This document shows positions 1 through 64,000 of a stretch of DNA of 64,000 nt, piece after piece (the stretch's first letter is position 1; every line of letters begins with the position of its first letter). The notes beneath the pieces are model-generated. The model saw nothing but the letters and a program-made list of their open reading frames with translations. It searched no databases and was not told where the DNA came from. Source of the stretch: an uncultured delta proteobacterium. GTDB lineage: Bacteria; Desulfobacterota; Syntrophia; Syntrophales; Smithellaceae. The translations under genes and the position numbers were made by a program. The DNA lies in the NCBI GenBank assembly GCA_963753975.1, contig CAVWEH010000001.1:128001-192000 (forward strand), in the 5' to 3' direction.

Positions 1-937
1 AATGCGCCGGTTTTTTCCGGTAGCGAATCTTAGCTTCAACCTCACCGGGCAATTCGTCGGTCAGGAGATTAATATCGCCGGCAATCAGTCCGTTTGCCTG
101 CAGGGCTTTTTTTTCGCCCACAATAACCTGATTTTTTCGCGCATCGATGTCCACCACGTAAAGCGGCGTCTTTGCACTGATCCCTAATCCGCTGCGCTGG
201 CCGATGGTGTAAAAGATAATGCCGCGATGCCTACCTAAAATATTTCCCGCAGCATCAACAATATCGCCTGCGACTGAAGATAAATTCTTCTCCAGAAAAA
301 ACTGCCTGTAGTTGCCCTGAGTTACAAAACAAATATCCTGGCTCTCGGTTTTGTGCGCGACGTGCAGTCCCGCTTTTTTAGCCAGAGTGCGGACTTCCTC
401 TTTGTTCCAAGAGCCCAAGGGAAAAAGAATAGAAGACAAATCACCTGTTTTAATCGGATAAAGAAAATAAGTCTGATCTTTAATCCTGTCTTTCGGGCGC
501 ATTAAATGCCAAGCGTCTTCCCGCTTTTCAATGCGAGCGTAATGGCCTGTGGCTAAATAATCAAAACCGATGCCGCGGGCTTTATCTAGAAGGATGCCGA
601 ATTTAAGGTAACGGTTGCAATCTATGCAAGGGTTCGGTGTTTTTCCTCTTTGATACTCCGCAGTAAATTTATTTATAACATATTCTTTCATCTCCCGGGC
701 AAAGTCGAAAACAATATGCGGAATTTGTAGTTGATTGCAGACATGCTGCGCATCGCCTATGGCATCAGGTCCGCAGCAGCGAGCATGTTCACCGTTCTCG
801 CGGAAGTTGAGACACATCGTCGCACCGGTCACCGCATAACCATTTTCTTTGAGGAGCAGGGCGGCGACAGAAGAATCCACACCGCCGCTCATAGCTACAA
901 GAACTTTTTTCCCCGTAAAATTATCAGAATAATCCAT
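1..937 (-). CDS. mnmA: tRNA 2-thiouridine(34) synthase MnmA (3' end runs off the window)
   Basis: Absent from the ORF track because it has no stop in the window. Manual minus-strand translation from ATG 937 gives MDYSDNFTGKKVLVAMSGGVDSSVAALLLKENGY, then TPNPCIDCNRYLKFG, ATGHYARI, KDQTYFLY, ESQDICF and YTIGQRSGLGI, all MnmA motifs. Confidence 0.95.
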   Translation of the reverse strand, partial: MDYSDNFTGKKVLVAMSGGVDSSVAALLLKENGYAVTGATMCLNFRENGEHARCCGPDAIGDAQHVCNQLQIPHIVFDFAREMKEYVINKFTAEYQRGKTPNPCIDCNRYLKFGILLDKARGIGFDYLATGHYARIEKREDAWHLMRPKDRIKDQTYFLYPIKTGDLSSILFPLGSWNKEEVRTLAKKAGLHVAHKTESQDICFVTQGNYRQFFLEKNLSSVAGDIVDAAGNILGRHRGIIFYTIGQRSGLGISAKTPLYVVDIDARKNQVIVGEKKALQANGLIAGDINLLTDELPGEVEAKIRYRKKPAH

Positions 938-954
938 ATTAATATATTTTTCGT

Positions 955-1395
955 TTAAATATAACTCATAATATTGTTTCCCGCCTTTTCGCGGCGCGTC
1001 TGGACAAGGTCAGCCAGGGTAACGGAGTTTAGTGTTTCCCGGATCTTTTCGCCTAAAACAAACCAGATATCTCTTGTCGGGCAAATTCCCACCCGTGGGC
1101 ACTTTTGAGGATTCTCTACACAGTCCACTAAACAAATTTTTCCTTCCAGGGCAGCGAAAATATCTTGAACCGAAATTTCCTCCGGACGCTTGGCCAAGCT
1201 ATAGCCGCCACGTGCTCCCCGTGTTGATTGAATTAAGCCGGCGCCCCGTAACGAAATTACAATTATACTTAAATACTTTTCCGAAATCTCTTCTCTTTTG
1301 GCTATATCTTTCAAAAATACGGGTTTTTTGCCAAAATTTTCCGCCAAGTCGGCCATCATCCGTACCCCATACCTTGATCTTGTTGACAGTTTCAT
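955..1395 (-). CDS. Rrf2 family transcriptional regulator (IscR/CymR-like, three Cys)
   Basis: MKLSTRSRYG start, ISEKYL helix, STRGARGGYSL wing, and Cys cluster CVENPQKCPRVGIC. ATG 1395 preferred over the ORF-track start 1407. Confidence 0.9.
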   Translation of the reverse strand: MKLSTRSRYGVRMMADLAENFGKKPVFLKDIAKREEISEKYLSIIVISLRGAGLIQSTRGARGGYSLAKRPEEISVQDIFAALEGKICLVDCVENPQKCPRVGICPTRDIWFVLGEKIRETLNSVTLADLVQTRREKAGNNIMSYI

Positions 1396-1409
1396 TGCAA
1401 CACCCAATT

Positions 1410-1441
1410 AATACTACATAGACTATCTATTTAGTAGTATT
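1410..1441. promoter_or_regulatory. Inverted repeat AATACTAC-N16-GTAGTATT, candidate Rrf2 operator
   Basis: Perfect 8-bp arms just upstream of the rrf2 start, downstream of a minus-strand TTGACA at 1466-1461. Confidence 0.55.
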
Positions 1442-1492
1442 TAAAATAATGAATGCTTTTTGTCAAGGATTTTTTTGGGGAACCGTTTTCTC

Positions 1493-1521
1493 TTGACACC
1501 CGCAGGTGTCCTTTTTATAAT
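1493..1521 (+). promoter_or_regulatory. Consensus sigma70 promoter for the enoyl-CoA hydratase gene
   Basis: TTGACA (1493-1498), 17-bp spacer, TATAAT (1516-1521). AGGA RBS before ATG 1557. Confidence 0.85.
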
Positions 1522-1556
1522 CACTCACCAAAAATAAATCCGGAAGGAAAAAGAAA

Positions 1557-2339
1557 ATGGCTTTTAAATACGAGAAATTAAATGTGGAACAGGACGGCAT
1601 GGTAGTAGTCGCGGCAATTAATCATCCGCCGGCAAACGCAATGGGACAGGGTGTGTTGAGAGATTTGAATGACCTGCTTGATAAATGTGAAAAGGACGAT
1701 AATGTGCGGGTCATCGTTATCACCGGAAGCGGAGAAAAACTCTTTTCAGCTGGAGCGGATATTACTGAATTTGCGGATCTACAGAAAGGAAATGTACCCA
1801 AATACAACGGCAACGAAATCTATTTCAAGATCGAAAATTATCCGAAGGTCATTATTGCCGCAATACAGGGTGGTGCGTATGGCGGTGGTCTGGAACTGGC
1901 ATGCTGCTGCCATCTTCGAATCATGTCGGATGCCGCGACTTTGGGACTTCCCGAAGTGAAGCTCGGGCTAAATCCGGGATGGGGCGGAACACAGCGCCTG
2001 CCCAGATTTATCGGTAAAACAAAAGCCCTTGAGCTTATGCTGACTGGAGATTTTATACCGGCAGAAGATGCCTTGGCGCTGGGTCTTCTGAACAAGATTG
2101 TGCCGAAAGAAAAAGTTCTGGAAGAAGCCAAAGCTCTGGCCAAGAGACTCGCCGCGGGCGCTCCTATAGCGCAGAGAGAAATAATGAAAGCGGTCAGACT
2201 GGGATTAGAATCGAATATTCGTGACGGTGTCATGAAAATAGAAAGCGCGGCCAGTAAAGCACTTGTCTTTACGGAAGATTTTAAGGAAGGTTCCAGGGCA
2301 TTTTTGGAAAAGAGAGCGCCCAACTTCAAAGGCAGGTAA
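1557..2339 (+). CDS. Enoyl-CoA hydratase/isomerase (crotonase family)
   Basis: FSAGADI, GGGLELA and PEVKLGLNPGWGGTQRLPR, with both catalytic Glu present. Confidence 0.92.
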   Translation: MAFKYEKLNVEQDGMVVVAAINHPPANAMGQGVLRDLNDLLDKCEKDDNVRVIVITGSGEKLFSAGADITEFADLQKGNVPKYNGNEIYFKIENYPKVIIAAIQGGAYGGGLELACCCHLRIMSDAATLGLPEVKLGLNPGWGGTQRLPRFIGKTKALELMLTGDFIPAEDALALGLLNKIVPKEKVLEEAKALAKRLAAGAPIAQREIMKAVRLGLESNIRDGVMKIESAASKALVFTEDFKEGSRAFLEKRAPNFKGR

Positions 2340-2374
2340 GCTGGTGCGGTATTTTTAAAATCGCGAGAAACTTT

Positions 2375-2407
2375 ATGTCCCCCCTTGGTAATGGGGGGAC
2401 ATTTTTT
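2375..2407 (+). terminator. Intrinsic terminator
   Basis: ATGTCCCCCC-8 nt-GGGGGGACAT stem followed by a T run, shortly after the stop at 2339. Confidence 0.75.
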
Positions 2408-2456
2408 GATAATCAATGCATCACGCGGTGTTGATGTGTAAAAGGAGTAGTCTGCC

Positions 2457-4544
2457 ATGGACAAATTCTTTTATCCCCGGAGTATGGTCGTATTTGGAGT
2501 ATCGACTACGAAGATGAATTTAGGGCAGATCGTTCTCATAAATAACCGCCAGAATGGGTATGCAGGAAAGCTCTACGGTGTGGGGAGTGAAGAAGGAGAA
2601 ATTAGTGGTGTCCACGTTTATAAGAATATTGAAAGCCTACCGGAAACGCCCGATGTAGCCATTTTTCTGACACCCGCAAAAACTATACCGTCCCTTATGG
2701 ATGCCTGCGGCAGGAAAGGCATTCGCCGTATCGTTATCGAATCGGGCGGTTTCAGCGAATTTTCTTCCGGCGATCATTCTCTGGAAGAGGAAGTCCTGAA
2801 GATTGCCGAAAAATACGGCATGAAAGTCATTGGTCCGAATTGCATTGGAACCATCAACTTTGATATTAAGATGATGATGCCCTTCGGTTTTTTTAAGAAA
2901 ATACCTCCTCCCGGAGGTAAGGTGGCTCTTATGGTTCAGAGCGGCGGTGTCGGAGGGACCTTTTTGCGCTCTTTTGCAGGATACGGTGTGACTCCGGGTA
3001 AATTTGTCGCCATTGGCAACAAGCTGCAGCTCGACGAAGCGGATTTTTTGGATTATTTTTTAAAGGATGATAAAACGGAAATAATCACGGCTTATCTGGA
3101 AGGCTTCAAAAGAGGCCGGAAATTCCATAATCTGGCACGAAAATCCGCAAAGCCTATAATTATTCAGAAAGCGAACCGCAGTGAGGTGAGCGAAAAAATT
3201 GCCCAGTCCCATACGACGGCGCTATCCGGCAGTGATGAAGTGGTTGACGCTTCTTTTCAACAGGCCGCTATAATTCGCGTTGAAGATGAAATCGATTTAA
3301 TCAATGCCGTAAAAATTATCCGTCTTCCTTTGATGAAAGGCAGGCGCGTCGCCGTCCTTTCCCGTTCCGGGGGGCACGCGGTTCTCTCTGCCGATGCCTG
3401 TGCAAAATATGGTTTTGAGATGATTTCCTTTCCGCCTTCATTTATTAAAAAGCTCAAAACCATTTACCATACACGGGTCATTGCCCATCAAAATCCTCTG
3501 GATCTGGGAGAAGTTTTTGATTATACAATATTCACGAACATCCTGGAGGAAGTTCTGAAACTGGAAACGTTCGATGGCGTTCTCTTTAATCATCTTTATA
3601 TTGCCGAATATGAAGCGGAAATGTCACGGACATTCCTCATGGGCGTCGAAAAACTGGTGGCGAAATACCAGAAACCGGTTGCACTGGCCATGATCTCCGA
3701 GCGGGAGGAAATTCTCGATGTTTCGAAGAATTATGCCTTCCCTGTTTTTACATCGCCTCTGGAAGCAGCCGCAACTCTTCATGTTTCCCTAAATTATTAC
3801 GAACGTAAAGAAGCGCGAAACAATCGGGGTGCCGAACCCGTTTACTCTGTTGATCGAAACGCGATCAATGCTATCCGGGAGCGCTGCCGCGCAGAAGGAC
3901 GCATTCCCCTGACGGATGAGGCACTGGTTATTTGCTCGGCCATTGGATTGCCAATGGTCACGGGGAAAGTTATCCGTGATGAAGAATCGGTTGACGGATT
4001 TGATTGCCGCTATCCCGTTGTTTTGAAACTATTGTCCAGGGATGTCTCCCACAAATCCGATATAGGCGGCGTGAGAATAAATATTCCCACAAAAAAAGAA
4101 TTACGTGCGGCCATAGCGGAGATGAAAAAGACTACGGAAAAACTGGATCCGGCGCCCGCCTTTGACGGCTTCCTGGTGCAGGAAATGGCACCGGACGGCA
4201 TCGAATGTATTGTCGGTGGACGCAGAGACCCCGTTTTCGGTCCCATTGTTATGGTCGGACTGGGTGGTATCTACGTCGAAATATTTAAGGATAGGGCTAT
4301 TCGCTTAGCGCCGGTGACAAAGCTGGAAGCTGCGGATATGCTGAGAGAACTTAAAATTTATTCTCTCCTTCAAAGAGCCAGAGGTAAAGGACGTCTGGAC
4401 ATGGATGCTCTTATCGATGTTATTTGCCGAGCGTCATTTTTGATGGCTACTGAGCCTGATATCAGTGAAATGGATCTAAACCCCGTGATCGTCCATTCCG
4501 AAGGGCAGGGCGTTTCGATGGTAGATGCCCGGGTCTTTTTTTAA
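2457..4544 (+). CDS. ADP-forming acyl-CoA synthetase, fused alpha/beta (acetate--CoA ligase family)
   Basis: CoA-binding domain (IGPNCIG, QSGGVG), phospho-His motif SHTTALSG, NPLDL, and ATP-grasp SHKSDIGGV, DPVFGP, EMDLNP. Confidence 0.88.
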   Translation: MDKFFYPRSMVVFGVSTTKMNLGQIVLINNRQNGYAGKLYGVGSEEGEISGVHVYKNIESLPETPDVAIFLTPAKTIPSLMDACGRKGIRRIVIESGGFSEFSSGDHSLEEEVLKIAEKYGMKVIGPNCIGTINFDIKMMMPFGFFKKIPPPGGKVALMVQSGGVGGTFLRSFAGYGVTPGKFVAIGNKLQLDEADFLDYFLKDDKTEIITAYLEGFKRGRKFHNLARKSAKPIIIQKANRSEVSEKIAQSHTTALSGSDEVVDASFQQAAIIRVEDEIDLINAVKIIRLPLMKGRRVAVLSRSGGHAVLSADACAKYGFEMISFPPSFIKKLKTIYHTRVIAHQNPLDLGEVFDYTIFTNILEEVLKLETFDGVLFNHLYIAEYEAEMSRTFLMGVEKLVAKYQKPVALAMISEREEILDVSKNYAFPVFTSPLEAAATLHVSLNYYERKEARNNRGAEPVYSVDRNAINAIRERCRAEGRIPLTDEALVICSAIGLPMVTGKVIRDEESVDGFDCRYPVVLKLLSRDVSHKSDIGGVRINIPTKKELRAAIAEMKKTTEKLDPAPAFDGFLVQEMAPDGIECIVGGRRDPVFGPIVMVGLGGIYVEIFKDRAIRLAPVTKLEAADMLRELKIYSLLQRARGKGRLDMDALIDVICRASFLMATEPDISEMDLNPVIVHSEGQGVSMVDARVFF

Positions 4545-4674
4545 AAAGGTTTATCCGGTAAAAACAACCACAATTACAAAATAAAAAAACTATACTGTTC
4601 AAAAGTTATGTAGTAATAGGCTGAAAAACTGCTCACTGGATACTCACGAGAAGGAATGAGTCCTCATCAGAATT

Positions 4675-5856
4675 ATGAAAGAAGTCGGTTGTAAAATAAC
4701 TATTTTTGCCCTTTGTTCATTTTTTTTGTTCTCCGTAGTTGTGATTGAGACAGAAGCCGCTCAGGTACAAGAAAATCAAATTCGTCTCTATATCAAACAG
4801 GGAATTGAAAAAGCCTTTAATCTGGATAACGCAACCGCCAGCATTTATATGCAAAAAGCTTTAGAATTGGATCCGGAAAACCCAACCGGATACGCCTACC
4901 TGGCGATAATTCACTTATTTTTCTACGATATGAGCTTTGAACCGAAAGATCGGGATAGAAATCAAAAATTAATGCTGCATTACATTGATGAAACCATTGC
5001 CGCCGGTGAAAAAAGGATTGAGAATAATTCTAAAGATGGCGAGGCATACTTCGCTATGGCGCTGGCGAAAGTTGTCAAAGTTCACTGGGCTATTCATCAA
5101 AAGAGCTATTTCCTTCTAGCTCAGGAAACATCCGATGTCTGGGAATATTTGGAAAGAGCTAAGGAGGGAGATCCGCAAAATTATGACATCTATTTCCTCA
5201 TGGGTTTTCTTCATTATCATATCGATTATCTTTCCGGGTTGACCCGCTTTATTTCCTCGCTCTTGATTACCACGGGAAACCGTCAAAAAGGCATTCAAGA
5301 GCTGGAATTGGCGGCACAAAAAGGATACTTGCTCAAAGAACTTGCGCAAACCGAACTTTCCTCTGATTATTTGAATTTTGAAAACAACCCGGCAAAAGCG
5401 TTGCCCTATGCCCGGGAATTAAAGGGAAAATTTCCAAACAATTATAATTTTTTGTTCGCACTAGGCAACATCCTTTCCGGCCTGCATCGATTCGAAGAAT
5501 CCTTGGACATAGCGCGGCAGATTGAAGGAGGCATTCAGGCAGGTATTCCACCATTTGTTCCCCAACTCCAGCCCCGTTACAATCAATTAATGGGAAGAAT
5601 ACTTTTCCTGCAGGGAGAGTATGAAAAAGCGGCGGAATATTTTCAAAAAGCTCTAAACGATACATCTCCTTATAATGCCCGGGTTCGAGCTTTGGCTTTT
5701 TTGCGCATGGGGATGATTCACGATGCCCGTAAAGAAAGGAAGCAAGCGGAAGAGTATTATTCCAGAGCGCTGGAAGTGGAAGGCGGAGAAGGTGCTGCTC
5801 AGATAGAAGCCGGGAAATATCTGAACACTCCCTATGTACCGCCGCCTAAACCTTGA
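4675..5856 (+). CDS. Exported tetratricopeptide repeat protein
   Basis: N-terminal signal peptide; TPR-like repeats (ALELDPENPTGY, AAEYFQKAL, AEEYYSRAL). Confidence 0.75.
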   Translation: MKEVGCKITIFALCSFFLFSVVVIETEAAQVQENQIRLYIKQGIEKAFNLDNATASIYMQKALELDPENPTGYAYLAIIHLFFYDMSFEPKDRDRNQKLMLHYIDETIAAGEKRIENNSKDGEAYFAMALAKVVKVHWAIHQKSYFLLAQETSDVWEYLERAKEGDPQNYDIYFLMGFLHYHIDYLSGLTRFISSLLITTGNRQKGIQELELAAQKGYLLKELAQTELSSDYLNFENNPAKALPYARELKGKFPNNYNFLFALGNILSGLHRFEESLDIARQIEGGIQAGIPPFVPQLQPRYNQLMGRILFLQGEYEKAAEYFQKALNDTSPYNARVRALAFLRMGMIHDARKERKQAEEYYSRALEVEGGEGAAQIEAGKYLNTPYVPPPKP

Positions 5857-5997
5857 ATTCGCAGCGAGCATCCCCCGTGGCTTACTGCGGATAGCTCCTC
5901 AATTTTGTAATTGATTTTTAAGGTGTAGTTTACACAGCATTGGTCATCTCCAGAGCCTGAAATTCCTAGCTTATAAAACAATTATAATTATTTTTAT

Positions 5998-7005
5998 TCA
6001 ATAGTGATCTGCTGCGGTTTTACCCTTAAAGACCCTGTAAACAAACACCGTATATCCGACAACTATCGGCATTCCGATAAGCGCGATGACGCTCATTATC
6101 TTCAGAGTATACAAGCCGGTGGAGCCGTTAAAAATTGTTATGCTTAAATCAGGATCGTTGATTGCTTTGATCAGGTTGGGAAAGTGAGCCGCTCCTGCCG
6201 CCAGCCACAATCCAACAAAAGATAAAGACGATTTCCAAAAAATAGCGTTATCGTTTTTAGTCCTCACGGAAAAGAATGTTTCGGCGAGTCCCAGTAACGT
6301 AACAAGTATCGCCGCATAGAATAAAGGATTTTCCAGAAGAGCTTGGAAATTAAAAACCATTACAATAAAATAAATGCTGCCGGTCACCGCATTGACCCAC
6401 AGCAAAATGTTCAATACTCGAAAAGACCTCAGCTGCAGTTCGCCCTCGGTTTTCAGTACAGCGTACGAAGCCCCCTGCAGCAGGATGGCGGCAAATCCGG
6501 TGATGCCGAATAAAAGCGGCACGGGACGCAGCAATGTAAAAAAGTTTCCGGTAAACTCCATTTTATTGTCCAGGGGCACTCCATAGATAACATTACCTAA
6601 AGCGACGCCGAAGAGGAGCGCGGCAAGGCAACTGCCGGCAATAAAAAATATTTCCCATAGTCCGGTTCTGGCTTCGTCATTAGCGCGGAATTCCAACGAC
6701 ACTGCTCTAAATATCAGCGCCAGCAAAACAAGCAGTATCGCCGGATAAAAACCGGAGAAAGCGGTGGCATAAGCCTGCGGGAACGCGGCGAAAAGAGCTC
6801 CGCCGCCGGTAATCAGCCATACTTCATTGCCATCCCAGAAAGGCCCTATGGAATTTATCAGAATGTCCTTTTCCTCTTTTTTCTTGCCGAGAAACCGCAG
6901 GAGCGTTCCGATTCCCAGGTCAAACCCATCCAGAAGTGAATAGCCCAGAAAAAGTATAACTATAAGAATGAACCATAATATTTGAAAGTTTTGGACATTT
7001 TCCAT
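5998..7005 (-). CDS. cydB: Cytochrome bd ubiquinol oxidase subunit II
   Basis: LDGFDLGIG, GPFWDGNEVWL, FRAVSLEFR. Confidence 0.96.
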   Translation of the reverse strand: MENVQNFQILWFILIVILFLGYSLLDGFDLGIGTLLRFLGKKKEEKDILINSIGPFWDGNEVWLITGGGALFAAFPQAYATAFSGFYPAILLVLLALIFRAVSLEFRANDEARTGLWEIFFIAGSCLAALLFGVALGNVIYGVPLDNKMEFTGNFFTLLRPVPLLFGITGFAAILLQGASYAVLKTEGELQLRSFRVLNILLWVNAVTGSIYFIVMVFNFQALLENPLFYAAILVTLLGLAETFFSVRTKNDNAIFWKSSLSFVGLWLAAGAAHFPNLIKAINDPDLSITIFNGSTGLYTLKIMSVIALIGMPIVVGYTVFVYRVFKGKTAADHY

Positions 7006-7047
7006 CGTATTGCTCCTTCCTTATTCTTAACCGGTCATTTACATCAA

Positions 7048-8355
7048 TTATGGCTGTGGTCCATTTTTTACAAATTTTATAAACAGTATTATAAACATTA
7101 TAAACAACAGCGAATAAACCAATGAAAACATTATCAGGCTCCCCAGAATGTCGCTTGCGGATACGACCACGGAAGCGCCGTCAGCGGTTTTCATCAGTCC
7201 GTAAATTATCCATGGCTGCCGGCCGACTTCCGCCGATATCCAGCCCGTTTCATGGGCGATGTGGGGCAGTGGTATGAGGAAAGGAAGGGAATACAGATAC
7301 GTTTTTGCCTCATAGATTTTTTTTGTTAGCAAAAGAAAAGCACCCAGCAGCCCCATGGCAATAGAGAAAATTCCTATTCCCACCATTATATGATAAGTCT
7401 GAAAGATAAAATTGACGGGCGGCCAGTTTTCTTTAGGGAATTCTTTCAATCCTTTTATTTCCGAGTTCCAATCAAAGTTGTAAAGAAAACTCAAAGCATT
7501 GGTCACGTAAATTCCGTAGGTTCTTTCGTTTTGTTCATCGACAAATCCCGCGATATAAAGAGGCACGCCTTTTTGAGTCACAAAGTGTCCTTCGAGCGCG
7601 GCCGCCTTTTCCGGCTGCATATTGATTACTTCTATCGCATGTATATGGCCTGTGGCCAGCTGTAAAAGCGGAGTAATGGCGAAGAGTATTATGCCGATTT
7701 TCAGCATCGTCCTTGCTGTTTGGCCGTGCAGGCCTTTTCTTACATAGTACCCGGCAATGCCCGAGATCATTATTGCGCAGGTCATCCACGAAGCCATTAC
7801 CGTGTGACAAAAACGGATGATTGTTGACGGATTAATAACTGCTTGTGTAAAATTGGACAAAATAATTCTTCCAACTTCATTTATCTGATAGCCGGCGGGA
7901 GTTTGCATCCAGGAATTGGCGGCCACTATCCAGAAAGCGGAAAGATGTCCGCCTATAAACACCAAGAGTGCGGAAAGCCAATAAACCGTCCGGGAAACTT
8001 TGTTTCTGGCAAAAATTAAAATTCCAATGAATACCGACTCCAGAAAAAAGGCGATAACGCCTTCCGCGGCCAGAATTGGTCCGAAAATATCCCCTACGGT
8101 TCTGGAATATTCCGACCAGTTCATGCCGAAGGAAAATTCCAGAGTAACGCCGGTTGCCGCACCGATTACAAATATCAATCCGAGCAATTTAGCCAGGAAA
8201 TCGGTAATCTTCCTATAAATTTCATCTTTCTTGATCAAATATAGTGTTTCCGAAATTAGTATGACCAGGGAAGTTCCCAATGTCATAGCCGGGAAGAGAA
8301 AATGGAAGCCTACGGTAAAGGCGAATTGAATCCGGGCAAGGAGTAATGCACTCAT
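7048..8355 (-). CDS. cydA: Cytochrome bd ubiquinol oxidase subunit I
   Basis: ARIQFAFTVGFHFLF, FFLES, ANSWMQTP, QPEKAAALEG, EVGRQPW. Confidence 0.96.
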   Translation of the reverse strand: MSALLLARIQFAFTVGFHFLFPAMTLGTSLVILISETLYLIKKDEIYRKITDFLAKLLGLIFVIGAATGVTLEFSFGMNWSEYSRTVGDIFGPILAAEGVIAFFLESVFIGILIFARNKVSRTVYWLSALLVFIGGHLSAFWIVAANSWMQTPAGYQINEVGRIILSNFTQAVINPSTIIRFCHTVMASWMTCAIMISGIAGYYVRKGLHGQTARTMLKIGIILFAITPLLQLATGHIHAIEVINMQPEKAAALEGHFVTQKGVPLYIAGFVDEQNERTYGIYVTNALSFLYNFDWNSEIKGLKEFPKENWPPVNFIFQTYHIMVGIGIFSIAMGLLGAFLLLTKKIYEAKTYLYSLPFLIPLPHIAHETGWISAEVGRQPWIIYGLMKTADGASVVVSASDILGSLIMFSLVYSLLFIMFIILFIKFVKNGPQP

Positions 8356-8491
8356 AGATACCTCCAGCTTTTAATTAAGTGACATTACCGGATAAATTTC
8401 TACTTTTCAATAGTATAATTTTCTGGTTGTTATTTGATAATGAAATATATTATTGTATAACCTAATAAAAAATTAAATTTCAGGAGATATT

Positions 8492-9052
8492 ATGGCAAAT
8501 TTGATCAGATGCAAAGCGTGTGGCTATGTAACCGTAAAAGGTAAGATAAAGGACGTATGCCCGGCATGTGGAGTGCCCGCAAAGATGTTTGAACCTTATC
8601 AAGACCCCGTAGCGGAAAAAAGACGCAAAATCCTGGGGCTGCATATTCATCCCATTATTGTGCATTTTCCGCAATCTTTCGCTTTTACTCTCTTGGTCCT
8701 GGCTGTTTTATCTTTTGTCGCACCACCTCAAATTAATGGAGTTTTGAATTGCACAACACAGCTGATTTCAGCTGCTCTTCCATTTTTTCTTATTCTGGCC
8801 TTGCTCACCGGACTTCTTGACGGCAAAACCAGATTCCGGAAAGTGACAACGCCTTTTTTGAAAAAGAAAATTATATTCGGGTTGAGCTTTCTAATTACAT
8901 CTATTGTTATTGCCGTTGTTGCTCTTGCACTGCCGCTATCGGCGATACCCGTGATGGCATTATTCGCCCTGCTGACAATAATAGCTGTGGGCTTTAGTAT
9001 TGCGCTGGGCTTGATCGGCGACGAATTAATGGAAGCGAAATTACCCGGCTGA
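8492..9052 (+). CDS. Rubredoxin-like domain fused to an HPxxVHFP (DUF2231-like) membrane domain
   Basis: CKACG...CPACG at the N-terminus, then HPIIVHFP and about four hydrophobic helices. Confidence 0.72.
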   Translation: MANLIRCKACGYVTVKGKIKDVCPACGVPAKMFEPYQDPVAEKRRKILGLHIHPIIVHFPQSFAFTLLVLAVLSFVAPPQINGVLNCTTQLISAALPFFLILALLTGLLDGKTRFRKVTTPFLKKKIIFGLSFLITSIVIAVVALALPLSAIPVMALFALLTIIAVGFSIALGLIGDELMEAKLPG

Positions 9053-9153
9053 ACTCTAAGCTATTTTCACATTTTCATTTTTACGCTACACCATGTTTGC
9101 CGCATCGATAGCAGTTTACTTAAAATTTGCCTAAGATGAAAGAAAGTAAGCAT

Positions 9154-10497
9154 ATGCAGGGTAATGAGCCAGATATATTGATTGCCGGCGGGATGCTTCT
9201 GACTATGTCGGCCAGACCGGATATTATAGAAGATTCGCTCATTGTTATTAAGGACGGAATCATTACCGCGGTGGAGAAAAGAAGTGATAAGAAAAAAATC
9301 GGTTACTCGGCGCGAGAGATGATCGACGCCTCCGGCTGTATCGTTATGCCCGGGTTGGTCAACACGCATACCCATCTGCCGATGGTTTGTTTCCGGGGCA
9401 TGGCTGACGATCTTCCCCTGATGGAATGGCTCACCAAATATATATTTCCGGCGGAAGGCCGCTTCGTCAATAAAAAAATGGTTTACGACGGCGCTATGCT
9501 GGCCATGGCCGAAATGATCCTTACCGGCACGACAACTTTTTGCGATGGGTATTTCTTTGAGGATACCATTGCCGAAGCAGTGTTGGCCACGGGAATGCGC
9601 GCTGTTGTGGCTCAGGGATTCGCCGATTTTGCGACACCGGATAATCCCAAGTACGAAAGAATGATGGGAGCGGCCGAGCGCTTTGTTCAGCGCTGGAAAC
9701 CTCATGCGCCGATGATTATCCCTGCTTTTTTCTGTCATTCACCTTATACCTGCTCTCCGGCAACTCTCGTTAATGTTAAAAAAGCGGCTGGTGAAGCGGA
9801 TGTCCTTTTCCTGACACATTTGCTCGAAAATAAAGACGAGATAGATACCATTATCAACCGTTACGGCAAAAAGCCGGTTCGGCACCTTTATGATCTGGGT
9901 ATTCTGGATGAGAAAACCGTCGCTGTTCATTGCAATTGGATTACCGAAGAAGAAATGAAAATATTCGCCGATTTGGGCGTTCGCGTTTCGCACAATCCCG
10001 AAAGCTCCATGAAATTGGCGGCCGGTGTTGCGCCTATCCCCGCGATGCTTAAATTAGGCATAATCGTGGGGCTGGGAACGGACGGCTCAGCCAGCAACAA
10101 TGATATGGACATGTTCCGGGAGATGGATACGGCGGCAAAGATTCATAAAGTTACATCTTTGAACCCTACAGTAATGAATGCCCGGGAAGTTTTGGAAATG
10201 GCTACAATCGGCGGGGCAAAATTACTCGGGCTTGACGACCGGATCGGTTCGGTTGAAGTAGGTAAAAAAGCCGACATTATTTTAGTAGATATGAATCAAC
10301 CTCATCTTACCCCTCTTTATAATTGCTACTCACAGCTGGTGTACGCTGCCCGCGGCGCAGATACGAAAACCAGCATTATCAACGGCAAGATTGTTATGAA
10401 AGACCGTCAACTGCGCACAATGGATTTGAATGCGGTCATGGAAAATGTTCGTAATATTGGTGCCGATATCATTGCTAAGAGAAAGGCTGAAATTTAA
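9154..10497 (+). CDS. Amidohydrolase, MTA/SAH/5'-deoxyadenosine deaminase-like
   Basis: MPGLVNTHTH, HSPYTCS, SHNPESSMKL, GTDGSASNN, GKKADII. Start may be 9136 or 9154. Confidence 0.8.
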   Translation: MQGNEPDILIAGGMLLTMSARPDIIEDSLIVIKDGIITAVEKRSDKKKIGYSAREMIDASGCIVMPGLVNTHTHLPMVCFRGMADDLPLMEWLTKYIFPAEGRFVNKKMVYDGAMLAMAEMILTGTTTFCDGYFFEDTIAEAVLATGMRAVVAQGFADFATPDNPKYERMMGAAERFVQRWKPHAPMIIPAFFCHSPYTCSPATLVNVKKAAGEADVLFLTHLLENKDEIDTIINRYGKKPVRHLYDLGILDEKTVAVHCNWITEEEMKIFADLGVRVSHNPESSMKLAAGVAPIPAMLKLGIIVGLGTDGSASNNDMDMFREMDTAAKIHKVTSLNPTVMNAREVLEMATIGGAKLLGLDDRIGSVEVGKKADIILVDMNQPHLTPLYNCYSQLVYAARGADTKTSIINGKIVMKDRQLRTMDLNAVMENVRNIGADIIAKRKAEI

Positions 10498-10558
10498 GAA
10501 AGCTCAATAGAAGACAACTGCTGGTTAAATAATAGGGAAATAACCACTGGAGGATAAC

Positions 10559-12019
10559 ATGGCAAAATATGACTATGATCTGGGAATAATCGGCGGCGGA
10601 GCGGCAGGACTCACCGCGGCGGCAGGCGCAGCGCAATTCGGCGCTAAAACCATTCTAATTGAAAAGTCCGCAATGCTGGGCGGTGATTGTTTGCACTACG
10701 GCTGTGTGCCGTCGAAAACGTTGATCCGCACAGCAGGTGTTTGCTCGCTTCTGAAAAGATCAAAGGAATTTGGTTTGCCCGGAGTCCAATTACCACCTGT
10801 TGATTTAGGCGCGGTGATGGATCGCGTGAAAAGCGTGATCGAAAATATTCAACAACATGATTCCGTCGAACGATTCTGCGGCTTGGGTGCAAAAGTTGTT
10901 TTCGGCAACCCTTACTTTCTTGATGATCACACTATTATTCTCGATGGAAAAAACATAACGGCAAAAAGCTGGATTATCGCCACTGGTTCCAGCCCGGCTC
11001 TGCCGCCGGTGGAAGGTCTTGCCACGGTACCTTACTGGACAAACGAAACTATTCTTAATCAAAGGAAACTGCCGGCTCGTTTGATTGTCTTAGGCGGCGG
11101 ACCAATTGGGCTCGAACTGTCGCAGACTTTTGCGCGTCTGGGTTCTCGGGTGACTATCGTTGAATTTATGGATCAGATCCTCGGCCCCGAAGATGCAGAT
11201 CTGGCTGCTATTCTGGAGACACGTCTGCAGGACGAAGGAATTAAAATTTACAAATCAACCAAAGCCTTAAGAGTTCAGTATATTGATTCCACAATCCAGC
11301 TGACTGCGGCAGCGGACTCAGGTAAAGGACCAACAAGTGTTGTCGAAGCAGACGCCCTGCTTGTTGCCGCCGGGCGCAAACCGAATATTGACGGCTTAGG
11401 GCTGGAAGCGGCCGGTGTTAAATATACAGCGCGCGGTATTCCGACAAATGCCCGAATGAAAACAAATATCAGCCACATCTACGCCGCAGGCGACGTCAAT
11501 GGCCAACTTCCCTTCACGCATGTAGCCGGTTATGAAGGAGGTATTGCTCTCACCAACGCTGTCTTACGATTGCCTAAGAGGGCCGATTACAATAAAATCG
11601 GCTGGTGCACTTATACCGATCCGGAAGTAGCCAGTATTGGCCTGAATGAAAAGCGGGCAAAAAAAGACGGCATTAAGTACCGTCTTTGGGAGGAGAGCTT
11701 TGCCGACAATGATAGGGCTGAGGCCGAAGGGGAAACAAAAGGGAAAATTAAATTGCTGGTAAGCCCGGGAGGCAAATTACTTGGCTGCCAGATTATCGGC
11801 GCTCATGCGGGCGAGCTTATCCATGAGTGGGTCATTGCCCTGGAAGGCGGTGTTCGGCTTTCCACAATTGCCGCTGCTGTTCACATCTATCCGACTATTT
11901 CTGAAATATCCAAACGCGTAGCGGGGAAAATATTTGCCGAAAAGATTTTTAGCGACCACAGCAAAAACATTCTGAAGTTCATCTTCAGCCTCAAAGGCCG
12001 GGCCTGTTCGCCTTCTTAA
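10559..12019 (+). CDS. Pyridine nucleotide-disulfide oxidoreductase (LpdA/MerA-like)
   Basis: GGGAAG, GGDCLHYGCVPSK, GGGPIGLE, YTDPEVA, HIYPT. No C-terminal Cys-Cys pair. Confidence 0.85.
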   Translation: MAKYDYDLGIIGGGAAGLTAAAGAAQFGAKTILIEKSAMLGGDCLHYGCVPSKTLIRTAGVCSLLKRSKEFGLPGVQLPPVDLGAVMDRVKSVIENIQQHDSVERFCGLGAKVVFGNPYFLDDHTIILDGKNITAKSWIIATGSSPALPPVEGLATVPYWTNETILNQRKLPARLIVLGGGPIGLELSQTFARLGSRVTIVEFMDQILGPEDADLAAILETRLQDEGIKIYKSTKALRVQYIDSTIQLTAAADSGKGPTSVVEADALLVAAGRKPNIDGLGLEAAGVKYTARGIPTNARMKTNISHIYAAGDVNGQLPFTHVAGYEGGIALTNAVLRLPKRADYNKIGWCTYTDPEVASIGLNEKRAKKDGIKYRLWEESFADNDRAEAEGETKGKIKLLVSPGGKLLGCQIIGAHAGELIHEWVIALEGGVRLSTIAAAVHIYPTISEISKRVAGKIFAEKIFSDHSKNILKFIFSLKGRACSPS

Positions 12020-12022
12020 TGA

Positions 12023-12706
12023 TTACCGGGTAATGAATTTTCCACTGGCCGCCAGATACTTCATGGTTCTGGAAGCGGCAAATGCCGTGGACTTATTTCT
12101 TTCCATGAGATTAATCAAATCATCGCGGGCATCGACATCATGCCATTCCGGGAGAATTTCAGTCCGCTGCCCGCAGGCCTGTAAAATTTTCAACGTTTCC
12201 GAAAAAACGGCAGTTGTGCTCCACGGCAGATTGGAAAAAATATCCGGCAGAAACGTTTCGGTTTTCAGCCCGATCAGATAATAACCGCCGTCGGCCGCGG
12301 GGCCGATCACTGCATCGCCGGGACTATCTAATAGGGCAAAGGCATCTTCGATTATTTTCAGAGGCAGGTCCGGGAAGTCACTACCGATCAGTACTGCGGA
12401 CTTAAAGCCAACGGAGAAACAATCAACAAAAGCGTTTTTCATCCTTTCACCAAGATCAGCACCGCGCTGCGGCCGGTATTTACGCTCTTTGCCGAACAAC
12501 TTTTTTATTTCATTTTCTCTTTCGGGGGGATCAAAATATATCCGTAACTGCCAGTCGCCTTTCATCGCGCATTCTAAAATATCAAGGGCAAAAGCTTTAT
12601 ACAAACCGGCGGCAAAATCACTATCAAAATCTTTGGCCAGCCGTGATTTCACCTGTCCCGGCTGCGGATATTTGACAAAGATTATCAGGCATCTACTCTG
12701 CATCAC
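12023..12706 (-). CDS. DUF2064 / TIGR04282-type glycosyltransferase-like protein
   Basis: FVKYPQPGQVKSRL, QRGADLGERM, IGSDFPDL, IGPAADGGYYLIG, DVD. Confidence 0.85.
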   Translation of the reverse strand: MMQSRCLIIFVKYPQPGQVKSRLAKDFDSDFAAGLYKAFALDILECAMKGDWQLRIYFDPPERENEIKKLFGKERKYRPQRGADLGERMKNAFVDCFSVGFKSAVLIGSDFPDLPLKIIEDAFALLDSPGDAVIGPAADGGYYLIGLKTETFLPDIFSNLPWSTTAVFSETLKILQACGQRTEILPEWHDVDARDDLINLMERNKSTAFAASRTMKYLAASGKFITR

Positions 12707-13527
12707 TGACTCTTTTTGGATAAGAAAAAGGCATCGACAACATAGAAGACAATTTTAGGGAACGATCGTCATGATAGCCGTTCAGGCCTATTCTCATTTT
12801 GTCATGACCTTCTTGAGGTTGCGCTTTGTAAGTTCCCAGAATTCTGTCCCACCACGGAAAACTAAAACCATAGTTGCTGTTTGTCTCCCGCGCAATCACG
12901 GAATGATGCACCCGGTGCATATCCGGTGTCACCAAAACCATCCTGATAATGCGGTCAACGGATAGAGGGATTCTGACATTACCGTGATTGAACATCGCTG
13001 CGCCGTTCAGCATAATTTCGAAGATCAGGACGGATAGAGGCGGAGCGCCGATTACCGCCACAGCGGCAAACTTAATCAGCAGCGATAATATTATTTCCAG
13101 AGGATGGAAACGCACTGCCGTGGTCACGTCAATATCCTGGTCTGTGTGGTGCACCATATGGACACGCCAGAATAAAGGTACAACGTGGAACATCCTGTGC
13201 TGAAGGTAAATGACAAAATCAAGCACCAATACACCGGTGATCAGCGCCGGCAACGGCGCTATCTGATAGTAATTTAGTAATCCCCAGCCTCTTTGTGCGC
13301 AGATAAAAGCGATTCCAACAGGAAATAGCGGAAAAATTAAACGCAATAGAACGACATCGATTATCTGCATTCCCAGATTGCTGATCCAGCGCTTCGTCTT
13401 GGATTTTAAGCAGCATTCGCCGCGGCGCAATTTTCTCGCTAAGCGCCACAGCAGAAAATATTGCGGCAAAAAACCCCAGGCGCACTAATGTTTCAGGCGA
13501 AATAAAATTCGAAGCTGCATCTATCAT
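12693..13527 (-). CDS. Sterol desaturase/fatty acid hydroxylase family protein (one extra base near 13404-13407)
   Basis: His boxes HRMFH, HMVHH, FHPLE and HRVHH. The N-terminus (MIDAAS...APRRMLLK) is in another frame; removing one base gives 278 codons. Confidence 0.8.
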
Positions 13528-13546
13528 GGGGAGGCATTTTCCGCCA

Positions 13547-14652
13547 TCATTTTTTAGGAGAGAATAATTTCAAATATTTTCCGTAGCCTTCTTTTTCCAG
13601 ATCCTCTTTGGGAACAAAACGCAGAGCCGCGGAATTCATGCAATAGCGTAAACCTGTCGGAGGCGGGCCATCCGGAAAAACATGACCTAAATGATAATCG
13701 GCTTCTTTGCTTCTCACTTCGGTGCGCGTGGTAAAAAAGCCCCGATCTTCTTTCTCGACAATATTTCCGGGCTCCAGCGGTTTGGTAAAACTGGGCCAGC
13801 CGGTGCCGGAATCAAATTTATCCAAGGAACTGAATAAGCGGTTCACCGGACACAATATCCACATATATGCCTTCTCTTTTGTTATCGTCATATTCATTTT
13901 TAAAAGGCGGTTCGGTGCCGTTTTTCTGCGTAACTTCATATTGTATTTTGGTGAGTTTTTTCCTCAGGGTCGCATCATCCGGTTTAATGAATTTTCCCTG
14001 GCCGGGAAGCTCGAGGCCTGTCTCATTTCCCCATAATTTTTTTACGGTTTGATCACGGCCGGAACCGATAACGGTAGTAATTATAACGCACGGGATTTTT
14101 GGTATGATAATTCTGATGATATTCTTCTGCCGGATAAAATTTAGTCAATTTAATTAAATCCGTGACGACCGGTTTCCCGAGTTTGCCTGATTTTTCCAGA
14201 GCCTGTTTTGATTTTTCGGCAATCTGCTTTTGCTCATCGTCCTGATAAAATATGGCGCTGCGGTATTGAGGACCTCGGTCGACAAATTGTCCGCCTCCGT
14301 CCGTTGGATCAATATGGTGCCAGAAGTAATTTAAAAGTTGTTCATAGGTGATTACCTGGGGATCATAATAAACCTGCACGGCTTCAATGTAACCCATCTC
14401 CGCATACGTTTCATAGGTCGGATTTTCCCCTTTCCCTCCGGCATAACCGGATACTACTTTTATTACACCGGGAACCTTTTCAAAATCAGACTCCACGCAC
14501 CAAAAACAACCCCCGGCCAGCGTGGCAATATTTTCAGATGTTATTTCATTTTTTTTTGTCATTTTTGATTTTCCCTCCGTTTGCTCGGTATTACCGCTTT
14601 GACAACCTAATATAAAACTGAACATTATTATATACATAAGTAACTTTTTCAT
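13547..14652 (-). CDS. msrAB: Lipoprotein MsrA-MsrB fusion (extra bases near 14067 and 13838)
   Basis: Lipobox ILGC. MsrA GGCFWC and AEEYHQNY; linker GSGRDQ...[14 protein letters not shown] read in a shifted frame; Msr[22 protein letters not shown]. Removing two bases gives 368 codons. Confidence 0.88.
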
Positions 14653-14834
14653 TTTTGCCTCTCCTTTTAAGGAAATTAAATGCCAATATTAAAATTGTAA
14701 CGATGATCCGGCGATTGTCAAACACGCTTATACAATAATTAAATTAAGTACACAGGGAGTAGATAATTTGATTGAATAATGAAGCGGGAAAATAGTATAA
14801 AACTTGACACTGCCGGTACTACCAAGGAGCTTAT

Positions 14835-15557
14835 ATGGCTTCGGAAGCTTTCGCTGGGAAAAAGAAAAATAATTTGTGGCGGCCGATTATATTCATCGTC
14901 TTGCTTATGGCAGCAATTATCCTGCTTAGGCTTTGGGGAGTGGGAGAAAAGCTTACCGATCTTCGTGCCTGGATTTCCAGCCTTGGCTCCTGGGGGCCGT
15001 TAGTTTTCGTATTGATTTATATCATTGCTGTTGTCCTGGCTCTACCCGGTTCCGCCATAACCATTGCCGGAGGAGCGCTTTTCGGATCAGTTTGGGGTGT
15101 CGTACTGGTCAGCATCGCCTCGACAATAGGAGCAAGCATCGCCTTTTTAATTTCCCGTTATCTGGCGAGAGACTTTATTGTGCGTAAATTTTCGCAAAAT
15201 GAAAAATTCAACAAGTTGGATCATCTGACGAAGGAACATGGCGCAATAATTGTAGCAATAACGCGCCTGGTGCCTCTTTTTCCTTTTAATTTTCTTAATT
15301 ACGGTTTTGGCCTTACCGGTGTGCGTTTCTGGACATACGTTTTTTGGTCGTGGCTGTGCATGCTGCCCGGCACTGTTTTGTACGTAGTCGGCACGGATGC
15401 AATCATTAGTGGTTTGGCAGAGGGGAAGATTCCCTGGCTCTTGGTTTTAGTGCTTTTGCTTGCCGCAATTATCCTGGCTTTTCTTGTCTATTTGGCCAGA
15501 AGGAAGCTGTCTGCTGGAAAAGAAAAATATTCCGGCAATAATGATAAAAGTAAATAA
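14835..15557 (+). CDS. TVP38/TMEM64 (DedA/VTT) membrane protein
   Basis: LPGSAITIAGGALFG, RLVPLFPFNFLNYGFGLT, MLPGTVLY. Confidence 0.9.
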   Translation: MASEAFAGKKKNNLWRPIIFIVLLMAAIILLRLWGVGEKLTDLRAWISSLGSWGPLVFVLIYIIAVVLALPGSAITIAGGALFGSVWGVVLVSIASTIGASIAFLISRYLARDFIVRKFSQNEKFNKLDHLTKEHGAIIVAITRLVPLFPFNFLNYGFGLTGVRFWTYVFWSWLCMLPGTVLYVVGTDAIISGLAEGKIPWLLVLVLLLAAIILAFLVYLARRKLSAGKEKYSGNNDKSK

Positions 15558-15572
15558 TTATTGGGCAGAAGA

Positions 15573-16289
15573 TTACCTATAAAACTTTGCCAGGGTTTCC
15601 GGCTTTGCTCCCAGCAAATAAAGCGTTAGCAAAAACCAGTTTCTGAGAGTACAAAAAACAATACCTTCGGTTTCCCAACGCCGGGGTGATGTCTTAATTT
15701 TATCTTTTAGAATATTTATTTTTCCCCGCCTCCGCTTGATTCTCCGCATTAGTTCGACATCTTCCATGATCGGAATATCCTTAAATCCACCCAATCCTTG
15801 AAAATAATCCCGCCGGATAAAGATAGCCTGATCGCCATAGGGAATGCGCGTTAGACGGGAGCGCCAGGAAGCCATTTTTTCAATGACACGGAAAGAAAAT
15901 CGTTCTGAATCAATACCCAGATTAAAGGCACCGCCGATAAAGGTTTTATCTTCCATGGCTGTGGCAATAAGGTGCAGGGAATTCATAGGCAGGCGGGTAT
16001 CGGCATGCAGAAATATCAATATATCGCCGGAAGCTTCAGCGGCTCCGGAATTTAGCTGATTTCCCCGTCCTTTTGTCGAGACGATTTTTTTTACATCAGT
16101 GTTTTTGATTTCTTTTAATGTACTTGCTGCGGGCTCACCATCCACAACAATAATTTCCGTGTCCGCCGAATCTTGCAGGCTTTTAATATGATCAATAGCG
16201 AGTTTGATCATCGGATTTTCCCGATAAACCGGAATAATGAATGAGAATTTATCACTCACTAATTTCAATCGTCCTTTTTGCGCAGGCAC
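15573..16289 (-). CDS. GT2 / TIGR04283-type glycosyltransferase
   Basis: IIPVYRE, IVVDG, GRGNQLNSGA, FLHADT, YGDQAIF, IMEDVE, TSPRRW. True start may be about 10 codons downstream. Confidence 0.85.
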   Translation of the reverse strand: MPAQKGRLKLVSDKFSFIIPVYRENPMIKLAIDHIKSLQDSADTEIIVVDGEPAASTLKEIKNTDVKKIVSTKGRGNQLNSGAAEASGDILIFLHADTRLPMNSLHLIATAMEDKTFIGGAFNLGIDSERFSFRVIEKMASWRSRLTRIPYGDQAIFIRRDYFQGLGGFKDIPIMEDVELMRRIKRRRGKINILKDKIKTSPRRWETEGIVFCTLRNWFLLTLYLLGAKPETLAKFYR

Positions 16290-16480
16290 TCGGCAACGTT
16301 AAATGTAACTACAAACGAATGTGCGAAGCCTGAAGATGGTCACCCAACCTCAATATTGATATAATGCGAAGGCGATGGTTAGTCAAGTCACAATGGGTCA
16401 CGGTGCAAGGTTTGAAGAGCGGGGCGCAAGCCTGGCAGGCTACCCCGTCGTATGCAGGGAAGGCTGGAGGCAAGATATCA

Positions 16481-16509
16481 TTGACACCCAACCCGATATT
16501 GCCTATACT
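16481..16509 (+). promoter_or_regulatory. sigma70 promoter for the PfkB kinase gene
   Basis: TTGACA (16481-16486), 17-bp spacer, TATACT (16504-16509). Confidence 0.75.
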
Positions 16510-16590
16510 TTCGTGCGTCCGAACCCGAATCATTTAGTAAATTTCTTCCGGAGTTCTGATAATTTCGAGACAATTGGAAAGGCCTTATGT

Positions 16591-17508
16591 ATGAACATTA
16601 TTGTTTCGGGATCAATGGCCTATGACCGGATTATGGATTTCCCCGGATATTTCGCTGATCACATCCTGCCCGATAAGATCCATGTTTTAAACGTCTGTTT
16701 CCAGGTGAATAGTATGAGGGAAGAATACGGCGGCACAGCGGGTAATATTGCCTATTCGCTGACGCTCATGGGGGAGAAGCCCCTCATCTGCGCCACAATC
16801 GGCCATGACTATCAAAAGTATTACGAACGGCTGGCAAAAAACTCCATATCTACTAAATACATCAAAATCATTCCCGAAGAATTTACGGCCGGCGCCTATA
16901 TTACGACCGACCGCGCCGACAACCAAATCACCGGATTTAATCCCGGAGCCATGAAATATCGCACGGAATTGGACTTGCACAAATTCCGTCCCGAAGAAAC
17001 CATTGTGATCGTCTCACCGGGCAATTTTGAGGACATGGTTAACTATCCGCGCGCCTGCAAAGAAAGAAGTATCGATTATATACTTGACCCCGGGCAGTCT
17101 CTGCCCATGTGGAATACAAAGAACCTGATCGAGGCAATCGAAGGATGCCGGATTTTGATCGTCAATGACTATGAACTGGAACTGATCATAAACAAAACCG
17201 GGTTGAAGAAGAATGCTCTACGTGATCTGGCCGGGACGATCATCACCACGCTGGGTGAGTTGGGTTCGCAGGTCTCCACGCGAGATCGTGAAATTAGTAT
17301 TCCCGCCTTCAAGGTAAAGAAGGTGGTGGACCCGACAGGCGCCGGAGATGCTTACCGGGGCGGGCTCGTCAGCGGTCTGGTTTGCGGCAAAGATATTGAA
17401 CAATGCGCACGGATGGGAAGCGTCTGCGCTTCCTTTGCCATAGAATCCTACGGCACTCAGGAATATAACTTTACCATGGAAGAATTCAACAAGAGAATCA
17501 ACGGCTGA
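16591..17508 (+). CDS. PfkB family carbohydrate/nucleoside kinase (adenosine kinase-like)
   Basis: MNIIVSGSMAYD, GGTAGNIAY, DPGQ, VNDYE, DPTGAGDAYRGG. Start moved to 16591 because the promoter lies inside the longer ORF. Confidence 0.88.
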   Translation: MNIIVSGSMAYDRIMDFPGYFADHILPDKIHVLNVCFQVNSMREEYGGTAGNIAYSLTLMGEKPLICATIGHDYQKYYERLAKNSISTKYIKIIPEEFTAGAYITTDRADNQITGFNPGAMKYRTELDLHKFRPEETIVIVSPGNFEDMVNYPRACKERSIDYILDPGQSLPMWNTKNLIEAIEGCRILIVNDYELELIINKTGLKKNALRDLAGTIITTLGELGSQVSTRDREISIPAFKVKKVVDPTGAGDAYRGGLVSGLVCGKDIEQCARMGSVCASFAIESYGTQEYNFTMEEFNKRING

Positions 17509-17577
17509 TTGAAATTACTGCGGGCAGTTTCCTCAATCTGAAACTAACTATTATACTGTTGCCAGTGGGACAAAAAA

Positions 17578-18899
17578 ATGAAAACATCCCCTAACTTTTC
17601 CATTAACTATAATATCCTCTCGGAAAGAGCACTGCAGAACGCCCTGCAAAACGTGCCGGCCTATAAGAGTTGGCGGGCATTTGATCCCGGCGCATCGGCT
17701 TCTATTGACAGGCGTTTTCGTGCGCTGCCGACAATTTCCAAAAAAGACTTAAGAGAACGTACCTGGCGCAATTTTATTCCCGCAGGCATGGATGTAGATA
17801 GCGCACTGAAGACGGGCATAATAGAAATCGTCCAAACGAGCGGCACAACTGCCGAGCAGGTTTTAAATGTTTGGTATCAGTCCTGGTGGGATGCGGCCGA
17901 GGCGGCGTCCTGGCAATACAACATCCATACGGCGGCATTAAAATCTGGGTAAACACCGGGAAGCAATTCTTACCAGTCCCATGAATACCGGCATTTTGGC
18001 TAAAAATGGTTTGCTGACAATGGAGGAACGCTCTTGCGGCCGTTTTCTCTATCTTAATGAAAAAATCAATCCGTCATTATGGGACGATCAACTGTTCGAG
18101 CGCATCATTAGGGAGCTGGAAATCTTTCAACCGGTTGTGTTGGAAGCAAACCCCTCCTATCTGGCCAAAGTCGCCCGCTTCGCTTACAAACATAACCTCA
18201 GTGTCTTTCAGCCGCCGGTGATTATTTTTAGTTATGAAAATCCGGGCATTTTAGCCAGAAAACATATCCGCCAAAGTTTTTCATTCTCCTTTAGTCAGTT
18301 CCTACGGCTCGACCGAAGCGGGATATGTATTAATGGAATGTGAACAGGGGAAGCTCCATCAGGTTTCCGATTCGTGCCGGATCGATATAGAATTCATGCG
18401 TCCGGAATACGGATATCCTCATGTCGGAAGATTGCTGCTGACCACACTGACCAATCCCTGGCGATCATTAGTCAGATTTGATGTGGGCGATCTGGTGCAG
18501 ATCGATCCCACAGGCATTTGTGAATGCGGCCGCAATGACGGATATATCTGTAAGGAAATTGTCGGGCGAACGGCTGATCTCACCTATACAACAGATAATT
18601 ATCCTGTAACCACGGCGATGGTCGAATCCATCATCAGTAAAGTGGAATCTGTTGCCGAATATCAAGTATTGCAAAGTGAAGGTATTTACAATGTCCATAT
18701 AGTTCTGGAGGAAGCTGACGCTGCTTCTCACATGCTTAAAGAGGAAATAATTGAAGGATTATTGCCATTGTATGGACGGGATGCTGTTATCAACGTGCAT
18801 TTTGTAAAGGAGATTGAAACCGAACCATCCGGTAAATATAGATTAACGCGTTCGGACGTGCCGGTGAATATGGAAGAGCTCTTTGGGAAAGGAAACTGA
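17578..18899 (+). CDS. Phenylacetate-CoA ligase (PaaK/CapK)-like adenylate-forming protein (extra bases near 17940 and 18273)
   Basis: Three consecutive ORFs join into 440 codons: LPTISKKDL, QTSGTT, EANPSYL, SSYGSTEAG (shifted frame), LVRFDVGD, GRTAD, SGKYR. Confidence 0.8.
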
Positions 18900-19570
18900 T
18901 GATGGGGCCAGCCCCTATAATCCTTATCAGTGGTGGACCAAACTCTAACAGCACTACTCTTATTGCCGAAGCACTGGCGCTCAGCAAAATAGAAAAACCT
19001 GTCATTGCCTATATCGGCGCGGCAAGCTCCGACAATAAAGAGTTTTTCTCTATGTTGAGGCGAATGCTTATATCTGCAGGGGCGGATAAAGTCACTCTAG
19101 TTCCCATTGTTAAGGGCTTTGACCGGAAAAAGGCAGAAAGCATTTTATCGTCCGGCGATTTGGTTTTTATCAGTGGTGGTGATGTAAAAGCCGGAATGGA
19201 ATATTTGGAGAAGCGAAATCTGGTGCCATTTCTGAGGAAGCTCTACGAAGCAGGGAAACCTTTTTTCGGTATTTCTGCCGGAGCCATAATGCTGTGCCGC
19301 AACTGGATATACTGGCGCAATCCGGCTGATGATTCATCGGCAAAATCTTTCCCCTGTCTCGGCTTGGCGCCGGTTTTGTGCGATACACATGCGGAAGATG
19401 AAGGCTGGAATGAACTCCGGACATTGCTTGGCCTTTGCCCGGAGGGAACAATTGGATACGGCATTCCTGCGGGCGGCGCGCTGCGGGTTGCCCCAGACGG
19501 TAAAATCACATCCATCGGTTCTGCCCCGGCACGATTTATCAAAAAAGGTGCGGACATAATAATTGTTTGA
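18899..19570 (+). CDS. Peptidase S51 (dipeptidase E/cyanophycinase-like)
   Basis: VFISGGD, GISAGA nucleophile motif, CDTH. Confidence 0.8.
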   Translation: MMGPAPIILISGGPNSNSTTLIAEALALSKIEKPVIAYIGAASSDNKEFFSMLRRMLISAGADKVTLVPIVKGFDRKKAESILSSGDLVFISGGDVKAGMEYLEKRNLVPFLRKLYEAGKPFFGISAGAIMLCRNWIYWRNPADDSSAKSFPCLGLAPVLCDTHAEDEGWNELRTLLGLCPEGTIGYGIPAGGALRVAPDGKITSIGSAPARFIKKGADIIIV

Positions 19571-19593
19571 TTTTTATAAAAAACGGGCTTAAA

Positions 19594-19783
19594 TCAATGA
19601 CACTCGCTGACTATAGGAAGCGTTAGTGGAATCAATGAAACTCAGATATTTCAAGCGCAGTACAGAAATATCTGTTAGCTGAATTGATCTTACTAAAGGT
19701 GGGGTTGATCCCGAAAGCGAAGCTATTCGGGATCTCTCCGGGATATATTCTCCAAAGCTTGCTTTGGGGTTCATACCCGTGGT
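19594..19783 (-). repeat. Repeat family A copy (modular palindromic element)
   Basis: Ends AAGCTTGCTTTGGGGTTCATACCCGTG, the reverse complement of the family A left end. Internal AATGAAACTCAGATATT...AATATCTG module resembles the one at 24319. Confidence 0.7.
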
Positions 19784-19811
19784 TACGTATATTAATTTGT
19801 TAGGTGAGAAT

Positions 19812-20303
19812 ATGGATAAAGTAGAAATTAAGCTTTCAGCAGAACAATACAAAATATTGATCAAATTACTATATTTTGCTGATTATTGGGCTAATAGTGG
19901 TTTTATGTCTGAATTTAAAAACACTAATGATAGGAATAAAATTTTTAATCTTTTAACTAAAATATACGGATGTGGCGATAAAATAAATCTGCCTAAATCT
20001 ATTACGTCAATCATGACTCGAGAATTACCTTTCTCTAATAAAGAGTCTACTCGCTTTATGAGGCAGGTAGAGTCTGATCTTGAAGATATTGCTCGAAATA
20101 TTTTTGCACGTGCTTTTGCTGAACAAGATTTAAAAAAGCTGCTTGCTGCATTTGGTAATGATGACATAGAATTTGACATATTAAAACGTGAATTAATTCA
20201 GAAAAAAGCACAAATTTATATAAAGGAATTTGAAAATAACGGAATAAAAAATTTAAGATTTAAAATGTTTTACAAATTAAAAAATAATGAAAGCAATACT
20301 TAA
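19812..20303 (+). CDS. Hypothetical protein, AT-rich, gene-cassette-like
   Basis: ATG 19812 follows GTTAGGT. Visibly AT-rich, with the stop codon inside ACTTAAC. Confidence 0.65.
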   Translation: MDKVEIKLSAEQYKILIKLLYFADYWANSGFMSEFKNTNDRNKIFNLLTKIYGCGDKINLPKSITSIMTRELPFSNKESTRFMRQVESDLEDIARNIFARAFAEQDLKKLLAAFGNDDIEFDILKRELIQKKAQIYIKEFENNGIKNLRFKMFYKLKNNESNT

Positions 20304-20356
20304 CCACGGCTCGCAACGGATCGCTGGAGACGCCCACTGAAGCCATATAATATAAG
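20298..20356 (+). mobile_element. Degenerate attC-like site
   Basis: ACTTAAC (RYYYAAC) then GGCTCGCA...TGAAGCC imperfect arms. The right-hand GTT core is missing. Confidence 0.45.
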
Positions 20357-20367
20357 GGGAAATAAAA

Positions 20368-20625
20368 ATGATAAAACTAAAAAAGCGTTTACTCCAGGGC
20401 GAGGCTCTTCTTAAAAGGGCAGATGAGCTTGGAGTCTCACAACATGGCCTGTGTACAGAAAAACTCGGCAATATTAATGAAGCAATTCTCCAGCAACGAG
20501 TAATTGAAGCAGAACGACAACAAAGAGAACATAGATTATGGCTAATTGCTGTTATTTCAGCGATTGCTTCTGCCTTTAGCGCTCTTGCTGCTTGGTTTGC
20601 CGTTTTTTCTAAATGCGGTTCTTGA
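20368..20625 (+). CDS. Small hypothetical protein with C-terminal TM helix
   Basis: 85-aa ORF with a GGGGA RBS. Confidence 0.6.
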   Translation: MIKLKKRLLQGEALLKRADELGVSQHGLCTEKLGNINEAILQQRVIEAERQQREHRLWLIAVISAIASAFSALAAWFAVFSKCGS

Positions 20626-20637
20626 GAGGTGAGCCCA

Positions 20638-20958
20638 ATGAACTATCTGTATTTATTTTTATCAGTTGCTTTTAACGTGGCATCTTATCTGGTTTATAAA
20701 AGCATTGCTCAAAAACAACATGATTTTAGCTGGCAGGTCTTTTTTATCTTTGGCTTGATCCTCGGTGCCATCAATGTTTATTTGTTCATCAAAGCGCTCC
20801 AGAGTATAAATTTAAGCATTGCCTATCCAATATTTTCCGGCGCTTGTCTGGCTTTAATGATGATTTTGTCTCACTTTATTTTTGGAGAAAAGATAAGCGG
20901 CCTTAATATTCTCGGCACGGTTGTTATTTTTGTGGGGATTGTTTTGTTGTCTTACTAA
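20638..20958 (+). CDS. SMR/DMT family small multidrug-type transporter
   Basis: Four TM helices, KALQSINLSIAYP, FGEKIS, GIVLL. Start at GTG 20629 or ATG 20638. Confidence 0.8.
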   Translation: MNYLYLFLSVAFNVASYLVYKSIAQKQHDFSWQVFFIFGLILGAINVYLFIKALQSINLSIAYPIFSGACLALMMILSHFIFGEKISGLNILGTVVIFVGIVLLSY

Positions 20959-20963
20959 TTCTC

Positions 20964-21086
20964 ATACCAATTCGCTTTCTTTGGCTAACTTTGTTGGCAT
21001 CGTCGTCGGCTTCCTCAACGTATGTACAATACGTCTCCGGCGCCTCCTCCTTGCCGCCTCGTTATCCTTTGAAATCGAAATGGTAT
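20964..21086 (+). repeat. Repeat family B copy (MITE/REP-like with terminal inverted repeats)
   Basis: ATACCAATTCG...CGAAATGGTAT termini; internal sequence aligns by eye with 61679-61803. Confidence 0.8.
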
Positions 21087-21090
21087 TGCA

Positions 21091-21684
21091 TCAATCTCCA
21101 CTAGACGTAGTCGGATTACTGCCGCTCCAGTATTTGATAATATTTTTTCTGTGATTGAATAAAATAAGTAGAAATGTTGCGAGAGCGCCGGATATTGCAA
21201 TTAATCTCCAATGCGCGGAATGGGCCTCTCCTAAGGCCAAAACAAAAACCATGAAAAATGAAGCAATAAAAGTAATCCGGCCGATCCCGTAGAGAACGAC
21301 CCAGATTGCCGCGGCAAGGAGAGCCGCCCACGGCGCGATAAGGGCTGTAAAACCTAAATAGTTAGCTACACCTTTACCGCCGCGAAAACCATGAAAGCAA
21401 GGGAAGCTATTTCCCAAAACAAGAAAAAAGCCAGCCCAGGGGAGCAAATGCGTTTTTAAAAAATAGCTCGCTATAACCGCGACCGCCAGAGCCCGGCCGA
21501 TATCCAATAAAAAAACAACCATCGCCCAGATAAATCCTGCCTGGCGGTAAACGTTTGTGGTTCCCGCGTTGCCGCTGAAGCTCAGGCGAGGGTCTTCTTT
21601 ACCGGTTAGTTTAAAAAAAATAATAGCGAAATTTATAGAACCGGCAAGATAAGCAAAAAGATAAATTAAAAATGTTTTTCCCAT
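21091..21684 (-). CDS. plsY: Glycerol-3-phosphate acyltransferase, PlsY family
   Basis: YLAGSINF, SGNAGTTNVYR, FRGGKGVA, HRKNI. Confidence 0.88.
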   Translation of the reverse strand: MGKTFLIYLFAYLAGSINFAIIFFKLTGKEDPRLSFSGNAGTTNVYRQAGFIWAMVVFLLDIGRALAVAVIASYFLKTHLLPWAGFFLVLGNSFPCFHGFRGGKGVANYLGFTALIAPWAALLAAAIWVVLYGIGRITFIASFFMVFVLALGEAHSAHWRLIAISGALATFLLILFNHRKNIIKYWSGSNPTTSSGD

Positions 21685-21687
21685 TGG

Positions 21688-22554
21688 TTAAATTTCTGCC
21701 TTAATCCAATCCGGCGGATGCAGGCGGCCCTGAGTTACGTCCCTCATTTTAATGCCGCTAATGATTTCATAAATAACACCATTTAAATCATAAATCCAGG
21801 CATCAAATATTAGCGGCTCGTGATTAATATCCACCGGCACAATCCGGCCAAGATAACTGCCTTTCTTTTTTGTCTTTTGATAAATAACTCTTCTTTCAAA
21901 ACCTGTGGGAAAGGGGACAATGCCGTTGAAGCGTTGTCCCCAAACACAAGCCGCATGCATTGCCGCATCCAGTGGAAACGGCGAACCAAGCAAATTTTCA
22001 TCGGCCTCGTAATTCCCGCCGGAAAGATAAGCCAAAGCGCCCTCCGGTGAAACTGCTAAATCACCGGTGATGTTTTGATAAGCCGTTCCGAAAGGCACTA
22101 GTTCACGGTAAATCGTGGCCGCAGGTACGCTGATGCATTTTCCATTGAGCTTTTCCACAATCCGAAAAGGAGATGCAGGGCAGGGGGAGGTATCGGCAGT
22201 GGCAAATTCCACACGGGCATGTTCGAGGGCGCGGCTGATTGCGCTTTTTTTTGATTTTATCGAAGTTAAAAGCACGGCGGTAATATTACCATCACCGGCA
22301 TCTTCTATATCGACAAATATCTCTAAGCGCTTTGTCTCCGGGGGAATGATTAAAAAGCGGGGAAAGCGCGCCTTGAACAACCAGTTGATACTCATCTGCG
22401 GGAAATTAAGCTGAACAACATTAGCCAAAGCGATTAATGTTTCCACCGCGGGCAGAATCACCTTTCCTTCGAAATAGTGATCGCGCAAATATGGAGATAT
22501 CTCAATTGCCGAAGTATAGCGGGTTTTTTTATTTATTTGGGGAACGATGTCCAT
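21688..22554 (-). CDS. Stand-alone PKS-type double-hotdog dehydratase
   Basis: YLRDHYFEGKVILPAV (HxxxGxxxxP), FGTAYQ, LDAAMH (catalytic Asp motif). Confidence 0.75.
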   Translation of the reverse strand: MDIVPQINKKTRYTSAIEISPYLRDHYFEGKVILPAVETLIALANVVQLNFPQMSINWLFKARFPRFLIIPPETKRLEIFVDIEDAGDGNITAVLLTSIKSKKSAISRALEHARVEFATADTSPCPASPFRIVEKLNGKCISVPAATIYRELVPFGTAYQNITGDLAVSPEGALAYLSGGNYEADENLLGSPFPLDAAMHAACVWGQRFNGIVPFPTGFERRVIYQKTKKKGSYLGRIVPVDINHEPLIFDAWIYDLNGVIYEIISGIKMRDVTQGRLHPPDWIKAEI

Positions 22555-23012
22555 AGCTGAACCGTTTTAGGATCAACGGCCACGGGTGTGCCCGTCAAAT
22601 TTAAGGCGCAGTGTTTGGTAAAGCCGATACAGATCAGATGTCCCTTTTCCGCGTGGGTGATTACGTAATCGAACTGCAAACGTACCCGCTCCAAATTTAC
22701 CGGCCGTGTGTGAATATACATCAAATCATCATAATACAAAGGCTGATAAAAACTGATGCCCAAATCGAAAATCGGATAAACAAAGCCGCTGGCCTCAATT
22801 TCTTTGTAAGGGTAGGCAAGATCGCGCATCAACGAGGTCCGGCCGAATTCAAAATAACGCAGGTAATTGGAATGATAAACCACTTCCGAGCGATCGGTAT
22901 CAGCGTATAAAGTCCGGTTTTGGGAACGGTGCCAGACAAAGCCGGACGTCCGATCACGCACATACTTTTCATCGTTATTATGAATTTCCGGTTTAAATGG
23001 TTTGGGCCTCAT
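22533..23012 (-). CDS. Acyl-CoA/acyl-ACP thioesterase (YbgC/4HBT family)
   Basis: YADTDRSEVVYHSNYLRYFEFGR, PLYYDD. Confidence 0.88.
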   Translation of the reverse strand: MRPKPFKPEIHNNDEKYVRDRTSGFVWHRSQNRTLYADTDRSEVVYHSNYLRYFEFGRTSLMRDLAYPYKEIEASGFVYPIFDLGISFYQPLYYDDLMYIHTRPVNLERVRLQFDYVITHAEKGHLICIGFTKHCALNLTGTPVAVDPKTVQLWTSFPK

Positions 23013-23013
23013 T

Positions 23014-24279
23014 TTATACTCCCCTGAAAATTACACAGCAATTTGTTCCGCCAAATCCGAAGGCGTTGGAAAGAGCAATTTCGTATTTTTGTTTGCGCGC
23101 GGCATTCGGCACAACATCAATATCGGCAAGCTCCGGATCGGGAAGATGATTAATCGTGGGCAGGATGATGCCCTTTCTCATTCCTTCAATGGTCAACGCG
23201 GCCTCAATAGCAGCCGTTGCTCCCAGAGTATGTCCTAATTGAGATTTATTCGAAGACACGGGAATTTTTTCTATTTTTTTGCCGAAAACATCCCGCAGGC
23301 ATTTTATTTCCGTTTGATCTCCTTTGGGGGTGGAAGTGCCGTGGGCGTTGATATATTGAATATCTTGCGGCTTTAAACCCGCATCTTCAATTGTTTCCCT
23401 CAGCGCTCGTATAATTGTCACAGCGTTAGGGCTGGTGTAATGATGCGCATCCGATGTCCACCCGATACCCAAAACTTCCGCTTTGGGTGTGAGTCCGTAA
23501 ACTTTAATTAATTCTTCCGCTGCGAGAACTATAACGCCTGCGCCTTCAGAAAGAACAAAGCCTTTGCGGTCGATACTAAAAGGACGGGATGCCTGGGCAT
23601 GATCAGCATAGGCGCGATCGTCAGGATGAACTTTGATCGTGGCGTTCATATTGGCAAAGCCGTGAATCAGTTCCGGTAAAATCGGCGCATCAGCGCCGCC
23701 CGCCAGAACAAAATCGCAATCACCGTCCCGAATCATTCTTGCGCCGATGCCGATGGCGTGGTTACCGGAAGCGCAGGCGCCCTGCGGTGAAAAAATAGGG
23801 CCGGTAAATTTTAACAGCATTCCGGCTTTGCCCGAAGGCAGATTCGCGCATAAATTAGGCAGCAAATAGGGACTGACCCGGAGCGGTCCCCGATGTTCCA
23901 AATCGTGCATGGCAACACGAAAGGCGTCCGATCCGTTCAGGGCTGAACCGATAAGGCAAGCCATCCGGGGGGCAATCCGCTCATCAATGGTAATCCCTGA
24001 GTTTTCGAGCGCCTCCTTACAAACAGCCATGGTTAGAATTACAAAAGCGGCATTCCAGTTATAAACTTCTTTAGCATCGGTAAAATCAAGTTCCAGCGGA
24101 TACCAATCTGGAATTTCTCCGACTATGTCGCAAGCCGATTCTACTTTACAGCGCGTCACCTTCCGAAAACCGGCTTCACCCTTGATAGCCCTTTTCCATG
24201 TTTTCTCAAAAGTGGCCCCCAGCGGGGTAGCGGCGCCGTAACCGACAACAAAAACTTTTCTATTCTTAGGGGCTTTCAT
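23014..24279 (-). CDS. fabF: Beta-ketoacyl-ACP synthase (FabF-type)
   Basis: GACASG, NAHGTST, KSQLGH, NAFGFGGTN. Start set at MKAPKN (24279, RBS AAGGA) because the longer ORF runs into a repeat. Confidence 0.9.
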   Translation of the reverse strand: MKAPKNRKVFVVGYGAATPLGATFEKTWKRAIKGEAGFRKVTRCKVESACDIVGEIPDWYPLELDFTDAKEVYNWNAAFVILTMAVCKEALENSGITIDERIAPRMACLIGSALNGSDAFRVAMHDLEHRGPLRVSPYLLPNLCANLPSGKAGMLLKFTGPIFSPQGACASGNHAIGIGARMIRDGDCDFVLAGGADAPILPELIHGFANMNATIKVHPDDRAYADHAQASRPFSIDRKGFVLSEGAGVIVLAAEELIKVYGLTPKAEVLGIGWTSDAHHYTSPNAVTIIRALRETIEDAGLKPQDIQYINAHGTSTPKGDQTEIKCLRDVFGKKIEKIPVSSNKSQLGHTLGATAAIEAALTIEGMRKGIILPTINHLPDPELADIDVVPNAARKQKYEIALSNAFGFGGTNCCVIFRGV

Positions 24280-24301
24280 ATTACGATAATTATCCTTTAT
24301 T

Positions 24302-24618
24302 TGTGAAACTCCAATTCTAATGAAACTCAAATATTATCCCGTTACGGGATGTCGCGTCTTTGAAAATAGCCTTCGGCTCCTTACAGAGGTGCTCCACAAA
24401 CGCAGTGAAGTAATATCTGTAAGTTGTAATGAGACTAAAACTTCAAAAGCAAATAACCTAAAGGTCACTATAGGCGCATTGAAGTTTTTTAGCCGAATTA
24501 TCCAATAGCCGGTGGCTATTGGAAATTATCCCGCGCGCGCAGCTTAGCGGGCGACAACAACCCCGCTAAGCGGAGGGTATAATACCCAAAAGCTTGATTT
24601 GGGTTTTATACCCGTGAT
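24302..24618 (-). repeat. Repeat family A copy (expanded), between the two fabF genes
   Basis: Minus strand starts ATCACGGGTATAAAACCCAAATCAAGC...ATACCCTCCGCTTAGCGGG and ends AATTGGAGTTTCACA, with extra internal hairpins. Confidence 0.8.
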
Positions 24619-25865
24619 CATAGCCTGCGCAAAACCAGACAGGAATTGCATCCGCCGAAACCAAACGCGTTTTTCAATACAAATTCCTGACTCAACTTTC
24701 TCGCGCCTTCGGCGACACAGTCAAGAACAATTCCCGGATCGGGAACATAGTTTATCGTGGGAAGCAAAGTTTCTTTGATCATTCCTTCCATCGCCAGAAT
24801 CGCTTCAACGGCGGAAGATGCGCCCATGGCGTGTCCCATCTGCGATTTATTTGCCGATACCGGAGGAACATTTTTTCCGAAAATGTTGGAGAGGGCATCA
24901 GCTTCCACTTTATCGCCCACTTTTGTCGAAGTGGCATGTGCATTAATGGCGTCTATGTCAGCGGGCCGTAATCCGGCATTGGCAATCGACTCTTTGATGC
25001 ATCTTTGCACTGTTTCCAGTTTGGGCGAAACAAAATGGCTCGCATCGGAAGTCATTGACCAGCCGGCCAATTCTATTTTCGGTTTTAACCCATGCGCTTT
25101 CGCAAATTCTTCAGTTGCCAGAATAATGCAGCCGGCGCCTTCGGAGACGACAAACCCTCTTCTATTCACGGAAAAAGGGCGGCTGGTTTTTTCCGGTGGC
25201 TCTTCCGGCTGTCCCTCTTTCGGGCGGTAAGCGCCGTTCATCGTGGCAAATCCCGCGACAATCGGTTCCACCAAAGGAAAGTCAACGGCGCCGCCGATAA
25301 CCACATCAGCCATACCCCGTTGCAAGAGCATCTCGCCCACGATAAGCGAGGTGATTCCGGTGGCGCACGCCGTTATAGTCGAACAGATTGGGCCTGTTGC
25401 TCCCGTCAGGATAGAAACCTTGCCTCCGACCATATTAATGCACGAATTGGGATTGGTAAAGGGGTGAGGCATCTTGCCTTCTTGAACCATCAGGCGATCA
25501 GCCTGGAGCACAGCGTCCAGGCCACCGACTGCCGTGCTGAAAGTAACCGCCACCCGTGGCGCGATATCCGCGGAAATTACAATTCCGCTTTTTTCCAGAG
25601 CGCGATGCACAACAAGAAGAGCGTATTTAAAGATCGGTGATGTCCAGTGCGCCATTTCCCGCGGCTGTAAAAAAGGATACGGCCGTAAGCCCACCTCCGC
25701 TACTTCACCGGCAACACGCACAGGAAAATCGGCGGTAAGCGGAAATCTGGTCAACTTTCCTATTCCGCAATCTCCTGCGGCCGCGCGCTGCCACTCCGTA
25801 TCCAAATCCGTTCCTAAGGGAGAAACGGCATCATAACCCAATATTAGAGCTTTCTTTGAACTCAT
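24618..25865 (-). CDS. fabF: Beta-ketoacyl-ACP synthase (FabF-type), second paralogue
   Basis: TACATG, NAHATST, KSQMGH, NAFGFGGCN. Confidence 0.9.
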   Translation of the reverse strand: MSSKKALILGYDAVSPLGTDLDTEWQRAAAGDCGIGKLTRFPLTADFPVRVAGEVAEVGLRPYPFLQPREMAHWTSPIFKYALLVVHRALEKSGIVISADIAPRVAVTFSTAVGGLDAVLQADRLMVQEGKMPHPFTNPNSCINMVGGKVSILTGATGPICSTITACATGITSLIVGEMLLQRGMADVVIGGAVDFPLVEPIVAGFATMNGAYRPKEGQPEEPPEKTSRPFSVNRRGFVVSEGAGCIILATEEFAKAHGLKPKIELAGWSMTSDASHFVSPKLETVQRCIKESIANAGLRPADIDAINAHATSTKVGDKVEADALSNIFGKNVPPVSANKSQMGHAMGASSAVEAILAMEGMIKETLLPTINYVPDPGIVLDCVAEGARKLSQEFVLKNAFGFGGCNSCLVLRRL

Positions 25866-25961
25866 AACTTATTTCCTAATAAATATAAAAAAATCCTCTC
25901 CTTAAAGAAGGGGGGAATGATTGTTGATCACAGACGTGTCTATATCAAAGATTATTGGGTA

Positions 25962-26957
25962 TTACCACGGAATAAAACGATACAGCTTGGCGAACATTTC
26001 ATAAACTTCGATCCAGTTTTGTAAATCTTTAGTCGATCGCAAGTGTTCCCGCTTATTGACCATTATCCAGCTCATGTGTGCCGCACCGTCTTTGCAGGTC
26101 GAGCAATCGCGCGTTGCCGATGTGCAGCAGCGGTGAACTGTTTGTAAATCGGAAGCCCAGCGGAAAAAATGAATCAGACGACGGGTTGGCGGCTGTCTGT
26201 GATCCAGAGATTCGGTAACAGACGGGCATTCTTTCCAGCCAAAACGACGTCCCATCATTTTTCCGGTGGTAATAACTTCATGATAGTATTTGCTGGAAAT
26301 TACACTTTGCGGGTATTTATCCAGCATTTCATCCATTTCGGAGCATAAATCTTTGAGTTCGCCTTCGCGCCAGGAAAATCCGTCAACACCTTCATCATTC
26401 GAGAGAAGCTGGAGATGTACTTTTAAGCCGACATCCGCAATTCGTTTGATCACCGGTTCGATTTTTCCTAACTGCTTTGGTGTTATTGTGTAAAGATAGT
26501 ACGTGTAGGGGTCTCCGGCATAATTTTTACTGGAGAGAGCAAAAGTATCGCGTCCGCGCAGAACCTTTTCATCGGCACTTCCGCCCCACAGGGAAATCCC
26601 CACCATCAGGTCGGGAAACCTTTCCCGGGGAACTTTAATCAGGCCGTTGGTGGCGCAATAGGTAGGCAGACGCTTGTAAAAAGCTTCAACGCGATCCATG
26701 CAGAGAGTCGGCTCACCCCCGATCAGAATCGCCAGATTAACGCCGCGCTCTTTTTCTTTATCAATAAAATTTTCCCATTTCCATATGTCCATTTCCTCCG
26801 TCACTTGATGCTCGCCGGAAGAAAAGAAAAAACACCCCTTGCAGCGCAAATTGCAGCGGTTGGTTACATCATATATGGAACTGCGGATGTTAAGATTGGC
26901 AATCCGTTTGTAACGGGCTTGCCAATTCTTATCCAGTAGGGAACTAACAGTTTTCAT
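25962..26957 (-). CDS. Radical SAM protein (paralogue 1)
   Basis: CNLRCKGC, GGEP, ATNG, C-terminal CC-x6-C-x2-C (CCTSATRDCSTC). Confidence 0.9.
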   Translation of the reverse strand: MKTVSSLLDKNWQARYKRIANLNIRSSIYDVTNRCNLRCKGCFFFSSGEHQVTEEMDIWKWENFIDKEKERGVNLAILIGGEPTLCMDRVEAFYKRLPTYCATNGLIKVPRERFPDLMVGISLWGGSADEKVLRGRDTFALSSKNYAGDPYTYYLYTITPKQLGKIEPVIKRIADVGLKVHLQLLSNDEGVDGFSWREGELKDLCSEMDEMLDKYPQSVISSKYYHEVITTGKMMGRRFGWKECPSVTESLDHRQPPTRRLIHFFRWASDLQTVHRCCTSATRDCSTCKDGAAHMSWIMVNKREHLRSTKDLQNWIEVYEMFAKLYRFIPW

Positions 26958-27005
26958 TAACTTTTGTCCTTCTTCAGAAAAATAATATAATGCCCGGCCT
27001 CTTTC

Positions 27006-28094
27006 TTAATTTACAGTTACCTGTGGCGGCGCTACCTGTTCGGTGCAAAGATTTTCCCCCTTTTCATAGTTCATAACCCAGACCGCCAAATAGGTGTCGA
27101 CATAATCAAGCCAGGACTTAAACGAAGCCAGGCTATTGACGTGGCGGTATAGGCGCGCTGTTACGACCGCGGAACCGGCGGCGTAATGACGGCAATCGGC
27201 GCAATCTGTATCCGGCACACAACAGGCAACCGACCTGTCCCAATTAAGGTCGGTCCTGTATTGCCGGAAAGATCTGCCCAGGCCGATATCCTGGGAAGGA
27301 TTCTGGCGGGGATATGAGCAGCCGTAAAGACCGTGCAGACCCTTTTTATGAGTGTGCGCCACGGCATTGTAGACTGAAAAAAGGATATTCTGCGGATATT
27401 CATTCAATAGCGCTAGCATCATTTGCTTTGTTCGTTCGAGAGATTCATCATCATGCCGCAGAGGACCTGCATAACCGACCGGAGAAGAAAAAACATTAAA
27501 AGTTAGTTTACAACCGTGGGCAACAAGATCTTTGGCGACATCATTTACTTCATCGATATTTTCCCGCGTAAAGGTGTAGACAAATACTGCGCGCGGATCA
27601 TTTTTATAATTTTCAATCTGTTTTTTTAAAAGATTTTTCGCTTTTCTGATGCGCAGGCTGGTTTCGTCATTACCCCAGACGGAAATATGTATTTTGTACC
27701 CTACCGATTCCGGGATTTTTTTAAAACCATTGGTAGCAATACTGCCTAGCGGCATTTCCTGATAGCACACATCCAGCAGTTCCGGCACTAAAGACGGCTC
27801 GGCTCCCGCCAAAACTACATAGGTAATACCGCGAGTTTTTTCAGTCTGCATTAGTTTACGCCATGCTTTGGCGTCGCCAATTTCCCGGGCAAACTGCTTA
27901 TCCCCTTCAAAATAATAACAGCCGTCACAACGGATATTACAGCGGTTAGACATGTCATAGGTTGATTCCCGCAGAAAAAAATATTTCCGGACTTTTTCCC
28001 AACGCGCCTTTATCTCCGGCTGGGCTAAAAGTTCAGAAAATTTCGGTTTGGCAGATTCCAGAGAATCTTTATTGTTGAAAGTAGTCATAGACAA
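27006..28094 (-). CDS. Radical SAM protein (paralogue 2)
   Basis: CNIRCDGC, GAEP, ATNG, C-terminal CC-x5-C-x2-C (CCVPDTDCADC). Confidence 0.9.
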   Translation of the reverse strand: MSMTTFNNKDSLESAKPKFSELLAQPEIKARWEKVRKYFFLRESTYDMSNRCNIRCDGCYYFEGDKQFAREIGDAKAWRKLMQTEKTRGITYVVLAGAEPSLVPELLDVCYQEMPLGSIATNGFKKIPESVGYKIHISVWGNDETSLRIRKAKNLLKKQIENYKNDPRAVFVYTFTRENIDEVNDVAKDLVAHGCKLTFNVFSSPVGYAGPLRHDDESLERTKQMMLALLNEYPQNILFSVYNAVAHTHKKGLHGLYGCSYPRQNPSQDIGLGRSFRQYRTDLNWDRSVACCVPDTDCADCRHYAAGSAVVTARLYRHVNSLASFKSWLDYVDTYLAVWVMNYEKGENLCTEQVAPPQVTVN

Positions 28095-28104
28095 TTTCTA
28101 TCGA

Positions 28105-28377
28105 TTAACTTTTCGCGGTAAGTTTTTCTTTGATATAATCGGCTATCAGGCGAATAGTTTTCAATTTTGGATAATCGTCTTCATCAATCACAATTTTGTA
28201 TTCATCCTGCAGTACTAAGGCAATGGTGGCTAAATCCATACTATCAATGCCCAGTTCATCCACCAGGTCCATATCAGCGTTGAATGTTTCTGCCGTAACA
28301 TCTTCCAGCTTAAGTTCTCCAATAATGACTTCGGCTACATGACGTATAATGCCTTTTATATCGAGATTTTCAGGCAT
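28105..28377 (-). CDS. Acyl carrier protein
   Basis: Acidic, 90 aa, LGIDSMD phosphopantetheine site. Confidence 0.92.
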   Translation of the reverse strand: MPENLDIKGIIRHVAEVIIGELKLEDVTAETFNADMDLVDELGIDSMDLATIALVLQDEYKIVIDEDDYPKLKTIRLIADYIKEKLTAKS

Positions 28378-28379
28378 TC

Positions 28380-28778
28380 TTATCCTCCTTCTGCACTTTT
28401 TTTATCTTCTTTTATTTTCTGCGCAATTATTAAACCGCTGCATACGATATTTTCTTTGTTTGCCACTTTAAAAGAAAACAATGTTTCCTCGCCCAATTCT
28501 TCACCGGAGATCGTCAGCGACAAATTTTCTCCTGGTTTTACCGGCTGAGTAAATCTCACTCTTCTCAGCGTGGAAAGTCTAACTTGCTCGTTTCTTTTTT
28601 CGGTATGGCGGATAATTGCCTGTTCGGTCATATGAACCAGAGCTATTCCCGGAAGAATCGGCTCATTGGGAAAATGTCCCACAAACCAAGGCGAATCAGC
28701 CGGCACATATGCTAACGCTTCGATCTCATTTGGTTTATTGGATTTAACCTCTCCCAGCAAATTCCATCGACCTTTCAA
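28380..28778 (-). CDS. FabZ/ApeI-like hotdog dehydratase
   Basis: WFVGHFPNEPILPGI, VRFTQPVKPG. TTG start with GAGG RBS. Confidence 0.82.
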   Translation of the reverse strand: MKGRWNLLGEVKSNKPNEIEALAYVPADSPWFVGHFPNEPILPGIALVHMTEQAIIRHTEKRNEQVRLSTLRRVRFTQPVKPGENLSLTISGEELGEETLFSFKVANKENIVCSGLIIAQKIKEDKKSAEGG

Positions 28779-28890
28779 GAGAATAGACCTCGTTTAGCGC
28801 CGTGCAAAATTTAATTTATTTTGAGAAATATTTCTTTATATCACTAATTATTTTTTAATCAAAATTTTTTATAAAATCAATGATTAATTT

Positions 28891-28925
28891 ACCCCGTTAG
28901 AAAGTAGAAGACTTTCTAACGGGGT
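28891..28925. repeat. Perfect 15-bp stem palindrome (REP-like or terminator)
   Basis: ACCCCGTTAGAAAGT-AGAAG-ACTTTCTAACGGGGT, 20 nt past the deacetylase stop. Confidence 0.75.
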
Positions 28926-28945
28926 TTGCTTTCGGAAAAATATTT

Positions 28946-29758
28946 TTATAAATTATTATTTTCTATGATCATCACTTCTTTGTTTATTAAAACGGAAAGC
29001 GGCACAACTCTAAAACCTCGGGAAATAATTCCGGCCAGAAGAATTTCTATCTCCGCTAAAAAAACGGCATTATCTTCCTTGCTTCGCGCCGGCACGTCGT
29101 GGAGCAGTATAATATCACCGGCTTTTACTTTTTTCAGTATTTTTTGGCCGATGTTTTTTATAAAAAAATTGCCGGCATCAAAGGCGCGGCAACCGAACGT
29201 CACACAATACATTTCCAGTTTGTCAAGAATCGACGAGAGTTTGGGATTGACGATGCCCACCGGCGGCCGGAAAGCCCGCATTTTTATCCCCATTTTTCGC
29301 AAAGCTTCTTGAGTCGCGAAGATTTCCTGGTAAAGAGTATCAAAAGATCTAAGCATCAAAAAGGGATAATGGTGATATGAATGGTTGCCGACAGAATGAC
29401 CGCGGGAAATTATGTCCTTAATGATATCAGGATGGAGAACGGCATTGACACCGGAGATAAAAAAAGTCGCCTGTATTGAATATCTATCAAGCAGATTGAG
29501 AATCTGTATCGTCATCGGTTTTGTAGGGCCATCATCAAAAGTAAGCGCAACCATATTTTCCCGCATGTTGCCGCGGCTGATCACGGGCAGGAAAAAGTTG
29601 GTTTGTGGGAAAAAAGAAGCAAAAAAACACAGAAGAATATAAAAAAAAGCGACGGCCGCCGCCATCAAGGGGTTGACAAAATAAACTAACACGGCGACAG
29701 CCAAAAGAATTATTCCTGTAGCTTCGGCCGGATTCAAGAATGGCAATCTCTTTTTCAT
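28946..29758 (-). CDS. Membrane-anchored polysaccharide deacetylase (CE4/NodB)
   Basis: N-terminal TM segments, LTFDDGP, GNHSYHH, FRPP, IILLHD. Confidence 0.88.
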   Translation of the reverse strand: MKKRLPFLNPAEATGIILLAVAVLVYFVNPLMAAAVAFFYILLCFFASFFPQTNFFLPVISRGNMRENMVALTFDDGPTKPMTIQILNLLDRYSIQATFFISGVNAVLHPDIIKDIISRGHSVGNHSYHHYPFLMLRSFDTLYQEIFATQEALRKMGIKMRAFRPPVGIVNPKLSSILDKLEMYCVTFGCRAFDAGNFFIKNIGQKILKKVKAGDIILLHDVPARSKEDNAVFLAEIEILLAGIISRGFRVVPLSVLINKEVMIIENNNL

Positions 29759-29782
29759 TGATAAACCTTTAAGCAGTTGTCT

Positions 29783-31132
29783 TCATTGAATCAGGTGCTC
29801 CCACAAAGGTCCTGTTAATCCCCGTTCATAGAGTTTGGGTAAAACATGGGTCGCCTTGGCTTCACCGGCGTCGACAAGCCAATTCAAACGACCGTCGGCA
29901 TAAGTTTTCACCGTTTGCATAATTTCCCGGCCGGATATGTGTGGTGATCTATAAAATACGGGTTGCAGGAGACTTTGAGAGGCGGTGATTTGACCTTCCT
30001 TCAGGGCGATATCATACAACGCGGTATGAGGATAGATACGGATGCCGCAAAAAAAGAAAAAGACCGATTTCCCCAGTTCATTCAATCCATTTAATGTTTT
30101 TTGCAGGGTCTGATAGGTTTCACCCGGACCGCCCAGAAGGAAATAATGGGCGATGTGCAGGTCAGCCGAGAGTGCCTGACTATGAGCTCTAAATACATCG
30201 GCGGCGGCAAATGGTTTGCTCAAATTGATGAGCATTAAATCGGACAAAGATTCTGTCCCAAATTCCACATGGGTCAACCCGGCATCCGCCAAACGCTTAT
30301 AATAATCGGCCGGAGGAACGGTGGGTGCAAAAAACCCCCCCCAGGGAATGGATACGCGGGCATCAATAAAGGCCTGAGCAATTTGTCTGCTGTGATCGTG
30401 GCTCGCATTAAAAGCCGAATCAGTAATAAAAATGTATTTGGCGCCGGCATCCTGCAATTTGCGTGCTCTCTGGGCTATTTCCTGCGGCGGGAAAAATCGC
30501 ATCCGGCTGCCTTCGATGTGAGGATAAATGCAGTAGCTGCAGCGAAAAGGGCACCCTCTTTTTGTTTGCAGGTTGAGCATTCCACCGCAGGATAAATAAA
30601 ATTTTGTATGCGAACTTACCGGATTAAAACTTCTATTGATTGGACCATCCCACGGCTCGTAAGTACTGATGGAGGTTTTTTTAGTCACAATGCCGGGAAT
30701 TGATTTTACGTCAGCATTTTTTTGCAGTGCTTCCAAAAGCAGGGGCAATCTTTCGCCCTCGCCGACAATGCCGTAATCTGCATCCAGTGCGTGGATAAAT
30801 TCAACCGGAAAAACGGTGAAACCACTGCCTCCTAAAATCAACTTGGCCTTAGAATTTTTTCTGATTTGACGCACCAAATTCTGATATTCTGCAAGAAAGC
30901 CGCGGCTGTTTATTATATCCAGGTTATCTATATTTCTGATTGATACTCCGACAAAATCGGGTGAAAACTTTCGAATTATCACCCCCAATTCTTCCAGATC
31001 GTTAAATTCATTCAAATCAACAATTTTGGTTTGATAACGTGAATCCAATGAACCGGCGACGTAATCGAGCCCCAGCGGATAAACAGGATACGGAACTCTC
31101 AGAGTGTTTGCCGAGATTAGCAATACTTTCAT
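29783..31132 (-). CDS. Cobalamin-binding radical SAM protein, lipid-biosynthesis-associated type (TIGR04072-like)
   Basis: MKVLLISAN, PYPVYPLGL, GVSIRNIDN, ILGGSGF, GEGE, QTKRGCPFRCSYC, GGPGET, IRIYPHT. Confidence 0.85.
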   Translation of the reverse strand: MKVLLISANTLRVPYPVYPLGLDYVAGSLDSRYQTKIVDLNEFNDLEELGVIIRKFSPDFVGVSIRNIDNLDIINSRGFLAEYQNLVRQIRKNSKAKLILGGSGFTVFPVEFIHALDADYGIVGEGERLPLLLEALQKNADVKSIPGIVTKKTSISTYEPWDGPINRSFNPVSSHTKFYLSCGGMLNLQTKRGCPFRCSYCIYPHIEGSRMRFFPPQEIAQRARKLQDAGAKYIFITDSAFNASHDHSRQIAQAFIDARVSIPWGGFFAPTVPPADYYKRLADAGLTHVEFGTESLSDLMLINLSKPFAAADVFRAHSQALSADLHIAHYFLLGGPGETYQTLQKTLNGLNELGKSVFFFFCGIRIYPHTALYDIALKEGQITASQSLLQPVFYRSPHISGREIMQTVKTYADGRLNWLVDAGEAKATHVLPKLYERGLTGPLWEHLIQ

Positions 31133-31189
31133 AATAGAGGCAAAATGCAAAAAGCGCTATAAGGTTATTATCTTTGCGTAAGCGAAAGC

Positions 31190-31462
31190 TTAAGCCTTTG
31201 GACGCTGATTCGCTAAAATGTGCGTGGCCAATGCACGCACCGATGCAAAAACCTTGGCGCCCAGTTCTTTGCTCTGGATTTTAACGCCATAGTTTTTTTC
31301 AATCATCATTACTAACTCCAGCACATCAATGGAATCAATTCCCGTATCGCCGCCCACAAGCGGAGCATCGTCCTTGATATCCTCCGGTTTAACATCCATC
31401 AATCCCAGTGTTTGAATAATTTTGACTTTAAGTTCAGTGACTAATTTTTCAATTTGGTTCAT
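31190..31462 (-). CDS. Acyl carrier protein (second, aryl-polyene-type signature)
   Basis: PLVGGDTGIDSIDVLELV. Confidence 0.9.
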   Translation of the reverse strand: MNQIEKLVTELKVKIIQTLGLMDVKPEDIKDDAPLVGGDTGIDSIDVLELVMMIEKNYGVKIQSKELGAKVFASVRALATHILANQRPKA

Positions 31463-31505
31463 TTAACACCTCAATGTTATTTGATTTAGCGCCGGTGAGA
31501 GCGCT

Positions 31506-31925
31506 TTAGTTTTTTATTGGGCCGGCTTCTGTTTTTTCCCGCGGCGAAGGTTTAATGATTTTAGCATCATCACCAAGTATTCTTTCTAAAATGATTCGTG
31601 CCGTCCAGCTCGAAAGAGCCTTCATGTATTTAGGGCCGGCAAGATACATACCGTACATAAAAGTAAGCCACGAAATGCCGTAAGTCACCGGTATGCCGAT
31701 AAAACCAATTAAAGGTTCGTTGAGCCTTGCGGCAATCACGCCAAGCACGGGAACTGCCGGTAAACCTATAATATAACTAAAAGCAATCAATAAAATACCG
31801 ATGTATATACGAGTCGATAGTTTTTCTTTAAAAACCCTCAGGTCGGCGTGTTCAGCGATGGCTTTGCGGCAATATTCTTTTTGGGCAAAATACAAGGCTG
31901 TTTTTTTTATTATGTTCACAATCAT
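31506..31925 (-). CDS. Hypothetical membrane protein, first gene of the lipid cluster
   Basis: 139-aa ORF with two hydrophobic segments. Confidence 0.65.
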   Translation of the reverse strand: MIVNIIKKTALYFAQKEYCRKAIAEHADLRVFKEKLSTRIYIGILLIAFSYIIGLPAVPVLGVIAARLNEPLIGFIGIPVTYGISWLTFMYGMYLAGPKYMKALSSWTARIILERILGDDAKIIKPSPREKTEAGPIKN

Positions 31926-32002
31926 TCCTGAAAAATAGGCGTATTTTTTTAAAAGTTTGTGATAATAGCTTTAAGTATAGAATAATTTCAAGGAAAATTT
32001 AT

Positions 32003-32262
32003 AGTGAGACTCAAATTGGTAGCTACCTGAAGGGTAGCTACGATACTTAAGGTAGATACTTATTTGCCCTTTCCCCGCTCACATCGCCGCTTGACAGCGG
32101 CTGATTGCGCGGGAAACTGTATTCAAAAACTAAGTACATAACCTAGCCGAACTATCCCGCTACAGGCGGGGCAGTGAGACTCAAATTGGTAGCTGCCTGA
32201 AAAGTAGCTACGATACTTAAGGCAGATACACTTATTTGTTCTTTTCCCGCTCACATTGCTGC
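32003..32262. repeat. Two direct copies of a ~90-bp structured unit (32003-32090 and 32173-32262)
   Basis: Both start AGTGAGACTCAAATTGGTAGCT and share GTAGCTACGATACTTAAGG and CCCGCTCACAT; offset 170 bp. Confidence 0.85.
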
Positions 32263-32364
32263 AGTTTATGCCCGTTAAATTATCAAACAAAATTCAATAG
32301 CATTGAAGGAAAATTTGCGTTATAAGATTTTAAAATAAAGGCAATCCCGAGAAAAGAGGGAAAA

Positions 32365-33057
32365 ATGAACAGAGCAGCTCTCCACAAAATTAGTTACGGT
32401 ATCTATATAGTGACTTCCGGACAGGATGGAAAATTCAACGGCCAGATAGCTAATTCCATGTTTCAGGTCACAGCGAACCCGGCAACAATCGCCATCAGTA
32501 TCAATAAAGAAAATTATACACACGAATTAATCAAACTCAGCCGCAAATTTGCCGTTTCGATTCTGGCGGAAGCAACACCCATGAAGTTCATCGGCCTTTT
32601 CGGTTTTAAGAGCGGGCGGGATGTAAACAAACTGCAAAACACGAAAACAAAGACAGGTGTGACAGGCGTGCCGATTGTTCTGGAAAACGCCGTCAGCTAT
32701 ATCGAAGCTGAACTCACGGGCGAATTGGATGGCGGTACGCATACCATATTTGTCGGGCGCGTCGTTGATGCGGATGTTATCAGCGACGAAGAACCTTTGA
32801 CGTATGCCTATTATCAGCAAGTTAAGGGAGGCAAATCGTCCAAAAATGCACCAACCTATGTGAAAGAAGATACGGCAGCACCATCGGCTTCAGCGGGAGC
32901 GCGCTATGTTTGCACAGTTTGCGGCTACATTTATGATCCGGCCAAAGGCGACCCGGATGGCGGCATTCCCCCCGGAACAAAGTTCGAAGATATTCCCGAT
33001 TCCTGGGTTTGCCCGGTTTGCGGTGCGGAGAAGTCTAAGTTCGAAAAAGAAAAATAA
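32365..33057 (+). CDS. Flavin reductase-rubredoxin fusion (high-molecular-weight rubredoxin type)
   Basis: [29 protein letters not shown], and C-terminal rubredoxin [10 protein letters not shown]...WVCPVCG. Confidence 0.9.
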
Positions 33058-33423
33058 CGATAATTTTTGTGTTAATTTATTTCTTCCTGAAACAAAGCAT
33101 TAGGTAATTTTTACGGACATACGTGCTTTTAATCCGTAATAAACACAATTATACCCGACGACAAATATCGAAACAATTTTTGTGGTTAGAGAAAATTGAG
33201 AAGTATTGTGCTCACTGTGAAAATAATCCAACAAAGCAATGACCATGATAACGCACAACAATGACAGGTTAAACATGCTCCGGCTATTCCATGGATCAAA
33301 AAAGGGTATGTGTATGTAATGGGTTATTTATTTTCAGGAGAAATATTGATTTCGTAATTCTGACAACCCGCACTATATTTTACTCGATAATCATGATTCT
33401 GCCAAAATCTTTTCTGCCGACCT

Positions 33424-33822
33424 CTAGCTAAATTCACTCTGTTTTTTCAAATCATTTATCATATAGTCGATAAGAGCCTTGTAATCTTCGGCACTCAATT
33501 TAACCGGTTTCATGACACCTTGGCCTCTGTTCAATACACGATTAATCTTTTCTTTACTGAGATTTTTCCAGGCTGAAGATGTGGTAAAATCTTTAGGCTT
33601 ATACTGTGCGTGGTAGGCAGAAACAGGAGCCCCTTCTGATTTAATGAGATGGCATGCTGTGCAGTTATTTCTGAATATAACTTTACCCTTGCTATAGTCT
33701 TCGCAAAATACACTGCCGGCAAAAAAAAGACTAATTCCGAGAAATAATGAAACGTAAATAATATAATTAGTTATTTTCATAAAAGCACAACCTTGCAAAG
33801 TATTTGCAAAATTTACTAACAT
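33424..33822 (-). CDS. Monoheme c-type cytochrome
   Basis: Signal peptide, CTACH, distal Met in GVMKP. Start probably MKITNY (33780). Confidence 0.8.
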   Translation of the reverse strand: MLVNFANTLQGCAFMKITNYIIYVSLFLGISLFFAGSVFCEDYSKGKVIFRNNCTACHLIKSEGAPVSAYHAQYKPKDFTTSSAWKNLSKEKINRVLNRGQGVMKPVKLSAEDYKALIDYMINDLKKQSEFS

Positions 33823-34067
33823 CGAGTTGTGAACATGTCAAGAAAAAAGCTAATGGGTTCCTGCCTGAATGCGTTTCAGAATGCCTACTGACTTGATCGA
33901 ATACTTAAAATCCATGTCCATCCATATCGGATTCAACGTGATTACATCGACTAATCACATTAACGGTTGTTTTAGTGCACACATGATTTCAATTGGTAAT
34001 CTTCAGTTTTACCCGTTTCATGAATCTGTCGACTTGTAGGTGAAACAAACAACTCGGTTCATTGGGG

Positions 34068-36548
34068 TTAATTGCTAACTTTTCCCCAAACTCTTTTCCA
34101 AACTGTCTTCAGGCGCAACGAATTACTGACGACCGAAACAGAACTCAAAGCCATGGCCGCTGCGGCAAATTCGGGATTGAGCAGTATTCCGAAGAAAGGA
34201 TACAAAATACCCGCGGCAATGGGAATCCCAATCACATTGTAAATGAAAGCCCAGAAAAGATTCTGCTTGATCACCCGCATGGTAGCGGAAGATAGATTGA
34301 TAGCTTCCGGCACGCCCATCAAATCATCACGGATCAACGTTATATCGCCCGCTTCAATCGCCACGTCCGTTCCGGCCCCAATGGCAATGCCGACATCGGC
34401 GGCGGCGAGCGCCGGAGCGTCGTTGATGCCGTCGCCCACCATGGCGACAACTTCACCTTCTTTTTGCAGCTTTTTAATTTCATCCGCTTTACTGCCCGGC
34501 AGAACTTCCGCCAGGACACGATCAATTCCTAATTGAGAGGCGACTGCCTTAGCCGTACCGGCATTATCCCCGGTAACCATTGCCACCTTCAAGCCCCGGC
34601 GCTTCAGTTCGTAAATGGCCTGTTTTGCCGAATCTTTAGGCACGTCGGCCAGGGCAATAAGGCCAATAGCATTATTTTCCCTGGCAATATAAACAACCGT
34701 TTTCCCCTCTAGCGCGAGCTTAGCGGCCGCTTGATTCAAAACCGCCGTTGGAACACCTTCGGCCTCCATCAGCAGACGATTGCCGATAAGGCATGATTTG
34801 CCATTCAGCATCGCTTTTGCTCCCATTCCGGATAATGCCGTAAATTTATCCGCTTGCGCCAGGAATATTTGATCGGCTTGCGCTCGCTTCAAGATCGCCT
34901 GAGCCAGCGGATGCTCGGACATTTTTTCCAGCGCAGCGGCCGTAGCCAAAACTTCTTTGTCACTGAAACCGCGGGCACTATGAACATCGGTTACCACGGG
35001 TTCCCCGCGCGTCAATGTTCCCGTTTTATCGAAAACGATCACGGAAAGCTGATAAATTTTCTCCAGAGCCTCCCCGCCTTTGATTAGAATGCCTCCTTGT
35101 GCTCCCAAGCCGGTGCCCACCATAATTGCCGTGGGCGTTGCCAGGCCCAGGGCGCAGGGACAGGCGATAATAAGCACTGAAACAAAATTGATTAAAGCAC
35201 GGGCGAAATTATTATCGGCGGGAAGAAAATACCAAATAGCAAAAGTAATAATAGCAATGACAAAAACAGTGGGAACAAAAACAGAGGCAACTTTATCTGC
35301 CAGCCGCTGGATGGGTGCTTTGGATCCTTGAGCCTCTTCCACCAGACGGATGATTTGCGCCAGAACAGTTTGGGCGCCTACGCCTGTGGCGCGCAGAGTA
35401 AAACTTCCGGTTTTATTTATCGTTGCGGCAAAAACCTTTTGGCCGATCTCTTTTGTTACCGGTATGCTTTCACCGGTTAACATTGATTCGTCGATAGTAG
35501 AAGCGCCGGTTAAAATAAGACCGTCAACGGGAATCATCTCACCAGGTTTCACCAGAATCAAGTCGTCTGCCTGCACATCCTCTACGGCAACATCCAACTC
35601 TCCGTCATCTTTGATCAGATGTGCCGTTTTGGGTTTAAGCCCGATTAATTTTTTTATAGCTTGCGAAGTTTTTCCTTTCGCTTGCGCCTCCAAAAGCCGA
35701 CCTAACAAAATGAGAGTGACGATCATTGCCGCCCCGTCATAATAGACATGGGGCATTACACCGGCTTTCATGAATAAATTGGGGAAGAATGTTGCGAAAG
35801 AGGAATAGGCGTATGCCGAAAAGGCGCCTACGGCCACCAGAGTGTTCATATCGGATGTCTTCTGCCGCGCGGATTTATAGGCACCAATAAAGAAGCGGCT
35901 CCCCACCCAGAAAACAGCGGGAGTAGTCAGAACAAACATTGCCCAGAGCATCATCTGACGAGGAATGAACTGCAAGAAGCCAAACCAGTGCTGCATGGAG
36001 CCGAAAAAAATGATGACACTCAGTATTGCGCCGCAAATTACTTTTAACTTCAGTTCCCGTAGATCCCGGGCACGGGCGGTTTCCGCCGGATCGGTAAGTG
36101 TGTCTTTCATCTCGCCCAGGAATTCATAACCGTGTTTTGTTATAGCTTTAGCCAGCGCCGGCAAGCCTCCCCAGCTGGCGGCATGAATCACAGTAGCCCG
36201 GGATGTGGCCAGGTTTACGCCGGCATCCAGCACACCTTCAACACCTTTAAGTGCATTTTCCACCCGCCGCACACAGGCCGCACAGGTCATTCCGCCGACG
36301 GTAATGGTGACTTTTTCCTGATCCGTTCCGGAGGCATCCACGAAAGACTCATAACCCAGATCATGGACTTTATTTTGCAGTGCTTTTATATCGACAATAT
36401 TTTTGTTATATTCCACCTGCGCTTTTTCCGTTGCAAAGTTTACCGTGGCTCTGAGCACGCCGGGCGTTTGCCTCAAGCCTTCCTCGATGCGCCGGACACA
36501 GGCCGCGCAGGTCATACCGCTGATATTAAGCGTTACTTTATCCGACAA
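34068..36548 (-). CDS. copA: Cu(I)-translocating P1B-type ATPase
   Basis: Two GMTCAAC domains, TGES, CPC, DKTGT, SEHP, GDGIND, YN and MxxSS motifs. Confidence 0.95.
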   Translation of the reverse strand: MSDKVTLNISGMTCAACVRRIEEGLRQTPGVLRATVNFATEKAQVEYNKNIVDIKALQNKVHDLGYESFVDASGTDQEKVTITVGGMTCAACVRRVENALKGVEGVLDAGVNLATSRATVIHAASWGGLPALAKAITKHGYEFLGEMKDTLTDPAETARARDLRELKLKVICGAILSVIIFFGSMQHWFGFLQFIPRQMMLWAMFVLTTPAVFWVGSRFFIGAYKSARQKTSDMNTLVAVGAFSAYAYSSFATFFPNLFMKAGVMPHVYYDGAAMIVTLILLGRLLEAQAKGKTSQAIKKLIGLKPKTAHLIKDDGELDVAVEDVQADDLILVKPGEMIPVDGLILTGASTIDESMLTGESIPVTKEIGQKVFAATINKTGSFTLRATGVGAQTVLAQIIRLVEEAQGSKAPIQRLADKVASVFVPTVFVIAIITFAIWYFLPADNNFARALINFVSVLIIACPCALGLATPTAIMVGTGLGAQGGILIKGGEALEKIYQLSVIVFDKTGTLTRGEPVVTDVHSARGFSDKEVLATAAALEKMSEHPLAQAILKRAQADQIFLAQADKFTALSGMGAKAMLNGKSCLIGNRLLMEAEGVPTAVLNQAAAKLALEGKTVVYIARENNAIGLIALADVPKDSAKQAIYELKRRGLKVAMVTGDNAGTAKAVASQLGIDRVLAEVLPGSKADEIKKLQKEGEVVAMVGDGINDAPALAAADVGIAIGAGTDVAIEAGDITLIRDDLMGVPEAINLSSATMRVIKQNLFWAFIYNVIGIPIAAGILYPFFGILLNPEFAAAAMALSSVSVVSNSLRLKTVWKRVWGKVSN

Positions 36549-36738
36549 CTTCGTACCCCGCCTTTTTTATCGCCGCGGCGATTTTTTGAGGATCAACCGG
36601 TTTTACTTCCTCGTAAGTGGCCAGACCGCTTTTTAAATCCACCTGAACATTTTTTATGCCTTCCAGAGCGCCGAGCGCTTTGGTGACCGCCATAACACAG
36701 TGCTGACAGCTCATTCCCTTTATTTTAATGCTTTTCAT
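36538..36738 (-). CDS. copZ: Copper chaperone (HMA domain)
   Basis: GMSCQHC, 66 aa, overlaps the copA start. Confidence 0.9.
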   Translation of the reverse strand: MKSIKIKGMSCQHCVMAVTKALGALEGIKNVQVDLKSGLATYEEVKPVDPQKIAAAIKKAGYEVVG

Positions 36739-36766
36739 CTTGTTTCTCTCCTTAATAATAAAATTT

Positions 36767-36789
36767 AATGTTCTTAATTTAAGAACATT
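36767..36789. promoter_or_regulatory. Palindrome upstream of copZA, candidate operator
   Basis: AATGTTCTTA-ATT-TAAGAACATT, perfect 10-bp arms. Confidence 0.5.
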
Positions 36790-37057
36790 TTACCTATAAG
36801 CAAGATTAATAATCACTGTTTTTGGCATTTTATTCACTCAAGCTTAATATCTTCTTCTTGCTTGATATTAATTTTATTCTATATTATGGCAAAAAAGATA
36901 GGGAGAATGATTATTCACTGCTGGGGCGTCAAAAGTAAAAAATATCTCGAATATTTTGCCGTTTCCCAGTCAATGGAATTGGTGCTCTAATTTTCCGGTT
37001 AGTGCACTTATGAATTAATCAGCACTGTAAATATACCGCTAAGGAGAGTACAAAAAA

Positions 37058-37450
37058 ATGGTAATTTTATTTCATATGTCATTAATGGCTTTAGGAACGC
37101 TTTGCTTTGTTGCCGGTATCGGTGCTGCTGTTTTTTTTCGCAAAAAAAGAAATTGGCTGAAAATTCATAAAAATTTCAATTCAGCCGGTTTTATGGCTCT
37201 ATGTGTGGGAGCAATTATGGCCTTCACTTTTGTTGCGGAAAATAACGGCAAACATCTTGACGGAATTCACCAAATTTTCGGTTTTACCGCGTTTATTTTG
37301 ACTCTTGTTACTTTGGTCTTGGGGTTCCGTCAGTTTAAGGCTGAAAATAAAATAGCAGTGAGAATAACCCATCGCTGGGCGGGCAGAGCATCTTTGCTTT
37401 TGATTATAATTACTCTGATATTGGGATTAATACTCGCTAGTATCATTTAA
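37058..37450 (+). CDS. Four-TM His-containing membrane protein (cytochrome b561-like)
   Basis: His in each helix: LFHMS, WLKIHK, GIHQIFG, ITHRWAGR. Confidence 0.65.
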   Translation: MVILFHMSLMALGTLCFVAGIGAAVFFRKKRNWLKIHKNFNSAGFMALCVGAIMAFTFVAENNGKHLDGIHQIFGFTAFILTLVTLVLGFRQFKAENKIAVRITHRWAGRASLLLIIITLILGLILASII

Positions 37451-37456
37451 TATTAA

Positions 37457-38113
37457 ATGTGGCGCTGGAATGCTAAAAAAATTCTGTACACTTACTTGGT
37501 CTTTATTTTGATCTTTCTTGTTGTGACTAATCCGGCAACTGGAGCGCAGAAGAATATGAAGACAAAAATTACAGAAAATATTAATGAAGAAATCACGCTG
37601 GGCGGAGGCTGCTTTTGGTGTTTGGATGCTGTTTATAGAGAAATCAGAGGAGTAGAAAAGGTTCTTTCCGGCTATTCCGGAGGTTCAGTTGTTAATCCGA
37701 CTTATGAGGAAGTGTGCACAGGATCGACAGGGCACGCCGAAGTTGTGCAAATAACGTTCAATCCCCGAATCATAACTCTCGAAAAACTGCTCCAAATATT
37801 TTTCGTCATCCATGACCCAACGACATTAAACAGTCAGGGAGCCGATGTCGGCACTCAGTACCGTTCGATTATTTTCTATAGTAATCAAAAACAAAAAGAT
37901 GTTATCGATAAGGTCATCGGAGAGCTTAAAAAAGACAAGGTTTATAAAAACCCCATTGTAACCGAAGTAGTTCCCTATCAATCTTTGTATGCCGCCGAAG
38001 ACTATCATCAGGATTATTACAGTCAAAATAAAGAGCAGGGTTATTGTCAGGTTATCATTAATCCTAAATTGGGAAAATTTAAAAAGATCTTCCACGATAA
38101 TTTAAAGAAATAA
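37457..38113 (+). CDS. msrA: Peptide methionine sulfoxide reductase MsrA
   Basis: GGGCFWC, TGHAEVV, HDPTTLN, GTQYRS, AEDYHQDY. Possible signal peptide. Confidence 0.93.
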   Translation: MWRWNAKKILYTYLVFILIFLVVTNPATGAQKNMKTKITENINEEITLGGGCFWCLDAVYREIRGVEKVLSGYSGGSVVNPTYEEVCTGSTGHAEVVQITFNPRIITLEKLLQIFFVIHDPTTLNSQGADVGTQYRSIIFYSNQKQKDVIDKVIGELKKDKVYKNPIVTEVVPYQSLYAAEDYHQDYYSQNKEQGYCQVIINPKLGKFKKIFHDNLKK

Positions 38114-38153
38114 TCGTTCTTATTAAAGTCTGATTCTTTTTACGGTCAAAAAT

Positions 38154-39953
38154 ATGTTCCTGCCGACTACTGCTTTAGAGTTAAAAAAATTAAAATGGGA
38201 TAAACTCGACATAATTCTTGTCACCGGCGATGCCTATATTGACAGCCCCTATATAGGAGTTGCCATTATCGGCCGGATTCTGTCGCATGCCGGGTATCGC
38301 GTAGGTATTATCGCCCAGCCGGATGTTAAAAGTGATGTTGATGTTCGCCGTCTGGGAGAGCCAGCACTGTTCTGGGGAATTACCGGCGGTTGTATGGATT
38401 CAATGATCGCCAACTACACGGCCATCAAGAAAAAAAGGCATGCCGATGATTTGACTGCCGGAGGAAAAAACATTCACCGTCCCGACCGCGCCGTTGTCGT
38501 GTATGCCAACCTGATTCGTCAGTATTTTAAAAATACTAGGCCACTGGTTTTGGGCGGCGTCGAGGCGAGTCTCCGCCGCGTTGCCCATTACGATTACTGG
38601 TCGGATTCCATCCGCCGCTCGATTTTATTTGATGCCCGCGCCGATATTCTTGTCTATGGCATGGCGGAAAAAGTCATACTGGAACTGGCACAAAAACTGA
38701 TGAGTGGAGAAGATACGAAAAATATCCGCGGCACTTGTTATATTGATTCTACTGCCGTACCCGGATACATTGAATTACCATCTTATGAAAAGGTTATCGC
38801 CGACAAAAGAGCTTTCATCCAAATGTTTAATTCATTTTACCGCAATAATGATCCGTCGACTGCCTGCGGTTTGTTTCAGCAGCACGGTTCCCGCTATCTG
38901 ATTCACAATCCGCCTCAACCTCATCTGACGGTTGAGGAATTGGATCAAATCTACGCTCTTGATTTCACGCGGGACGTCCACCCCTATTATAGTGAACAGG
39001 GGAAAGTTAGGGCTATGGATACAATTAAATTCTCACTGACAACACATCGCGGCTGCTATGGCGAATGCAATTTTTGTTCAATTGGCCTGCATGAAGGAAG
39101 AACGGTAATCAGCCGTAGCGACCAATCGATAATTAATGAGGCGCGCCAAATTGCCGCCCGCCCTGACTTTAGAGGCTATATTCCAGATGTGGGCGGGGCA
39201 ACAGCAAACATGTACGGGATCGACTGCCCGCGAAAAATGAGCCTAGGAGTCTGTGAGAATAAACGATGCCTTTACCCACAGGTCTGTACGTCCCTGAAGC
39301 CGGATCACAGCCGTCAGATCAATTTGCTTAGGAGTTTGCGCAAAATCAAAGGAGTAAAAAAAGTATTTGTTGCTTCCGGAATTCGCTATGATTTGCTGGA
39401 GGCCGATAAAAAACACTGCGATGCTTACCTGCAAGAGCTCGTTTTTCACCACGTCTCGGGCCAGTTAAAAGTTGCGCCGGAACACACTTCTCCCGGTGTC
39501 TTAAAACTGATGGGCAAGCCGCAGGCAAAGTCATTGACAAACTTCAAAGCGCTTTTTGAAAAAATTGATCACGGGTATGAACCACAAAGCAAGCCGCGAG
39601 GTACCACACCTTCCGCTACGCGGGATTGTTCGACTAAGCAATTTCCGCGCACTTCGTTACGGAAATTGCAGTTTCACAACAAGTCATCAGGGCAGAAACA
39701 ATTTCTTACTTATTACTTTATTGCTGCCCATCCGGGATGCGTCGAAGAAGATATGCGCGAACTAAAGGCTTTCGCCACCAGAGAACTGAAAATTAATCCG
39801 CAGCAGGTGCAAATATTTACGCCGCTTCCTTCCACTTATTCTGCTCTGATGTATTTTACCGGAATTGATCCAGCAACCGGCAGGAAGATTTTTGTGGAAA
39901 AGAATATCGCAAAAAAACAGAGACAGAAAGATATTGTTGTGGGAAGAAGTTAA
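38154..39953 (+). CDS. ygiQ: YgiQ (UPF0313) family radical SAM protein with a 37-aa repeat-derived insertion
   Basis: VTGDAYIDSP, RPDRA, GGVEASLRR, HRGCYGECNFC, SGIRYDL, LKVAPEH, YFIAAHPG, VQIFTPLP. Confidence 0.9.
   Translation: MFLPTTALELKKLKWDKLDIILVTGDAYIDSPYIGVAIIGRILSHAGYRVGIIAQPDVKSDVDVRRLGEPALFWGITGGCMDSMIANYTAIKKKRHADDLTAGGKNIHRPDRAVVVYANLIRQYFKNTRPLVLGGVEASLRRVAHYDYWSDSIRRSILFDARADILVYGMAEKVILELAQKLMSGEDTKNIRGTCYIDSTAVPGYIELPSYEKVIADKRAFIQMFNSFYRNNDPSTACGLFQQHGSRYLIHNPPQPHLTVEELDQIYALDFTRDVHPYYSEQGKVRAMDTIKFSLTTHRGCYGECNFCSIGLHEGRTVISRSDQSIINEARQIAARPDFRGYIPDVGGATANMYGIDCPRKMSLGVCENKRCLYPQVCTSLKPDHSRQINLLRSLRKIKGVKKVFVASGIRYDLLEADKKHCDAYLQELVFHHVSGQLKVAPEHTSPGVLKLMGKPQAKSLTNFKALFEKIDHGYEPQSKPRGTTPSATRDCSTKQFPRTSLRKLQFHNKSSGQKQFLTYYFIAAHPGCVEEDMRELKAFATRELKINPQQVQIFTPLPSTYSALMYFTGIDPATGRKIFVEKNIAKKQRQKDIVVGRS
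39567..39678 (+). repeat. Repeat family A copy inserted in-frame within ygiQ
   Basis: ATCACGGGTATGAACCACAAAGCAAGC...CCTTCCGCTACGCGGGATTGTTCGACT...GAAATTGCAGTTTCACA aligns end to end with the intergenic copy at 59539-59650. Confidence 0.85.
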
Positions 39954-40166
39954 TTAGAGACATCCCCAATATCTTCAAAGAGTCCACCTACAAACAAACG
40001 GAATCAAGGCAGTTAAAGTTTATTGATTACCAGTGGAAACATGCGATAATCACTCCCCGAATTCCGCGGCCCGTTTCTGATAGAGGGAGGGGGCAAAAAT
40101 GGTGGTGTTGCAGGAGAAGGCTGATGGGATCGATAGTCTTTACCGTCTCTTTGTTCTGAAACTGGA

Positions 40167-40460
40167 CTATACGTAAATCTCTTTATCAGGATGGGGAAGG
40201 ATCATCAGAATTAAGTATCCTGCTATAGCATACACGATAAGCGCGGCAAGGGTGACAAAATCAACCACGAAACCTGAAAATTTCAGGTCCGGATTGATTT
40301 TGGCAAATGGCGCTACAAGCAGCGCCGTGACACCATAAAGCCAGGCAACGAAAGGCGTACCTGCATTAACTACCAAAAACTTAAATACCAACCTGAAAGT
40401 TAAAAGTAGTTCGATAATGCCCACGACAATATTAATGAAAGCCCTTATAATTCTAAACAT
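40167..40460 (-). CDS. YggT family membrane protein
   Basis: LTFRLVFKFL...TPFVAWLYGVTALLVAPF. Confidence 0.75.
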   Translation of the reverse strand: MFRIIRAFINIVVGIIELLLTFRLVFKFLVVNAGTPFVAWLYGVTALLVAPFAKINPDLKFSGFVVDFVTLAALIVYAIAGYLILMILPHPDKEIYV

Positions 40461-40748
40461 AAATTTGTTTTAGTCCTGTTTTACTTAAGTTAATACAACT
40501 CCTTATGCTCTTTCGTATTCTATTGCTGAAAACATTTCTATTTTTGCTATTTGACTGTAAGTCTTCCGTGTAGTCAAAGTAAAAAAGTATTTTGTCAATG
40601 GCCAAACACAACTGTCCGGGTCAGGGTGATTGAAGCTGTAGATGTAGGAATGGAGATGAATCGATGATTTTGTCGTCAAACATCTCTAAATAACCTATTG
40701 ACTAAAGTAAACCAGATATTAAAATATTTTAAAAAGGAAATTATATAC

Positions 40749-40777
40749 TTGACTAATTTTTTATTGATATAGACAAT
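40749..40777 (+). promoter_or_regulatory. Candidate sigma70 promoter
   Basis: TTGACT, 17-bp spacer, GACAAT, upstream of ATG 40842. Confidence 0.45.
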
Positions 40778-40841
40778 TGCAAGAGTTTCTTTTAGATCAG
40801 AATATAAATAGCGGAACGCGAAGAGGAAGAGAGACCGGGCA

Positions 40842-43800
40842 ATGAAGGCACTGGGTTTATGCTTAGGAGCTTCTACCATATCTATTGTTGAGCTGATCAA
40901 TTCTGCGGGCAAACCGCAGATTATTAATTACTCGCTGAATCAGCACGAAGGTGATCCCAAGAGGGCACTTCTGGCAGCGCTGGCCAAATATGATTTAAAA
41001 TCTTTTTCCCGTATCGGCGCTACTGGTCGAAAATTTCGCAAATTTGTCAATTTATCATTCATTTCTGAACCGGAAGCTGTTGAATATGCTTATCGGTTTG
41101 TCAAACCCTCCAACGTTTCCTGCCCGGCAGTAGTATCCGCAGGTGGAGAAACTTTCGTCGTTTACAGAATGAACAAACTCGGCCAGATAGCCAATGTCCT
41201 TACCGGTAATAAATGCGCTTCCGGCACCGGCGAATTTTTTCTCCAACAATTGCGTCGTATGAATGTTTCTTTAGAAGAAGCTGCCACCTGGGCAGCCAGC
41301 GAACAACCCTACAATGTTTCCGGCCGGTGCTCCGTATTTTGCAAATCGGATTGCACTCACGCCACGAATAAGGGCATTTCCAAAGCCAAGGTTACTGCTG
41401 GGCTATGCAAGATGATGGCTAATAAAATTTTGGAATTACTGAAAAAAGTAGAGCGTAAAAACATTATGGTTACAGGCGGGGCTTCCAGTAACAAGATGAT
41501 GATTGAGTACCTCAGGCGGGAAATCCCCGGTCTGATTGTGCCGAGGGAGGCTCCTTTTTTTGAAGCTCTGGGCGCTGCGCTTTGGGCTTGTGAAAATGAA
41601 ACCATGATTGTTACGGATGCGGAAGATTTGTTTAAAACAGAAATTTCTTCTTTTGACACCCTTCCTCCTCTGGAGCAATTTCGGCAACAGGTTGAATTTA
41701 AAGCAATTGAAAAAGCCATCGTACGGGAGGGAGATGTTTGCCTCCTCGGCCTAGATGTCGGCTCCACGACAACAAAGGCTGTATTGATCAGGAAAAGAGA
41801 CAATGCCTTCCTGGCCGACGTTTATTTGCGCACCAATGGCGATCCAGTCGGCGCTGCACGGCTTTGTTATGAGAGCCTTTTTAAGCAAATCAAAAAACAT
41901 ATTGATCCCGCCCTAATAATCATTGAAGGATTGGGCGTTTGTGGCTCCGGCCGCCAAATTGCCGGTTTGCATGCCCTGACCGACGGCGTAATCAACGAGA
42001 TTATTGCCCATGCAGCAGCCGCGGTCTATTTTGATCCGGCTGTTGATACCATTTTTGAAATCGGCGGTCAGGACGCCAAATATACTTATCTGACTAATTC
42101 TGTCGCGTCCGATTATGCCATGAATGAAGCCTGCTCGGCGGGAACTGGTTCCTTTCTGGAAGAATCCGCTTACGAAACATTGGGCGTAAAAATGGAAGAT
42201 ATAGCGGTAATCGCCCTCCAGGGCAAAAAGCCGCCCAACTTCAACGATCAATGTGCGGCATTCATTTCCTCCGACATGAAAAATGCGATCCACGACGGTG
42301 TTGCCCGTGAAGACATTGTGGCAGGGCTGATTTACTCAATCTGTATGAATTATTCCAACCGCGTTAAAGCAAACAGGCAGGTAGGCCAGAAAGTTTTTAT
42401 GCAAGGCGGTGTTTGCTATAACGAAGCAATCCCTCTGGCCATGTCCGCCCTTACAGGCAAACCGATCATTGTGCCACCTGAACCCGGCTTAATGGGGGCC
42501 TTTGGTGTCGCCGTCGAAGTGAAAAAAAGGATTGAACTGGGGCTGATTGAAAAAGAAAAATTTGATTTGGCGGGGCTAATCAGTCGTGAGGTCAAATATG
42601 ATGAACCCTTTATTTGCAAAGGGGGCAAAGAACAGTGCGATCGTAAATGTTCTATCTCTATAATTGAGCTCGAAGGGAGGAAGTATCCCTTCGGCGGCGC
42701 CTGCAACAGATATTACAATATGCAACACAATATTAAATATGATGTTGCGACATTTGATCTGGTTAATTTGCGGCATAAATTGATTTTTGAACAATATGCA
42801 GCGAAGGAAGCAGTTGGAGCTATACGTGGTTCAGTTGGATTCAATCGCAGTTTCGTCGTCAATACATATTTTCCGCTCTATTCCACTTTTTTTACTCAGC
42901 TGGGATATGAGCCCATAATTTGTGATTCTTATAATCAGTCCGGCATCGATAAAAAAGATGCTAGTTTTTGCTATCCGGCCGAATTATCTCACGGCTTCTT
43001 TCATGCCTTGCTTAATCAGGGAAAGTATCTTGATTTTATTTTTTTACCGCATTTCAAAGCATTGCCCAATGCTGACAAAACTACGGATTCCCAGGTTTGT
43101 CCCTTTGTGCAGGGAGAAACATATTATCTGCAAAGCACGTTTCGAAAGGAAATCGACGAACAGAAAAACCGGGGAACGAAAATATTGGCGCCCCTGCTCG
43201 ATCTTTCGGAAGGGCTGGAAACCGCAGAAAAACCGTTGATAGAAATTGCCAGGCGAATGGGATTAAACTCCCGTAAAGCGGCGGAAGCTTTCCGGACGGC
43301 TCTGCATCAGCAACTGGCCTGCCAGTCGAAAATGGAGGAAATCGGAAAGCAAGAGTTGGCGAAATTGGAGGAAAATCCGGATCAGGTGGCAATCGTTATT
43401 CTCGGACGTGCTTACTCCGGTCTCGTGGAAGAGGCCAATAAAGGAATTCCTATGATGATTGCTTCCCGCGGCTATCGGGTTATTCCTCTGGATTTTTTGC
43501 CGCTGTATCATAGGCGAAATAAACGGTGCATGTATTGGGGTATGGGACAGCAGATAATGAAAGCGGCAAACCTGGTTCAGGAACATCCACAGCTTTTCGG
43601 AACTTATATAACCAATTTTTCCTGCGGCCCGGATTCGTTTATGATTGGTTATTTCCGTGAAATAATGGGGTGCAAACCCTCTTTGACTCTAGAGCTGGAC
43701 AGTCATACTGCCAATGCAGGTTTAGAAACAAGGATAGAAGCTTTTCTGGACATCGTTGCCGCTTACCGTCAGCTTGTTTGCCAGAAAAAGATTATTCCAC

Positions 43801-45161
43801 GGGTCAGCTCGTTTAGGGCGGCAAAAACAACTATGCACAATGGAATTCCTACGGTAGTGTCTTCGGCAAACAAATTAATATCGATGACCGATCCCCGAGT
43901 GACCCTGCTCTTCCCATCAATGAACTGGCCGGCTTCGGAAATGCTAGGCGCCGCTTTTCGCAGTAAACGGTTCCATGCTTTTGTCCACCCGCCTGCCGAC
44001 GAAAATATTTTAAAAATCGGCCGCGCTCATACTTCCTGTAAAGAATGTTTGCCGCTGATTTTAACGACCGGAACATTGATCAATTATATCCGCAATCTGA
44101 GAAAGTCCGATGAAATCGTAGTGTATTTTATGCCGACAGGTAGCGGTCCCTGCCGTTTCGGCCAATATTCCATCTTTATGGAAGATTTAATCAAGCGCTT
44201 GGAAGTTCCCAACGTGGCCGTCTTTTCATTGACATCAGAAAATTCGTACGCGGGAATGGATAGGTCTTTCAGGCTGAGTGCCTGGTGGGCAATTGTTATT
44301 TCGGATATTCTGGAAGATATTCGTTCGATGCTGCTTGCAAATGCAAAAAATCGAAATGAAGCGTCGGAAATATACCATGAGGAATGCCGCCTCTTAATTG
44401 ACAAATTGCAGAGTGGTGATTATCAGAGCCTGCAGAACCAATTGATGAATAGTGTTGATCATTTTGCCGCAATACCATTATTGCGGCCAGCCCCGGAAGT
44501 ACCGGTCATCGTAATGGTTGGTGAAATTTATTGCCGCCGAGACACCCTTTCTCGGCAAAACATTACGGAAAAACTGGCCGATAAAGGGTTTGCCGTGATT
44601 TGCTCACCGGTGGGAGAATGGGTGCTTTACGCTGATTATCTAGTAGAAAAAAACCTTGTCCGGCATCGACTCTCGTATCTGGAAAAATTGAAGTTGCTAT
44701 TGACAAAAAAATATATGGATCACTATACTCGACGATTGAGCTCGATTATGAGCAGGTCCGGTCTGGTAGCTTCCACTCCTGTGAATATTAAGGAAATTAT
44801 TCACAATGCCTCGTCATTTATTTCTCCCCATCTTACCGGCGAAGCAATTCTGACTGTCGGCAGTGCTTTGACTGAAGTGGGTAGGCACGCCTGCGGTGTC
44901 ATATCTGTCGGTCCCTTCGGCTGCATGCCAAATCGCTTGGCTGAAGCGATCCTGAATGAAACGATGAACAGTAAAACTAAGCTGGCCCTTGATTCGCAAA
45001 ATAAATATCTGAAAAAAGCCTTTGCCCATTTTGATGATTTACCTTTTTTGGCAATCGAGACTGATGGTTCGCCTTTCCCGCAAGTTATCCATGCCAACAT
45101 CGAAGCGTTTTGTTTACGCGCGAACCGTGTCCATGAGTATATGCAGGCCGCCCGCCATTAA
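40842..45161 (+). CDS. Fused acyl-CoA dehydratase activase/DUF2229 protein (PlsA/Ger-type ether-lipid synthase architecture)
   Basis: Two BcrAD/BadFG ATPase domains (NKCASGTG; GLDVGSTTTK, IGGQDAK, MNEACSAGTG), followed by FCYP, VCPF, NFSCGPD, ECLP, GPCRFGQY, PFGCMP. Confidence 0.8.
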   Translation: MKALGLCLGASTISIVELINSAGKPQIINYSLNQHEGDPKRALLAALAKYDLKSFSRIGATGRKFRKFVNLSFISEPEAVEYAYRFVKPSNVSCPAVVSAGGETFVVYRMNKLGQIANVLTGNKCASGTGEFFLQQLRRMNVSLEEAATWAASEQPYNVSGRCSVFCKSDCTHATNKGISKAKVTAGLCKMMANKILELLKKVERKNIMVTGGASSNKMMIEYLRREIPGLIVPREAPFFEALGAALWACENETMIVTDAEDLFKTEISSFDTLPPLEQFRQQVEFKAIEKAIVREGDVCLLGLDVGSTTTKAVLIRKRDNAFLADVYLRTNGDPVGAARLCYESLFKQIKKHIDPALIIIEGLGVCGSGRQIAGLHALTDGVINEIIAHAAAAVYFDPAVDTIFEIGGQDAKYTYLTNSVASDYAMNEACSAGTGSFLEESAYETLGVKMEDIAVIALQGKKPPNFNDQCAAFISSDMKNAIHDGVAREDIVAGLIYSICMNYSNRVKANRQVGQKVFMQGGVCYNEAIPLAMSALTGKPIIVPPEPGLMGAFGVAVEVKKRIELGLIEKEKFDLAGLISREVKYDEPFICKGGKEQCDRKCSISIIELEGRKYPFGGACNRYYNMQHNIKYDVATFDLVNLRHKLIFEQYAAKEAVGAIRGSVGFNRSFVVNTYFPLYSTFFTQLGYEPIICDSYNQSGIDKKDASFCYPAELSHGFFHALLNQGKYLDFIFLPHFKALPNADKTTDSQVCPFVQGETYYLQSTFRKEIDEQKNRGTKILAPLLDLSEGLETAEKPLIEIARRMGLNSRKAAEAFRTALHQQLACQSKMEEIGKQELAKLEENPDQVAIVILGRAYSGLVEEANKGIPMMIASRGYRVIPLDFLPLYHRRNKRCMYWGMGQQIMKAANLVQEHPQLFGTYITNFSCGPDSFMIGYFREIMGCKPSLTLELDSHTANAGLETRIEAFLDIVAAYRQLVCQKKIIPRVSSFRAAKTTMHNGIPTVVSSANKLISMTDPRVTLLFPSMNWPASEMLGAAFRSKRFHAFVHPPADENILKIGRAHTSCKECLPLILTTGTLINYIRNLRKSDEIVVYFMPTGSGPCRFGQYSIFMEDLIKRLEVPNVAVFSLTSENSYAGMDRSFRLSAWWAIVISDILEDIRSMLLANAKNRNEASEIYHEECRLLIDKLQSGDYQSLQNQLMNSVDHFAAIPLLRPAPEVPVIVMVGEIYCRRDTLSRQNITEKLADKGFAVICSPVGEWVLYADYLVEKNLVRHRLSYLEKLKLLLTKKYMDHYTRRLSSIMSRSGLVASTPVNIKEIIHNASSFISPHLTGEAILTVGSALTEVGRHACGVISVGPFGCMPNRLAEAILNETMNSKTKLALDSQNKYLKKAFAHFDDLPFLAIETDGSPFPQVIHANIEAFCLRANRVHEYMQAARH

Positions 45162-45446
45162 TAATTTCAATTTGAAGACTTTGCAAAAATGACTTATTCG
45201 CGCTGCCTGATAGATATTTGTCGGGCGTCAATTGTATTTATTACGGATTGAAGTCCCGCATGCTCGACAAGGATGACAATCTGTTTAGTTCAGGAAGAAG
45301 TCTTCATATAACTAGGAAGGGCAGCCATTACTATGAAGCGGCTTGGCCATACAATTTCGTTTGGAAGCTGCCGCCTGTTCGGCGCCACTCCCCGGAAGGG
45401 TAGAAAATTATTATTGCGCGCCCTTTGGTTGCGCACCCGGTCAAAG

Positions 45447-45712
45447 GATACCGAGACGGCAATGAAGCTCCAATTTCAAAAGCGAAGTGCATTGAAATTG
45501 GCAAGCTGAATTGTCCAGCTTAAGCTCTGGTAAGGAGGAGGTTCCGCAGGCGTATTTGACATACGTCGAGGATGCTGACGATCCGGCATACGCCGGACAG
45601 GCTCCGCCAACAAGGTTAGCCAAAGAACGGAAGCGCATCCCGAAGGAAAGCGCATAATGAACAAGCTGCCTTTCTTTACCGATAATCGCCACTTGTAAAG
45701 TGGTGATTACAA
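45447..45712 (-). repeat. Repeat family B copy (expanded; boundaries approximate)
   Basis: Minus strand contains TTCTTTGGCTAACCTTGTTGGC...CCTCGACGTATGTCAAATACGCCTGCGGAACCTCCTCCTT, matching 20964-21086. Confidence 0.7.
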
Positions 45713-45723
45713 GCATAATGGCA

Positions 45724-46068
45724 TTAAACCCGGCCGTATTTATCTTCCAGCCTTTCAATATCATCTTCGCCGAAATATTCGCCGGTTTGCACTTCAATAA
45801 TTACCAGATTTTCGGCAGATGAATTTTCTACACGGTGTTTAGCTCCTTTAGGAATGTCCAGCGTGCTGCCGACGCTTAAAGCAAAATTCTTGTCTTCCAC
45901 AATCGCGTTTCCCTTGCCGGAAACAATAAACCAATGTTCCGAACGCAACTTGTGAAGTTGCAAGCTCAAAACGCCGCCCGGCGCAACAACGATTCTTTTC
46001 ACTTTATGGTCCGGGGCATCGGATAATACTTCAAAATATCCCCAAGGTCGTTTATTATTCGCTTCCAT
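45724..46068 (-). CDS. Phosphomannose isomerase type II C-terminal cupin (stand-alone)
   Basis: RPWGYF, LSLQLHKLRSEHW, IEVQTGEYFGEDDIERLEDKYGR. Confidence 0.9.
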   Translation of the reverse strand: MEANNKRPWGYFEVLSDAPDHKVKRIVVAPGGVLSLQLHKLRSEHWFIVSGKGNAIVEDKNFALSVGSTLDIPKGAKHRVENSSAENLVIIEVQTGEYFGEDDIERLEDKYGRV

Positions 46069-46277
46069 TCGGTCAACTCTTTTTTTATTTTTCGTAACAC
46101 AAAATTAAGTGGATATAAAGATATCTTTAATATTTTTATGAACTCGCTTTAGCTGCCAATCTATGGTAATCAAATATGTTAACAAGCAGAAAGCAGAAGA
46201 TATTAATATATATCCATGATAGAAATTCAGATGCCGCGCTGGAAATCCCGCCATAAAATCTTGCAGGAAGTATTTTC

Positions 46278-46958
46278 ATGAATATCAACTATACTTTGAA
46301 AAGAAGCAGAAAAAGAAGAAAAACAATTTCTCTGCAAATCAGTAATAACTCGGAAGTTACTATTTGCGCGCCATACTTTACGCCCACCGGTGAAATCAAC
46401 CGTTTTGTCCAGGAAAAACAAAACTGGATTCAGAAAACGATACAAAAGCAAACCTCGCTACGCACTAAAGAAAAAAAATATGCTACCGGCGAATTATTTT
46501 ATTATTTAGGTGAAGCTTTTCCCCTAGAAGTCTTCTTTGAAGAAAGTGCCCGTAAAGGACTTATTTTTTGGCGTGATCGGTTCTATCTTAATTCCGTGGA
46601 TGCGGCAGTTGAGGGAATGCCTTTCTTTATTTCCTGGTATAAGAAAAAAGCCGGAGAATATTTAAGTGAACGTGTTGAGCTCTACGGCCGGAAGCTTTCC
46701 CTTCAGCCGCTGCAAGTGAAAATAACTTCGGCGGGCAAGCGCTGGGGGTCATGTTCGGAAGATAACAATTTATCCTTCAGCTTTCGGCTGATAATGGCGC
46801 CGCCGGCCGTGATTGATTATGTCGTTGTGCATGAACTCATGCATATCCGGGAAAAAAGTCATTCATCAAGATTTTGGAAATTAATAGAAGCGGTTATGCC
46901 GGAATATAAAATACATAGGCATTGGCTGAATGAAGAAAGCAGTAAATTTATTTTTTGA
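46278..46958 (+). CDS. YgjP/DUF45 zinc-dependent hydrolase family
   Basis: RWGSCS, DYVVVHELMH, HSSRFW. Confidence 0.88.
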   Translation: MNINYTLKRSRKRRKTISLQISNNSEVTICAPYFTPTGEINRFVQEKQNWIQKTIQKQTSLRTKEKKYATGELFYYLGEAFPLEVFFEESARKGLIFWRDRFYLNSVDAAVEGMPFFISWYKKKAGEYLSERVELYGRKLSLQPLQVKITSAGKRWGSCSEDNNLSFSFRLIMAPPAVIDYVVVHELMHIREKSHSSRFWKLIEAVMPEYKIHRHWLNEESSKFIF

Positions 46959-46991
46959 TTCCCTCAGAGAAAGGATTGGGTAGTATTTTTT

Positions 46992-47849
46992 ATGGAAAAA
47001 TTGGAAACAATCGATTTTCAGCATCGCGGACTTCTCATCGACAGCTTTAAGCAATTGAATTTGCCGATTTCCGATTATACTTTCGCTAATATTTATCTCT
47101 TCCGTAAAGTCAGCCATTATGAATTTCTGACAACGGATTGCGGCTTATTTATTTGCGGCAACAATAAACAGGGGCAGCGCTACGTAATGCCCTTGAACGA
47201 TCTGCGCAGTTGCGATATGCAGATATTCAGAGACGTTTTGATTAATCAGGGTTTTTTCTTCCCCATACCCGAAGAATGGCTCTCTTTTTTCCCCCCTGAT
47301 AAATTCGTCATAACCAGCGACGATAGCGAATCCGACTACATTTATCTTGCCGAAAAAATGGCTTCCTTCAAAGGGAAGCAATACACGCGTCATCGCAATC
47401 ACTTGAATCAGTTTTTTTCCTCATATCAGCCGCAGGCTCAATCTATTGGCGTAAATAATCTAGGCGACACGACGAATATTTTGCAACAATGGCAAAACGA
47501 AACCGGACTGGCGCTGGATAAAACGGACTTTGAACAGTGCAGCGAAGCTCTGCATAAATTTCCCGAGCTTGCTTTATGGGGCACAATTTATTACATTGAT
47601 AAAGAACCCGCCGGATTTATAATCGGTGAAGCGCTCAACACTGATACATTTTGTTTACACTTTGCCAAAGCGTCCAAGAAATACCACGGTATTTATGAAT
47701 TTATGTTTAACGATACAGCCAAAAAATTGCAGTTTCAATATAAATATCTCAATCTCGAAGAAGATATGGGTAATAAAAATTTACGGCGGACGAAAAGCTC
47801 TTATGGCCCGGAGATGCTTTTAAAAAAATACTGTATATACCTCAAATGA
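46992..47849 (+). CDS. DUF2156 (aminoacyl-transferase-like) protein
   Basis: SDYTFANIYLF, SDYIY, RNHLNQF, HFAKA, YLNLEEDMG...LRRTKSSYGP. Confidence 0.8.
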   Translation: MEKLETIDFQHRGLLIDSFKQLNLPISDYTFANIYLFRKVSHYEFLTTDCGLFICGNNKQGQRYVMPLNDLRSCDMQIFRDVLINQGFFFPIPEEWLSFFPPDKFVITSDDSESDYIYLAEKMASFKGKQYTRHRNHLNQFFSSYQPQAQSIGVNNLGDTTNILQQWQNETGLALDKTDFEQCSEALHKFPELALWGTIYYIDKEPAGFIIGEALNTDTFCLHFAKASKKYHGIYEFMFNDTAKKLQFQYKYLNLEEDMGNKNLRRTKSSYGPEMLLKKYCIYLK

Positions 47850-47867
47850 TATGAGAAATATTAATCG

Positions 47868-50105
47868 ATGAACAGTCCAATTGTTATTACAGATTTGCAT
47901 GAAGGCGATCAGGGAATTATTCACTCCATTAAAGGAGGCTCAGCCTTGACCAGCAGGCTCGCCGGTATGGGCATAGTCGTAAACGCCAGATTCCGCACCG
48001 CCCAGGTCAGCGGCGGCCTTATTGTAATTCAAGTAGCGGATACGCGGATTGCTTTGGGCCGCGGTGAAGCGTCAAAAATAATGGTTGATAAAATTGATTC
48101 CGCCGCCGAAATCTGCCTGCCGCCCGTCGAAAAGGAAATCTTTGTAGCGCTTGCCGGCCAGCCCAATGTAGGTAAATCGACGGTGTTTAATATTCTTACC
48201 GGTTTGTCCCAGCATGTTGGCAACTGGCCGGGAAAAACAGTGGAGAAGAAAGAGGGAATCCATCGCGCCGATAATGTTTTAATCAGGATTGTGGATTTAC
48301 CGGGAACTTACAGCCTGACCGCGTTTTCCGAGGAGGAAAGAGTCGCCCGCGATTTTATCATCAAAGAAAAGCCCGATCTTGTTGTGCTGGTGCTCAATGC
48401 CGCGGCCCTGGAAAGAAACCTTTACCTCTTATCCGAGGTTCTTCTGCTCGATCGCCCGGTAATAGTGGCTTTAAATATGCTAGATGTCGCTTCCAATCAA
48501 GGTATCCAGATTGATACGAAGTCTCTGCAGGATTCGTTGGGAATACCGGTAATTCCTATGGTGGCCAAACGAAATAACGGCATTAAAGAACTTGTCGCGC
48601 AAATATCATCGCTCGCCTTATGTGACACTAAATTTCATCCGCAGTTACCGGAGGTCTCGCCCGACCATCAGCAAATCTACCAAAAAATATTGGAAGCAGT
48701 CCGGCCTTATATTCAGGAGCCTTACACATCCGAATGGATTGCGATAAAATTGATGGAAGGCGATCCCGAGGTATCGAAAATGGTGGAAGGAAAGGCGCAG
48801 AAATCCGCCTGGAAGGAGATACAGAATCTTCTCATCAAACATGAAGACGCACTGCATGCCGTTGTCAACGGCCGCTATGACTGGATCGAGAAAATGACCA
48901 GAGCGGCCATTTCCCGTTTTAAAATGGGGCAGGTAGTGTTAACCGATAGAATCGATCATATTCTGACTCGTCCAATATTCGGCATTCCGGTTTTGCTCGC
49001 GGTAATGGCCGCTGTTTTTTCCCTTACTTATTCGGTGGGAGTGCCTTTGCAAAATTGGATGAGCAATTTGATCCGTCAATTCATCCAATTTTGTGGACCA
49101 GTTACAACCGGTCTGCCTGTCTGGCTTCAGGGACTATTACTCAACGGCGTCATTGGGGGAGCAGGATCAGTACTCACTTTTCTGCCGATTCTGCTCATCT
49201 TTTTTACGATCATGGCGCTTTTGGAAGATGTGGGCTACATGGCGCGCGCCGCCTTTGTTATGGATAGAATCATGCATCTGGTCGGCCTGCATGGAAAAAG
49301 TTTTATTCCGATGTGCCTGGGATTCGGGTGCAACGTGCCTGCCGTTCTGGGCGCGCGGATTATCGAGACGCGCAAAGCCAGAATGATTACTTTGCTTTTA
49401 ATCCCCTTTGTTCCCTGCACGGCGCGGTTGGCGGTATTGACACTGGTTTCCGCCGCTATCTTTGGAACCAACGCTGCCTATGTATCCTGGAGCATTCTGT
49501 CTCTGAACATAATCGTTCTGGGATTGGCGGGAGCTTTGGTGAATAAGACGCTCCGGGAGCAGGACGCGCCTTTTATTATGGAGTTGCCGATTTACCATAG
49601 TCCCGACCCCCGAACAATTATGATGGTCGTCTGGTCCAGAACAATTTCTTTCATCCGCAAAGCGGGAACAATTATTCTTGCCGTTGCCTTGCTCGTCTGG
49701 CTTTTATCTTATTTTCCTTCCGGCGTTGTGGAGGAAAGTTTTCTGGCTTCATTAGGGAAATTTCTACAGCCGCTGGGAGCGCCGCTGGGGCTCGATTGGA
49801 AAATGATTACCGCTCTTTTGACCGGTCTTGTAGCTAAAGAAAATGTTGTGGCTACTTTGGGCGTTCTTTATTCTGTAGGCGCAGCAGGTTTGGTTAATGT
49901 TCTGCCGACGGTGATGAGTCATGCCTCTGCCGCGGCCTTCCTCGTGGTAATGATGCTTTTTATTCCCTGCGCTGCAACAATCGCCGTGTTGAAAAAAGAA
50001 ATGAACAGCAATAAATGGTTTTACTCCACTATCGTGATGACGCTGATTGTTTCCTATCTTGGCGGAATTGCGGCTTATAGCTTTGTTAAATGGCTGGGGA
50101 TATAG
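47868..50105 (+). CDS. feoB: Ferrous iron transporter FeoB with fused N-terminal FeoA
   Basis: FeoA-like RLAGMGI...RIALGRGEA, then GQPNVGKS, VGNWPGKTVE, DLPG, NMLD, GFGCNVP, ELPIY. Confidence 0.93.
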   Translation: MNSPIVITDLHEGDQGIIHSIKGGSALTSRLAGMGIVVNARFRTAQVSGGLIVIQVADTRIALGRGEASKIMVDKIDSAAEICLPPVEKEIFVALAGQPNVGKSTVFNILTGLSQHVGNWPGKTVEKKEGIHRADNVLIRIVDLPGTYSLTAFSEEERVARDFIIKEKPDLVVLVLNAAALERNLYLLSEVLLLDRPVIVALNMLDVASNQGIQIDTKSLQDSLGIPVIPMVAKRNNGIKELVAQISSLALCDTKFHPQLPEVSPDHQQIYQKILEAVRPYIQEPYTSEWIAIKLMEGDPEVSKMVEGKAQKSAWKEIQNLLIKHEDALHAVVNGRYDWIEKMTRAAISRFKMGQVVLTDRIDHILTRPIFGIPVLLAVMAAVFSLTYSVGVPLQNWMSNLIRQFIQFCGPVTTGLPVWLQGLLLNGVIGGAGSVLTFLPILLIFFTIMALLEDVGYMARAAFVMDRIMHLVGLHGKSFIPMCLGFGCNVPAVLGARIIETRKARMITLLLIPFVPCTARLAVLTLVSAAIFGTNAAYVSWSILSLNIIVLGLAGALVNKTLREQDAPFIMELPIYHSPDPRTIMMVVWSRTISFIRKAGTIILAVALLVWLLSYFPSGVVEESFLASLGKFLQPLGAPLGLDWKMITALLTGLVAKENVVATLGVLYSVGAAGLVNVLPTVMSHASAAAFLVVMMLFIPCAATIAVLKKEMNSNKWFYSTIVMTLIVSYLGGIAAYSFVKWLGI

Positions 50106-50114
50106 GTTCTCGAA

Positions 50115-51293
50115 TCAGTTTCCAAAGTTTATTGCGGGGTTCATAACCGTGACTACAACGGGACGGTAAAGAAAAAGATTTTTACGGATGAAATTTATTC
50201 TATCCTGAAAATTTTCTAATGAATTACAAACATAAGTTGCCACGATCTTCTCGTGGTGGGAAAATTCTATATGCTCTTTACCGGCATAACAAAAATTTTG
50301 ATCGTCATACCGGGGGCTTTTAGGATCAACTTCGGGAATTTTTTCGACTAGAACTTTGGGCTTTGTCCAGGGGCCTTCCAGCTTATCCGCAGTTTGATAC
50401 AAGAGTTGATTGCCGTCGTTTTGCGGGGATAGGTAAACAGCGATCCACTTTTCATAATCAGCATGGTAGCGCACGCTTAACTCGGAGACACCGGCGGCAA
50501 GAACGATTCTAGCCTTAGCGGGCACAACCCCCTTTTCCCATTTTCCGCCTTTGTCTAAGTATTCTATGGAATTGGCAGGATCATCCAGTTTGTCAATCGG
50601 AATGCGGACCAGGATATTGCCGGAAACTGTCGTTCTTTTCTTCACGGAGGTATAAAGCTGGTAAAAATAAACATGATTCTGGAAAACAACGGAAGTTGCG
50701 GCAAAAGCTTCAATGCCCGGTAGAATTGCTTCTTTTAAATCTATGTAATCGACAGTCCACTGAAGGGGATCCGCCAGTGTATAATTTTTGATTCTGGCAA
50801 TTTTGTGTCTGACTATCTTAAAACTAAAAGGCGCTTTTAAATCCAGCAGCGCTTTTACAACTAATAGAGGCACGTATAATACATCATTAACGATAAATGG
50901 GTCTTGCGGCCAGAGCCATTCGTTTTCACCAAAAAACGACACAAATTTCTCATTTTTCTTTTTCAGATAATAGTGAATATGGAATTGGCCATTGGGGGAA
51001 CAGGTGGAGATGGCCAGAGTTGTTCCCATGACAACATCCATACCAATGCGGTCTTTTCTGCCCTTATCAGGAGAAACAAATGTGTCACCGAAGAGCCACA
51101 GCGTGCGCTCTTGATCCAGTTTGATGGAGTAAGCACCATCACCGCCATACCATCCGTCTTTATCCGGAAAACTGGGCAAACAACATTGGTTTGCAGGAAA
51201 ATAAGAAATGTATTTTCCTGTCCAAACGGGTGAGCAGGCAGTAAATCCAATGCTCAATATTAGTAGAATAGGCCAAATTAATTTTTTCGTCAT
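50115..51293 (-). CDS. Lipoprotein, DUF4185/DUF5005-like
   Basis: Start MTKKLIW with lipobox FTAC; GWYGGDGAYS, TLWLFGDTF, EGPWT, CYAGKEH. Confidence 0.65.
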   Translation of the reverse strand: MTKKLIWPILLILSIGFTACSPVWTGKYISYFPANQCCLPSFPDKDGWYGGDGAYSIKLDQERTLWLFGDTFVSPDKGRKDRIGMDVVMGTTLAISTCSPNGQFHIHYYLKKKNEKFVSFFGENEWLWPQDPFIVNDVLYVPLLVVKALLDLKAPFSFKIVRHKIARIKNYTLADPLQWTVDYIDLKEAILPGIEAFAATSVVFQNHVYFYQLYTSVKKRTTVSGNILVRIPIDKLDDPANSIEYLDKGGKWEKGVVPAKARIVLAAGVSELSVRYHADYEKWIAVYLSPQNDGNQLLYQTADKLEGPWTKPKVLVEKIPEVDPKSPRYDDQNFCYAGKEHIEFSHHEKIVATYVCNSLENFQDRINFIRKNLFLYRPVVVTVMNPAINFGN

Positions 51294-51368
51294 AATCAAT
51301 TCTTTGTCATGTGACGCTGTCGTGCAGCGTAATAATGAACTCAAAAGCGGTCCACATTGCCGACGCTC

Positions 51369-51519
51369 TGCATTATAACTTGATTTGCCCAAGTACAAGT
51401 TGCTCAAATATCTGCTTGGCTTCATCGCGCTTTGTCCGCGCGTTTCTTTCCAGTTCTATACGTCGAGGAGCCGACAAAGCAGCCGGGAAAGATAGCCGAA
51501 TGAAGGCGACTTGGCATTG
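51369..51519 (-). repeat. Repeat family B-related partial copy (boundaries approximate)
   Basis: Minus strand ATGCCAAGTCGCCTTCATTCGGCTATCTTT...GTCGGCTCCTCGACGTAT resembles the left half of 61679-61803. Confidence 0.6.
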
Positions 51520-51523
51520 TTTT

Positions 51524-52324
51524 TCATTTTCCCTTAAAGTCCGGCGGCCTTTTTTCGATGAAGGCGGTGACTGCTTCTTTGAGATCATCCGAAGTCATCA
51601 GCACCATATTTTTTTGTATGGCCGAAGACATACCGTCTTTAACATTGGCGTACCGGCTATAGTTTAAAACTTCCTTTGTAGAGCGAATAGCCAGCGGTGC
51701 GTTTTGGGCAATCTCCGCCGCTAATTTTTTTGCGGCCGCCATCAGCGCATCCTTATCTTTATAAACGGCATTGATCAAGCCCCTTTTCTCCACTTCCCGC
51801 GCGGGATATTCGGCGGCGGTATAGGCCATTTGCCGGGCGAATCCCTGACCGACAATTAACGGCAATCTCTGGAGGACTCCCATATCGGCGACAAAACCGA
51901 TCGCCGCCTCTTTAAGGCAGAAGCTCGCGTCTTCCGAGCAAAGACGAATATCGCAGGCGGAGATTATATCCAGTCCGCCGCCGATACAGCGGCTGTGGAT
52001 AGCCGCGATAACCGGTTTGGGGCATTCTTCGATGGCATTGCAGCAATCGAATAAAGGCTGGGATCTTTCCACGGATTCGATCACACCTTTGGCTGTGCCG
52101 TGAAAACTGCCAGCGGCTTCTCTCAAATCGAGGCCGGCGCAAAAAATTCTAGCCTTGCTTTTGAGGACAATTACTCTTACATCGTCCATCATTCCCAGTT
52201 CTCTGAAAACATTCGCAATCTCGGAAGCAAATTCCAGAGACAAAGCATTCAGGCTTTCCACTCTGGCAAGCGTTACGTCCGCGACATAATTTTTTATTTC
52301 CAGTTCAATAAACTTATATTTCAT
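51524..52324 (-). CDS. Enoyl-CoA hydratase/isomerase (dienoyl-CoA isomerase-like)
   Basis: FCAGLDL, CIGGGLDIISACDIR, KEAAIGFVADMGVLQRLP. Start MKYKF with GGAG RBS. Confidence 0.88.
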   Translation of the reverse strand: MKYKFIELEIKNYVADVTLARVESLNALSLEFASEIANVFRELGMMDDVRVIVLKSKARIFCAGLDLREAAGSFHGTAKGVIESVERSQPLFDCCNAIEECPKPVIAAIHSRCIGGGLDIISACDIRLCSEDASFCLKEAAIGFVADMGVLQRLPLIVGQGFARQMAYTAAEYPAREVEKRGLINAVYKDKDALMAAAKKLAAEIAQNAPLAIRSTKEVLNYSRYANVKDGMSSAIQKNMVLMTSDDLKEAVTAFIEKRPPDFKGK

Positions 52325-52843
52325 ATATTCTCCTTCAGGGTGTTTTAGTCTCAATATGAATTTAATATTCTAAATTGTGCATTTTGTCCAATGAATATCT
52401 CATTTTCGGCGACCGCGCTTACTATAAAATATGTTGTATATTCAAATACCTAAACTGTGCAATGGCGCGGCTCCCCATTAAACAATAAAAAAATAGGACT
52501 GCCGGTCAAAATAGTTTGAATTCAAAAATTATTTTTGGTAGGGTGGAAACTACTTGGGACAAATGATTTATGCTGAGAAAAGCAAACTGTATCTTTTTGG
52601 TATTTGGTTCTATAAGGCTGTTCCCGTCCGGCATTGCTTGCGGAAAAAATCGTTTGACCCCCGTTTCGAGAATATTTGTATGCTTTAGTGAAAACTATTC
52701 CTGAATATTCCCGATGATAGTATCTTTCTCGTGAGATTATTTTCTTGCGAAAATATCTATTGCCCGGTGATGGATTTGCTTTTTCAGGGATTATTTTGGA
52801 CAAAAATGGCTATAAAATAAAAATCAAAGAAAGGATGGAAAAA

Positions 52844-53725
52844 ATGAAACTCGATGATGTGAAAAATGTATGTGTGGTTGGGGCCGGGAACATGGGCCAT
52901 CAGATTTCTCTTCTTTGCGCAATTTACGGCTTCAAAACAAAGTGTTCGGATGTCGTGCCGGAAATGCTCAAGAAGGCCGATAATTTTGTCAATAACTATC
53001 TTCCCGGTAGAGTCGAGAAAGGTAAATTAACAAAAGAACAGGCGGACTCGGCGCGGAAAAATATTTCTTTTACTTCCGACATGAAAGAAGCCGCTAAAGA
53101 CGCGGATTTTGTAATTGAAGCGGCTACGGAAGTCCTCAATCTGAAAAGAAAGATATTTGCCGATCTCGACAAATTTGCGCCTGCTCATGCCATTCTGGCG
53201 ACGAACAGCTCTTTTATCGTGAGCTCCCGCATCGCCGATGTTACCAAGCGGCCGGATAAAGTTCTGAACATGCACTTTTTCAATCCGGCGCTGGTGATGA
53301 AGCTGGTGGAAGTGGTCAGAGGTCCGCATGTTTCTGAGGAGAGCGCCAACCTTACGATGGATTTTTGCAAGAAATTGGAAAAGGTTCCGGTCCTCATTAA
53401 AAAGGAAGTAGATGGCTTCCTGCTCAACAGGATTTTCCGCGTGATTGCCAGAGAAGCCCTATGGATGCTGGATATGGGTGTTGCCTCCGCGGAAGATATT
53501 GATAAAGCCTGTGTTTACGGGGCAGGCCATCCGATGGGCCCCTTTCGGTTGAATGATTTAACCGGTATCGATCTTACCTACATCATGGGTATGGAAGGCT
53601 TCAGAAAATCAGGCAATCGCGACGATCTTCCCTCGCCAAGTGTTGTAGAACATTATGTTAAAGGTGAATACGGAGAGAAAACCGGCAAAGGCTGGTATGA
53701 ATACAAAAAACCGGAAAAGAAGTAG
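52844..53725 (+). CDS. 3-hydroxyacyl-CoA dehydrogenase
   Basis: GAGNMG, IEAATE, ATNSS, MHFFNP, GFLLNR, HPMGPF. Confidence 0.92.
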   Translation: MKLDDVKNVCVVGAGNMGHQISLLCAIYGFKTKCSDVVPEMLKKADNFVNNYLPGRVEKGKLTKEQADSARKNISFTSDMKEAAKDADFVIEAATEVLNLKRKIFADLDKFAPAHAILATNSSFIVSSRIADVTKRPDKVLNMHFFNPALVMKLVEVVRGPHVSEESANLTMDFCKKLEKVPVLIKKEVDGFLLNRIFRVIAREALWMLDMGVASAEDIDKACVYGAGHPMGPFRLNDLTGIDLTYIMGMEGFRKSGNRDDLPSPSVVEHYVKGEYGEKTGKGWYEYKKPEKK

Positions 53726-53888
53726 ACCCATCGATACTGTAAAAAAATTGCGTTGGTATTATTTTGATTGGGTAAGAATGAGGAGAGCAAAAATGCCATC
53801 CTGATTCTCATCTCCAAGAATTATTTTCTGTTGGTTATTCGGGCATTTACCGATGATTTTGTGAAAAAATAAAAAAAAGAGGTGAAAT

Positions 53889-55097
53889 ATGAGTAACAGA
53901 GAAGTTGTATTTGTTGACGGAGTGCGGACGGCATTCGGTACTTTGGGGCGTACTCTAAGAAACATTCCGATGGAAGAATTGGGTGGTTTAGCCATTAAAG
54001 GACTGATGGCAAAAACCAAAATAGCGGAGAAGGGCACAGTGGACGCGGTTTTTTGCGGTTCGGCAATCGGCGCGACTTCTGCTCTTAACCCGGCACGTTG
54101 GGCGGCATTAGCCGGCGGACTTCCGGAGAGCACTTCGGCTTCCTACGTAGAGATGCAGTGCGGCTCGGCGATTGACAGCATGAATCATGCGGCATGGAGA
54201 ATACTTGCCAACCATGCGGATATCATGATCGCCGGCGGTATGGAATCTTATAGCCAGGCATGTGCCAAATTTTCCATGGCCACAGAGCCGTATCGGATGA
54301 TCCCGCCCTTCCCCATTGCGCCATCCCTTTCGCCTACCAAGGATCCGGCAACCATGAATATGGGGTTGACGGCGGAGGCTCTGCAGAAGATGTACAATAT
54401 ATCGCGTCAGGCGCAGGATGAATTTGGCCTGCGCAGCCAGGTTTTGGCGAAAAAGGCCATTGATGCGGGATATTTTGTTGAGGAGATTGTTCCTGTCATG
54501 GTCCCTCAAGGAAAAAAGAATCCCCCTATAGAGTTCAAGGTTGATGAACATCCGCGGATGACGTCCATGGAGGCGTTATCGGCCTTACCGCCAGCCTTTA
54601 TAAAGGATGGAACTGTCACTGCCGGAAATGCTTCCGGCCGCAATGACGGCGCTGCCTTTGTTCTGATGATGACCATGGAAAAAGCCAAAGCACTGGGCTA
54701 TAAGCCGATGGCGAAGTGGCTGGCCGGCGGCGATTACGGTGTCGATCCCAAAATCATGGGAATTGCTCCCGCCTACGCCATGCCTTTAGCTTTGAAGCGA
54801 GCCGGTTTGAAGCTTTCCGGCATGGACGTAATGGAATGTAACGAGGCATTTGCCGTGCAGAACCTGGCAGTTATCAAAGAACTCGAAAAGCAAACCGGGG
54901 AAAAGATTAATATGGACAAGTGGAATCCCAATGGCGGCGCCATCGCCTTTGGACATCCCAACGGAGCCTCGGGAGCGCGCATTTGCATAGGCACGATGAA
55001 AGAACTCATCCGCAAGGGCGGTAAGTACGGTATTTTCAGCTCTTGCTGCGGCGGCGGCTTGGGCGTAGCAACGGTTATTGAAAATTTGCAGAAATAA
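53889..55097 (+). CDS. Thiolase (acetyl-CoA C-acyltransferase)
   Basis: MQCGS, VTAGNASGRNDGA, NEAFA, GHPNGASG, CCGGG. Confidence 0.93.
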   Translation: MSNREVVFVDGVRTAFGTLGRTLRNIPMEELGGLAIKGLMAKTKIAEKGTVDAVFCGSAIGATSALNPARWAALAGGLPESTSASYVEMQCGSAIDSMNHAAWRILANHADIMIAGGMESYSQACAKFSMATEPYRMIPPFPIAPSLSPTKDPATMNMGLTAEALQKMYNISRQAQDEFGLRSQVLAKKAIDAGYFVEEIVPVMVPQGKKNPPIEFKVDEHPRMTSMEALSALPPAFIKDGTVTAGNASGRNDGAAFVLMMTMEKAKALGYKPMAKWLAGGDYGVDPKIMGIAPAYAMPLALKRAGLKLSGMDVMECNEAFAVQNLAVIKELEKQTGEKINMDKWNPNGGAIAFGHPNGASGARICIGTMKELIRKGGKYGIFSSCCGGGLGVATVIENLQK

Positions 55098-55168
55098 AAA
55101 ATTGCAAATAGTTGTTAATTATTTTTGCGCTTGTGAAAACATACGCATTACAAAGTGGCTGTGTTTCC

Positions 55169-55203
55169 AATATCTCCGTGGCGTTGTCAGCCACGGAGAT
55201 ATT
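55169..55203. terminator. 14-bp stem hairpin between convergent genes
   Basis: AATATCTCCGTGGC-GTTGTCA-GCCACGGAGATATT. Confidence 0.65.
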
Positions 55204-55291
55204 ATTATAAATTGCCGAAAATCAATGGTAACAAGCAGTAGCTTAGAAACAAGGGAGAAAAATTGCGGAAAATAATTAAGTGTCCCCGGAA

Positions 55292-55672
55292 TTACACGCG
55301 GTTCTCCTCGCCCAGGGCTTTTCTTATTTTACTTAGCAGATAATCAGTGTCGAACGGTTTTACAATGTAATCTGCCGCACCCATCTCCAGCGCTTTTTGC
55401 TTGACCTCTGATTTAGCTACACCGGTAATAAAAATTACAGGGGTTATGGCGGTCACCGCGGATATTTTTAAATTCTCAAAGATATGTATGCCACTACGTA
55501 CGGGCATCATGATATCTAAAAGAATTAAATCGGGTTTTTCTTTATGGGCTGCTGCTATGGTCTGCATTCCATCAAAAGCTACGATAACCTCATACTTATT
55601 ATCCTTTAGTACAGAAGTAAGAAATGATACGGAATCTTGATCATCATCTGCAATCAGTATTTTTTTCGGCAT
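55292..55672 (-). CDS. Single-domain response regulator receiver
   Basis: ILIADDD, LILLDIMMP, FITG, DYIVKPF. Confidence 0.92.
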   Translation of the reverse strand: MPKKILIADDDQDSVSFLTSVLKDNKYEVIVAFDGMQTIAAAHKEKPDLILLDIMMPVRSGIHIFENLKISAVTAITPVIFITGVAKSEVKQKALEMGAADYIVKPFDTDYLLSKIRKALGEENRV

Positions 55673-56120
55673 AATTTGTTGTTCCTTCCTATTTCAATAG
55701 CATGATTCATCTGCCAATAGCAGAAAGATCATGTTCTGCCTGATAATTATCAAAGGTAGCCTTTGGGATTAGGATAGTTGGCAGCAGCTTTGGCAGCATG
55801 GAGATGTCCTGATGTTTATTGCTCAGGCCATAGATAAATTTTCCTACGAGGGCTTACCTTAAAACCTTAATCTTTAGTGTGGATATTATAACAAAATAAA
55901 AACCCCCGTCAACATAAGAAAAAATAATTGTAAAAAGCTAATAAAATGGCCGCTGGAGAAGTCATTAGCACATGGTAACAGCTGAGACGGATGGAGTAAA
56001 GTTTCTTGGCAATTTTCAGGAAAAGCTTTAAAGGATCGCTGGGAGTCTGGGCGTAGTAGAAGATGATGATGGTTGTATTCTGCTGCAGAGAGGAATAGCT
56101 TAAAAATTCAATGGTATATG

Positions 56121-56155
56121 AAAAAGGCCACGGGGCAAATCCCATGGCCTTTTTT
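56121..56155. terminator. Bidirectional intrinsic terminator
   Basis: AAAAAGGCCACGGG-GCAAAT-CCCATGGCCTTTTTT, downstream of the outer membrane protein gene. Confidence 0.75.
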
Positions 56156-56239
56156 GCAGCTCTTAAAGATTGTTACTTAATTCATTCGGCGGCCGTAGCG
56201 CCTATCCGGCCAATTACTTGTCCTGCAAAAACCAATACC

Positions 56240-57088
56240 CTAGAATGAAAATAGAATTCCTGCATTAATGCCATACTTATTAGTTCTGCTTGACGGCTCA
56301 TAAAAACCCGTAGCAGCATCGACATCGCTCGCGCCAAATGAACTGTATTCGTACCAAGGTGTTACTGAAATTCCGAAATTATTTGTGAATTTATAAGTCA
56401 CGGGAATTTCCGCATAGAAACCGATTCGGTTGCCTAAAGTGAAATCCGTATCAGGACCTCCTATGTATGAAAGATAAGCAGTCAATGTGCCCCAGAACAT
56501 AAAATTGGCCGCGGCAGAAGCGGCTATATTCAATTTTTCCGTTATGTTATAATCAGCTTTGATTCCCACGGGAATGTAGAACCATTTATACACTTCTTGA
56601 AATTGGACCGTACCACCGGACTCCGGAATAATCCTGTTATCACCCCGTTCCCAGTATTGGTAACCGCAGCCCAGATATGGAATTAACAGGAAGCCCTTGG
56701 CTATGGGTATGGCGTAGCCGATATTTGTTTCAAATTTGAGCATCCTGGCGGATTCATCCGTAAACTTTAGCGGCGTACCGGAGGGCTGAGTTGAACCGTC
56801 ATAGGTTATATCGGCGGTAGCATAGCTTAAAAATACTTTTGCATATATTGATGACTTCTTTTTGAAAGTATAATCCAAATATATGCCCGGCAGCCATCCG
56901 TATTCCGTACTTTTGTCCGGCATGACCAAATCTTCTTTGTAGTCAAAATAATAGTAAGTCATACCTATCTGTATAGTTGAAGGCTTTTCCACAGGTGTCG
57001 CGTTTTCCGCCATTGACGGGGTGCTGCAAAAAAGAAAAAGTGCGAAAAATAAATTAAAACCAAGAATAACGTTCAATGTTTTTTTCAT
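56240..57088 (-). CDS. Outer membrane beta-barrel protein
   Basis: Signal peptide, alternating aromatic-rich strands, terminal Phe (GILFSF). Confidence 0.75.
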   Translation of the reverse strand: MKKTLNVILGFNLFFALFLFCSTPSMAENATPVEKPSTIQIGMTYYYFDYKEDLVMPDKSTEYGWLPGIYLDYTFKKKSSIYAKVFLSYATADITYDGSTQPSGTPLKFTDESARMLKFETNIGYAIPIAKGFLLIPYLGCGYQYWERGDNRIIPESGGTVQFQEVYKWFYIPVGIKADYNITEKLNIAASAAANFMFWGTLTAYLSYIGGPDTDFTLGNRIGFYAEIPVTYKFTNNFGISVTPWYEYSSFGASDVDAATGFYEPSSRTNKYGINAGILFSF

Positions 57089-57255
57089 AATGCAATGATC
57101 CCCCCTCTCTCTATTTTTTTCCTCTATCCGAGGAATTTTTACCGAATTTTTTTAAGATAACTAAAAGCATAATTTTTTTCTTTATATTTTAAAACTTGTC
57201 TGCTGACATTTAAGTTAATTATCGCAATATTTGTCCGGTGCGTCAACCTATTTCC

Positions 57256-57907
57256 TCATGATTTTTTATAGAGAGAGTTTTTAGCGATGTATTGGCGGAC
57301 TTTATCCGGCGTAAGATATCTTACGGATTTATCCGCTTTGATCATCTCTTTCATCCGGGATGAAGAAATGTCCAAAAAGCTTACGTGACGGAAATATATC
57401 GTGTGACCTGTGGGACCTTTAAATCCGTCAATTTTTTCATTGTAAGTAAATCGTGCGGCAAAGTCTTTCGGCAGGATACCGTCCAATTTCATATTCTCGT
57501 AGCCGGGACGTGTCATAACGGCAAAGTTGCACAACAGCAGAAGTTTTTCCCAGTCTTTCCACGTCGTAACGGCTTGGAAAGCATCCTGCCCGACGATGAA
57601 GTAAAGTTCCAAATTTTCCAGATACTTGTTTAATATATATTCCACTGTTTCTACGGAATATGATTTGCCGGCTTTTAAATTTTCCACGTCCGAAAAGGAA
57701 AAAGATAACATTACCTTCAATGGCCATCCGAATCATCTGCTCGCGATGGTAAAAAGAGGTGATTTCGGCTTCCAACTTATGCGGAGGCCGCGATGAAGGG
57801 ATAAAAATGATCCGGTTTAAATCAAAGATTTCCAGCATTTCTTCCGCGCCCGTAAATGTCCGAAATGAATCGGATCAAATGTTCCCCCCAATAAGTCCCC
57901 ATTTCAT
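57256..57907 (-). CDS. nadD: Nicotinate-nucleotide adenylyltransferase (three single-base indels)
   Basis: Joined reading [22 protein letters not shown]...RPPHK...SYSVET...FIVGQD...DISSS gives 217 codons. ATGA overlap with the proA stop. Confidence 0.9.
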
Positions 57908-59160
57908 GTTCGCACCTGTCCGTTGCCGTAAATTATAAATTTTGTTGTTGTCAATTCTTCCAGCCCCATCGGCCCGAAGGCATGAAGCTTGGTCGTGGAG
58001 ATGCCGATTTCTGCGCCTAATCCCAACTCAAAGCCATCGCTGAAACGTGTGGAGGCATTGACCAGCACGGTCGACGAATTGACCTCGTTTAAAAAGCGTT
58101 GAGAATTGTTATAGTCATTTGTTATTATGGACTCCGTATGTAGGGAACCGTATTTTTCAATATGAGCGATGGCTTCGTCAATACTATCCACGACCTTCAC
58201 CGCCAGAATCAAATCGAGATACTCGGCAAACCAGTCGTCTTCGGTCGCGGCCTCAATATTTTTTAAGATCGATCTTGCTTTTTCGCATCCCCTGAGGACG
58301 ACGCCGGCTTTTTGCAATTTAGAGGCTACCTGGGGCAAAAACTCACGGGCAATGTCTTTGTGCACCAGTAGAGTTTCCATAGCATTGCAAACACCCGGGC
58401 GTTGAACTTTGGCGTTGAAACAAATATTAACGGCCATATCCTCGTCGGCCTGCGCGTCCACAAAAATATGACAGACCCCTTTGTAGTGCTTGATTACGGG
58501 TATTTTGGATTGGTTAACTACGGCGCGAATCAATTCTTCTCCGCCGCGAGGAATTATCAAATCAATGTATTCATCCAATTGCAGCATTGCCGAGACAGCT
58601 TCACGGTCAGTCAGCCCAATAACTTGAATCGCCGCCGTGGGCAGGGAGTTTTTGCGCAAAACCTCTTGCAGGATTGTGGCTATTGCCAAATTGGAATTAA
58701 TTGCTTCGGAACCGCCCCGTAAAATTACCGCGTTTCCGGATTTGAGGCAAAGAGCGGAGGCATCGACAGTAACATTGGGGCGCGATTCGTAAATGATGCC
58801 GATAACTCCCAGGGGAATACGCATCCTGCCCACCAGAAGGCCGTTGGGACGGCGCCACATAGAAGTTACCTTGCCCACAGGATCGGGCAGACGTGCCACT
58901 TCCCTTAATCCTTGCACCATCGATTCAATCGTAGATTTTTCCAGACTGAGACGGTCAATCATGGCTGGGGGAAGTCCTGATTGCTTGGCTTGGGAAATAT
59001 CTTTGGAGTTTTCCGCCAGAAGGAAATCACGATTACGGTCAAGTTCAACTGCCATTTGCAAGAGAGCATTATTTTTGACCGCCGATGTCACACGGGAAAT
59101 GCTTCGTGCCGCTGCCAGTGCGTCCCGGGCGATTTGTTTCATTGAATTTTTTATATCCAT
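57904..59160 (-). CDS. proA: Glutamate-5-semialdehyde dehydrogenase
   Basis: [52 protein letters not shown]. Confidence 0.96.
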
Positions 59161-59182
59161 GAAGTATCCTACCGCTTAAAAA

Positions 59183-59375
59183 ATCACGGGAACCCCCAAT
59201 TCAAGCTGCGGGGTCCCCTCCGCTTTGCGGGATTGTCCACCGCTTCCAAGCGGTATAATTCGACTTGCAAATTTCAGTTCACTGCGTTTCTGAAATTTGA
59301 GTCTCATTACAACTTGCCGATTCCGACGTGTGACCTTCAGGTTATATGCTTCACTTTCGGAATTGGAGTTTCGCA
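59183..59375 (+). repeat. Repeat family A copy
   Basis: ATCACGGG...CAAGCTGCGG...CCCTCCGCTTTGCGGGATTGT...AATTGGAGTTTCGCA, with internal AAATTTGAGTCTCATTACAACTT module. Confidence 0.8.
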
Positions 59376-59538
59376 AATAAATATCTTGCATTTTTCCCAA
59401 TTATTGATAAAAGCCGCCTCATTTAATGAGGGTTGGGTAACTTTTTTATATATGATATAAGAAATTTGCCAATAATCAATAATTGTCTTAATTTACAGGA
59501 CAATAATTTTTGTGTCAAGACCTTTGCCGGGATAGAAA

Positions 59539-59650
59539 ATCACGGGTATGAAAACCCAAAGCAAGCTGCGGAATATTATACCCTCCGCTTTGCGGGATTG
59601 TTCAACTTGCCAATTCCGCTACGCTTCGCTTTCGAAATTGGAGTTTCACA
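59539..59650 (+). repeat. Repeat family A copy (minimal form)
   Basis: ATCACGGGTATGAAAACCCAAAGCAAGCTGCGG...GAAATTGGAGTTTCACA. Confidence 0.85.
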
Positions 59651-59657
59651 AATAAAC

Positions 59658-60725
59658 ATGAATAGGATAAGAGTTAAAGCTGGTGAGCGAGTTTACAAAA
59701 TTATCAAGGATGGCGGTTTTGATCTAAATTCCGTTTCGACGTATTATGGGGCGGCAGTAGGGCCAAGATGGTTGATTGCCAGTGGCTTTGATTTAACTCT
59801 CTTGAAAGGCGGATTTTTAGGCCGTTCCAGAGCAGTTAATTTGGTTGGTTCCTCTGCCGGAGCGTGGCGTTTCGCCGCCTGGCTACAACCGGAAGCTGCG
59901 CAATGTTATCAGAAACTTTTAAATGCCTATATAAATACAAGATACTTCCGAAAAGATAATCCTTCCAGCGTGTTGCAAAAAATTACCGGCCTCATTAATG
60001 AATATCTGGAAGACGACGCGTTGCCTTTTGCTTTAGCGAATAAAAGGTATCGTTTAGCCATAATTACCGCCCGGTCACGCGGTCTTGTTGCTTCAGAAAC
60101 TCAGTGGTTACAGAAAGTAGGTTTGGTAACTTGCTATTTATTTAATCGCCTCAGCCGCAATAATATTTACCATTTTGCGGAGAGGGTTGTATTTTATAAT
60201 TGTTCCATGCCGCCTCCCTTTTGTTTACAGCCGCAGTTCCGCGGCCGCTATGTAAGAATCAATGAAATCAATTTTAAGTACGCGGTAATGGCATCGGGAG
60301 CCATACCTCTTGTTGTTGCCGGCGTGCGCAACATTTATGGTGCTCCACGCGGCATTTACCGTGACGGCGGGCTCATTGATTATCATCTTACGCACCAATT
60401 TGCCGCTAAAGAAAACGAAACAGTGCTTTTCTTTCATCATCAGGAACGGATCATTCCGGGCTGGCTCGATAAAAATCTGATGCACCGTGTGCCGGACGAG
60501 GAAACATTAAGCAATGTCTTGATGGTATTTCCCACACAAAATTTTGTGGAAAAGCTTCCGGGTGAAAAAGTTCCCGAACGCGCTGATTTTCTCGCCTACC
60601 TTGATGATCAGGAAACAAGAATTAAAAATTGGTATAAAGCCGTGGAATTGTCTGCCCCGCTGGGCGAGGATTTTATAGAATTGGTGGAAAGCGGCAGGCT
60701 AAAGGACGTGGTCGAAAGACTCTAA
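59658..60725 (+). CDS. Patatin-like phospholipase fold protein
   Basis: GAAVGPRWL, GSSAG nucleophile, ASGAIP, DGG. Start MNRIRV. Confidence 0.75.
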   Translation: MNRIRVKAGERVYKIIKDGGFDLNSVSTYYGAAVGPRWLIASGFDLTLLKGGFLGRSRAVNLVGSSAGAWRFAAWLQPEAAQCYQKLLNAYINTRYFRKDNPSSVLQKITGLINEYLEDDALPFALANKRYRLAIITARSRGLVASETQWLQKVGLVTCYLFNRLSRNNIYHFAERVVFYNCSMPPPFCLQPQFRGRYVRINEINFKYAVMASGAIPLVVAGVRNIYGAPRGIYRDGGLIDYHLTHQFAAKENETVLFFHHQERIIPGWLDKNLMHRVPDEETLSNVLMVFPTQNFVEKLPGEKVPERADFLAYLDDQETRIKNWYKAVELSAPLGEDFIELVESGRLKDVVERL

Positions 60726-60748
60726 ACAAACTTGCCACCCCTCAAATA

Positions 60749-61675
60749 ATGGATTTATCAGATAGCGTTTTCGCACTCAAAGAAATATTCGAGGATTGCG
60801 TGCTTTGTCCCCGCCAGTGTCATGTCGACCGTACCAGAGGAGAATTAGGCTATTGCCGCCTGCCGGCGAAGATCGTTATGGATTGCGCGCTGGCGCATCA
60901 CGGCGAGGAGCCGCCGCTATCCGGGAAAAACGGTGCAGGTACTATCTTTTTTTCTTCGTGCAATTTGGGCTGCATCTATTGTCAAAATTATCAAATATCG
61001 CACAATACCTGCGGTAAAGAGCTCAGCGTAAGCCAAATGGCCGATGTAATGTTGGATTTGCAGGAACGTCATTGCCACAATATTGAGCCGGTGACACCGA
61101 CACCGCAAACGCCGCTAATTATGGATGCTCTTCTTCTAGCGCGTAACAGTGGGCTTACGATTCCTTTCGTCTATAATTGCGGTGGCTACGAAAATCCGGA
61201 AATTATCAAAATGCTTTCGGGCATGGTGGAAATTTATCTGCCGGATTTCAAATACGGCCTGGAAGAGGACGCCGTGGTATTTTCTTCGGCGCCGCGGTAT
61301 CCGCGATTTGCACTGGATTCTTTAAAAGAAATGGTGCGTCAGGTAGGCGACGATTTGGAGCTGGAAAATGATGTGGCGAAAAAAGGAGTAATTGTCCGCC
61401 ATTTGGTTTTGCCCGGCAGAATGGAAAACTCGAAAGAAGCTCTTAGGCTCATCAAAAAGGAAATATCCACATCGGTTCCCATAAGCCTCATGTCTCAGTA
61501 CACGCCTATGGACAAGGTACGTCAGCATCCGCTTTTGGGACGCCGAATCACAAAAAACGAGTACAAGCAAATTTTGGATTACGCGCTGAAATTAGGTTTT
61601 GAAAATCTTTTTGTTCAAGAAGTAAACAATTTCAAGCTAATTCCCGATTTTGACAGAGATAATCCCTTTGATTAA
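60749..61675 (+). CDS. PflX-like radical SAM protein
   Basis: CVLCPRQC, HHGEEP, GTIFFSSCNLGCIYCQN, YLPDFKY, VRHLVLPG, MSQYTP. Confidence 0.88.
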   Translation: MDLSDSVFALKEIFEDCVLCPRQCHVDRTRGELGYCRLPAKIVMDCALAHHGEEPPLSGKNGAGTIFFSSCNLGCIYCQNYQISHNTCGKELSVSQMADVMLDLQERHCHNIEPVTPTPQTPLIMDALLLARNSGLTIPFVYNCGGYENPEIIKMLSGMVEIYLPDFKYGLEEDAVVFSSAPRYPRFALDSLKEMVRQVGDDLELENDVAKKGVIVRHLVLPGRMENSKEALRLIKKEISTSVPISLMSQYTPMDKVRQHPLLGRRITKNEYKQILDYALKLGFENLFVQEVNNFKLIPDFDRDNPFD

Positions 61676-61678
61676 TTG

Positions 61679-61803
61679 ATACCAATTCGCACTCATTCGT
61701 CTACCTTTGTTGGCATCGTCATCGGCTCCTCGACGTATTGTACTATACGACTGCGTCGCCTTTTCCTTGCCGCCTCGGTATACTTTTGACTGCACATTGG
61801 TAT
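61679..61803 (+). repeat. Repeat family B copy
   Basis: ATACCAAT...ATTGGTAT termini; CTTTGTTGGCATCGTC and TCCTTGCCGCCTCG shared with 20964-21086. Confidence 0.8.
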
Positions 61804-61859
61804 AAATTGCGTTTGAGTGGATAACGAAAAAATCAGCCGGAGTAAACGATCAGCTCTGT

Positions 61860-62186
61860 TTATCTACCTTCGCGTTCACTTTTCCACATTATTATTACTT
61901 TTCTAGCAAGAAAAAATACCAAAACAGTATTTATAATTGCACATATTAGCAGAATTATTTTTTTATCAACATGTACGAATTCAAAATTAAATATAACTTC
62001 TATTAAATTGAGAGGAAATGCTATGAGAAAGCTCCACGGCATCGTTAATATACCTATGAACATGGCGGAAAATTTGTCCCCAGGTCGTGATATCATGAAA
62101 GAAAATGCCCAAACGCACGATACAACATATAGGATACATAATATGCTGGGCACCAATAACTCCCGTTTGAACATGTCAAACCTCAT
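61860..62186 (-). CDS. Small membrane protein, AT-rich, gene-cassette-like
   Basis: 108 aa, three hydrophobic segments; GTTATGC upstream and an attC-like half site downstream. Confidence 0.6.
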   Translation of the reverse strand: MRFDMFKRELLVPSILCILYVVSCVWAFSFMISRPGDKFSAMFIGILTMPWSFLIAFPLNLIEVIFNFEFVHVDKKIILLICAIINTVLVFFLARKVIIMWKSEREGR

Positions 62187-62309
62187 CTTGAACTTTCACA
62201 TGGCATAACAATTAATATACTTGGTTGATATTTTCCGGACTTTTGTGCAAGTTTACTTTATTTGATAAAAAATGAAAAGAGAAGCTTCCATAATGCTTGA
62301 TTAGTATTT

Positions 62310-63062
62310 CTAAGGCATATCAAAAATGCTAACGCCGGCTGGCGGTTGAAATTGAAACATTTTATCAGTAAGTCCGTTGTTGATGAGTATATTGGAAAAT
62401 TTTACCGAAGTGGAGTTACCGAATGTATCGTTGAAGCTAACCTGCAATATATAAAATTTATCTTTATGCACGGTGATTTGAATAGGATTGAGAATACTAT
62501 TCTTTTCGAGAGGAGTTAGCAGCAATAAATAATTTCCATTTTTGTCCAAAGCTTTAGGATCAGCATAGGTGATGGCAAAATCGTCTTTTAATTTTCCTAA
62601 ACCGGATAGAAATCTGATTAACGCTTTAGATTGGAAAATATTGTCCGCTTTTTGCCGATAGGCTGACTTTTCTTGCGGAAGATATAGCCATGCCGTATGC
62701 TGATTAATTACCAGTTTTTTTGCTCTGGGTTTTGTATAATCCCACAGCATGTTCTTCGGATTTTTGAAGAAAACGCGCCCTTCTTCTATTTCCGTCTTCT
62801 TTATCGATCTAACCGTTGTTTCTTGAAGAAAATTAGCCTTAAAATCCCCCGTATTCTCGTAAGTATGCTGTAATTTTTGGACAACATCGTCGATTAGAGG
62901 AAGTTCTTCGGCCGGGACAATGCCGGGTAAAGATATTATCAAAAACAGAGCGACAATTAGCCAAAAACTGGCTTTAATTGATGTAACTATTTCATTTGGC
63001 TTAAGAAAATTTTTGCTTATTTTTTTATAAAAAAAATCAAAGTACGAGATCATAAATGGCAC
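62310..63062 (-). CDS. lolA: Outer membrane lipoprotein carrier LolA family
   Basis: FKANFLQET, GRVFFKNPKNMLWDY, FQFQPPAGV. Start codon uncertain. Confidence 0.82.
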   Translation of the reverse strand: MPFMISYFDFFYKKISKNFLKPNEIVTSIKASFWLIVALFLIISLPGIVPAEELPLIDDVVQKLQHTYENTGDFKANFLQETTVRSIKKTEIEEGRVFFKNPKNMLWDYTKPRAKKLVINQHTAWLYLPQEKSAYRQKADNIFQSKALIRFLSGLGKLKDDFAITYADPKALDKNGNYLLLLTPLEKNSILNPIQITVHKDKFYILQVSFNDTFGNSTSVKFSNILINNGLTDKMFQFQPPAGVSIFDMP

Positions 63063-63220
63063 ATTTTTTTCTAGGGAGTTTATATCTGTTTCTTTTGCTT
63101 CCTTATAAGTGGCGGTGATGACAGGGTATATTTATAAACAATTGATTTTATTTAATATTTATCTTGCTCAAACCTTAGGCAATTTGGTATAGAATCGCGC
63201 CAATTACGGACTGGCGGGGA

Positions 63221-63266
63221 TTATCAACAGTGATATCAACAGCCTTTTCCACAGATTTGTGGAATA
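63221..63266. promoter_or_regulatory. Cluster of DnaA-box-like 9-mers
   Basis: TTATCAACA (63221), ATATCAACA (63233), TTTTCCACA (63245) and inverted TGTGGAATA (63258). Confidence 0.5.
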
Positions 63267-63326
63267 CAAATCCAAGTGCCTGTATCCAAGGGGGAAAATC
63301 TATGGTCATCATTTTTTGGTATAGTA

Positions 63327-64000
63327 CTAGCCATGGATTTTGACGCGCCAGCCGAATTTATCTTCCTTCAATCCGTATTGGATTTGCACAATTTCATTAT
63401 ATAGTTTTTCGGCCAGAGGACCGGTTTTTCCAGAGTTGATTATATATTCTCTGCCGCGAAAATAAATTTGACCGACCGGTGAAACAATTGCCGCTGTTCC
63501 CGAGGCAAAAACTTCTTTTAGGGTGCCCTTTTTGTAAGCGGCCATAATTTCATCTACCGAGAGCGGACGCTCCGCAACTTTCACTCCAAAATGACGGGCC
63601 AGTTGAATGACGGAGTGACGAGTGACACCCGGCAGAATTGTTCCGGTGAGCGCCGGAGTAATCAGTTCATCGCCAATCACAAAAAAAATGTTGCTTGTTC
63701 CGACTTCTTCCACGTATTTCTTTTCCCTGGCATCAAGCCATAAAACCTGAGTATACCCCATATTTGTGGCAATGCGGCTGGCATAAAGGCTGGCAGCATA
63801 GTTGCCTGCTGCTTTGGTGTGGCCGGTTCCGCCGGCCGCCGCCCGCACATGCTCCTCTGAAACATAAATTTTTGTCGGCGAAAACCCCTGCGGATAATAA
63901 GCTCCCACCGGTCCGACGACAATAAAAAATAGATATTCATGAGCCGGATGAACTCCCAGTGCCGCTTCCGTGGCAATCATGGTCGGACGAATGTATAAAG
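63327..64000 (-). CDS. ilvE: Branched-chain amino acid aminotransferase (5' part outside the window)
   Basis: YIRPTMIAT, KAAGNYAAS, EEVGTSNIF, ILPGVTR, EVFASGTAA. Confidence 0.95.
   Translation of the reverse strand, partial: LYIRPTMIATEAALGVHPAHEYLFFIVVGPVGAYYPQGFSPTKIYVSEEHVRAAAGGTGHTKAAGNYAASLYASRIATNMGYTQVLWLDAREKKYVEEVGTSNIFFVIGDELITPALTGTILPGVTRHSVIQLARHFGVKVAERPLSVDEIMAAYKKGTLKEVFASGTAAIVSPVGQIYFRGREYIINSGKTGPLAEKLYNEIVQIQYGLKEDKFGWRVKIHG

Follow-up and report, generated by a model that had tools for sequence, protein, structure and literature searches.

A conserved ketosynthase and radical SAM cassette nested in an aryl-polyene-lipid-like gene frame of an uncultured Smithellaceae bacterium

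The analysed window comprises 64,000 nucleotides of contig CAVWEH010000001.1 (assembly GCA_963753975.1, positions 128,001 to 192,000 of the forward strand). Within it, positions 21091–31925 harbor 13 ORFs, all 13 of which are located on the minus strand and are separated by intergenic gaps of −22 to 287 nt (Table 1). All 13 genes are real, and alignments with homologues indicate that their catalytic residues are conserved across the stretch. Profile searches bore out the families assigned to the 13 co-oriented genes in the original prediction, and its statement that the stretch holds neither FabG nor FabD was also correct. The view of these genes as one stand-alone undescribed pathway did not hold: the stretch is a seven-gene cassette (ACP2, radical SAM A, radical SAM B, KS1, KS2, thioesterase, dehydratase) nested in an aryl-polyene-lipid-like frame (membrane protein, ACP1, TIGR04072 B12 enzyme, deacetylase, ApeI-like dehydratase, PlsY), the other genes of which are found elsewhere in the genome.

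Table 1. Genes and other features of the stretch, in window coordinates.
Feature	Coordinates	Strand	Family or basis
Frame: small membrane protein	31506..31925	-	no Pfam family
Frame: ACP1, aryl-polyene-type carrier	31190..31462	-	PP-binding; PRK09184 passed
Frame, optional: B12-binding radical SAM protein	29783..31150	-	B12-binding + Radical_SAM; TIGR04072
Frame: NodB-type deacetylase, hydrophobic N-terminus	28946..29758	-	Polysacc_deac_1
15-bp hairpin, then AT-rich gap	28891..28925	.	sequence
Frame: ApeI-like dehydratase half (probable)	28380..28778	-	FabA + ApeI-like; PF22818 above cut-off
Cassette: ACP2	28105..28377	-	PP-binding
Cassette: radical SAM A, twitch-like	27006..28094	-	CxxxCxxC + invariant C259, C291, C292, C298, C301
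Cassette: radical SAM B, same family as A	25962..26957	-	CxxxCxxC + invariant C244, C277, C278, C285, C288
Cassette: KS1	24618..25865	-	ketoacyl-synthase; C167-H310-H345 intact; extra invariant C142
Intergenic stretch with genome-dispersed repeat	24331..24617	.	blastn vs own genome
Cassette: KS2	23014..24330	-	ketoacyl-synthase; C186-H330-H367 intact; extra invariant C161
Cassette: YbgC/FadM-type hot-dog thioesterase	22533..23012	-	4HBT; TIGR00051 passed
Cassette: stand-alone double hot-dog PKS-type dehydratase	21688..22554	-	PS-DH; H26 + D196
Frame: divergent PlsY	21091..21684	-	G3P_acyltransf (PF02660)

The two ketosynthases of the cassette are sisters that form a clade of their own (SH-aLRT 100). 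Their Cys-His-His triads are invariant in 75 of 75 (KS1) and 64 of 64 (KS2) homologues, which upholds the earlier statement that neither is a chain-length factor; a true one is encoded on another contig. The likely start of KS2 is an ATG near 24279, and its homologues align from residue 18. ACP2 shows a median identity of 69%, with the Ser motif invariant in 87/87 sequences. The thioesterase passes TIGR00051 (79.3 bits; cut-off, 68.7), has D38, D40 and H47 invariant in 66/66 homologues, and, with a median identity of 68%, is as conserved as the ketosynthases. H26 and D196 of the PKS-type dehydratase are invariant in 63/63. The seven-gene block is likely to produce an uncommon fatty acid destined for a membrane lipid.

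Radical SAM proteins A and B share 28% identity with each other, match Radical_SAM below the Pfam cut-off and come near the cut-off of no NCBIfam family. Median identity amounts to 72% over 97 loci for A and 77% over 88 loci for B, and the five C-terminal Cys residues are invariant in 81/81 rows for both. As in twitch/SPASM enzymes, a CxxxCxxC core is combined with conserved C-terminal Cys residues for a predicted auxiliary cluster, and structure comparison placed SkfB, BlsE and anSME on top (Z 14–19; identity, 13–20%). The partial-barrel core and the Cys-rich C-terminal extension are common to A/B and these enzymes (SkfB 6efn, BlsE 7vob, anSMEcpe 4k36, SuiB, MoaA; Tes 7tom), but A and B are only distantly identical to them, reach no NCBIfam family, sit in a carrier-protein context, and are neighbours from two subfamilies that, in a quickly built tree of radical SAM proteins, separated long ago. 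By sequence, the pair belongs to an unnamed twitch-like family that is functionally uncharacterised in all of its members. Distant members mostly lie beside carrier or thioester enzymes, and B also has relatives in surroundings of the NRPS/PKS type, whereas two relatives (L043 and L089) stand outside lipid clusters. An Alteromonas plasmid homologue belongs to a unit of three genes whose annotation shows no NRPS-PKS genes in the surrounding 20 kb and which offered no clue to function, the Atlas returned only unnamed radical SAM clusters, and a metagenome scan with a distant homologue as the query returned five short loci. A literature search, mostly outside subscription journals, found no account of the cassette or of the A/B family. 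A complex prediction for A with B scored 0.00 (controls not folded) and is evidence neither way.

With regard to possible chemistry, methylation, one of the options originally suggested, is plausible only for the B12 enzyme. No HemN model is among the listed NCBIfam matches of A and B, and HemN ranks 33rd by structure with 6% identity, so that the pair does not resemble HemN-like cyclopropanases (Jaw5). C–C coupling of the Tes type found no support, since A and B reach 20–29 bits against the NF045702 cut-off of 450, and only in the core. It is thus highly unlikely that A and B couple two chains tail to tail in a Tes/Mss-like manner to yield a membrane-spanning or macrocyclic lipid: the two carriers, the two ketosynthases and the same broad fold of the lipid-acting Tes (7tom; Z 14.4) would suit such a reaction, but Tes is only ninth by structure, and A and B are ~130–150 residues shorter.

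Among the frame genes, the B12 radical SAM protein scores 389.6 bits against TIGR04072 (cut-off, 360), in line with the expected family; its orthologues (at least 46% identity) are present in 23 of 401 genomes, every one of them cassette-positive. The small membrane protein is fused to the deacetylase in two other genomes (L154 and L155), where a single 425-aa ORF matches both genes; its weak similarity to the model of a Legionella effector, at 15.7 bits against 150, was dismissed as noise. ACP1 is followed directly by a ~720-aa ketosynthase fusion in 24/54 loci, and the metal-binding and catalytic residues of the deacetylase are invariant in 42/42 homologues. The dehydratase first described as FabZ-like is of the ApeI type instead: its His is kept in 81/81 sequences, while the FabZ acid position varies. 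It is probably one half of a heteromeric dehydratase, an ApeP-like partner (weak PF22817 match, under the Pfam cut-off) being located at 441127–441576 of contig C5 of the same genome (G000). FabG, a KS/CLF pair, the second dehydratase subunit, a desaturase-like gene and export genes, which adjoin the frame in other genomes, are dispersed here, with FabG, the chain-length factor and the export genes on another contig. The only dead ketosynthase subunit (A/A/E) is found at C5:22313–23626, and the desaturase-like gene also lies on C5, compared with within 10 kb in 15/54 loci. In addition, the frame holds a second thioesterase as well as LpxL-like and PlsC-like acyltransferases, and members of an ACP-KS-acyltransferase triplet occur in 14, 12 and 15 of 54 loci.

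The aryl polyene core set (KS, CLF, ACPs, ApeI/ApeP, KR, RND/MMPL) is therefore represented genome-wide and not inside the window, with the ApeP match below its cut-off. With the aryl polyene lipid pathway of Xenorhabdus doucetiae and E. coli CFT073 (apeA-R; bioRxiv 10.1101/2020.12.19.423268), the features in common are several ACPs, a KS with CLF, an ApeI/ApeP-type dehydratase pair, FabG, an aromatic amino acid lyase with an AMP-ligase (possibly for an aromatic starter), GT2, lipid-A-type and PlsC-type acyltransferases, MMPL/RND, LolA and a glycerolipid logic, a likeness at the level of genes. The main text of that paper describes neither a cassette of paired KS and paired radical SAM proteins nor a route through FakA-FakB and PlsY, and it also lacks the four additional ACPs and the several radical SAM enzymes of the present system. 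The ape product is a glycerolipid with plain C14/C16 at the position that PlsY would load; for Xenorhabdus, it has been proposed that ApeD and ApeJ move special chains off ACPs, the remaining chain being C14/C16.

Clusters of this kind were already flagged in 2009. The anammox ladderane candidate clusters (Kuenenia kuste3603-3608, kuste3352-3335) and those of Desulfotalea psychrophila (PMC2649909; TIGR04072) have in common with the present system the B12 enzyme beside ACP/FabF, the deacetylase, a phytoene-desaturase-like gene, MMPL and GT2, and four of the typical gene kinds (ACP, FabZ, FabF, B12 radical SAM, desaturase-like) lie in the window. However, the anammox FabF pair includes one dead subunit, whereas both KS1 and KS2 keep C-H-H, and the B12 enzyme is only 35% identical to the anammox type. 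The suggested sharing of B12-radical SAM islands with ladderane-producing bacteria thus stands for the frame, but not for the A/B pair: neither a full-length A/B member nor the kinase fusion described below was found in five anammox-type genomes (four with hydrazine synthase alpha), where the best match reached 94.6 bits over profile positions 40–199 of 353, against 355–439 bits for true members. Small genomes in the phylum of G432 also carry aryl-polyene-like loci; they do not count as an anammox control. Among solved structures, the ApeI-like protein matches entries of anammox FabZ best (41 bits). Together with the passed TIGR04072 model and the overlapping frame genes, this would fit ladderane-like cyclobutane chains, as proposed for anammox clusters; such a product is nevertheless very improbable given the missing A/B pair and fusion and the separate, intact ketosynthases, and Desulfotalea, with a similar cluster, yielded no ladderanes.

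PlsY is the sole PF02660 gene of the genome, with no second copy beside which it could be called dedicated, as it had been. It scores 101.8 bits against TIGR00023, below the cut-off of 137.2. Of the features expected of PlsY, three conserved motifs and a catalytic His, it keeps motif 1, the GGKG loop, H178 and N181, and it has a different C-terminus; the motif-2 His is Asn in 28/29 copies. PlsY travels with the pathway, being present in 25 of 41 relatives, including 22 of the 23 A-positive genomes, while PlsX was detected in none of the 41. A predicted FakA-FakB fatty-acid-kinase fusion (C5:15702–17426; Dak2, FakA middle and DegV domains, with the FakA ATP/Mg motif) could be the source of acyl-phosphate for PlsY. 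Its Cys-His-His triad, kept in all nine distinct copies compared, matches catalytic residues reported for FakA/FakB (PMC9136124), and FakA/B are able to supply PlsY without PlsX (PMC13400652). The fusion shares the Dak2 ATP site, the triad, the DegV domain and the PlsY partner with the Bacillota enzymes (PDB 7w7h, 7rm7; PMC9136124), but is a single polypeptide of a Gram-negative lineage without PlsX, scores below the FakA and YloV cut-offs, and, in contrast to a scavenging system, lies within a biosynthetic island. It accompanies PlsY in 25/25 PlsY-positive relatives and the pair in 31/31 genomes with both A and B, which represent 11 families; in 17 of these genomes it lies no more than 30 kb from A. 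It is near full length in only two others. A PlsB-like gene was also found, and its product can cover housekeeping. No kinase/PlsY route in such clusters was reported in the literature searched, mostly outside subscription journals.

The A/B pair occurs in 31 of 401 sampled genomes of the phylum and gave 519 genome matches in the whole species collection. As anticipated, gene order is conserved elsewhere: of 54 well-flanked loci in other genomes, 50 keep A-B-KS1, and the cassette order is shared by Desulfobacterota and Spirochaetota loci, an arrangement far beyond chance. One relative, 98% complete, has the frame but not the cassette; G022 shows a clean absence of the cassette at the site bounded by its ApeI-like gene and plsY. 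The kinase fusion and PlsY persist without the cassette in G022 and G299, as does the fusion alone in the DNA examined of G264.

Based on these data, the stretch would be part of an anaerobic assembly line of the aryl-polyene-lipid type distributed over three loci. A special acyl chain would grow on ACP2 through KS1 and KS2 with borrowed FabG and FabD and its own dehydratase, A and B would modify it while carrier-bound, the thioesterase would free the acid, the fusion would convert it to acyl-phosphate, and PlsY would transfer the chain to glycerol-3-phosphate. As for aryl polyene lipids, a second chain, a sugar and export would be contributed by the frame genes, and the B12 enzyme would be an optional tailoring step. 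That the radically modified chain is released, phosphorylated and then placed on glycerol-3-phosphate has, in our estimate, an even chance. The genes, residues, order, co-occurrence and PlsX absence are observed directly; every reaction, the reaction order and the product we infer. The predicted ACP-bound chain, radical modification and glycerolipid end-point all gain support, as PlsY travels with the pathway, an acyl-phosphate source is at hand and a PlsB-like enzyme is available for housekeeping. The conserved cassette order and its clean absence in G022, the lack of PlsX, the domains, residues and co-occurrence of the fusion, FakA/B supply of PlsY, the parallels with the ape cluster, and the carrier or thioester neighbours of distant A/B relatives likewise argue for this model. 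It is weakened by the plain C14/C16 chain of aryl polyene lipids, by the divergence of PlsY (score, motif-2 Asn, C-terminus) and its location near the cassette in only 24/54 loci (within 10 kb), by the functionally uncharacterised A/B family and its members outside lipid clusters, and by co-occurrence counts that include kin, hence are not independent, and may reflect one mobile island.

The persistence of the fusion and PlsY without the cassette, which also counts against the model, assigns both to the frame, and what they load may be an ordinary fatty acid. The chain might accordingly pass from ACP2 directly to a sugar or sn-2 via the LpxL-like or PlsC-like acyltransferase, both types being present in the frame, with the thioesterase only editing and the lysophosphatidate scaffold receiving, through the kinase and PlsY, a fatty acid that is ordinary or scavenged, much as proposed for ApeD/ApeJ in Xenorhabdus. 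We regard this as rather unlikely, because the ACP-KS-acyltransferase triplet already suits the sn-2 chain, the PlsB-like gene could already make ordinary lysophosphatidate, and the cassette thioesterase is as conserved as the ketosynthases while a second one lies in the frame. A small released acid (signal or antibiotic-like) merely co-travelling with the lipid island is improbable; the cassette's own carrier and thioesterase, its separability from the frame and the NRPS/PKS-type contexts of B relatives would agree with it, but the frame's kinase is present in all 31 cassette genomes, and the cassette interrupts the operon of the frame and has no transporter or regulator of its own. Provided that the route through free acid, kinase and PlsY holds, A and B may tentatively be assigned an oxygen-free oxidation (desaturation or ring closure) with the auxiliary iron-sulfur cluster taking the electron, at somewhat below even likelihood. 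A wider proposal, which we consider still more doubtful, is that A/B are a new carrier-dependent radical SAM family in which each enzyme alternates with its own one of two duplicated Cys-lined ketosynthases. Their product would be a structurally new type of fatty acid, desaturated or cyclised independently of oxygen and passed by a private thioesterase/single-chain kinase/PlsY relay to the membrane, and the species concerned would number hundreds among sulfate reducers, syntrophs and spirochaetes.

In ladderane-type clusters, the unsolved step is the radical chemistry that acts on fatty chains bound to a carrier, and this strongly conserved pair is separable from the anammox problem. As cultured species, among them sulfate reducers, carry the enzymes, the pathway is testable; species names attached to B homologues in the database include Desulfogranum mediterraneum, Desulfosarcina widdelii and Desulfofustis limnaeus. 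Moreover, the kinase link names concrete intermediates (free acid, then acyl-phosphate), and the cassette-free relative is a natural deletion. The product would represent a new anaerobic C–H functionalisation and might serve as a biomarker of Smithellaceae and allied anaerobes.

Promoter and terminator scans of the stretch gave counts near the shuffled background (25 against 21.0 and 23 against 16.1, respectively). The top RNA run shared 0.05 of the words, and contigs of two runs, mostly 85–95% alike, fall in 23 and 26 of the 30 bins; being contigs only, from relatives, with no silent-stretch control, they were rejected as expression evidence. The intergenic repeat upstream of KS2 has 68 blastn pieces in its own genome, self counted, and is outside the pathway, while the hairpin beside the deacetylase gene is a possible border of two transcription units.

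All 13 co-oriented ORFs of the originally predicted lipid cluster were found tightly packed on the minus strand, at the predicted positions. Pfam and NCBIfam searches bore out the gene labels, and the B12 protein passed the family cut-off of the TIGR04072 HMM; the radical SAM proteins A and B reached no named family in either collection. The best matches to A carry mostly Smithella or Smithellaceae names, which suggests a Smithella-like host. Catalytic residues are invariant across homologues of both ketosynthases (KS1, KS2), the thioesterase (TE), the PKS-type dehydratase, the deacetylase and both ACPs.

For comparison of gene order, 20 loci picked from genome searches, together with the top 80 of the 519 confirmed species-collection matches (labelled mainly Desulfobacterota and Spirochaetota) were mapped. 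In total, 54 of these 100 rows, with flanks of 6 kb or more upstream and 7 kb or more downstream, were kept; the window, a duplicate (L070), a distant single homologue (L043) and a mis-oriented locus (L103) were dropped. The order A-B-KS1 was observed in 50 of the 54 loci; 40 keep ACP2-A-B-KS1-KS2-TE, and 32 have the seven-gene block, which ends with the dehydratase, without interruption. The exact 13-gene order of the original prediction recurs in only 4 of the 54. The B12 gene lies inside at least 40 loci, the deacetylase in at least 29 and PlsY in at least 24, counts of distal genes being lower bounds because the locus flanks are about 10 kb. Median identity is 68–77% for ACP2, A, B, KS1, KS2 and TE, 41% for the cassette dehydratase and 37–62% for the frame genes. 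Genome G022 (98% complete) carries the membrane protein, ACP1, B12, deacetylase, ApeI-like and plsY genes and lacks exactly the other seven, while G264 and G299 have frame genes, but no cassette in the fetched DNA, and the genome search did not find A in either. The locus comparison, the identity levels and these three genomes show that the window holds a seven-gene cassette inside a frame. Literature searches turned up no publication that describes the cassette.

A and B are homologous across 298 columns (28% identity), and both contain CxxxCxxC and five invariant C-terminal cysteines. The predicted model of A (pLDDT 87) best matches SkfB, BlsE, viperin, anSME and SuiB (Z 17–19; identity 13–20%). 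Of 41 relatives, 23 carry the pair, as do 31 of 401 genomes sampled from the phylum; one further genome, G074, has a distant single copy only. A and B fall into two distinct clades of a quick tree, where B groups with proteins of other contexts (SH-aLRT 99): a TubC-docking/thioesterase/radical SAM fusion (P0228), a thioesterase, PaaA-like diiron, radical SAM and PaaI hot-dog set in Burkholderia, and PaaA-like, radical SAM and MaoC genes in Alteromonas. B homologues stand under the database names of three cultured species. Further family members include an AMP-binding domain fusion (P0268) and one located between ACP/TauD and NRPS genes. From these carrier and thioester contexts we infer that thioester-bound substrates are a family trait, with L043 and L089 as exceptions. 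KS1 and KS2 group as sisters, close to housekeeping FabF and away from the anammox and frame ketosynthases, and share an extra invariant cysteine that is absent from nine other aligned KS proteins. The two paired enzyme sets suggest putative heterodimers or two successive extend-and-modify rounds.

Methylation is the commonest activity of B12 radical SAM enzymes. Orthologues of the B12 enzyme at ≥46% identity occur in 23 of the 401 genomes, all with A and B. When four candidates per genome were scored, 8 of the 31 genomes with the cassette yielded no match; therefore, the enzyme is probably optional. As an anammox control, five Planctomycetota genomes with TIGR04072 were used, four of which carry two hydrazine synthase alpha genes. 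Neither a full-length A/B member nor the FakA-FakB fatty-acid-kinase fusion was found in these five, the best A/B-type match being a lone 340-aa protein with no lipid cluster around it. The B12 proteins of these genomes share 35% identity with that of the window, and the predicted link to anammox bacteria applies only to the frame. In the consulted parts of the respective sources, similar FAS II/radical SAM clusters are reported from deltaproteobacteria, and Desulfotalea yielded no ladderanes (Rattray et al. 2009, PMC2649909), one subunit of the anammox FabF pair is described as dead (bioRxiv 10.64898/2026.05.19.726425), non-anammox "ladderane" clusters are expressed with function reported as unknown (PMC9902471), and the ladderane ring-forming enzymes are still called unknown in a 2026 review (PMC13459092).

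Genes adjoining the cluster elsewhere were found on contig C5 of the source genome. The chain-length factor there has A/A/E in place of C/H/H. FabG lies within 10 kb of the cluster in 25 of the 54 loci. This gene inventory parallels that of the ape cluster. The glycerol-phosphate-GalNAc lipid made by the ape cluster carries an aryl polyene, a conjugated C26:5 chain and a plain chain (bioRxiv 10.1101/2020.12.19.423268).

Positions of features in the window, on source-genome contigs (C) and in compared loci (L)
Feature	Position	Content
Radical SAM A	window 27006-28094	
Radical SAM B	window 25962-26957	
Kinase fusion	C5:15702-17426	Dak2, FakA-middle, DegV
Pathway genes	C5:439-448 kb	AMP-ligase, ApeP-like hot-dog, FabG, LolA, desaturase-like flavoprotein, ACP, KS, PlsC-type acyltransferase
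Pathway genes	C5:3-25 kb	two further B12/radical SAM genes; KS pairs including true chain-length factor; aromatic amino acid lyase, thioesterase, GT2, MMPL with methyltransferase; lipid-A-type acyltransferase, BtrH/DUF4872, ABC transporter
FabD (one)	C4:238 kb	
Second TIGR04072-like gene	C5:272482-273756 (L024:8483-9757)	B12/radical SAM
Housekeeping fatty-acid operon	C1:46677-49172 (L025)	32-codon fabD remnant, acpP, fabF
Small cluster	C4:230190-239024 (L027)	phosphopantetheinyl transferase, acyltransferase, KS, FabA-like, FabG, FabH-like, acyl-CoA dehydrogenase
Recurring aerobe unit	L160:19180-21535, L161:13278-16643, L165:1601-6240	PaaA-like diiron, B-like radical SAM, hot-dog or acyl-AMP-ligase-like gene
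FabA-type gene	L091:4760-5356, L044:16733-17323	
Intergenic repeats	window 20951-21095, 24331-24617	
Three consecutive ORFs	window 17578-18899 (+)	no Pfam matches

PlsY is single-copy in the source genome, and PlsX was found neither there nor in any of the 41 relatives; a PlsB-like 876-aa protein (495 bits, below the 610 cut-off) could cover housekeeping acylation. Among the relatives, 22 have both PlsY and A, 1 (85% complete) A only, 3 PlsY only and 15 neither; two of the PlsY-only cases are contig ends within the cassette, and the third is G022. PlsY requires acyl-phosphate; where PlsX is lacking, this can come from FakA/B (PMC13400652). The kinase fusion, in which the FakA catalytic residues (defined from part of PMC9136124) are present, occurs in 28 of the 41 relatives, among them all 25 with PlsY, and in 34 phylum genomes (all 31 with A and B, G264, G299 and one partial match), at most 30 kb from A in 17 of the 31, these co-occurrence counts coming from kin genomes that are not independent. 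The 31/31 link of the kinase to A and B, the absent PlsX and the clean cassette deletion are new here. As the likeliest reading, we give an even chance to a pathway in which a radically modified fatty acid would be assembled on ACP2 by the cassette and set on glycerol-3-phosphate by the thioesterase, kinase and PlsY, as part of an aryl-polyene-type lipid. Against this pathway, kinase and PlsY are both frame genes that persist where the cassette is missing, and PlsY is divergent; the main rival, a chain that would pass straight from ACP2, appears rather unlikely.

Several minor observations were made. The second TIGR04072-like gene (297 bits, below cut-off) lies outside any lipid cluster. The highest TIGR04072 scores seen (590–624 bits), exceeding those of anammox-type genomes, belong to aryl-polyene-like clusters (L134–L137) of small-genome bacteria from the phylum of comparison genome G432. 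The aerobe unit recurs on plasmids of Alteromonas and Burkholderia; a literature search found no description of it. In several Smithellaceae loci, a FabA-type gene, absent from the window, directly precedes the membrane protein. The housekeeping operon on C1 is apparently eroded: plsX, fabH and fabG are missing, and its first two genes are presumably yceD-like and rpmF-like. The only intact FabD of the source genome is near the small C4 cluster. The three window ORFs are possibly frameshifted and, we assume, resemble pieces of a single phenylacetate-CoA-ligase-type gene. The two short intergenic elements are repeated genome-wide (21 and 68 blastn pieces, counting the elements themselves) and show high contig depth in relatives' RNA runs, which is not taken as evidence of expression.
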